Source: a virus. Taken from it: a stretch of 35,090 nt of DNA. Position numbers and translations under genes: made by a program. A model generated the notes under the pieces. That model worked only from the letters and a program-made list of their open reading frames with translations, searched no databases and had not been told where the DNA came from. Within the stretch, counting starts at the first letter, position 1. Each line of letters opens with the position of its first letter. Positions 1 through 35,090 of this stretch are shown here, piece by piece. The stretch spans positions 1-35,090 of IMG/VR virus record IMGVR_UViG_3300001528_000176; one strand, written 5' to 3'.

Positions 1-75
1 GGGCGGCGCAATTACGGTGAAGACGTTGTAACTGCATCCGCCCGTTTCCCGCTCTGACACAAGCACTAAAGGGGG
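1..75. repeat. 75-bp terminal direct repeat, copy 1 (identical to 35016-35090)
   Basis: GGGCGGCGCAATTACGGTGAAGACG...CACTAAAGGGGG was read at both window ends with no mismatch seen. Confidence 0.95.
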
Positions 76-131
76 AAAAACTCGCCGGGGGGAAGACGAG
101 CACCACGCAGCCTCTCGGCTGGTGTAGCTTT

Positions 132-160
132 ATCATAAATTCGTAATCACGAAATGTCAA
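132..160 (-). promoter_or_regulatory. Near-consensus sigma-70-type promoter firing toward lower coordinates
   Basis: The minus-sense sequence reads TTGACA (155-160), a 17-nt spacer TTTCGTGATTACGAATT, then TATGAT (132-137). Confidence 0.6.
140..153. promoter_or_regulatory. Operator-like palindrome TTCGT-AATC-ACGAA inside the spacer of the 132-160 promoter
   Basis: It has perfect 5-bp inverted arms around AATC. A sister site lies at 168-183. Confidence 0.55.
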
Positions 161-167
161 GGTGTAT

Positions 168-183
168 TTTTGTAATCACAAAA
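168..183. promoter_or_regulatory. Operator-like palindrome TTTTGT-AATC-ACAAAA
   Basis: It has perfect 6-bp inverted arms around the same AATC core as 140-153. It lies between the minus-strand promoter and the XRE gene at 226. Confidence 0.55.
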
Positions 184-225
184 TAATTGTCACTTTGCAT
201 AAATCCATAATAGTATGAGGTCATC

Positions 226-546
226 ATGGACAAGGAACTTTTTGTGCAGAATATCAAGACGCGTTGTGCCGCAAAAGGTGTCAAGCCCACGGTGGCGTGC
301 CGCGAAGCCGGAGTTGGCGTAAGTTTCATAAATGATATTGAGCGAGGACAAACGCCGTCCGTGGCGAAGGTACAGATGCTGGCGCAGTATCTGGGCTGCA
401 CCGTCAGCGACCTGCTGGGCGAGGATCCTACGCCGCCCGATCCCGTGCGGGAGGAATTTGCCCGCCTGCTGGATGGCATGACCGCCGAGCAGCAGAACGA
501 ACTCTTTGCCTTCATGCTCCGCCAGAAGCGCGAGCGGGAGAAATAA
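226..546 (+). CDS. XRE/Cro-CI family HTH transcriptional regulator (106 aa), repressor candidate
   Basis: The HTH signature is ...REAGVGVSFINDIERGQTPSVAKVQMLAQYLGCTVSDLLGE. A GAGG lies 6 nt upstream of the ATG, and operator palindromes lie immediately upstream. Confidence 0.8.
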   Translation: MDKELFVQNIKTRCAAKGVKPTVACREAGVGVSFINDIERGQTPSVAKVQMLAQYLGCTVSDLLGEDPTPPDPVREEFARLLDGMTAEQQNELFAFMLRQKREREK

Positions 547-552
547 AAAACA

Positions 553-567
553 GCGCCCATCGGGCGC
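553..567 (-). terminator. GC hairpin (GCGCCC-ATC-GGGCGC) with a U-run only in minus sense
   Basis: The stem is preceded on the plus strand by AAATAAAAAA, so the minus-sense sequence reads hairpin then TGTTTTTTATTT. It sits between two plus-strand genes, so its role is unclear. Confidence 0.3.
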
Positions 568-586
568 GGGTTGGGGGGAATTGAAT

Positions 587-1255
587 ATGAAAAAGTTGAC
601 GTCGGAAGTTTTGCGCTGGATCGCTGCGGGTTTCTTCGCCGTGTCGGCGCTGGTGTTTCTGCCGTCCCTGGCCAGCGGACTGATGCTGTCGGCGGCCATC
701 CTGACCGCCCCGCTGCCGGGACTGGACGAGATGATCCGCGAGAAGTTCCACCTCAAGAAACCGACCCGCATCGCCATCGTGACGATTGTATTCTTTGCAG
801 CCGCTATGATGACCCCTGCGGCGGAGACGTCCCGGGCGAATGCCCCTGCTGCACCGGCGCGGAGCGTCACTTCACAGGCACAGCTTCCCATCCAGCAGAC
901 AACCTCTGACAAGGAGGACAAATCTGCGGCTGAAGATCCTCAGCCTGCCGATGCGGAGGATGTGCCCCAGGTTGAGGACGAGCCGAAGGCCAACACACCC
1001 GCCACAGACCCAGCGCCCGTTCAGCCGCCTCAGGAGGCCGCGGTCGAGCCGGCAGCGCCCAGCCAGCCGGTGGAGGAGGCGCCCGTCTACACCCCGCCCG
1101 CTACCAACGAGCAGAGCTACACGGTCTACATCACCAGCACTGGGTCTAAGTACCACCGGGCAGGTTGTCGCCACCTGAAGGATAGTCAGATCGCCATCGA
1201 CATTAACGATGCCATCGCTCGGGGATACACCGTTTGCAAGGACTGCGGCGGATAA
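587..1255 (+). CDS. Membrane protein with Pro/Glu-rich linker and C-terminal Cys/His zinc-binding motif
   Basis: The ATG at 587 follows a GGGGGG run. There are about three hydrophobic helices and a P/E/A-rich low-complexity stretch. The C-terminus reads GSKYHRAGCRHLK...GYTVCKDCGG, resembling the small KYH-C...CxxC ('sunset'/Ada-like) domain. Confidence 0.7.
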   Translation: MKKLTSEVLRWIAAGFFAVSALVFLPSLASGLMLSAAILTAPLPGLDEMIREKFHLKKPTRIAIVTIVFFAAAMMTPAAETSRANAPAAPARSVTSQAQLPIQQTTSDKEDKSAAEDPQPADAEDVPQVEDEPKANTPATDPAPVQPPQEAAVEPAAPSQPVEEAPVYTPPATNEQSYTVYITSTGSKYHRAGCRHLKDSQIAIDINDAIARGYTVCKDCGG

Positions 1256-1257
1256 AA

Positions 1258-1280
1258 GCGGTGTCCGAATTGGACACCGC
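1258..1280. repeat. Hairpin palindrome GCGGTGTCC-GAATT-GGACACCGC (copy 1 of 3); candidate parS, also a minus-sense terminator
   Basis: The 21-nt core at 1259-1279 is identical to 16385-16405 and 29712-29732. In minus sense it is followed by TTTTATCC, just downstream of the 1283-1393 ORF. Confidence 0.6.
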
Positions 1281-1282
1281 TC

Positions 1283-1393
1283 CTAAAGGCGACCGCTGTT
1301 TTTGATCGTCCGCGCCGCTTCCAGCGCGTCCAGCTGCGCCGATGGGTCTAAGCTGTCAAATAGCTGCAATAATTCCTCCTCTTGCTCGTTCAT
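1283..1393 (-). CDS. Small acidic protein, 36 aa (MNEQEEELLQLFDSLDPSAQLDALEAARTIKNSGRL)
   Basis: It is too short to appear in the supplied ORF track. A strong SD GAGGAGG lies 8 nt upstream of the ATG, and the hairpin plus U-run at 1258-1280 follows it. Confidence 0.5.
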   Translation of the reverse strand: MNEQEEELLQLFDSLDPSAQLDALEAARTIKNSGRL

Positions 1394-1516
1394 GATTCTT
1401 TCCTCCTCAAAATGGTACTTTTATCTTACCACTTTGGCGGGGTATATCCAGTGAAATGCAAATTCTTTGCAGAAAATTTATAAAAGCGGCAGATTTGTCG
1501 CGGAAAGAGGGAAAAG

Positions 1517-1960
1517 ATGAAGAAAATTACCGCGTTCTTGATGGCCGCCGTTATGGCACTGTCCATCTGTGCCTGCGGCAACACACCCGCCAACAGTGGC
1601 GGCGAGCAGACTAAAGAGCCTGCATCTCCTCCCGATCTGACCGGCGAGTGGAAGCAGGTCAACAGCAACTCTGAGGACGCTTGGCAGGCCGCCACGATCT
1701 CCGGCAGCGAAATCGTCGTAAACTGGGTTTCCGACAATGGCGACACTAAGAGCCTGTACTGGGCGGGGACATTTGTTGCCCCCACCACGGCGGACGAACC
1801 ATATTCCTGGGATTCTCAGAACGACAAAGAGCAGACCTCCCTTGCACTTCTTGCCAGCGGTGACGACACCAAGACGTTCACCTATGCCGACGGTCAGCTG
1901 AGCTACGAAGCCAGTGCCCTCGGCTCCACTATGACCATTCGCATGGAGAAGGTCGGATAA
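1517..1960 (+). CDS. Secreted lipoprotein (147 aa), prophage cargo
   Basis: The signal peptide MKKITAFLMAAVMALSICACG has a lipobox-like Cys. An AGAGGGAAAAG SD lies upstream. Confidence 0.7.
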   Translation: MKKITAFLMAAVMALSICACGNTPANSGGEQTKEPASPPDLTGEWKQVNSNSEDAWQAATISGSEIVVNWVSDNGDTKSLYWAGTFVAPTTADEPYSWDSQNDKEQTSLALLASGDDTKTFTYADGQLSYEASALGSTMTIRMEKVG

Positions 1961-1970
1961 AAAGGCAGAA

Positions 1971-1996
1971 GCCGTGCCCGATTTGGGCACGGCTTT
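1971..1996 (+). terminator. Hairpin GCCGTGCCC-GATTT-GGGCACGGC followed by TTTGCAC
   Basis: The 9-bp GC-rich stem lies directly after the lipoprotein stop codon. The T-tract is short. Confidence 0.45.
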
Positions 1997-2014
1997 GCAC
2001 AAAGGGGTGGTGCT

Positions 2015-3157
2015 GTGATCTGCAAGAACAAGGGTTGTAGACGGGAGATAGATTGCGACAGCGTCTACTGCAAGTGGTGCGGCACCCGGCAGGTGCGGGA
2101 AAAGCGTACCAAGAGCGACGCGCCCACAGCGCGGCAGCTGCCCAGCGGGTCATGGACGTGCCGCGTCCGCGTGGATGGGCGGGATGTCTCCGTCACCCGC
2201 CCATCCAAAGCCGAGGCGCAGGCTGAGGCTATGGCCGTCAAGCACGGCCTCAAAGCCCCAGACACACCCCGCGTCACCATGACGCTGGAGGCTGCCTACA
2301 AAGCCTATATCGAGTCCCGCGATGGCGTTCTGTCTCCCTCCACCGTGGCGGGGTATAAACGCCTCCAGCGCAACACCTTTCAGCGACTCATGCCGATGCA
2401 GCTCTCATCCATCACCTCCGAGCACATTCAGCGGGAGATCTCCGCCATGACAAAGAACAAAAAAAGCCCAAAATACATCGCCAACGCAGAGGGCCTTCTT
2501 TCCTCTGTCCTAAAACAAACCATGCCGGACAAGCACTACTCTCTGCATCTCCCAGCTAAGCGCAAGCCCGACCTTCGACAACCAGACGACAAAGAGATTG
2601 GAGCTATCCTGACCGCCTTCCGCGGCAGCCCTATCGAGCTGCCAGTGCTCATGGCCCTTTGGATGGGTATGCGGATGTCGGAGATCCTCGGCGCACGGCA
2701 CGAAGATATTGACGGCGGAAAACTGCACATCTGCCGGGCGGTCGTCCTGGACGAAAATAACCAGCCCGCGGAGAAGGACAGCGCCAAGACCTATGCTGGA
2801 GACAGGTGGGTCAGCGTCCCCGGCTACATTGCCCAGCTCATCGCGGCCACCGGGCGCGACAGCGGGCCGCTGGTGACTTTCTCCGGGGCAGCTATTTATA
2901 AGCGGTTCGTCCGCACGCTGGATCAGGCAGGCATCCCCCGCTGCCGCTTCCACGACCTCCGGCACATTAACGCCGCCGTCATGGTGCGCCTGGGCGTGGA
3001 CTCGATATATGCCCAGGCGCGAAACGGCTGGGCCTCCGATCGGATGTACAAGCAGGTCTACGCCTATGCCATGTCAGATGAAATGGCCGCGATCAACGAG
3101 AACATAGACGGCTATTTTGGCAACAAAATGACAACGGAAAATCAAAAAAGCACGTAA
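2015..3157 (+). CDS. int: Tyrosine recombinase (phage integrase) with N-terminal zinc ribbon
   Basis: The GTG start follows AAAGGGGTGG. The N-terminus has CKNKGC...CKWCG. The C-terminal catalytic region reads ...MRMSEILGARHEDI..., CRFHDLRHINAAV and ...KQVYAY. An attP-like tRNA 3' end lies downstream. Confidence 0.9.
   Translation: MICKNKGCRREIDCDSVYCKWCGTRQVREKRTKSDAPTARQLPSGSWTCRVRVDGRDVSVTRPSKAEAQAEAMAVKHGLKAPDTPRVTMTLEAAYKAYIESRDGVLSPSTVAGYKRLQRNTFQRLMPMQLSSITSEHIQREISAMTKNKKSPKYIANAEGLLSSVLKQTMPDKHYSLHLPAKRKPDLRQPDDKEIGAILTAFRGSPIELPVLMALWMGMRMSEILGARHEDIDGGKLHICRAVVLDENNQPAEKDSAKTYAGDRWVSVPGYIAQLIAATGRDSGPLVTFSGAAIYKRFVRTLDQAGIPRCRFHDLRHINAAVMVRLGVDSIYAQARNGWASDRMYKQVYAYAMSDEMAAINENIDGYFGNKMTTENQKST
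3121..3141 (+). repeat. Direct repeat CAACAAAATGACAACGGAAAA (left of att core); candidate arm-type site
   Basis: It matches 3352-3372 (CAACGAAATGACAACGAAAAC) with one mismatch and one indel. It overlaps the 3' end of int. Confidence 0.35.
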
Positions 3158-3185
3158 CCATACGGTTTGTAGTCATTTCGCCCAC

Positions 3186-3211
3186 GGGTTCGACTCCCCT
3201 CAGCTCCACCA
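3186..3211 (+). other. tRNA/tmRNA 3'-end-like segment (T-arm + acceptor + CCA): probable attP core
   Basis: GGGTTCGACTCCCCTCAGCTCCACCA gives a T-loop GGTTCGACTCC and an acceptor strand CAGCTCC-A-CCA. No matching 5' half lies upstream, so this is not a complete tRNA gene. Confidence 0.65.
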
Positions 3212-3220
3212 AAAGAGAAA

Positions 3221-3252
3221 ATCGCGTAGCCATGCGGTCTACGCGATTTTTC
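3221..3252 (+). terminator. Rho-independent terminator (ATCGCGTAG-9 nt-CTACGCGAT-TTTTT)
   Basis: A perfect 9-bp stem and a T5 run lie immediately after the tRNA-like CCA end. Confidence 0.6.
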
Positions 3253-3351
3253 TTGCATTTACAGGGGTTCCCGGCGTTTTTGCAGTCTGCCACACCGGCC
3301 GCTACGTCCGCTTTTTGGGACGTTTTCATGGCTTAAAAAGACATCAAGTGT

Positions 3352-3372
3352 CAACGAAATGACAACGAAAAC
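3352..3372 (+). repeat. Direct repeat CAACGAAATGACAACGAAAAC (right of att core); candidate arm-type site
   Basis: It pairs with 3121-3141. It contains an internal CAACGAAA doublet. Confidence 0.35.
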
Positions 3373-3402
3373 AGCCCCGGCTCGTAATGAAGCCGGGGCT
3401 GT
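3362..3402 (-). terminator. Rho-independent terminator ending the 31-kb minus-strand lytic gene train
   Basis: A 12-bp stem ACAGCCCCGGCT/AGCCGGGGCTGT lies just after the endolysin stop codon. The minus-sense sequence continues TTTTCGTTG. Confidence 0.65.
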
Positions 3403-3406
3403 TTCC

Positions 3407-4102
3407 TTACTCCCGCAGCAGCTTCCGCCACGTGTTCTTTCCCACGATGCCGTCTGCCGCCAGGCCGTTGGCGACCTGAAAAGCCACGACCCGCCGATGC
3501 GTCATCGTACCGAAGTCGCCGTCCGCACCGTATGTACCCAGATAGCAGCCTCGACCCAATAACAGCTCCTGCAAAACACGTACCTTGTCGCCCTTGCTAC
3601 CCTTGCTGAGCTGTGGAAACACCGTCGTAAAGCCCTCTGCGGCGCTCTCTGCGGGCTTTCCCGCCGCCGTGCCCTCGGATATCTCCTTGAACGGGAAATG
3701 CGTCCCAGGACAGCCCGTGGCGTTCACGTCGCTGTGCTTCTGCACCTTGCTGATACCGTACTTGTCCTTCAGGTGCTGCACCAGCTCCTGCCCGGCCTTG
3801 CGCTGGGCATCGCCCATTGTCTCGGTCATGAAATTGCCCTCGAAGCAGATGCCGATGCTGTCGTAGTTGTTATTTCCCGCGTGAGCGCCCACCGTGTCCT
3901 CCGGTCTGCCCCGGTACACACTGCCGTCCTTCCGCACAAAGAAGTGGTACCCGATGCCGCTCCATCCGTTGGCCAGATGCCAGCTGTGGATCTGCTGTGC
4001 CGTGCACTTTCTGGCGGCCGCGTGGTGCAGGATAATGCGTGTGGTAGAACGGCGCCTTGTCAGTGCGCCGTTCCACTTGTATGCAACCTCGTTAATTTTC
4101 AT
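3407..4102 (-). CDS. Endolysin: N-acetylmuramoyl-L-alanine amidase (PGRP/amidase_2-like) with C-terminal peptidoglycan-binding domain
   Basis: The N-terminal region reads ...IILHHAA...GWSGIGYHFFV...GAHAGNNNYDSIGICFEGNF.... The C-terminal region reads GDKVRVLQELL...ADGIVGKNTWRKLL. The gene is adjacent to the holin. Confidence 0.9.
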   Translation of the reverse strand: MKINEVAYKWNGALTRRRSTTRIILHHAAARKCTAQQIHSWHLANGWSGIGYHFFVRKDGSVYRGRPEDTVGAHAGNNNYDSIGICFEGNFMTETMGDAQRKAGQELVQHLKDKYGISKVQKHSDVNATGCPGTHFPFKEISEGTAAGKPAESAAEGFTTVFPQLSKGSKGDKVRVLQELLLGRGCYLGTYGADGDFGTMTHRRVVAFQVANGLAADGIVGKNTWRKLLRE

Positions 4103-4400
4103 CGTCTGCCATGCCCTCAGTCTCCGTCTTTACGCGGGACAACTGCTTAAACACCTGATTAACGCCCGTTGCGGTCAGGCCGGACATAATGCCCACGGCG
4201 ACCGCCGTAAAGTAGTCCTCGGCGGGGAAATCCGGCATGTGAAACGCCAGCGCCAGCGCACCGATGATGCCGCCGCACACGCCGCAAATGATGGGGATCC
4301 ACTTGCTGTCCAGCGCCGAAGCCTTCACGATCATGCCGATCAGATAGCAGATGACGATGATAGCGGCAACAGTGGCCACTCCGATAGTGTTGATGTCCAT
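4092..4400 (-). CDS. Holin (102 aa, 3 predicted TM segments)
   Basis: The sequence reads MDINTIGVATVAAIIVICYLIGMIVKA...SKWIPIICGVCGGIIGALALAF.... The SD is GGAAAGG. The gene overlaps the endolysin start. Confidence 0.8.
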   Translation of the reverse strand: MDINTIGVATVAAIIVICYLIGMIVKASALDSKWIPIICGVCGGIIGALALAFHMPDFPAEDYFTAVAVGIMSGLTATGVNQVFKQLSRVKTETEGMADDEN

Positions 4401-4451
4401 AGTTTACCTTTCCTTTCCGCGGCTCACGGCCGCACACAAAATGGTTGTTTC

Positions 4452-4667
4452 CTACTTCGCCTCCAGGTCGGCGATGCGATGATTGATGACCTTGATCTGC
4501 TCCTCCACCACCGGCATTCGGCGGGCGTAGTTGTTGTGCTCCCGCACCTCACGTGCCAGCTCCTCCAGCTTCGTCTCCGTAATGGCCTGCTGTTTGCTGT
4601 TGGCGATCAGTACGCCCATTAGCGTCAACCCTCCGGTGATGATGGCTACGATAATCGTCTCTGTCAT
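4452..4667 (-). CDS. Small N-terminally anchored coiled-coil membrane protein (lysis-cassette accessory)
   Basis: The TM segment is TIIVAIITGGLTLMGVLIA, followed by the heptad-like LEELAREVREH...RIADLEAK. The ATG at 4667 has better SD spacing than the TTG at 4673. Confidence 0.6.
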   Translation of the reverse strand: MTETIIVAIITGGLTLMGVLIANSKQQAITETKLEELAREVREHNNYARRMPVVEEQIKVINHRIADLEAK

Positions 4668-4688
4668 AGGCAAATTTTCCTTTCCATG

Positions 4689-4931
4689 TCACCCATACCA
4701 CGGCTCACTGCCGCCCGTCTTGGGTGACAGCGCCGGCTGGGTGTTTTCTATCTCTCCTGTGCCGCCCGGCCTGTCCGCTGTCGCCTCCCCGCTGCTGGCT
4801 GCGATCCTCTGTCGTTCGTCAGGCAGCTGCACTGTATGCGGGTAGCAAGTGCCCGCATACAGTGTCAGCGCGATGATACCGCCGATGATGACGGTCAGCA
4901 GCAGGTGGTACAGCGCCACAACCTTACACAT
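4689..4931 (-). CDS. Small membrane protein (80 aa), function unknown
   Basis: It has a single TM segment (LYHLLLTVIIGGIIALTLYAG). The ATG overlaps the upstream stop codon, and no clear SD is present. Confidence 0.45.
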   Translation of the reverse strand: MCKVVALYHLLLTVIIGGIIALTLYAGTCYPHTVQLPDERQRIAASSGEATADRPGGTGEIENTQPALSPKTGGSEPWYG

Positions 4932-5367
4932 TGGCGGTCGTCGCCGTCAGCGTGGTGGTCAGATCACCCTTGTAGAGGATCAGCGTGTTCTTCAGGCCCA
5001 GCGTCACCTCGGAAGCCAGCTCAAACACCGCGATAGGCGTGCCGCCAGTCTGGGCAGAGAACAGGCCGATGTGCGTCGCCTTGCCGAACTGCTGCCCCTC
5101 GTTGGGGGCGTCCCAAGTGAGGTTCACGCTGCCGTTGGTGATAGACCCACTGGCCGCAGCGTCCATGTCGGCCTTCAACCGCTTGTAGCCGGTGCTGGCC
5201 GCAGGCTCGGGGAACGCGGTGCATTCCCCCGCTGCGCTAATGGTCGGTGCTGCCGTGGAGAAGCCCAGATAGCAGCTGTTGCTGGTGGGGATGAGGCTCG
5301 TGCCGCCGCTGCCGAAGCGACCGTACAGCGCGTTCAGGATGTTGTTGCGTACATTCGTGCTTACCAT
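4924..5367 (-). CDS. Conserved tail-fibre-associated beta-rich protein (147 aa)
   Basis: The N-terminus VRNNILNALYGR...CYLGFSTAAP...GYKRL... resembles a widespread phage family encoded next to fibre genes. A GGAGG SD supports the ATG at 5367, while the ORF opens at 5382. Confidence 0.55.
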   Translation of the reverse strand: MVSTNVRNNILNALYGRFGSGGTSLIPTSNSCYLGFSTAAPTISAAGECTAFPEPAASTGYKRLKADMDAAASGSITNGSVNLTWDAPNEGQQFGKATHIGLFSAQTGGTPIAVFELASEVTLGLKNTLILYKGDLTTTLTATTANV

Positions 5368-5455
5368 AGTTTTTACCTCCATTTTATAAAATTAGTTTGT
5401 TACTTCTGTTGCCGTCAATGTACCTGTGTCGTCTACGGCGATTTTGAACTTTTGT

Positions 5456-6661
5456 CTATAATTGCAGGAGTTGCGCGTACAACGTAACCTGCACGTCGTT
5501 TGAAGTAAAAGCAGGCGTAATTGTATTTCCATAAGCATTAACATAGCTCAAAACAAAATCTGCGTCTGCACTCGCTCTGCTGATAATTCCGAATCCGCTT
5601 ACAGTGGGAGTCAATATTTTAGGGTCGGCAGTCTCATCAAGAGAATATTCTTCCGCTGCAAAAATTAACTGCGCATCCCCTTCGCTGCTTTTAGACCGCT
5701 TGACATTTGGCATTTGCGAGTATCCTGTCCCGCCAACGGGTTCAAGCGGCACGTTGATAAAAATAGATGCTGCGGCACCGGGCGCTAAATACTTGTTGAA
5801 GTCCTCTTGAGATATGGAAGCTACTCCATTTGTGAAAACCCATGATTTTGCGTCTATCCCTCCTGCTACATTCACCACCGCCGTTACCTTACTCATACCA
5901 TCATACCCGGCATCCGGCGTTACCTCTGTGGTGCCGTTGGAGGTGATGGACACCGACTTCTCCTGCAAGTTTCCTCCAGATGACGGCACATTGACATTTA
6001 GCGCCACCTTGCGGAGGCCGCTTTTCCCCGCCGTGGGCACGATGGTCTGCGCTCCATTCTCTGTAACAAACACGCTCTGGGTGTCCTGCGTCACCTCGGA
6101 CAGCAGGGCATAGAAGTCACTTTCGTTCAGCAGGTTATTTGGCTGCTGGATGCCGAAGGTCACGGCGGCAGGGTCTGTGATTTGGGCATAGCCCGTAACA
6201 GTCCCATCCTTGTCATACAACATCTGTCCCCACCCCGGCTGTGCTGTAAACACCGCCGCGCTTTCGATGTTAAGGATTTCCAGTAGAACAGCGCTGGTAA
6301 GCGACTCGTAGAGGTACAACAGCATCGTCGTCCACGGCGTTTCCGTGACCCCCGTAACGGGTGTTGTGATGCGGATGGAGGCAATGGGTTTTGTGGTCTT
6401 GCCCTCTACTGGTCCGCTGACTGCACCAGCGAAATTGCCTCTGTCCAATTCCCCCAAAAAAGTCCCGTCACCCATGTTCAAAGCAAAAACGCCATCCGTC
6501 AGCTCGTGGGTGGGCGGATCTTGCAAGGTGTAGTTGATGAGGGGTCGCTGGACATAGTAGGTGTTACCGCTGCCGTCTGTCTTGGGCACGGCGATGGTGC
6601 CGATGTCCGTATAGCTTTGTTCCTCGTCATAGAGGTCTTTCAGTTTGATGTTTTCTGCCAT
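5456..6661 (-). CDS. Putative tail fibre / receptor-binding protein (401 aa)
   Basis: It sits in the distal tail module. It has motifs of the type TxVTPDAGYDGMSKVTAVVNV seen in Firmicute phage fibres. The ATG overlaps the upstream TGA, with a GGAGGTG SD. The 3' third of the gene has low GC. Confidence 0.5.
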   Translation of the reverse strand: MAENIKLKDLYDEEQSYTDIGTIAVPKTDGSGNTYYVQRPLINYTLQDPPTHELTDGVFALNMGDGTFLGELDRGNFAGAVSGPVEGKTTKPIASIRITTPVTGVTETPWTTMLLYLYESLTSAVLLEILNIESAAVFTAQPGWGQMLYDKDGTVTGYAQITDPAAVTFGIQQPNNLLNESDFYALLSEVTQDTQSVFVTENGAQTIVPTAGKSGLRKVALNVNVPSSGGNLQEKSVSITSNGTTEVTPDAGYDGMSKVTAVVNVAGGIDAKSWVFTNGVASISQEDFNKYLAPGAAASIFINVPLEPVGGTGYSQMPNVKRSKSSEGDAQLIFAAEEYSLDETADPKILTPTVSGFGIISRASADADFVLSYVNAYGNTITPAFTSNDVQVTLYAQLLQL

Positions 6662-7671
6662 CACGTCACCTCCAAGATATTTCCGAGTACGCCATCCTGC
6701 TTCACAGTCGCACTATACACCTGCTTTACAACCAGCAGCGCCCCGTACTGCACCGGGTCGATCCAGCCCACCGCTTTGCCAGCTACCTGACTTACGAGTT
6801 CTATCTTTTGGGACAGCATTGCCACCATCGCGTCCACAGTCCCGGGTTTGACTTGTGTCTCCGCCGCCAGCTGGCCGATGCCATGACCATCGGCCATCGT
6901 CAGCGTTTCTGGCTGTATTGCGCTTCCAACGGTAAACCCAGAAGCCACAGCGCCGTCCGCACCATCACCGGCTTCACCATCTGCCAATGCGGTTATCCGC
7001 TCCATGCCGTCAAGCTGCCCGTCGGCAAAGATCACTGCGTCACCGGCAGAAGAGGTCTGCACCAGCTGAAGCGCCAACGATGCTTTGTCATCTACCAGCG
7101 TCGCTGCTACGGCAGACGGTACGGGCGTGGTCAGCGTCAGCGCGTCACCGGTTTCGATGGGTAGAAGCACCAGCGCAACCGCGGGCGGGATCGTTGTCCC
7201 CATCGTCAGTTCATCGCCCACATCGCCCACGGGCACTAAGCCCAAGGCCACAGCCGGAGGCACAGACGTGGCAATCTTCAGCAGCGCCTCGATCTGCTGC
7301 TTGTTGACGATAATGTCCTTGCCCAGTGCCGTATATTGCAGCAGCAGGGTCTCCAGTGCCGCGCCGTTGGACGTTCCTGCCGCCGTGGACTCCGCCGCAG
7401 TCAGCAGTGTCAGCAGTCCCCCTGCGCTTCCGTCGGCCAGGCCGTTGGCTTTCCCCGGTACGCTGGCCGTCATAGCCAGCGCTTCAGCCGCATTCCCCGG
7501 CAGCAGCACCGCCGCCACGCCGTCTGCTGTGTTCTCAAAGGCCAGCTGCGCATGGTCTTCACCGGGGATCTTTTTCACGTTCTGCCACACCAGCACGCTG
7601 CCCAGATACACCTCGCTGTGGTAGCGCCCGTCCATATACACCGCGCCGATCTGCCCGTTGAGATAGATCAT
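6661..7671 (-). CDS. Tail/baseplate-associated structural protein with internal tandem repeats (336 aa)
   Basis: Its position supports a structural role. It has an Ala/Gly/Thr-rich repeat pattern (T-x-V/I-P-P/S-A-V-A...L-T). The SD is GAGGAGG. Confidence 0.5.
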   Translation of the reverse strand: MIYLNGQIGAVYMDGRYHSEVYLGSVLVWQNVKKIPGEDHAQLAFENTADGVAAVLLPGNAAEALAMTASVPGKANGLADGSAGGLLTLLTAAESTAAGTSNGAALETLLLQYTALGKDIIVNKQQIEALLKIATSVPPAVALGLVPVGDVGDELTMGTTIPPAVALVLLPIETGDALTLTTPVPSAVAATLVDDKASLALQLVQTSSAGDAVIFADGQLDGMERITALADGEAGDGADGAVASGFTVGSAIQPETLTMADGHGIGQLAAETQVKPGTVDAMVAMLSQKIELVSQVAGKAVGWIDPVQYGALLVVKQVYSATVKQDGVLGNILEVT

Positions 7672-7674
7672 CGG

Positions 7675-7887
7675 TCATTCCTCCTCGCGGATCAGATACA
7701 GCACATTGGGGTCGGGGTTCGCCGGCAGCGCGTCCACACTCTGCACCTCGGTGATCTTTGCTAACATTACTGGTAGCCGCGTGCCGTCCTCGTCCACCTG
7801 CACGTCCGGGGCGTTCACCAGCGGGAAATCGCCGTTGTTCTTGGCCTTGAGCCCGGAGATCAGTTCAACGCTTCCATTGTATGCCAT
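7675..7887 (-). CDS. Small tail-module protein (70 aa), unknown function
   Basis: An AAGGAGG SD is present, and the gene is tightly packed between structural genes. Confidence 0.55.
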   Translation of the reverse strand: MAYNGSVELISGLKAKNNGDFPLVNAPDVQVDEDGTRLPVMLAKITEVQSVDALPANPDPNVLYLIREEE

Positions 7888-7901
7888 GTCTCTCTACCTC
7901 C

Positions 7902-9500
7902 TTAACTCACCTTCACGGTGGTAGCGCCCAAACCGGCGTTGTCGCTGCGCCACACCTGATAGCTCTCCGTGTAGCCGGAAGAATTTGTAAAGTTGAAGGT
8001 TTCCACCTTGGAAAAGCCTCCGTCAAAACCGCCCACATTGAAATTGGGAGTGCCATAGCTCACGGGGCAGGCGTACCAGATGTATTCCCCGGCTCCGGCA
8101 TTGACGGTAAACGTTTTGCTCTTGCCGCTTTGCAGAGATTTTGTCAGTGTCTGCACAAACGCGCTGTCAATGGCAGCAGGCGCTGCCGCCGCGCCGGTAT
8201 ACACACCGTTCAGCCACTGGATGCTGGCTGTTTTCGATGGTGCCGTCCCACGATCATCCGCGACGATCAGCTCCACCGTGAGCGTACCGGAGGTTTTCTC
8301 CTGCGTTTTTACACCGTTCCACTGGGTCGCAGCGCTGCCGGTCAGCGCCGTGGTGCTCCGCACATCCGCGCCGATGTTCTCGATGATCACCGTGTCCTCC
8401 GAACCCACCGCGCCGGACACGGTAATGATCTGCTCCGCCGGCGTCTTGTTCAGCACCCACTCCGCATCAACCCCCGTTACAGCGGTTCCGATCTCATACA
8501 CAGAGTCTTTGTTCAGCGTCAGGGAGTTGACCGCGATGGCCTTGTAAAGACTCAGCGTTCCATCTGCCGCAATGTCGAAATCGTAGCCGGGCTTCACAAC
8601 ACCCGCCGTCTCATGCGTGGCGGCCTCAGCCGCCGCCTTCACACCGGTGTCCGTTTCGCCCAAATACCAGTTGCCGTTCGTTCCGATGGTCGGAGTGGTG
8701 CCGTCGGTGCCTCTTAGGGTGCCCTTGTAATTAATGTCAGCTCTGCCGCTGCCGTCTGCGTTATCAGTGCGATTGGTGCAAAGGCCGACATTGCCGTTTT
8801 CTGGGTTGTACAGCCAATCTCCCTTGCCCCATTTAGGCGCTATAATCGAACCATCCCAAACAACGGCCTGTACGAGTGAGGTTCCCACATTGTGCTGATA
8901 CCATCCCAGACCACGTGTCCCATCCTCACCTATGGCTGTGTATTCCGTTGCAACATACGCATTCTTCGTCGCGTCCCAGAGTTCCCACTTACCGTCAGCG
9001 TTGATGCGTGGCTGATGCTCATTTAAGCCGTCCACCACTTCGTCCAGTGCCGCTTTCAGCGCCTCAGAAACGATGTTAATATAATCTCCGGATATGATCT
9101 CAGCGTCCGGGTACACGCTGGGAGCCACGAACAGGAGGAAAGCGAACGTAGCCAGCCGGTTGGCAGACAGGAGCTCGCCCTCCGCGGCCGGCGCGTATAG
9201 CTCCACCTGGCAGCGCACAGGCCCACCTACGGCCAAAACTTGCAGCGCCACGGGAATGGTGGCAACGTTATTTGCTAAATTTATTTTTGCCCCATCCTCC
9301 GCGGTGTCGTACAGGCCGCCGGTTCCATCCGGCTTACGGAAGCGCAGCATGCACATCGTCCCGTCAGGGGGAGAATAGATCTTCGCTCCATCCCACAGCG
9401 AAGCGGATATAATTCGCCCGCCATCCCCCTGCGGCATGTGTAGCTGGGGAGGGATGCCATCTATTGATAGATTCAGATCGATACTCTGGGTAATTTGCAT
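7902..9500 (-). CDS. Baseplate upper protein (BppU-like N-terminus) / fibre protein (532 aa)
   Basis: The N-terminus IDLNLSIDGIPPQLHMPQGDGGRIISASLWDG resembles the BppU-type Ig-like domain. The central motif is TPTIGTNGNWYLGETDTGVKA. The SD is AAGGAGG. Confidence 0.55.
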   Translation of the reverse strand: MQITQSIDLNLSIDGIPPQLHMPQGDGGRIISASLWDGAKIYSPPDGTMCMLRFRKPDGTGGLYDTAEDGAKINLANNVATIPVALQVLAVGGPVRCQVELYAPAAEGELLSANRLATFAFLLFVAPSVYPDAEIISGDYINIVSEALKAALDEVVDGLNEHQPRINADGKWELWDATKNAYVATEYTAIGEDGTRGLGWYQHNVGTSLVQAVVWDGSIIAPKWGKGDWLYNPENGNVGLCTNRTDNADGSGRADINYKGTLRGTDGTTPTIGTNGNWYLGETDTGVKAAAEAATHETAGVVKPGYDFDIAADGTLSLYKAIAVNSLTLNKDSVYEIGTAVTGVDAEWVLNKTPAEQIITVSGAVGSEDTVIIENIGADVRSTTALTGSAATQWNGVKTQEKTSGTLTVELIVADDRGTAPSKTASIQWLNGVYTGAAAAPAAIDSAFVQTLTKSLQSGKSKTFTVNAGAGEYIWYACPVSYGTPNFNVGGFDGGFSKVETFNFTNSSGYTESYQVWRSDNAGLGATTVKVS

Positions 9501-9512
9501 ATCCTCGCCTCC

Positions 9513-11603
9513 TTAGTAGTTATTGACGGATTTGACGCTCTGGATGCTGCCTGTACCGCTGGCGTTGGAGTAATTACCGTATCCATCAAAGTTGAAAGAG
9601 CAGTACCAGTCGTCTGAAGCGCACTGGAAGCGGCCGGAGATACCGCGTGGAATGAAGCAGCTTGCCTGCGCGCCGCTATTGCCAGCCGCATAGACCACGT
9701 AACCGATGGTCGCTTTCTCGAAGGGCTGGATTGTCTTTCCGCCGACCTTCAAAGAATTACTGAATTCACCCGACGCCCCTTTTATGACACCCGTAGCCGT
9801 GACGCTGTCGGCTTTCATTGCACTGGTGGCGGTGACATTAAGGGCTTCGACCGAATTGGCCTTCACGTTGGAGAAGCCGACAGACAATACGATGTTTTCC
9901 GTGTCGCCGCCTGTATTGTTGTCGTGGTATACCCGATATATCTTCAGCAGGTTCTCACCGTCTGCCGGGTCGATTCGCAGCCGCCAGCTGGTTGTGAAAT
10001 TTACCGTTACTTCGCCGTGAATTATCTCAAAGATACGCTGAGCGTCGATGATGTTAATCTCGCCGTTGCCGTTAGCATCCAGCTTCTCGTAGTCCTGCAG
10101 CGTAGGAGCGATATCGCCTGAAACTATCTTAATTGCACGCTGATAATCCGCCTCTGTGTAGTCGGCATTCGTGTATGTCCCACCCTCCGCGGAGGTGTCG
10201 ATCGTGCCGCCGTCCAGGTTAATGAGAAAGTTGCCCTGCTCGCTGGCGATCGTGCCGGCCACCAAGTGCGCGGCGGTTATCATCCACGCCTGAATGCCTC
10301 CGGCAATAGTAGCGCCCATGGTGTAGGGACCATCGTAGCCTGATTCGCTGGCCGCCCAGCCCTCATAGTTAAAGCGCCAAACTTTTTTCGCCTTTGTCGG
10401 ATCGGGATCGTCTGCGATGTACAACTCGTCCGGTTCCCCATCTTCGTCGGTATCCAGGAGCCTCACAGCGCCGCCATTTGCCCCCATCAGCGCAGACATG
10501 ATGCGCGAAGATATCTGTTCCACCATGGACGCGGAGGGCTTGGCATCAATTTGCTGCTGTTGGCCGGCGATGGTGGCCGCGATGTTGGCCTTTACGCTGC
10601 CCAGAGCCACGCTGTCGTAGCGCTCCAGCAGGCAATCCCAAACGATCTTATTTACCCGTGCCTTGGCGTCCACACCCAGCCGTGCGAAGTGGACGCCCAC
10701 CGTGTCGCCCAGATATATCTGTTCCAGGTGCGCCACATTCTCATACCCGGAGGCCTGAGCCAGCAGCGCCAGCTTCACTTCCCAGCTCACTGTCGGCACG
10801 CCGATCTGGTTGCGCTTGATATACGCCGCACCAGCTGCCTGCAGCTCCGCCTCGGTGGGCTGCTCCTCAAAGTCGGAGGACAGATCCAACGGCATGAGCC
10901 TGGTGTAACCGAAATCGCCCTCCGCATACACCGGCGGAGCCATAACGGTGGTTTCATTATCCTTCCAGTATGGGACCACGCCCGTATAGCAGTTGGCGCA
11001 GTTGGAGTCCTGCGTCAGATCGGTAAGGTTCTTTCCGTACCGGACGGCTACGCCGCGATCAGCGCCGCAGCGCGTCAGCAGACGCACCGCCCAGCCGTCA
11101 AACTCATATTCGCCGCCGTATACATCTAGTAGGCTACCCCGTTGCCCTCCCAGCAGCGCCCACGCGCTGGTTGGCACCGTTACTGCCATGGTCGCCACCG
11201 TGGTCTTATCGGTGGTCAGCTCAAACGGCATGCCAGACGGCAGCGCGTGCGCCTTGATACCGGCCACCGCGGACGGTGCGTCCGCTGCCGTAAAGGGAGC
11301 CACCACATAGCCGCCCAGATCATAGGCTACATGACGGGCATAGATCGTGGCCACGCCGCCCATGGCGGGCGTGATCCGGTAGATCCGGAGCGGCTGGAGA
11401 TTCTTGTCTGGATCCACGGCCACACGAAGGATGCTCCTCAGTGCGATTTCTCCGTAATGGATACCCTCTACAGGATACCGCATTTCCAATTCATACTGTC
11501 CGTTCAGCTCCCGCGTTACCTTGCAGGAAATTGCATCCGACAGAATGCCCAGACCGTTGTCGTCAAAGCTGGTGCGGTCTGCAGCGTACAGGATAGGCTT
11601 CAT
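9513..11603 (-). CDS. Tail-associated lysin/tip protein (Tal; prophage-tail endopeptidase-type N-terminus), 696 aa
   Basis: The N-terminus reads MKPILYAADRTSFDDNGLGILSDAISCKVTRELNGQYELEMRYP. The ATGA overlap with the Dit stop codon fixes the start at 11603. The gene sits downstream of Dit and the tape measure. Confidence 0.7.
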   Translation of the reverse strand: MKPILYAADRTSFDDNGLGILSDAISCKVTRELNGQYELEMRYPVEGIHYGEIALRSILRVAVDPDKNLQPLRIYRITPAMGGVATIYARHVAYDLGGYVVAPFTAADAPSAVAGIKAHALPSGMPFELTTDKTTVATMAVTVPTSAWALLGGQRGSLLDVYGGEYEFDGWAVRLLTRCGADRGVAVRYGKNLTDLTQDSNCANCYTGVVPYWKDNETTVMAPPVYAEGDFGYTRLMPLDLSSDFEEQPTEAELQAAGAAYIKRNQIGVPTVSWEVKLALLAQASGYENVAHLEQIYLGDTVGVHFARLGVDAKARVNKIVWDCLLERYDSVALGSVKANIAATIAGQQQQIDAKPSASMVEQISSRIMSALMGANGGAVRLLDTDEDGEPDELYIADDPDPTKAKKVWRFNYEGWAASESGYDGPYTMGATIAGGIQAWMITAAHLVAGTIASEQGNFLINLDGGTIDTSAEGGTYTNADYTEADYQRAIKIVSGDIAPTLQDYEKLDANGNGEINIIDAQRIFEIIHGEVTVNFTTSWRLRIDPADGENLLKIYRVYHDNNTGGDTENIVLSVGFSNVKANSVEALNVTATSAMKADSVTATGVIKGASGEFSNSLKVGGKTIQPFEKATIGYVVYAAGNSGAQASCFIPRGISGRFQCASDDWYCSFNFDGYGNYSNASGTGSIQSVKSVNNY

Positions 11604-12307
11604 AGCGTCCACCACCTCGGCTTGATCTCCACGCCTGTAATGCCGCCCGCCCAGCGGACGGCGACCTCTCCGGCCGGCAGCGTGGGGAACTCCGGCGCGG
11701 AGATGGTGCTGTTGAGGTTAAGCTCCCCGTAGTAGGCGTTCTGGGTGTCTGAGTCGAGCACCACGACGCCTCTCGGCATGCTGTTGATGGTTACGGTCAC
11801 GTCACCGATCGTCAGGGTACCGGCGCCTGTGCCGGTGATGGTGATAAGCGGCAGCGCCGTGAACGCTGTGGGATTCAGCAGCGCCTGCCCCTGCGTCGCA
11901 TGCACGACCTGATCCCCAACGCGCAGGAACCGCTGAGGCTTGCAGTTAAACTCAATGGTCGCCCTGCCAAACCGGTGCATAACACTCTCCACGTCCAGAG
12001 GGCCGGCGAAATACGCCAGCCGATACGTGCCCACATCGTAGTCGTCCTCCAGCTTCTGGTACCCGGAGGGGGCACACAGCCAGTTGGCGATCTCACGCAT
12101 GGCGCGTGGCAGACGGATGCGCTCCGCGCTCACGTAGACATCGTAGGGCTGGATGTAGTTCTGATAGGCGTTCTGCGGAAACAGCAGATCGCCGTTTCTG
12201 CCGGGCACAGCCTGCGTGTCCTGCTTTCGCCCGGCCAGGTTTACGCTGGGGTAGCGCTCCACGACCACGTGGACGTCATCGGAGCTGCGCCCCGCCCAAT
12301 AAATCAT
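11600..12307 (-). CDS. Distal tail protein (Dit)
   Basis: It lies immediately after the tape measure gene (ATGA overlap). The N-terminus MIYWAGRSSDDVHVVVERYPSVNLAGRK...VPGRNGDL is typical of siphovirus Dit proteins. Confidence 0.7.
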   Translation of the reverse strand: MIYWAGRSSDDVHVVVERYPSVNLAGRKQDTQAVPGRNGDLLFPQNAYQNYIQPYDVYVSAERIRLPRAMREIANWLCAPSGYQKLEDDYDVGTYRLAYFAGPLDVESVMHRFGRATIEFNCKPQRFLRVGDQVVHATQGQALLNPTAFTALPLITITGTGAGTLTIGDVTVTINSMPRGVVVLDSDTQNAYYGELNLNSTISAPEFPTLPAGEVAVRWAGGITGVEIKPRWWTL

Positions 12308-14358
12308 GCGAACACCGCCTCTCTGCGCTCCACCGCGTTCTGCATCCTGGCCATAACGATGTCGGCCAGCTCGCTCACGTCTTGCCCCTGCGCGCCGTAC
12401 ACCACGATATTGACGCCGCCGAGATTGGTCGTGGTGCTGCCGGGCATGGAGATGGCGGACAGAGCGCTCAGCTGCGTGCCCATGTCCCGCATAGCCTTCG
12501 GCATGGCCTGCTCCACGCCCAGCGTGATGCCGGGTGGGATGAACTTGCCGACTTCGTCGGCAAAAACCTTTGAGGGGGAGTGGATGCCAAAGAAGTCCTT
12601 GATCCAGCCGACCACAGAGGACGCCCAGCCCTTAACCTTCTCATACAGCCACGTCGCCGCGTTGCTGATTCCGTTGAACAGGCCGTGAACCAGCTGAGAC
12701 CCGACCTCACCAATAGCAGCCAGCCCCTTCAGCAGCCCCTTGACGATGGCGCCGATAATCTCCGGCAAGCGTCCGACCAGACGGGGTATCGCCTCGATCA
12801 AGCCCTGCGCCAGACCGGCGATCAGCTGACCGGCTGCGATAATCAGCAGGTCAATGTGGTTGAGAAGCCCCTCCGTAATGGTAATGATGGCATCCACTAC
12901 GGCGGGGATCAGCGTCGGGAGATTCTCCCCAATGCCGGACGCCAGCGCGGCGATAATCTCAACACCGGCAGAGATGATCTGCGGCAGCAGGATCGTCAGT
13001 TGCTCCACCAGCATGGGAATGACCGCCGTTATCGCCTCCACGGCCGCAGGAAGCGCTTGCACGATGCCGGATACCAGACCGCCGACCCCCTCGATAAGCG
13101 GCGGCAGGAGAAGCTCCAGGGCCGGCGCTACATAAGGAATCATGCCGGAGATCAACTGCGTGAGACCCTGAACAAAGCGCGGCAGCATGATCTGCAGGCG
13201 CGGTATCAGATTATCGGCGAAGGTGTTGACGCTGTCGATCACATTCTGCACCAGCTTGTCCAGATCCAGGTTCTCGTTGCTCATGCCGGTCAGGAGATTG
13301 CTCCAAGCAGACTTCATGGAGTTGGCGCTGCCATCGATAGTGGTGGCCGCCTCCTTGGCGGTCGTGCCGGTAATGCCTATCTCCGTCTGAACTACGTGGA
13401 TGGCGTCCACAATGTCGGCATAGCTGGAGATGTCGTACTTGATTCCGGAGATCTTCTCCGCGTCAGCAAGCAGACGCTGCATTTCCTCCTTCGTACCGCC
13501 ATAGCCCAGCTTCAGGTTGTCCAGCATGGTGTAGTTGGCCTTGGCGAAGCCCTGATAGGCGTTCTGGATGCTGGTCATGTCCGTGCCCATCTTGTTGGCG
13601 TTGTCGGACATGTCCGTAATAGCCTGGTCGGCTTTCTGAGCCGCCGCAGCCGTATCGCCGCCCAGAGACTGCAGCAGGGATGCGGAGAAGCTGGTGACGG
13701 TCTCCATGTAGTCGTTGGCGTTCAGGCCGGCAGTCTTGTAAGCCTCATTGGCGTACTGCTGCACCCGCGCGGAGGACTCCTTAAACAGGGTATCCACGCC
13801 GCCAATCAGCTGTTCCTGCTCGGCAAAGCCCATAATAGACTGCTTGCCCAGGTCGACCAGTGCAGCCGCAGCCTCCTTGATGGTGGCACTCATAGCTTTG
13901 ATGCCGGAGATAATGACGTCGGATGCAAGGTTAGCCTTCAGAACATCGCCAAAAGACAAGGCTTTCTGAGAGCCGTCGGCCATCTCATCATCCATGCTCT
14001 GGAGCTCTGAGGTAGTCGACCGGAGGTCGCCCTGCATCCTGTTCAGCGCGGCCTGCGCCTCGTTCAAAGCCTGCTGCCACTTCTGCGTGCGCGTATCCGC
14101 CTCGCCATACTTGGCGGCCGCCTTGCCGGTCTGCTCCGCCAGCAGCTTCACACGCTCACGCTGCACGTCGATTTGCTTGGACAGTACGGAGGCAGTCTTG
14201 GCGTTCCTTTCCTCCGCCGTCGTGGCAGCGGTAAACTGCGAAGCCACCAGCTTCATCTGGCTCTCCAGTGTCTTAGTCTGCTGGATGATCTGGTTAATCT
14301 GCCGGCGATACTCCGCCTCGCCGTCTACGCCGATCTTGGGGCCAATGTTCACAGCCAT
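12304..14358 (-). CDS. Tape measure protein (684 aa)
   Basis: It has a coiled-coil N-terminus and a long hydrophobic Gly/Ile/Ala-rich centre. It sits after the frameshifted chaperone genes. Confidence 0.85.
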   Translation of the reverse strand: MAVNIGPKIGVDGEAEYRRQINQIIQQTKTLESQMKLVASQFTAATTAEERNAKTASVLSKQIDVQRERVKLLAEQTGKAAAKYGEADTRTQKWQQALNEAQAALNRMQGDLRSTTSELQSMDDEMADGSQKALSFGDVLKANLASDVIISGIKAMSATIKEAAAALVDLGKQSIMGFAEQEQLIGGVDTLFKESSARVQQYANEAYKTAGLNANDYMETVTSFSASLLQSLGGDTAAAAQKADQAITDMSDNANKMGTDMTSIQNAYQGFAKANYTMLDNLKLGYGGTKEEMQRLLADAEKISGIKYDISSYADIVDAIHVVQTEIGITGTTAKEAATTIDGSANSMKSAWSNLLTGMSNENLDLDKLVQNVIDSVNTFADNLIPRLQIMLPRFVQGLTQLISGMIPYVAPALELLLPPLIEGVGGLVSGIVQALPAAVEAITAVIPMLVEQLTILLPQIISAGVEIIAALASGIGENLPTLIPAVVDAIITITEGLLNHIDLLIIAAGQLIAGLAQGLIEAIPRLVGRLPEIIGAIVKGLLKGLAAIGEVGSQLVHGLFNGISNAATWLYEKVKGWASSVVGWIKDFFGIHSPSKVFADEVGKFIPPGITLGVEQAMPKAMRDMGTQLSALSAISMPGSTTTNLGGVNIVVYGAQGQDVSELADIVMARMQNAVERREAVFA

Positions 14359-14362
14359 CTGA

Positions 14363-14907
14363 TCACCTCACCTTCATAGCCGCATCAAATGTCCAGTATT
14401 TCTGCTTCTTCTTCGCTTTCGCGCCGTTATATATGGCAAGGCAGGCGATCATGTCCAGCATCTCACCGTATCGCGTGCACATGATCTCCTGCCTCCTCAT
14501 ATTCAGCTTTCGCCCGTAGAACAGGAGCCAGGCAAGGTTCAGCTGGACTTCCGCGCCTTGCCGCCCTCTTTTTTTTCGGGCTCGACCTCCACCGTGGGCT
14601 TACTGTCTTCCGACCAGGCCGCCAGCGCCGCCGTCTGCAGCCCGGCGAACTCGCTCATCCGCAAGGCCATGATCTCCTCCACGGTAAGGGGCTGAGCCTT
14701 GTAGCCGGGAGTCTCAAAGGCGATCGCCTGCTCGTAGCCATCGCTCAAAGCGGCGATGATCGCCGCCGAGTCCCGAGCCACTCTGCCATACTGTCCCTCC
14801 AGCACCTCGCCCAGACGACTGATGTCGCCGTCCGGGCACAGGTCGGAGATCTTGGCGGACGCGCCCACCGTGAAGCGGAAGCCTACTTCTCTGCCGTGTA
14901 CCTGCAT
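14363..14907 (-). CDS. Tail assembly chaperone, -1 frameshift-extended form (G-T analogue)
   Basis: The A8 slippery run lies at 14569-14576, giving A_AAA_AAA in the zero frame. The -1 frame stays open from there to the TGA at 14363-14365 and encodes ...LNLAWLLFYGRKLNMRRQEIMCTRYGEMLDMIACLAIYNG.... Confidence 0.65.
14539..14907 (-). CDS. Tail assembly chaperone, short form (122 aa)
   Basis: It lies between the major tail protein and the tape measure. The SD is AAGGAGG. Confidence 0.75.
   Translation of the reverse strand: MQVHGREVGFRFTVGASAKISDLCPDGDISRLGEVLEGQYGRVARDSAAIIAALSDGYEQAIAFETPGYKAQPLTVEEIMALRMSEFAGLQTAALAAWSEDSKPTVEVEPEKKEGGKARKSS
14569..14576 (-). promoter_or_regulatory. Programmed -1 ribosomal frameshift slippery site (AAAAAAAA)
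   Basis: The plus-strand T8 run lies near the 3' end of the chaperone ORF, in register A_AAA_AAA. Confidence 0.6.
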
Positions 14908-14917
14908 AGCGGCCTCC

Positions 14918-15526
14918 TTACGCAGCGCCGCCCAGGATGGCCTTCAAGACCTCCACGGCGGCATCCTCGGTGGACTGATCGGCGCCCACCAGCTTCCAGT
15001 CGTGGTTGGCGGTATCGTCCCGCATCAGCGTGGCCGTCAGCTCCTGGGTCTGCCAGTCGATAGACTCTTCCTGCGTGGCGGCGTCAAGGCCGGGCTGCTG
15101 GAAGCGCGCCTTCGTCAGCACTACCGGCGCGTAGGTCACCACTCCGGCGCTCTGATAGCGCACCACAAAGCCGATGCCCACATAGGGGATATCCATGCCG
15201 TCACCGTAGTGCGAGACGTCTACCTGATTGCCATCGGCCGTGACCTTTGTGGTTTCCGGCAAACCCAGGATGAACTCCTCAGCAGCAGCCAGCAGACCGT
15301 CCACGGTCAATGTGGCGGTGCCACCGGTGAAAATCGCCGCTGCCGTTTCCGCAGACACGTTATCTGCGTAGAATACATTGTCGTCCGTGGTATCCAGCGA
15401 CAGCGCCACACTGACGCCGCGCGCTAGCTGCATCACGCCGCTGTAAGTGACCACGCTGCCGACGTTGGAATACTTGGCCACGTAGGGCATGCTGAAGCCC
15501 GTACAGACCTTTCCTGCTGCGCTCAT
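14918..15526 (-). CDS. Major tail protein (202 aa)
   Basis: The N-terminus GFSMPYVAKYSNVGSVVTYSG... and the following ...FYADNV... resemble phi13/TP901-type major tail proteins. The SD is GGAGGTG, and the position fits. Confidence 0.75.
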   Translation of the reverse strand: MSAAGKVCTGFSMPYVAKYSNVGSVVTYSGVMQLARGVSVALSLDTTDDNVFYADNVSAETAAAIFTGGTATLTVDGLLAAAEEFILGLPETTKVTADGNQVDVSHYGDGMDIPYVGIGFVVRYQSAGVVTYAPVVLTKARFQQPGLDAATQEESIDWQTQELTATLMRDDTANHDWKLVGADQSTEDAAVEVLKAILGGAA

Positions 15527-15537
15527 AGCAGCACCTC

Positions 15538-16059
15538 CTATTTCTTAGTTCTATTGCGAATCCGCATAGCCACGATGTCTTGATACGACATAGCCTTTTT
15601 GATTTCTTGATCACATACCTCGGCCATTTTCGCCTCAGTCTCCTTTTTCTTACTATTTACGGTTTTGTCGATGAATTTAGTCTTCTTTCTGAAGGTCGTA
15701 CCGCTGTTAGCTGCGCGCGCAATCAGCGTGTTGGGCTGGCCGTTGGGGTACTTTTCAGTTTTAACTGAGTTATAGCCGTCGAAGCCCAGCTTTACGTTGA
15801 CAAAGCCATCATCATCGTGCATCTTGCTAATGCCGAAGCCCTCCAGCAGGCCGCGCTTTTGCGCCGGGGTAACTGTTCCAAGGATTGCGTCCTTTTCCCG
15901 ACCTTCCGGCAACGCTTCAATAGCCGACCTTAACGCATTCGCCATGACAGCCGCGCCCGCGTAGGTCGTCCGCCGCAGAATTGTGTCCTTCGTAGCAGCG
16001 TACATCCAGTCCAATTGTTTTATGTACTTGCTAAGGCCGGGGAACTCAAACGTAGCCAT
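15538..16059 (-). CDS. Tail-completion / HK97 gp10-family head-tail protein (173 aa)
   Basis: The ATG at 16059 overlaps the upstream TGA. Synteny supports the call. The N-terminus is MATFEFPGLSKYIKQLD.... Confidence 0.6.
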   Translation of the reverse strand: MATFEFPGLSKYIKQLDWMYAATKDTILRRTTYAGAAVMANALRSAIEALPEGREKDAILGTVTPAQKRGLLEGFGISKMHDDDGFVNVKLGFDGYNSVKTEKYPNGQPNTLIARAANSGTTFRKKTKFIDKTVNSKKKETEAKMAEVCDQEIKKAMSYQDIVAMRIRNRTKK

Positions 16060-16421
16060 CAGGCAAACACCGCCCAGTCCCACTCGTAGTGCCAGAAACC
16101 TGTCTCTTCCTCGTACTGGGCGCTGTTCAGTACCCAAACGAGCCCCGCGGCGTCAAAAGCCGCTTCCAGCTCATCCCGCCAGGGGTCGAACTCCCGCTTG
16201 GTGAACAGATCCGTAGAGCCGGTGACGGCCTTCTCCGCATGAACGCCGCCCGCCTCGAAGTCGTTGGCGCCGTCCTCCTGCCACACCAGATAGCGGTCGG
16301 ACTGAAGCCGCCCGCCGTGGCTTACAGCGTCCGTCACAGCCAGATGCGCCGCGATGACCCGCTGTGCCCACAGCGGCGTTGCGCCGGTGTCCGAATTGGA
16401 CACCGATCTCTTGTCACCCAT
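16059..16421 (-). CDS. Head-tail joining module protein (120 aa), unknown family
   Basis: The call rests on synteny between the adaptor and the gp10-like protein. Codons 7-12 are encoded by copy 2 of the 21-bp palindrome. Confidence 0.55.
   Translation of the reverse strand: MGDKRSVSNSDTGATPLWAQRVIAAHLAVTDAVSHGGRLQSDRYLVWQEDGANDFEAGGVHAEKAVTGSTDLFTKREFDPWRDELEAAFDAAGLVWVLNSAQYEEETGFWHYEWDWAVFA
16385..16405. repeat. Hairpin palindrome CGGTGTCC-GAATT-GGACACCG (copy 2 of 3); candidate parS
   Basis: It is identical to 1259-1279 and 29712-29732 and in the same orientation. It is embedded in coding sequence, encoding VSNSDT. Confidence 0.55.
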
Positions 16422-16797
16422 CAGACACCTCGTATTTCTGCTCGATCTTGGTCAACGTCAGATCCATGGACGCCGGATAGACGTCTGTCACCTGCTGCAC
16501 CATATCGATGCCATACTGCACACCGTCCTCCGTGATGGCTACGCACTGGGGATTGACCGCCGGCCGAAGCTGCGTCCGAATAACCCGCTCCACCTGCACC
16601 TGCGCCTGTCGGCTGGTGTAGTAGCGCTGCAGGCCAACGCGCCGTTCTTCGTAGAACAGCGTCTCGGCCAGCGTCAACGCCGGCTTGGGCTGGTAGCCCG
16701 GCTCGGCGGCATCGGTCACGGTGTAGATCCGCACCACACCGTCCCGATAGGACTGCGTGATACGCCGGTCGTCCGGCCTAAATGGCGTCTGCCGCAT
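16414..16797 (-). CDS. Head-tail adaptor / head closure protein (SPP1 gp16-like)
   Basis: The sequence reads MRQTPFRPDDRRITQSYRDGVVRIYTV...YEERRVG...RVIR.... Synteny supports the call. Confidence 0.65.
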   Translation of the reverse strand: MRQTPFRPDDRRITQSYRDGVVRIYTVTDAAEPGYQPKPALTLAETLFYEERRVGLQRYYTSRQAQVQVERVIRTQLRPAVNPQCVAITEDGVQYGIDMVQQVTDVYPASMDLTLTKIEQKYEVSDG

Positions 16798-17083
16798 ACT
16801 GCGCCACCTGCCTCTCGTGCTGCATAGCCAGCAGCCGGTTAAGGTAGTTCGTCTCGAACACGTCCAGCGCGTCGCTCAGACCGTACCGGACATATTCCTT
16901 CAGCAGCGTCAGCGGCTCTCCGGGAGCGTCGTAGTCTCCTGCCGCGCCCAGCTTGCCGTCAATGTAGGCCTCCCCGGAGGCGATGAGGTCGGACACCTTA
17001 GTGTCCGTAGCCTCATCGCTCCAGGTAATATTGCACCAGAGCTTGACGGCCTCCAGAAGCGCGGCGCTCACCGCGCCTGCCAC
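16778..17083 (-). CDS. Head-tail connector (gp6-like DNA-packaging protein)
   Basis: The motif LLEAVKLWCNITWSDEATDTKVSDLIASGEAYI is typical of gp6-like connectors. The GTG start is uncertain. Confidence 0.6.
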   Translation of the reverse strand: MAGAVSAALLEAVKLWCNITWSDEATDTKVSDLIASGEAYIDGKLGAAGDYDAPGEPLTLLKEYVRYGLSDALDVFETNYLNRLLAMQHERQVAQYAADAI

Positions 17084-17084
17084 G

Positions 17085-18560
17085 TCAGGACTTGGTGACG
17101 GTGACCGTGTAGGTCTTGGTGGTCTCGCCGTCAGGGGCGGTCACCAGCACCTTCACGGTGTTGCTGCCGGTCTGCCAGGTCGCCGCCGTACCGTTGTCGA
17201 TCTCCACGTCGTTTACGGTCACCTTGAGGGCCGCGGCCGCGTCAGAGGGCACAGCGGTGATGGTGTTGGTGGCGTTGGTGGTGGTCGCGGTGTAGCTGAC
17301 AGTGTCCTTGGCAAAGGCGGGCGTCAGCGCCAGAGAGCCGATGGACAGCGCGCTCAGCGTGGCGTCATTGGACGGGGTGGGCGCGGTCACCTGAGTCACC
17401 TTGTAGGTGGCGGGCTGGATGCCGGAGATGTCCAGCACCTGGAAGGCGTTGTTGTCCAGAGGCATACCGTTGGCGTATGCCTTGATCAGGTAGACGCGCT
17501 CGTCCTCCAGGAAGCGGTAGTGGTCGCTGTACTCAATGCGGCCCTCCGGAGACGTGCCCGCCAGCGCCAGGTAGCGGTAGGCGATGCCCATGATAGCCTT
17601 GCCGCGGGGCAGCGACGCCGTCTGAATGACGTCCATGGGATAGGGCAGCACGTCGTTGCGGTAAGAGCCATCGGGGGACATCAGCGTGGTGGCGGGCATG
17701 ACCTTCTGCAGGTAGTCCTGAGGGTTGACCAGGAAGATCACGTCCCGGACGCGGCGAGGCTTGCCGTTGGGGTCAGCCGCCATGATGGATAGCAGATTGC
17801 CCACGGTGGCGGGAGACAGGTCGGTAACCTTCACGGCGGCCTTCTCCGGGTACACGCCGCCTGTCACGACCACGTTGTCGCCCACCTGGCGATCCATGCC
17901 GATAGGCTTTTTGTTGCCGTCGCCGGTCACGAACCCGGCCTCCATGCCGTTGCTCAGCGCCTCGTACAGAGTCTGCCGGACGAAGTTGTCCAGCCACTCC
18001 GGACCGAGGTCCAGCATGGCCTTGCACACCGGCAGAAACGCGGACAACTTCAGCAGCATGGCGGGGATCTTCTTGATGCCCGCGGTCAGCTCCTTGACGA
18101 TGTCGTCACACAGCTCGCCCCACACGGCTTCCTCGTAGCCGTTGGTGTTCACCATGATCTCCACAGCACCACCGGTAGCCCGGAAGTTGATGCGGCTCAG
18201 GAGGGGATGTGCCGTCTGCAGCTCCTCGAATACGGAGTCGATAACGGTCTTGGGCAGAGCCACATCCAGACCGGTCACAGCCTGACGCGGGTCTGCGGAC
18301 TTCATGGCAGCACCCAGCTTCTGGTAGTAGGCACGCTCCTCCGCCGTCAGCTGGTGAGCACCCCGCTGTGTCAGAATGCGGGAATCCGCCTCCAGGCAGA
18401 GGTCATGGAACTTCTGCTCGTACTCCTCGTGCAGATCCAGCCCAATGCGCTGGTTCATCTCGTCCCAAACGGCGAGGAACGCCTGGGTGTCATTGGAGGC
18501 GGCAGCCTGCTGGAGAGCCTGCCGCAGCTCCTCACGGCTGCGAATGTCGTTGTTCTTCAT
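17085..18560 (-). CDS. Major capsid protein (HK97 fold) with C-terminal cadherin/Ig-like beta-sandwich extension
   Basis: It follows the protease. An AAGGAG SD precedes the ATG at 18560. The last ~93 aa (TLSALSIGSLALTPAFAKDTVSYTATTT...TKTYTVTVTKS) match the cadherin-like beta-sandwich pattern. Confidence 0.85.
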   Translation of the reverse strand: MKNNDIRSREELRQALQQAAASNDTQAFLAVWDEMNQRIGLDLHEEYEQKFHDLCLEADSRILTQRGAHQLTAEERAYYQKLGAAMKSADPRQAVTGLDVALPKTVIDSVFEELQTAHPLLSRINFRATGGAVEIMVNTNGYEEAVWGELCDDIVKELTAGIKKIPAMLLKLSAFLPVCKAMLDLGPEWLDNFVRQTLYEALSNGMEAGFVTGDGNKKPIGMDRQVGDNVVVTGGVYPEKAAVKVTDLSPATVGNLLSIMAADPNGKPRRVRDVIFLVNPQDYLQKVMPATTLMSPDGSYRNDVLPYPMDVIQTASLPRGKAIMGIAYRYLALAGTSPEGRIEYSDHYRFLEDERVYLIKAYANGMPLDNNAFQVLDISGIQPATYKVTQVTAPTPSNDATLSALSIGSLALTPAFAKDTVSYTATTTNATNTITAVPSDAAAALKVTVNDVEIDNGTAATWQTGSNTVKVLVTAPDGETTKTYTVTVTKS

Positions 18561-18561
18561 G

Positions 18562-19359
18562 TCATTCTCCTTTCGGCTCCCCAGCAAACAGGCTGAGGAT
18601 ACTGTTATTTACAGGGCTTCCGCTGCCCTTGGGGTTCTGCTTAGGTGCCGGCGTATCGCCGGCAGGGGAAACTGCAGTCAGGTCACGCAGTTGCGCGGCC
18701 AGGAGCTTCTGGTACTGCAGGCGCTGCTCCATACCGGTGTTGACCTTCTGGAGGATCGCCGCCGCATTGCTCATGTCCGCGTCCTCATCAGCCAATCGGT
18801 CAGCCAGTCCGTACTCGACGCACTGCTCCGCCGTCAGCCACGTCTCTGCGTCCATCATCTCCGCCAGCTTATCCTCGGGCAGCTTATCTCCGGCCTTCTG
18901 CAGATACGCCTGACGGCTGGCCGCGTTGATAACGTCCAGATCGTCCGCCGCCTTGCGCAGCTCCGCCGAATTGCCCACAGCCGACAACCACACGTTGTGG
19001 ATCATCATCAGCGTGTTGCGGGGCATGATCACCTCATCGCCCGCCATGGCGATCACCGATGCGATGGAGCAGGCGAAGCCGTCCACGTGCACCACTTTCC
19101 GCGCCGGATGGCGCTTCAGCTGGTTGTAGATAGCCGTGCCCTCAAACACGCTGCCGCCGTAGCTGTTGATATAGATGTCGATGCGGGATGCATTGGGATA
19201 CTTAGCCAGTTCTTCGCGGAAGTGCTGCGCGCTGTTTTCGCTCGGTACATAGCGCCAGAGCTCCCAGTCAAATTCCTTGCCCTCCACGTCGCCGTAGATA
19301 TAGAGAGCCAGCGCTCCGCCCTCAGCGGCCTGCTTCAGCTCCCAGAGTCTGGTTTTCAT
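18562..19359 (-). CDS. Head maturation protease (ClpP/S14 family)
   Basis: The sequence reads ...IDIYINSYGGSVFEGTAIYNQLKRHPARKVVHVDGFACSIASVIAMAG.... The ATGA overlap with the portal stop codon fixes the start at 19359. Confidence 0.85.
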   Translation of the reverse strand: MKTRLWELKQAAEGGALALYIYGDVEGKEFDWELWRYVPSENSAQHFREELAKYPNASRIDIYINSYGGSVFEGTAIYNQLKRHPARKVVHVDGFACSIASVIAMAGDEVIMPRNTLMMIHNVWLSAVGNSAELRKAADDLDVINAASRQAYLQKAGDKLPEDKLAEMMDAETWLTAEQCVEYGLADRLADEDADMSNAAAILQKVNTGMEQRLQYQKLLAAQLRDLTAVSPAGDTPAPKQNPKGSGSPVNNSILSLFAGEPKGE

Positions 19360-20540
19360 CCGTTTCCTCCTTCCGCGGCGCCCAAGGCGGAGGCTTCCGC
19401 GCCCAGCGTCGCAATATTTTTTGTGAGATAGTGCTCGTCCGCCCACGGCTCGGGGATGGCGGGCAGCCCCGCCGCCCGAAGAACGTCGTTGATGGAGAAC
19501 ACACCAGAGCCTACCAGCTTTTCCACGTTGGCAGCATTGGCAAACATGTCAAAGTGTCGGACACTGCTGGTGTCAATGCGGAGGTAGTTTCCGTTGGAAA
19601 TACCCTCGTAGCCATACCGCTTACGGTTGATCTCCTCCTGCAGCTGGTCACAGATGGGGTCGATGCAGCCCGTCAGAAAGCGCCCCTGCGCGTCCTCCGT
19701 GCCCTGCACGCTGCCGTCTACCAGCACAGCAGGGATCTGCAATGCCTTTGCGGTAAAGCCCAGGATGTCCTTCATCTGGCTTTGGATATCGGCCAATTCG
19801 ACACCGGCCGTCCCGCCCTCGTTGGTATAGGCGTAGCCGTCGAACTCCGGCAGGATCGCGCCGCTGGAATCGAGGAACGTTTTCACCTGATCTTGGATCA
19901 TGGCCGTGAAGTTCTGCGTGAAGCCCTCAGCGCCCTGTGCCAGCTGGTTCACATGAACCTTCCAATGCTGCCCCTTGTCCCACTCATAGCGCTTCATAGC
20001 CGCCTGAATGAGCCGCCAGTAAGAGCTGTACAGCCCATCCAGCACCGGCTTCATGTTGATGTGGTTAAGGGTAAGATGCAGGACCTCATTCTCCCGAAAC
20101 GTCTTATCGTAGCTGACATCGCCCACCTGCACCTCGATGTACTCGTTCTGCCGGCTGGGATATTCCCCGTTCAGCAGCCAGCTGTCAGCCACCACCAGGG
20201 CATCGTAGCCGCCCCGCTGCCGGGTGCTTATCACCAAGGCCTCGTTGTCTACCAACAGCTTGGCCACCAGCTTGTGCAAAAACGCCGTGGAGTTCTGGTT
20301 TACGTTCGGCTCAACGTTCCATAGGTAATGTTCGCGCTCCCGAATCTCCCTGCCATCGCGGAAAGTGCGAAACTCGCAGCGCCCCACGGCACTGGCGATC
20401 ATGTTCGCGCAGACCCAGAAGCAGGTGTCCCGTAGCTGAAATTCCTGCGCCGCTGCCAGAAGATCGCGGCACGTGATCTCCACCGTGGTGGGAGAACGAG
20501 CCTTGCCTCCGGCGAGCCACTTCCAAAAATTAAGTGCCAT
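19356..20540 (-). CDS. Portal protein (HK97 family)
   Basis: Its size, its position after TerL, a GGAGGTG SD and the typical N-terminus MALNFWKWL... support the call. Confidence 0.85.
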   Translation of the reverse strand: MALNFWKWLAGGKARSPTTVEITCRDLLAAAQEFQLRDTCFWVCANMIASAVGRCEFRTFRDGREIREREHYLWNVEPNVNQNSTAFLHKLVAKLLVDNEALVISTRQRGGYDALVVADSWLLNGEYPSRQNEYIEVQVGDVSYDKTFRENEVLHLTLNHINMKPVLDGLYSSYWRLIQAAMKRYEWDKGQHWKVHVNQLAQGAEGFTQNFTAMIQDQVKTFLDSSGAILPEFDGYAYTNEGGTAGVELADIQSQMKDILGFTAKALQIPAVLVDGSVQGTEDAQGRFLTGCIDPICDQLQEEINRKRYGYEGISNGNYLRIDTSSVRHFDMFANAANVEKLVGSGVFSINDVLRAAGLPAIPEPWADEHYLTKNIATLGAEASALGAAEGGNG

Positions 20541-20550
20541 TGCCCACCTC

Positions 20551-22236
20551 CTATAGCCGGATCGCGCCGATGGGCGGCAGCTTTACCGGCTCGCCGGTGC
20601 CAAGCACCGCCTCCTCGGTCATAGATGCCGCCAGAGCCATGAACGGGTCCGTCTTCCGGCTCTTCGGTTCGATCTTAGCGTAGTAGAAATTTCCTGTATT
20701 CGTACCGGCACGTTGGCCGCTGCGTACTCTCTTGGTATTGTTCACCGCCCAGCGCAGGGGCGGGTTGTCACCCCATGTGAACAGGTCGCGGTCAAAGCAT
20801 TCCTGGATCACCGGGTCGACCTGCATAATGTCGCTGGGTCGAACCAGCTTCACGCGGTTCTTGTCCCTGGCGTCAAAGCCGATGCGCCGCATGGCGTCGC
20901 TCACCAGCGTCCAGCGGAAGTGGTCCATCGACAGCTTGACGATATTGTACTTTAAGCCCATCTCCTTCAGGTAGTCCGCCAGGAGGTTGGGGTCGATGCT
21001 CACATCGTCCACCACCGTCAGCTTTCCCGCCTCCGCCCAGGATCGCCACGGGGCGACGATGCGGGAGAGCGACCGGCTTTGCAGGCAGACCCACGAATGG
21101 CTGATGTCATAACGCTGCGCGCCCACACGGAAGTGCAGATTGACGCTCGCCCAGTCGTTGATTTCCGCGTAGTCGATGCCGGCCACGCAGGACTTCCCGC
21201 GAAGATCCGGCAGCGGCCGGTTGGTCGCCTTGACCTTGGCATAGTCCGTCACGCTGATCTCCAGCTGGCCGGCGCGGATACCCATCCGCTTTGTCAGGAA
21301 GTCTCCGTTCTGCTCCGGGTTGACCAGCCAGTCTGCATATTCCTCCTCGATCTCTTGCCGCAGGTGGGGGACATAGGACAGCGATGGGTTCGCCATAAAC
21401 CAGTTCTCCGGGTCGTTGACCTGCTCCCGGTTTTCCAGGCAGCAGATGAACGGGAGATAACCGCCCTCCGGCTCCGCCTCATTCTCAAAAAGGATCCGCC
21501 GACCCTGGGCTATGAAGTCATCCAGCGGGCCATCAGACACGTCTCCGTTGGATGTAAACATCCCGATGCGCGGCTGCCCGACCTTGCCCAGACCGGTGAC
21601 GAAAACCTTGTAGTTGTTGTAGTTCTCAAAGGCGTGGACTTCGTTAAAGACGACCTTGCCGGAGCGCATACCGTCCCGTCCCTTCGGGTTGTTGGTGCGC
21701 CCCTTCATCACGCCCTTGTTCTTCCGGCCCTGCACCATCTCCTTGGTGTGGTAATAGTGTCTGTTGAGCTTCGATTCCCACTTGGGGGATTCGAGGACTT
21801 CGGAAAGATCCTTTACCGGCGTGACCGCCTGCTCCTCGTTGTTGGCGCACACGTCCACGTTGTAGTTCTTCACGGGATTGTAGGGGGAGATGGAGCATGC
21901 GCCGTCAAAGGCGATGAAACCGTCCTTGCCTGCACCGCGCCCCACCATGCAGAGCAGCTTCTTCCACCGCGGCCGCCCGTCGGCGCGGTAGGTGCAGTCC
22001 CACAGCGCGAGGAGGAACTCTTCCCAAGGAAACAGCCGTTCATAGGGGAAGTAGCGCAGCAGGCTCAGGTACCGGCGCAGCTGCTCCGTGTCCACGTAGA
22101 TGTCCTCCGTGTCGAATACGCGGCGGATCATCGCCACCAGCGCGTGCTGCTCGGGACAGGCGCGGGGATTATTGGACTCGACGATCTCGATATAGCGCAG
22201 CACCTCCGCGGGGATCTCACAGCTCATCGTCGTCAT
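20551..22236 (-). CDS. terL: Terminase large subunit
   Basis: The Walker A-like motif is MVGRGAGKDGF. The 561-aa size and the position between TerS and the portal fit. Confidence 0.9.
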   Translation of the reverse strand: MTTMSCEIPAEVLRYIEIVESNNPRACPEQHALVAMIRRVFDTEDIYVDTEQLRRYLSLLRYFPYERLFPWEEFLLALWDCTYRADGRPRWKKLLCMVGRGAGKDGFIAFDGACSISPYNPVKNYNVDVCANNEEQAVTPVKDLSEVLESPKWESKLNRHYYHTKEMVQGRKNKGVMKGRTNNPKGRDGMRSGKVVFNEVHAFENYNNYKVFVTGLGKVGQPRIGMFTSNGDVSDGPLDDFIAQGRRILFENEAEPEGGYLPFICCLENREQVNDPENWFMANPSLSYVPHLRQEIEEEYADWLVNPEQNGDFLTKRMGIRAGQLEISVTDYAKVKATNRPLPDLRGKSCVAGIDYAEINDWASVNLHFRVGAQRYDISHSWVCLQSRSLSRIVAPWRSWAEAGKLTVVDDVSIDPNLLADYLKEMGLKYNIVKLSMDHFRWTLVSDAMRRIGFDARDKNRVKLVRPSDIMQVDPVIQECFDRDLFTWGDNPPLRWAVNNTKRVRSGQRAGTNTGNFYYAKIEPKSRKTDPFMALAASMTEEAVLGTGEPVKLPPIGAIRL

Positions 22237-22825
22237 CGCCCCGGGCGGCAGCCGCCAGAGCGTCCTCCTTAAAGCCCAGCGTGGTGAAGATCGCCAGCAT
22301 CTGACGGGAGACCTGAATCTCCAGCGACACGCTGCGGTTTTCCATCAGCCGCCCCCGGTCATCCGTGACGGTCAGCCCGCGCCGGACAATGTCGTCCCGC
22401 AGATCCTGCCGCCGCACCCAGAAGTCCATATACTCCTGCACCTTATCCCGGTACACGTCGCCGTCAAGATCCCTGTCGATCAAGTTCTGCAGCATCGACT
22501 GCCGGAGCTCCTTATAGGCGTCCGTCAGGCGGTAGTTCTTTCGCTTCTGCGGGGGTGCGTCATGACCCGCCCGCTGCGTTTCCAGATGCCGCGCCATGGG
22601 CACGTTCTTCTTCGCTGCGGCGACCTGGTCGCGGCGCAGAACAATGCGCCCCATCATAGCCAGCCGGTCATACGCGCTCCGGAAGTCCTCACCGTAGGTG
22701 TCCATGCACCAAGCGTTCAGCGCTGTTTCATCACAGCCAAACCAACCGCACACCTCCTCCACGGAGCACTGCATACCGCACAGGCTCTCAAATTGCTTTC
22801 GGTCAAATTCTCTAAACTGGGGCAC
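22217..22825 (-). CDS. terS: Terminase small subunit (P27-like C-terminal region)
   Basis: The GTG at 22825 lies 7 nt after GGAAGGAGGTG. The gene overlaps terL. The C-terminal part reads ...DFWVRRQDLRDDIVRRGLTVTD...SVSLEIQVSRQML. Confidence 0.7.
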   Translation of the reverse strand: MPQFREFDRKQFESLCGMQCSVEEVCGWFGCDETALNAWCMDTYGEDFRSAYDRLAMMGRIVLRRDQVAAAKKNVPMARHLETQRAGHDAPPQKRKNYRLTDAYKELRQSMLQNLIDRDLDGDVYRDKVQEYMDFWVRRQDLRDDIVRRGLTVTDDRGRLMENRSVSLEIQVSRQMLAIFTTLGFKEDALAAAARGDDDDEL

Positions 22826-22844
22826 CTCAAAGCACCTCCTTCCT

Positions 22845-23999
22845 TCAGCCAAGAGAAGCAATGACGGCTTTCTCCCGATCAGAGAGCTGCCACTTCTCCG
22901 CCGCTGCCTTCTCCGAAATCAAGAAGCCAGAACCAAAAAGCCCTTTGCCTTTCTCGCGCTGAGAATCTAAAGACCGGATAAACGACAGATGGGCGCGAGG
23001 AACTCTGAAATCCACACCATGCGAGGAAAAGTATTGCACCATTGTGCCGGTCAAGACGTTCGCCGGATAGGAGTACACAGGGAGATCCTTTCGGGCTGCT
23101 CTCAAGTTTTCGTCGTTTGCAGCCTTAAGGAGTCCTCGGAGATCAGGAGCGGATTCCACCGCGAAGTCTCCCATGTTCGTCACGAAGGAGACACATATAT
23201 TTGCGCCGTTCTCGAATACGACAGGGGCTCCGCAGGCAATATAGTTCAGGCTTCCTCGACCAATGCCCAGAAGCGTAAGAGCCGGGGCGAACAAAAAGAA
23301 TCGGACGCCATTTTGCATGTACCAGTCGCAGATTTCAGAGATAATCGAGAAGGGCGGGTTATCTATAACAACGGCATTCTCGTCATAGGTCACCGCCCTA
23401 TAATCGCCACCCGGATAGAACGGGCGCAGCACCTCCGCGCCAGATAAGCCATAACGATCAACGGCCCAATCCTTAACTACCGCGTATACATTCTCCGGCG
23501 TGTAGCAGTCGTCTGTCGTTTTCTTTGGCATGAATTTCTCAACAAAGGACTGGTAGTCGGGGTCTTCGTCGCTTAAAGGATTTTCAGAAACAGCGGCAGC
23601 ACAGGCAGCGGGGGAGCCGATTTCAAATCCCGCACCGGGCAACTCGCCCCACTCGAAATCAAACGCCGACAGATCCAGCTCTGGCAGCTCGGCGGACAGA
23701 AGGTCGAGATCCCACGGGCTCTCGTTGGTCTTGTTGTCCACCAGGCGCAGGGCGTTCACCTGCTCCGGGGTCAGGTCGTCCACGCAGACGCAGGGCACCT
23801 CAACCATGCCCAGCTTCTCCGCCGCCAGGGCGCGGCAGTGACCAATGACGATCACGCCGTCCCGGTCTACCACGACCGGCTGCACAAAGCCGAACTGGCG
23901 GATGCTCTCCGCCACGTTAGCCACCTGCGCAGCGTCGTGCTTTTTGGCGTTGGCGAGATACGGCGTCAGCTCCGCCAACCGCCTGTTTTCGATTCGCAT
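22845..23999 (-). CDS. ParB-like nuclease-domain / N6-adenine DNA methyltransferase fusion (384 aa)
   Basis: The ATG at 23999 follows GGGAGGTG. The N-terminus has ...VQPVVVDRDGVIVIGHCRALAA... (ParB/Srx fold). The C-terminus has the IDNPPFS catalytic motif. Confidence 0.8.
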   Translation of the reverse strand: MRIENRRLAELTPYLANAKKHDAAQVANVAESIRQFGFVQPVVVDRDGVIVIGHCRALAAEKLGMVEVPCVCVDDLTPEQVNALRLVDNKTNESPWDLDLLSAELPELDLSAFDFEWGELPGAGFEIGSPAACAAAVSENPLSDEDPDYQSFVEKFMPKKTTDDCYTPENVYAVVKDWAVDRYGLSGAEVLRPFYPGGDYRAVTYDENAVVIDNPPFSIISEICDWYMQNGVRFFLFAPALTLLGIGRGSLNYIACGAPVVFENGANICVSFVTNMGDFAVESAPDLRGLLKAANDENLRAARKDLPVYSYPANVLTGTMVQYFSSHGVDFRVPRAHLSFIRSLDSQREKGKGLFGSGFLISEKAAAEKWQLSDREKAVIASLG

Positions 24000-24259
24000 A
24001 AAGTCACCTCCCGTGCCCGATTCGGACACCGACATCTGCGGCTTTGCGGGACGGGCGGACGAGCCGCCCGAACCGGGGAAAAGGAGAAGAGTACTTCCGG
24101 AGCTGCCCGCCCCGCAAAACCGCAGTTTATTCGGGATTTGCCCGGCGATTCTCGCGCCCACGCGCAGCGCGGCACCGCGCAGACGCGGAAATCGCTGGAA
24201 TGTCTTGGACCCCCGCGAGTAGCGAACAGCGGCCGCAGGCCGTTTTTCTGAGGGGGGGG

Positions 24260-24607
24260 TCAGTCCCACCGTTCCGCCGTCAGCGGCGGCGCTGTTGGCA
24301 TGTATTGGCGCTGGCTCTCTGGGTGCAGTGCTTCATGACAACGCTTGCACACAGCCTCCAGCTGCCGCCTGCCCCCGTCGTAGACCGACAACGCGAGATC
24401 AGGACGGTCACGGAGATGCTGCACATGGTGGACGATGCTCGCCCTGGAGTACACGCCGCGCCGCTTGCACTCCTGGCACTCGTGGTTGTCCATGCTCAAC
24501 ACGTCCCGGCGGAGCTTCCTCCACTCCGTCCACGAGTAAAACTCATGCTCGTTGCCTGCATCAAGCAGCCCGCGCAGCTCCGCGAGACGCCCATCTGAGA
24601 TTCCCAT
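24260..24607 (-). CDS. HNH endonuclease (packaging-associated type)
   Basis: The motifs are ...DNHECQECKRRG...VHHVQHL...AVCKRCHEALH. The ATG at 24607 follows GGAGGG. The longer ORF to 24715 is probably a spurious extension. Confidence 0.8.
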   Translation of the reverse strand: MGISDGRLAELRGLLDAGNEHEFYSWTEWRKLRRDVLSMDNHECQECKRRGVYSRASIVHHVQHLRDRPDLALSVYDGGRRQLEAVCKRCHEALHPESQRQYMPTAPPLTAERWD

Positions 24608-24707
24608 TCGCCCTCCGCTTCGGACTCCGACGATCCGGCTCGCGGCTATCACCTCGCGGCAAAACAAAAAACGCCGAAGTCCATGATACAGCACCAACTT
24701 GTGGTGT

Positions 24708-24917
24708 TTACTCATGGGCTCCGGCGTTCAACGCTCTGGCCTCTTGCTCGATATGCAGGATGATCTCCGTTTTGCAGTCCCGGCAATAGACAGGCAGCTT
24801 CGTCGCTGCTGTTCCGGGGAGAACTCGCAGGAAGTGACGGTTGCGGTTACACCTGGGACAGGTAAGCCATCCATCGTTCCTTGGGGATATTGTACCGTAT
24901 TCCGTTGTTATTCGCAA
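24708..24917 (-). CDS. Small zinc-ribbon protein (CPRC...x23...CRDC), resembles Cys-rich KTR-type proteins; start uncertain
   Basis: The sequence is WLTCPRCNRNRHFLRVLPGTAATKLPVYCRDCKTEIILHI. Only a TTG start exists in frame. An SD-preceded ATG at 24927 lies in another frame. Confidence 0.5.
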   Translation of the reverse strand: MRITTEYGTISPRNDGWLTCPRCNRNRHFLRVLPGTAATKLPVYCRDCKTEIILHIEQEARALNAGAHE

Positions 24918-32181: not shown

Positions 32182-32930
32182 CCGAATGTCACCTCCTCAC
32201 CGCCATCAGCGGGCGCAGCATCCAACTCGTCCGCGTCATGCCAGCGCTCCCCGTTCAGCCAGGTGGCCACGTGAGGGATGCCGATGTCCCGCTGCCACTC
32301 CTCCGTGGCCTTCAGTTTCGCCAGCGACCGCGCCATGGTGTCGATCAGCGTGTCATCGGGCTGCAGCTTGTCCCATGCCGCGATAGCCCTCTGCTTGTTC
32401 TTCCGCCCCTTCCTGGGGTAGTAGTCCCACAGCCCCGCGAACCGCTCCGGCTTCCAGTCCGGTGCGTCCTTGTGCACACTCTTTTGCACACGCTTTCCCC
32501 CATGGGGGGTAAGGGGGGTATGTTCTACTGTATTGTTCCCTTTATATTGTAGGGGGGTAATCATTTTTGCGGACACCCCCCTTACATTTTTGCGGAGAGG
32601 GGTGTCCGCAATTTTGCTGACACCCCCTGTGCAAATTCCGGCGAAAATGCGCCGCTCGCTGCCTCCGCTGGTGGGCACCATCTCCACCGTCAGGTACCCG
32701 GCATCCCGCAGGCTGCTGATGAGCCGCGTCACGGTCGTGGGCGCCCAGCCGTAGAGCTCCGCGAAGTAATCGTTCTTCGCCCAGCAGAAGCCTTTCCGGT
32801 CACACAGCGCGCTGATCTCACCGAACAGCAGCTTGGCGTTCGCCGGGATCCGGTCGTCATAGCGCACCGGCGCGGGGATCACTGCCCAGTATCCGGGCGA
32901 TTCAGTTTTTTTTGCCAAATTTCCTCTCAC
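32169..32930 (-). CDS. Replisome organizer / replication initiator (N-terminal wHTH, C-terminal DnaD-like phage domain)
   Basis: The N-terminal region reads ...IPANAKLLFGEISALCDRKGFCWAKNDYFAELYGWAPTTVTRLISSLRDAGYL.... The C-terminal region reads ...LWDYYPRKGRKNKQRAIAAWDKL.... The start is uncertain (GTG at 32930 or TTG at 32918). Confidence 0.75.
   Translation of the reverse strand: MRGNLAKKTESPGYWAVIPAPVRYDDRIPANAKLLFGEISALCDRKGFCWAKNDYFAELYGWAPTTVTRLISSLRDAGYLTVEMVPTSGGSERRIFAGICTGGVSKIADTPLRKNVRGVSAKMITPLQYKGNNTVEHTPLTPHGGKRVQKSVHKDAPDWKPERFAGLWDYYPRKGRKNKQRAIAAWDKLQPDDTLIDTMARSLAKLKATEEWQRDIGIPHVATWLNGERWHDADELDAAPADGGEEVTFGWQT
32471..32640. repeat. Iteron/inverted-repeat cluster inside the organizer gene: candidate origin of replication
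   Basis: TTTTGCGGACACCCCCC (32565-32581) and TTTTGCTGACACCCCC (32612-32627) are direct repeats. TTGCGGACACCCC (32567-32579) is inverted against GGGGTGTCCGCAA (32599-32611). GGGGGGTAA occurs three times and TGTGCACA once. Confidence 0.6.
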
Positions 32931-32933
32931 CCC

Positions 32934-32961
32934 TTGCGAACGTCAAATTTTCTGGTATACT
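32934..32961 (+). promoter_or_regulatory. Plus-strand promoter with extended -10 (TTGCGA-16 nt-TGgTATACT)
   Basis: The -35 element is at 32934-32939 and the -10 at 32956-32961, preceded by TGG. It points opposite to every surrounding gene. Confidence 0.6.
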
Positions 32962-32964
32962 GGA

Positions 32965-33040
32965 ATTGTTCTCACGAGGTTAGCGCCTCGTACCTTCGCA
33001 GGAACGCTTCCGATTCGCACTCGGAGGCGTTCTTTTTTTG
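32965..33040 (+). ncRNA. Candidate ~75-nt antisense sRNA (OOP-like / countertranscript / type I antitoxin)
   Basis: It is bounded by the 32934-32961 promoter and the 33002-33039 terminator. It has a 5' hairpin ACGAGG-TTAGCG-CCTCGT at 32974-32991. No ORF is present. The 5' end is approximate. Confidence 0.5.
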
Positions 33041-33126
33041 CGTCCGCAGCCGTCCACCAGCCGGACGACCGCCGCCGCGCCGGCAGCCGCACAAGCGTAC
33101 TGCACGACCATGACCCATAGCTCCAT
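32980..33126 (-). CDS. Small hydrophobic/basic peptide, 48 aa (MELWVMVVQYACAAAGAAAVVRLVDGCGRKKRTPPSANRKRSCEGTRR)
   Basis: A strong SD GAGGAGGTG lies 7 nt upstream of the ATG at 33126. The ORF track hides it inside a longer spurious ORF. Its 3' half is complementary to the candidate sRNA. Confidence 0.45.
   Translation of the reverse strand: MELWVMVVQYACAAAGAAAVVRLVDGCGRKKRTPPSANRKRSCEGTRR
33002..33039 (+). terminator. Plus-strand rho-independent terminator (11-bp stem + T7)
   Basis: The structure is GAACGCTTCCG-ATTCGCACT-CGGAGGCGTTC followed by TTTTTTT. In minus sense no U-run follows the stem. Confidence 0.65.
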
Positions 33127-33140
33127 GACCTCACCTCCTC

Positions 33141-33389
33141 TCAGCACGCCTTCGCCCACAGCGCGAACAGCTCCTCCTTGGGGATGCGTGTCACGCGGGC
33201 GATGGCCGCGATCTCCTTGCCCGAGCAGCTGGGCAGATCCTTGATTCGGGCGTAGATCGTACTCCGGCTCATGCCCGCCGCCTTCGCCGCCCCGTCCAGG
33301 CCGCCGTGGATGGCGTAGGCCTGTGACCTGATGCGGATAGCCATATCCTTCGCCGCGTCCGTCTTGGCGCTCAGCTTCGTCCTCGGCAT
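33141..33389 (-). CDS. Small HTH DNA-binding protein (82 aa)
   Basis: The HTH-like segment is ...AAKAAGMSRSTIYARIKD.... The SD is GGAGGAGGTG. Confidence 0.6.
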   Translation of the reverse strand: MPRTKLSAKTDAAKDMAIRIRSQAYAIHGGLDGAAKAAGMSRSTIYARIKDLPSCSGKEIAAIARVTRIPKEELFALWAKAC

Positions 33390-33391
33390 AC

Positions 33392-33838
33392 CTACACCTC
33401 CTCCGCGTACTGCAGCGCCAGCGCTGCCTGTACAATGTCGCCCAGCTCCCCGGCGATCTCGTCGAAGAGCGCCCGCTCACTGTCGCTGATGACCCCGTCC
33501 TCGGCGATCTCCAGCAGCTGGTCACTCCGGTGCGCCTCGGCGAAGGCCAGCACCCGCCGCACCAGCTTGATGGTGGCCACCGGCAGCGGCTCCGGCCGTG
33601 CGTATTGCACGCACTCCGGCAGCAGCGCCGACTTGAGCTGCAGGTGCTGCAAGCCCAGATACTGGACGTTGTACACCGCGCACATCCGCGCCACGATGTC
33701 GTCACCCGGCAGCCGCTCCCCGGACTCGTAGGCCCGTATGCTGGTGTCGCTGACGGCCAGCCGCTCCGCCGCGGCCTCCTGCGTCAGCCCCGCCGCTTTC
33801 CGGGCAGTCTGATAGATGTTTCCGCCGTCCTTCGGCAT
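33392..33838 (-). CDS. XRE-family HTH regulator with C-terminal helical domain (148 aa)
   Basis: The HTH reads ARKAAGLTQEAAAERLAVSDTSIRAYESGERLP. The ATG at 33838 has optimal spacing from AAAGGAGG. Confidence 0.7.
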   Translation of the reverse strand: MPKDGGNIYQTARKAAGLTQEAAAERLAVSDTSIRAYESGERLPGDDIVARMCAVYNVQYLGLQHLQLKSALLPECVQYARPEPLPVATIKLVRRVLAFAEAHRSDQLLEIAEDGVISDSERALFDEIAGELGDIVQAALALQYAEEV

Positions 33839-33866
33839 GGACATTTCCTCCTTTCTTCCGTATGCT

Positions 33867-34052
33867 TTAGCTGGCAGCGTTGGCCAGCAGCTCCGCCTCG
33901 GTGCAGCCCAGCAGCTCGCACAGCTTCCGCCGGTACTTCCGCAGCGGCACGTTGCCGGTAAGCTCCCACTTGGTCACCGTGGATCTGTCCACGTCCAGCC
34001 GGTCGGCCACCTGTGCCTGCGTCAGGCCGCGGCGCTCCCGCAGCTCCTTCAT
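33867..34052 (-). CDS. Cro-like XRE HTH regulator (61 aa), first gene of the lytic transcript
   Basis: The sequence reads MKELRERRGLTQAQVADRLDVDRSTVTKWELTGNVP. It lies downstream of the 34198-34226 promoter. The exact start (ATG at 34052 or GTG at 34058) is uncertain. Confidence 0.7.
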   Translation of the reverse strand: MKELRERRGLTQAQVADRLDVDRSTVTKWELTGNVPLRKYRRKLCELLGCTEAELLANAAS

Positions 34053-34083
34053 CGACACGCAAATCACATCCTTTCTTGTTTTT

Positions 34084-34097
34084 CTGTGAAAATTCAC
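34084..34097. promoter_or_regulatory. CTGTGAAAATTCAC motif (palindromic core GTGAA-AA-TTCAC), copy 1
   Basis: It is identical to 34984-34997. It abuts the -35 of the plus-strand promoter and lies in the leader of the Cro-like gene. Confidence 0.5.
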
Positions 34098-34098
34098 C

Positions 34099-34127
34099 TT
34101 GCACGGCGTAGGAAAGGGTGGTATGAT
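34099..34127 (+). promoter_or_regulatory. Lysogenic-direction promoter (TTGCAC-17 nt-TGgTATGAT)
   Basis: The -35 element is at 34099-34104 and the extended -10 at 34122-34127. It points at the XRE gene at 34287. Confidence 0.6.
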
Positions 34128-34197
34128 AGTCATGTCAGGAACCACATACGCACCCTTTCGCGGGCTCACCTTTCGGTGTCGGCCTCGCTATGGTTGC

Positions 34198-34226
34198 ATA
34201 TTATCACGGTGTACCGTGATTGTCAA
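34198..34226 (-). promoter_or_regulatory. Lytic-direction promoter (TTGACA-17 nt-TAATAT)
   Basis: The minus-sense sequence reads TTGACA (34221-34226), spacer ATCACGGTACACCGTGA, then TAATAT (34198-34203). The spacer is itself an operator palindrome. Confidence 0.7.
34203..34220. promoter_or_regulatory. Operator O1: ATCACGG-TGTA-CCGTGAT
   Basis: It has perfect 7-bp inverted arms and fills the spacer of the lytic promoter. Confidence 0.65.
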
Positions 34227-34230
34227 CACC

Positions 34231-34252
34231 AAATCACTGTTGCCAGTGATTT
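34231..34252. promoter_or_regulatory. Operator O2: AAATCACTG-TTGC-CAGTGATTT
   Basis: It has perfect 9-bp inverted arms and shares the ATCAC/GTGAT half-site with O1. It lies just outside the lytic -35. Confidence 0.65.
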
Positions 34253-34286
34253 TTGGCGTAATGCACGAAAATGTCGGAGACTAATT

Positions 34287-34514
34287 ATGTACGATCCACA
34301 AAATACCGCGTTCCGCATCAAGAAGCGGACAAAGGAACTCAAAGTCCCTATGCGGACGCTTTTGCATGACTGCGGCCTTGGCATCAACGCCGTTTCTCAG
34401 CTTGCAAACGGCAGCGTCATGTCGTACATCTCCCTCGCTCTGATCGCCGACCGCCTGGACTGCTCCGTGGACTACCTGCTGGGGCGGACGGAGAACCCCG
34501 CCGTTAACCGGTGA
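34287..34514 (+). CDS. XRE-family HTH regulator (75 aa), CI-like repressor candidate
   Basis: A GGAGA SD lies 6 nt upstream of the ATG. The sequence reads ...MRTLLHDCGLGINAVSQLANGS... and ...LDCSVDYLLGRTENP. The ORF track embeds it in a longer spurious ORF. Confidence 0.75.
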   Translation: MYDPQNTAFRIKKRTKELKVPMRTLLHDCGLGINAVSQLANGSVMSYISLALIADRLDCSVDYLLGRTENPAVNR

Positions 34515-34529
34515 GCGCAGGAAGACGCC

Positions 34530-34943
34530 ATGAAGAACAACGATCAAATCACCGCCTGCGACGCCGAAGTCCTGGAATACTTCCGGAAGCATAGCCCCGC
34601 GTCAGCTTCAGACGCTGAAAAGGCGCTCCCGGATACAGGCGCTGTCGAGCATCGCATTGCCGCATTGACCAAGCCCGATGTCGGGCTTCTGGCCGAAGAC
34701 GTGGATACTGACCTCTCGGGCACACGAGAACTCCACAGAGGCCTCGGCACCTACCGCATCACGCCCAAGGGCGAGATCGCGCTGAGCGACTACCTTGCGG
34801 AGCGAAAGCAGCACCGAAAAGAGCTTTTACTGAAAAGCGCGTGGATGCCCATTCTCGTGTCTATCGCAGCAAATATAGCAATAGACGGAATACGACAGTT
34901 GTGGCCGCTGATACAGCAATGGTTACTCCATACTCTCGCATGA
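34530..34943 (+). CDS. C-terminally membrane-anchored protein (137 aa), co-transcribed with the repressor; exclusion/immunity candidate
   Basis: The soluble N-terminal part looks helical and wHTH-like (VLEYFRKHSPASASDAEKAL). The C-terminal TM segment is AWMPILVSIAANIAIDGI. Confidence 0.6.
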   Translation: MKNNDQITACDAEVLEYFRKHSPASASDAEKALPDTGAVEHRIAALTKPDVGLLAEDVDTDLSGTRELHRGLGTYRITPKGEIALSDYLAERKQHRKELLLKSAWMPILVSIAANIAIDGIRQLWPLIQQWLLHTLA

Positions 34944-34962
34944 ACTCCCGCCATCGTCGCAT
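34861..34962 (-). CDS. Small basic/hydrophobic peptide, 33 aa (MRRWREFMREYGVTIAVSAATTVVFRLLLYLLR)
   Basis: A strong intergenic SD GGGAGGTG lies 5 nt upstream of the ATG at 34962. The ORF is convergent with, and overlaps, the 3' end of 34530-34943. It lies downstream of the 132-160 promoter across the circular junction. Confidence 0.35.
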   Translation of the reverse strand: MRRWREFMREYGVTIAVSAATTVVFRLLLYLLR

Positions 34963-34983
34963 TTTCTCACCTCCCGCATCAAA

Positions 34984-34997
34984 CTGTGAAAATTCAC
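34984..34997. promoter_or_regulatory. CTGTGAAAATTCAC motif, copy 2
   Basis: It is identical to 34084-34097. In minus sense it lies about 8 nt upstream of the SD of the 33-aa ORF. Confidence 0.45.
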
Positions 34998-35015
34998 TGC
35001 TTCCCCCGGCAAAAC

Positions 35016-35090
35016 GGGCGGCGCAATTACGGTGAAGACGTTGTAACTGCATCCGCCCGTTTCCCGCTCTGACACAAGCACTAAAGGGGG
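35016..35090. repeat. 75-bp terminal direct repeat, copy 2 (identical to 1-75)
   Basis: The two copies were compared directly. Confidence 0.95.

Follow-up and report, generated by a model that had tools for sequence, protein, structure and literature searches.

In the phage described here, a predicted antisense RNA gene lies where the regulatory genes meet the replication module. On balance we favor the reading that this gene is real, constitutively promoted and cis-encoded, that it specifies an OOP-like RNA of about 72 nt, and that its product may damp expression of the replication module. The window, by which we mean the whole 35,090-nt stretch analyzed, comprises positions 1–35,090 of IMGVR_UViG_3300001528_000176, and the locus under study spans 32934–33126. 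The phage is an integrating temperate siphophage whose host lineage is the Oscillospiraceae, a group of gut bacteria. A cro/cI-type switch lies upstream of the unit (Table 1). The original prediction assigned to this site a self-contained gene for an antisense sRNA, lying between a small ORF of hydrophobic character and the replication genes, and that proposal is strongly supported, the evidence being comparative throughout. The accompanying description of the plus strand as otherwise empty needs a minor correction, since this strand also carries the integrase and cI-like repressor genes.

Table 1. Positions of the predicted RNA gene, its signals and neighboring features in the window
Feature	Position	Strand	Remarks
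−35 hexamer TTGCGA	32934-32939	+	from sequence; TTG invariant in groups A and B, spacer variable
Extended −10 TGgTATACT	32953-32961	+	TG at 32953-54, TATACT at 32956-32961
Predicted untranslated sRNA, ~72 nt	~32967-33039	+	start inferred 6-8 nt past the −10
5′ hairpin, 7 bp, 4-nt loop	32974-32991	+	fold and covariation
Rho-independent terminator	33000-33039	+	stem 33000-33034, 7-nt loop, T7 33033-33039
48-aa small membrane-protein gene	33126..32980	-	protein MELWVMVVQYACAAAGAAAVVRLVDGCGRKKRTPPSANRKRSCEGTRR
Shine-Dalgarno GGAGGTGAGG of the 48-aa ORF	33130-33139	-	3 nt before ATG; conserved in alignments
Stop codon of 82-aa HTH gene	33141-33143	-	directly precedes Shine-Dalgarno GGAGGTGAGG
HTH genes upstream of the small ORF	33141-33844		none overlapped by the sRNA
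Replication initiator rep	32169..32918	-	start TTG 32918; Shine-Dalgarno ~32924-32933
Iteron-like repeats inside rep	32551..32627	.	three 12-nt direct repeats, 23-24 nt spacing, and a 13-nt inverted repeat
Integrase (tyrosine)	2015-3157	+	phage-encoded
cI-like repressor	34290-34514	+	
Operator-like palindromes, cI/cro region	34203-34220 and 34232-34251		

The unit begins with the extended −10 promoter reported earlier, TTGCGA-16-TGgTATACT, which is present at the predicted position and in which the TG forms the end of the 16-nt spacer. The predicted transcript consists of a short unpaired 5′ tail, a 5′ hairpin, a spacer and a terminator hairpin. It contains no ORF and, at roughly 72 nt, agrees well with the untranslated RNA of about 75 nt first envisaged. 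The proposed 5′ hairpin is confirmed as a 7-bp stem, and the terminator with its T7 tract also stands. The terminator stem, given originally as 11 bp, is longer than that, with a core of 12 bp (GAACGCUUCCGA/UCGGAGGCGUUC) that becomes 14 bp when two closing pairs are included. The predicted RNA folds at −31.3 kcal/mol, against −17.9 ± 2.6 kcal/mol for shuffled sequences (z = −5.2, 0/200). An extended −10 promoter and a strong terminator occur together as a unit only here, considering both strands of the 35-kb window. A covariance model built from sequence groups A, B and D (R1) matches positions 32967–33039 over its full length with 66.9 bits, its sole match in the window. No Rfam family reaches its gathering score anywhere in the window and, if transcribed as predicted, the RNA represents an unannotated family.

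About 50 related phages and prophages have the same promoter/hairpin/terminator unit, in antisense orientation and a short way upstream of rep. It persists down to a Rep identity of ~32% and across sequence groups beyond alignment with one another. We scanned both strands of 877 kb of related sequence and defined the rep-junction position as antisense and just upstream of either rep or a small ORF preceding rep; 47 of the 50 units recovered lie at this position, while on the sense strand the scan returned no promoter-plus-terminator unit at the junction. The unit recurs in the non-alignable groups C–F and at individual loci L038, L041, L043 and L064. It is also found in Flavonifractor phage Cormatin, a cultured prophage with a one-hairpin version and a predicted transcript of 55 nt (region 31850–31960 of ON453905). 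Cormatin is an inducible prophage of F. plautii YL31, a member of the OMM12 model community. Model R1 locates groups C and E at exactly the rep-junction sites (E = 1e-6 to 6e-4). The unit is absent from seven or eight rep homologues.

Base pairing within the unit is maintained by compensatory change. In an alignment of 18 sequences, 99.1% of stem cells are paired and 9 of 18 pairs show compensatory substitutions, while slid controls are 28–51% paired. The corresponding covariation score is 0.54, compared with 0.26 in shuffles (0/500), a statistic whose significance is overstated because the related sequences are not independent. A model-fitted alignment of 30 sequences, which is biased toward the structure used for fitting, gives compensatory change at 12 of 18 pairs and a score of 0.72 against 0.24. 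Both elements contribute to this signal. For the 5′ hairpin, three of six modelled pairs are compensatory in the 18-sequence set (98% of cells paired) and five of six in the 30-sequence set; for the terminator the count is 6–7 of 12, with 99.4–99.5% of cells paired.

These stems could in principle function as inverted repeats in DNA or in the sense mRNA, for example as a binding site for Rep or a regulator, an origin element, or an mRNA-stabilizing or processing hairpin, with the promoter match being fortuitous and no RNA gene present. Some features are compatible with this reading. The hairpins of the complementary strand also fold (on average −26 kcal/mol), an origin and initiator-binding sites are expected nearby, and the promoter hexamers match consensus at just 9 of 12 positions, which is weak by itself given that 3.6 kb contains four promoter-like sites where 1.0 is expected. 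The strand asymmetry of the structure points to the antisense RNA instead. Of 851 pairs read on the sRNA strand, 131 are G·U, compared with 25 of 737 when the sense strand is read. At two terminator stem positions, U·G wobbles occur in 12–17 sequences where the sense strand would have A·C mismatches. The sRNA strand gives the better fold in 34 of 39 distinct units (−32.5 versus −26.1 kcal/mol), and the T-run is found only on this strand. No T-run follows the hairpin on the minus strand and no terminator-like site occurs on that strand between 31500 and 35090; a sense-strand attenuator or bidirectional terminator was rejected on these grounds. In addition, every lineage keeps the −35 and extended −10 elements unchanged and at a constant distance upstream, in otherwise unrelated surrounding sequence. 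We consider an explanation by DNA-level or sense-strand elements highly improbable.

The conserved footprint of the promoter consists of the −35 TTG, the TG and the −10, with the spacer and discriminator variable. The sequence TGnTATA(C/A)T is invariant in 24 of 24 group A/B sequences, and TGnTAnnnT is found in the remaining lineages. The complement of the −35 hexamer directly adjoins the rep Shine-Dalgarno, leaving 16 nt to the rep start codon. A CAA immediately before GGAGG/GGGG on the sense strand is also seen in groups C–F and in Cormatin, and the promoter abuts the rep ribosome-binding site in most lineages. No repressor-operator-like palindrome overlaps the promoter, and the cI/cro palindromes have no copy near 32934–32970, which is consistent with constitutive expression; control of the promoter by the repressor was rejected for this reason. 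Inspection by eye likewise revealed no Cheo-type LexA box (GAAC-N4-GTTC).

The position and architecture of the unit are constant, whereas its sequence is not. Tail, loops and spacer differ between lineages that share the rep-junction position, and locus L003, whose Rep is 95% identical to that of the window, nevertheless has a different sRNA hairpin type. The overlapped gene also differs by lineage: some have the small membrane peptide, others a soluble protein of 81 aa, and others no gene at all. The overlap ranges from 60 nt down to a few codons; in group C just the last few codons of the unrelated 81-aa protein are covered. This pattern bears on the idea that the RNA is a moron-like, trans-acting phage sRNA directed at host or distant phage mRNAs and merely occupying this slot. 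Such sRNAs encoded by phages are documented (PMC12197685). A self-contained promoter-terminator unit that apparently lies outside the repressor's operators would suit this role, as would the unpaired 5′ tail and the spacer. A trans-acting RNA is, however, expected to keep its seed, and the single-stranded segments show the opposite, with no conserved single-stranded seed across lineages. A trans role would also leave unexplained why the unit is so strictly tied to the rep junction in ~50 loci. Sequence turnover at a fixed position and with a fixed architecture indicates a role in cis rather than in trans, and we regard a trans-acting function as very unlikely.

In the ORF list, the cistron overlapped in the window is hidden within a longer, mechanically called ORF. 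As described previously, the sRNA is complementary to the end of a 48-aa peptide gene preceded by a Shine-Dalgarno sequence, covering its last 19 codons and the stop codon (32980–33039) where the last ~20 codons had been estimated. The ORF is kept in groups A, B and D, and the peptide family has a common core of ~28 aa, over which pN/pS is 0.28. The ORF is thus a real gene under purifying selection. The peptide has no Pfam or PHROG match, Pfam toxin families included, and a comparison with 5.8 billion proteins placed its relatives in 21 clusters, all unnamed. The hydrophobic N-terminus and Arg/Lys-rich tail attributed to it are both present in the window, but the tail appears not to be conserved. 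The 28-aa relatives have no basic tail, and in the window this segment is a read-through of the terminator, in which AAAAAAA yields KK and a stem arm yields RKRS. Two indels shift the frame of the tail between subgroups. Annotators should be aware that the overlapping terminator shapes the basic tail of the small ORF.

The same arrangement had suggested a type I toxin–antitoxin pair like txpA/RatA or bsrG/SR4, in which the peptide would be a membrane toxin, the sRNA its 3′-overlapping antitoxin and the effect prophage stabilization, as also in the C. difficile prophage systems. In txpA/RatA, bsrG/SR4 and CD0977.1/RCd11 of C. difficile, as here, a convergent sRNA overlaps a small prophage ORF at its 3′ end. 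A hydrophobic N-terminus with a basic tail has been described for prophage type I toxins (PMC7699646), and the window ORF has both, together with a Shine-Dalgarno, which gives it a canonical appearance. The ORF is also under purifying selection, and the sRNA overlaps it in the same way in groups A, B and D. The wider comparison disfavors this reading. At 19 loci the sRNA unit is present at the rep junction with no peptide within ~3 kb (groups C and F, L038, L041, L043, L053, L064 and Cormatin). The arrangement is different in the Oscillibacter group and L039, where the peptide gene is found downstream of the sRNA promoter and free of any overlap; sRNA and peptide gene are adjacent in L039 and L055–L060. 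The presence of the sRNA without the peptide, together with the Oscillibacter arrangement, argues against a type I pair. The basic tail can be explained by the terminator, and there is no homology to known toxins. Unlike the type I systems, the window ORF lies inside the early operon as one of its cistrons, beginning 14 nt past the preceding gene, and a consensus scan of the minus strand between 34198 and the ORF found no promoter-like site. A toxin–antitoxin function is therefore improbable.

On its other side the RNA is antisense to the leader of the replication-gene mRNA, and the earlier assignment of this target just upstream of the replication genes is confirmed for the rep-dnaB operon. 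The product of rep belongs to PHROG 270, replication initiation protein (E = 2.4e-37), contains Pfam HTH_36 and has a weak match to an ‘O-like’ PHROG (E = 2.8e-7). Its TTG start was set by alignment with the ATG of L007 and L008. The gene is the first of a rep-dnaB-parA-parB block, in which ParA-like and ParB-like genes follow dnaB, and the iteron-like repeats within it are probably the origin of replication. The 61-nt spacer before rep holds the sRNA promoter and the remainder of the RNA. The 5′ end of the sRNA (~32967) lies roughly 33 nt upstream of the rep Shine-Dalgarno, leaving the ribosome site uncovered; with the duplex ending at this distance, a direct block of translation is not predicted.

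This target invites comparison with plasmid countertranscripts, which bind the nascent rep leader and cause premature termination (pT181, pIP501) or a translation block (pMV158 RNAII); the consequence here would be copy-number setting for an extrachromosomal prophage. Like pT181 RNAI, pIP501 RNAIII and pMV158 RNAII, the predicted RNA would be a small constitutive antisense RNA directed against a rep leader. Its promoter abuts the rep ribosome-binding site in most lineages, and partition-like genes follow dnaB. Countertranscripts typically have one or two hairpins and a single-stranded 5′ tail (PMC4485353), and the unit has a comparable shape, with two hairpins or a tail and one hairpin. The diversification of the sRNA between close Rep relatives, as in L003, resembles that of plasmid incompatibility determinants. 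Weak Rfam matches cover only the terminator hairpin, with ctRNA_p42d at 28 bits and ctRNA_pGA1 at 16.9 bits, far under the respective gathering scores of 50 and 45.

The hallmarks of the classical mechanisms are nevertheless missing. A rho-independent attenuator upstream of the rep ribosome-binding site, as in pT181 and pIP501, is found neither on the minus strand of the window between 31500 and 35090 nor in the relatives, which likewise have no T-run hairpin between the sRNA target and this site. Complementarity over the rep Shine-Dalgarno or start codon, the hallmark of pMV158 RNAII, is also absent. In two groups, complementarity of 6–8 nt between the sRNA and the rep ribosome site was noticed by eye and failed an energy test, duplexes being no more stable for cognate pairs (−24.0 kcal/mol) than for non-cognate (−25.4) or shuffled ones (−26.2). 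The window element differs from plasmids in having phage structural genes and a tyrosine integrase, and relatives are embedded in chromosomal contigs of 280–860 kb. A search of 72,556 plasmids gave no DNA match. With the integrase this makes a phage-plasmid less likely, although ParA-like and ParB-like genes are present. The lack of a sense attenuator, the uncovered ribosome site and the integrase together argue against a classical plasmid countertranscript. We judge this reading unlikely; the pT181/pIP501 comparison in the original prediction has no more than loose support, given the missing attenuator, the integrase and the sub-threshold Rfam scores.

The geometry of lambda OOP is the best fit among the three functional readings put forward for the locus, and the unit is best read as a putative functional analogue, with no detectable homology, of lambda pO/OOP. 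Applied to lambda, the scan used here finds the genuine pO/tO by signals of this kind, pO being TTGAGT-17-TGtCATAAT at the O start codon. Folded in the same way, lambda oop forms two hairpins (z = −4.1). Both RNAs are untranslated and of similar length (77 nt for OOP, ~72 nt predicted here), and both combine a 5′ stem-loop with an intrinsic terminator. In each case an extended −10 promoter lies at the start of the initiator gene and is convergent with the early operon, the terminator (tO in lambda) falls inside the preceding cistron at its 3′ end, and the whole unit is downstream of a cro/cI-type switch. The iterons inside lambda O have a counterpart in the iteron-like repeats inside rep, and the initiator gene is followed by a helicase-recruiting or helicase gene.

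There are also clear differences. The overlapped gene is cII in lambda and the 48-aa membrane peptide gene, which is not a cII homologue, in the window. The lambda promoter overlaps the start of O, its −10 lying 2–3 nt from the O ATG (PMC3985674), whereas the window promoter is wholly upstream of the rep Shine-Dalgarno. The host belongs to a Gram-positive-type Clostridia lineage whose RNases are unlike those of the lambda host, and the window unit is a prediction. Homology to lambda was rejected because Rep and lambda O show no detectable relationship (BLASTP E = 4.7) and R1 has no match to oop in the lambda region. The GAACGCT...GGCGTT terminator arms common to lambda and the window are most likely a coincidence.

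In lambda, OOP is reported to exert RNase III-dependent antisense control (PMC12197685), and pO/OOP to damp pR transcription and tune replication (PMC3985674). The window unit may act along similar lines. Its transcription would run head-on against the early (cro-side) operon and end at its own strong terminator before the regulator genes. The sRNA could then form a perfect ~72-bp duplex with the polycistronic early transcript, in which the small membrane-protein cistron would be paired at its 3′ end and the rep leader in its distal part. Cleavage of this duplex by a double-strand-specific RNase such as RNase III would uncouple and destabilize the flanking cistrons, leading to less Rep and DnaB and less product of the upstream cistron. 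In addition, polymerases initiating at the sRNA promoter, whose −35 touches the rep ribosome-binding site, may collide with or block those arriving from the early promoter. The combined effect would be damped or timed expression of the replication module, and in a lysogen the RNA might additionally keep superinfecting or leaky copies silent. We infer that any effect on rep would depend on these RNase or interference steps. An RNA acting on its own complement would be free to drift in sequence as long as its position and shape are kept, and this matches the pattern observed.

Tentatively, we suggest a conserved module for replication licensing, made up of the sRNA, the 28-aa membrane peptide and the rep gene with the origin inside it; here the fast-diverging sRNA would behave like an incompatibility determinant. 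If so, the constitutive sRNA of a resident prophage would, without need of the CI-type repressor, silence the replication module of a phage that shares its sRNA type, whether incoming or leaky, as a counterpart of the lambda oop-plus-iteron ‘inhibition phenotype’. CI-independent silencing of replication has been described for lambda pO/OOP (PMC3349717). On the same supposition, OOP-type RNAs would be general and independently maintained in initiator-with-internal-origin modules across bacterial phyla. Three sampled phages with a homologous Rep, Lactococcus phage phi31.1, Lactobacillus J-1 and Erysipelothrix SE-1, have no sRNA unit; a 227-nt gap precedes the rep homologue in phi31.1, and there is no gap in J-1 or SE-1. 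Generality beyond the Oscillospiraceae was rejected on these three cases.

If transcribed as predicted, the RNA family occurs across dozens of Oscillospiraceae prophages and temperate phages (Oscillibacter, Flavonifractor and uncultured relatives). To our knowledge, regulation is essentially unstudied in the phages of these abundant gut bacteria. We found no description of this sRNA or of OOP-like RNAs from Gram-positive phages in the limited open-access literature consulted, which is weak evidence. The recurrence of the lambda arrangement in a distant phylum, with no detectable homology, argues that the arrangement is functionally important and not a lambdoid quirk. The physiological role of lambda pO/OOP has been ambiguous for decades, and an independent OOP-like system would provide a second, tractable place for testing it. 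For annotation, the unit marks well where the replication module begins in such phages. A further parallel within the Firmicutes is an antisense RNA over the dnaA 5′ UTR of Bacillus subtilis, which likewise covers an initiator-gene leader and is reported to regulate initiator production (PMC12112137); that RNA is chromosomal and unrelated, whereas the one predicted here is phage-borne.

The predicted sRNA unit (promoter, 5′ hairpin and terminator; 32934–33039, plus strand) lies antisense to the early operon of a temperate phage genome, immediately upstream of the replication initiator gene rep. The genome is ~60% G+C, is read almost entirely from the minus strand and encodes an endolysin and a holin. 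Its early operon is divergent from the cI-like repressor gene, and the sole promoter-like site of the operon is TTGACA-17-TAATAT (34226..34198). Operator-like palindromes, ATCACGGTGTACCGTGAT (34203–34220) and AATCACTGTTGCCAGTGATT (34232–34251), flank this cro-side promoter in the cI/cro intergenic region; no copies were found near the sRNA promoter, and the minus strand of the early-operon stretch contains no terminator-like sites. The start of rep was placed at a TTG because this codon aligns with the ATG of two related loci (L007 and L008).

Coordinates of early-operon genes, rep-linked peptides and sRNA units in the window and related loci (L-numbers; groups are sets of loci related by sequence)
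Feature	Locus	Position	Strand	Remark
Tyrosine integrase	window	2015–3157	+	
ParA-like (PHROG 164) and ParB-like (PHROG 27290/4715) genes	window	28219–30730		early operon (minus strand), 3′ of dnaB
DnaB	window	32181..30766	−	early operon
Replication initiator rep	window	32918..32169	−	PHROG 270, Pfam HTH_36
48-aa ORF	window	33126..32980	−	early operon
82-aa HTH protein	window	33389..33141	−	early operon
150-aa XRE regulator	window	33844..33392	−	early operon
cro-like HTH gene	window	34169..33867	−	early operon
cI-like repressor	window	34290–34514	+	
Very small membrane protein linked to rep	window	32980–33126 (the 48-aa ORF)		
Very small membrane protein linked to rep	L034	~2620–2760		
Very small membrane protein linked to rep	L039	~2505–2625		
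Very small membrane proteins linked to rep	L055–L060	just upstream of rep		
Group C units	L024–L033			
Group D units	L034–L036			
Group E units	L053, L055–L060, L039			Oscillibacter prophages, plus L039
Group F units	L040, L042, L061			
Single units	L038, L041, L043, L064			

Each signal named in the original prediction is present. The promoter consists of a −35 element, TTGCGA (32934–32939), a 16-nt spacer and an extended −10 element, TGgTATACT, ending at 32961. The 5′ hairpin has 7 bp (32974–32991), and the terminator has a 12-bp core (14 bp with closing pairs; 33000–33034) and a T7 run (33033–33039). The predicted RNA of ~72 nt (32967–33039) contains no ORF. As proposed, it is complementary to the 3′ end of the 48-aa ORF (the last 19 codons with the stop codon), and the complementarity extends into the first 13 nt of the 61-nt spacer preceding rep. 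The promoter fills most of the remaining spacer, with its −35 element adjoining the rep Shine–Dalgarno (SD) sequence. The folding energy of the predicted RNA is −31.3 kcal/mol, compared with −17.9 ± 2.6 kcal/mol for dinucleotide shuffles (z = −5.2). The promoter hexamer match is not significant by itself (4 sites versus 1.0 expected). A strict automated detector, which calls a unit where a hairpin of at least 12 kcal/mol and a T-run occur within ~100 nt 3′ of an extended −10 promoter, matches only this unit on both strands of the 35-kb window.

The unit recurs at the same position in related phages. We assembled 64 related loci (2 GenBank faecal phage contigs, 49 IMG/VR contigs and 13 genome contigs, the latter two sets retrieved via the Rep protein) from numerous independent samples of human and mouse origin, with Oscillibacter, Flavonifractor and other Oscillospiraceae as named hosts. 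The strict detector finds 50 units in 877 kb of strand-sequence, 47 of them at the rep site and the other three on the same antisense strand ~1.2 kb further upstream; the sense strand yields none. Seven loci missed by the detector (L004–L006, L018, L038, L040 and L060) contain a unit at rep that is recognizable by eye, giving ~54 of 62 evaluable loci. The unit is found opposite and directly upstream of rep also in the lineages listed as groups C–F and as single units, where Rep is only 32–47% identical and the intergenic DNA is unalignable. That the sRNA acts in trans is hard to square with these data: all single-stranded segments turn over from lineage to lineage, yet the position stays the same.

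The 11 loci of group A can be aligned with the window across the entire element; the TTG of the −35 element, the TG and TATACT are invariant, and the spacer and the bases 3′ of the −10 element vary. In the 12 loci of group B, homology to the window is restricted to the part of the small ORF that encodes the N terminus. The layout of their unit is that of the window, built from different sequence: the promoter is TTGnnn-17-TGGTATAAT, the 5′ hairpin is GAAGCGC/GCGCUUC and the terminator is GAACCGCUUUCUGG/CCAGAGGGCGGUUC with T7–9. A run of eight A residues on the sense strand (rep codons 3–4, Lys-Lys; window 32900–32918) reads as a T-rich tract around −40 to −55 relative to the sRNA promoter. Groups A and B conserve this tract, and group C is T-rich here; the tract could double as an UP element of the predicted promoter.

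Among 18 aligned sequences from groups A, B and D, 99.1% of stem cells hold standard pairs, versus 84% in shuffled alignments and 28–51% when partners are slid out of register. Compensatory double changes occur in 9 of 18 pairs, and the covariation score is 0.54 versus 0.26 (reached in 0 of 500 shuffles); because the sequences are related, the values from shuffling cannot be read as probabilities. Even so, it is hard to account for the double changes and the slid-register control other than by RNA structure. A model-fitted alignment of 30 sequences raises the compensatory pairs to 12 of 18 but is biased towards the fitted structure. A covariance model built from groups A, B and D only matches groups C and E over its full length at the exact coordinates of the unit (E = 1e-6 to 6e-4) and matches nothing elsewhere in the window.

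The structure belongs to the sRNA strand. Two terminator positions are U·G in 12–17 sequences and would be A·C mismatches if read as sense mRNA. In 34 of 39 distinct units, covering all lineages, folding favours the sRNA strand over its complement (−32.5 versus −26.1 kcal/mol); G·U pairs number 131 of 851 on the sRNA strand and 25 of 737 on the sense strand, and a T-run follows the hairpin only on the sRNA strand. In L003, a locus whose Rep is 95% identical to that of the window, the region ~2810–3031 (compared with window 32900–33140) carries an sRNA hairpin and a small-ORF start (GTG, MGDWAM...) of the types found in other subgroups. This pattern indicates probable recombination breakpoints around the unit, with sRNA types exchanged in a mosaic fashion.

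The 48-aa ORF is a genuine gene under purifying selection (28-codon core: pS 0.41, pN 0.11, pN/pS 0.28). It is part of a small family with a core of ~28 residues that comprises M-x-x-W, a transmembrane stretch and R-L-[IV]-D-[WG]-x-x-R. The ORF has no matches in Pfam or PHROG, and none of its 21 database clusters is named. The Arg/Lys-rich tail is not shared family-wide, since Oscillibacter relatives end after ~28 residues. In the window this tail results from translating the terminator in reverse orientation, with KK encoded by AAAAAAA and RKRS by the 5′ stem arm; among group A subgroups, one 5-nt and one 1-nt indel shift the frame. The original prediction also raised the possibility that this peptide and the overlapping sRNA form a type I toxin–antitoxin pair, which we consider unlikely. 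The sRNA unit is retained at 19 loci that lack such a peptide within ~3 kb, in group E and L039 the peptide gene is placed between rep and the sRNA promoter, where the sRNA does not overlap it, and the promoter-like-site scan finds no promoter for the ORF itself. The sRNA thus tracks with the beginning of the replication module and not with the peptide. In Oscillibacter prophages the small-ORF stop codon overlaps the rep SD, suggesting possible translational coupling to rep.

The proposed likeness to lambda OOP holds point by point at the level of layout. The scan used for the window, run on lambda (L065), recovers pO (TTGAGT-17-TGtCATAAT), whose −10 element is 2–3 nt away from the start of O, and tO, whose 12-bp stem lies within the 3′-terminal part of cII. 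Folding of the 77-nt oop RNA gives two hairpins (z = −4.1). Like lambda, the window has an extended −10 promoter at the start of the initiator gene, a predicted RNA of similar length with two hairpins, a terminator within the upstream cistron, a helicase gene next and a cI/cro switch upstream. Iteron-like 12-mers also occur within rep, as iterons do within O: CATTTTTGCGGA at 32562 and 32585 and CAATTTTGCTGA at 32609 (spacing 23–24 nt), with an inverted repeat, GGGGTGTCCGCAA/TTGCTGACACCCC, in the same region (32551–32627), flanked by G6/C6 tracts. These repeats, located in a low-complexity linker that joins the N-terminal winged-helix domain of Rep to its C-terminal domain, are probably an origin of replication inside the initiator gene. 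Unlike in lambda, the overlapped gene is not cII. The covariance model detects no homology of the sRNA to oop, and Rep shows none to O; the unit is OOP-like in layout and is not a member of the OOP family. The terminator arms of the window (33002–33039) and tO (L065 598–630) share their start and end, GAACGCU...GGCGUU(C)UUUUUU, which we regard as coincidence because other similarity and a model match are absent. Both RNAs begin UGUU.

The best-supported model is that the unit is an analogue of lambda pO/OOP, for which published work describes antisense control that depends on RNase III (PMC12197685), a damping of pR transcription that affects replication initiation (PMC3985674) and, together with the iterons, silencing of replication independently of CI (PMC3349717). 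By this analogy, a constitutively transcribed sRNA would pair with the early transcript over ~72 nt, the duplex would trigger double-strand-specific cleavage, presumably by RNase III, and the sRNA promoter would interfere with oncoming early transcription. The outcome would be reduced or timed expression of rep-dnaB and the upstream cistron. What the comparison shows directly is the set of sequence elements with their conservation, covariation, strand bias and linkage to the rep position; that the unit is transcribed, and constitutively so, that RNase III and interference take part, and in which direction the RNA acts, is inferred. The sRNA would then join the cis-antisense sRNAs that guard replication genes of mobile elements, as a new RNA family in a new host phylum; no account of it turned up in the literature that could be searched. 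Conceptually it stays within known paradigms. The predicted sRNA unit is well supported by comparison and widespread in gut phages, and it could serve as a second system for studying the role of pO/OOP, which has long been unsettled.

Plasmid-type countertranscript control of rep, also suggested originally, is unlikely. Attenuation as in pT181/pIP501 requires a sense-strand terminator 5′ of the rep ribosome site, and none exists. A pMV158-type translational block requires complementarity to the SD or start codon; the duplex ends ~33 nt upstream, and a search for extra cognate sRNA pairing found none. Nor does the sRNA belong to the Rfam ctRNAs, for which it scores 28 bits against a threshold of 50. 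The ParA-like and ParB-like genes make a plasmid stage possible, but the phage carries an integrase, related loci occur inside chromosomal contigs of 280–860 kb and PLSDB contains no plasmid match. The partition-type genes, which coexist with the tyrosine integrase, may serve an episomal form or another role; the ParA-like gene is also found in Flavonifractor phage Cormatin.

Similar units lie opposite the rep strand 1.1–1.4 kb upstream of rep in L042 (1504–1606), L054 (1792–1894) and L057 (1609–1725), and may be further antisense sRNAs of the early/regulatory region; L054 lacks a unit at rep itself. Cormatin (L066, ON453905), an inducible prophage (PMC10197239), carries a shorter unit (2396–2483, minus strand of the locus) composed of TTGTGC...TGCTATAAT, a 15-nt tail, a single 14-bp terminator hairpin and T7. 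It adjoins the ribosome site of rep and overlaps the preceding CDS at its 3′ end, and this cultured prophage of the OMM12 strain of F. plautii offers an experimentally accessible system for the unit.
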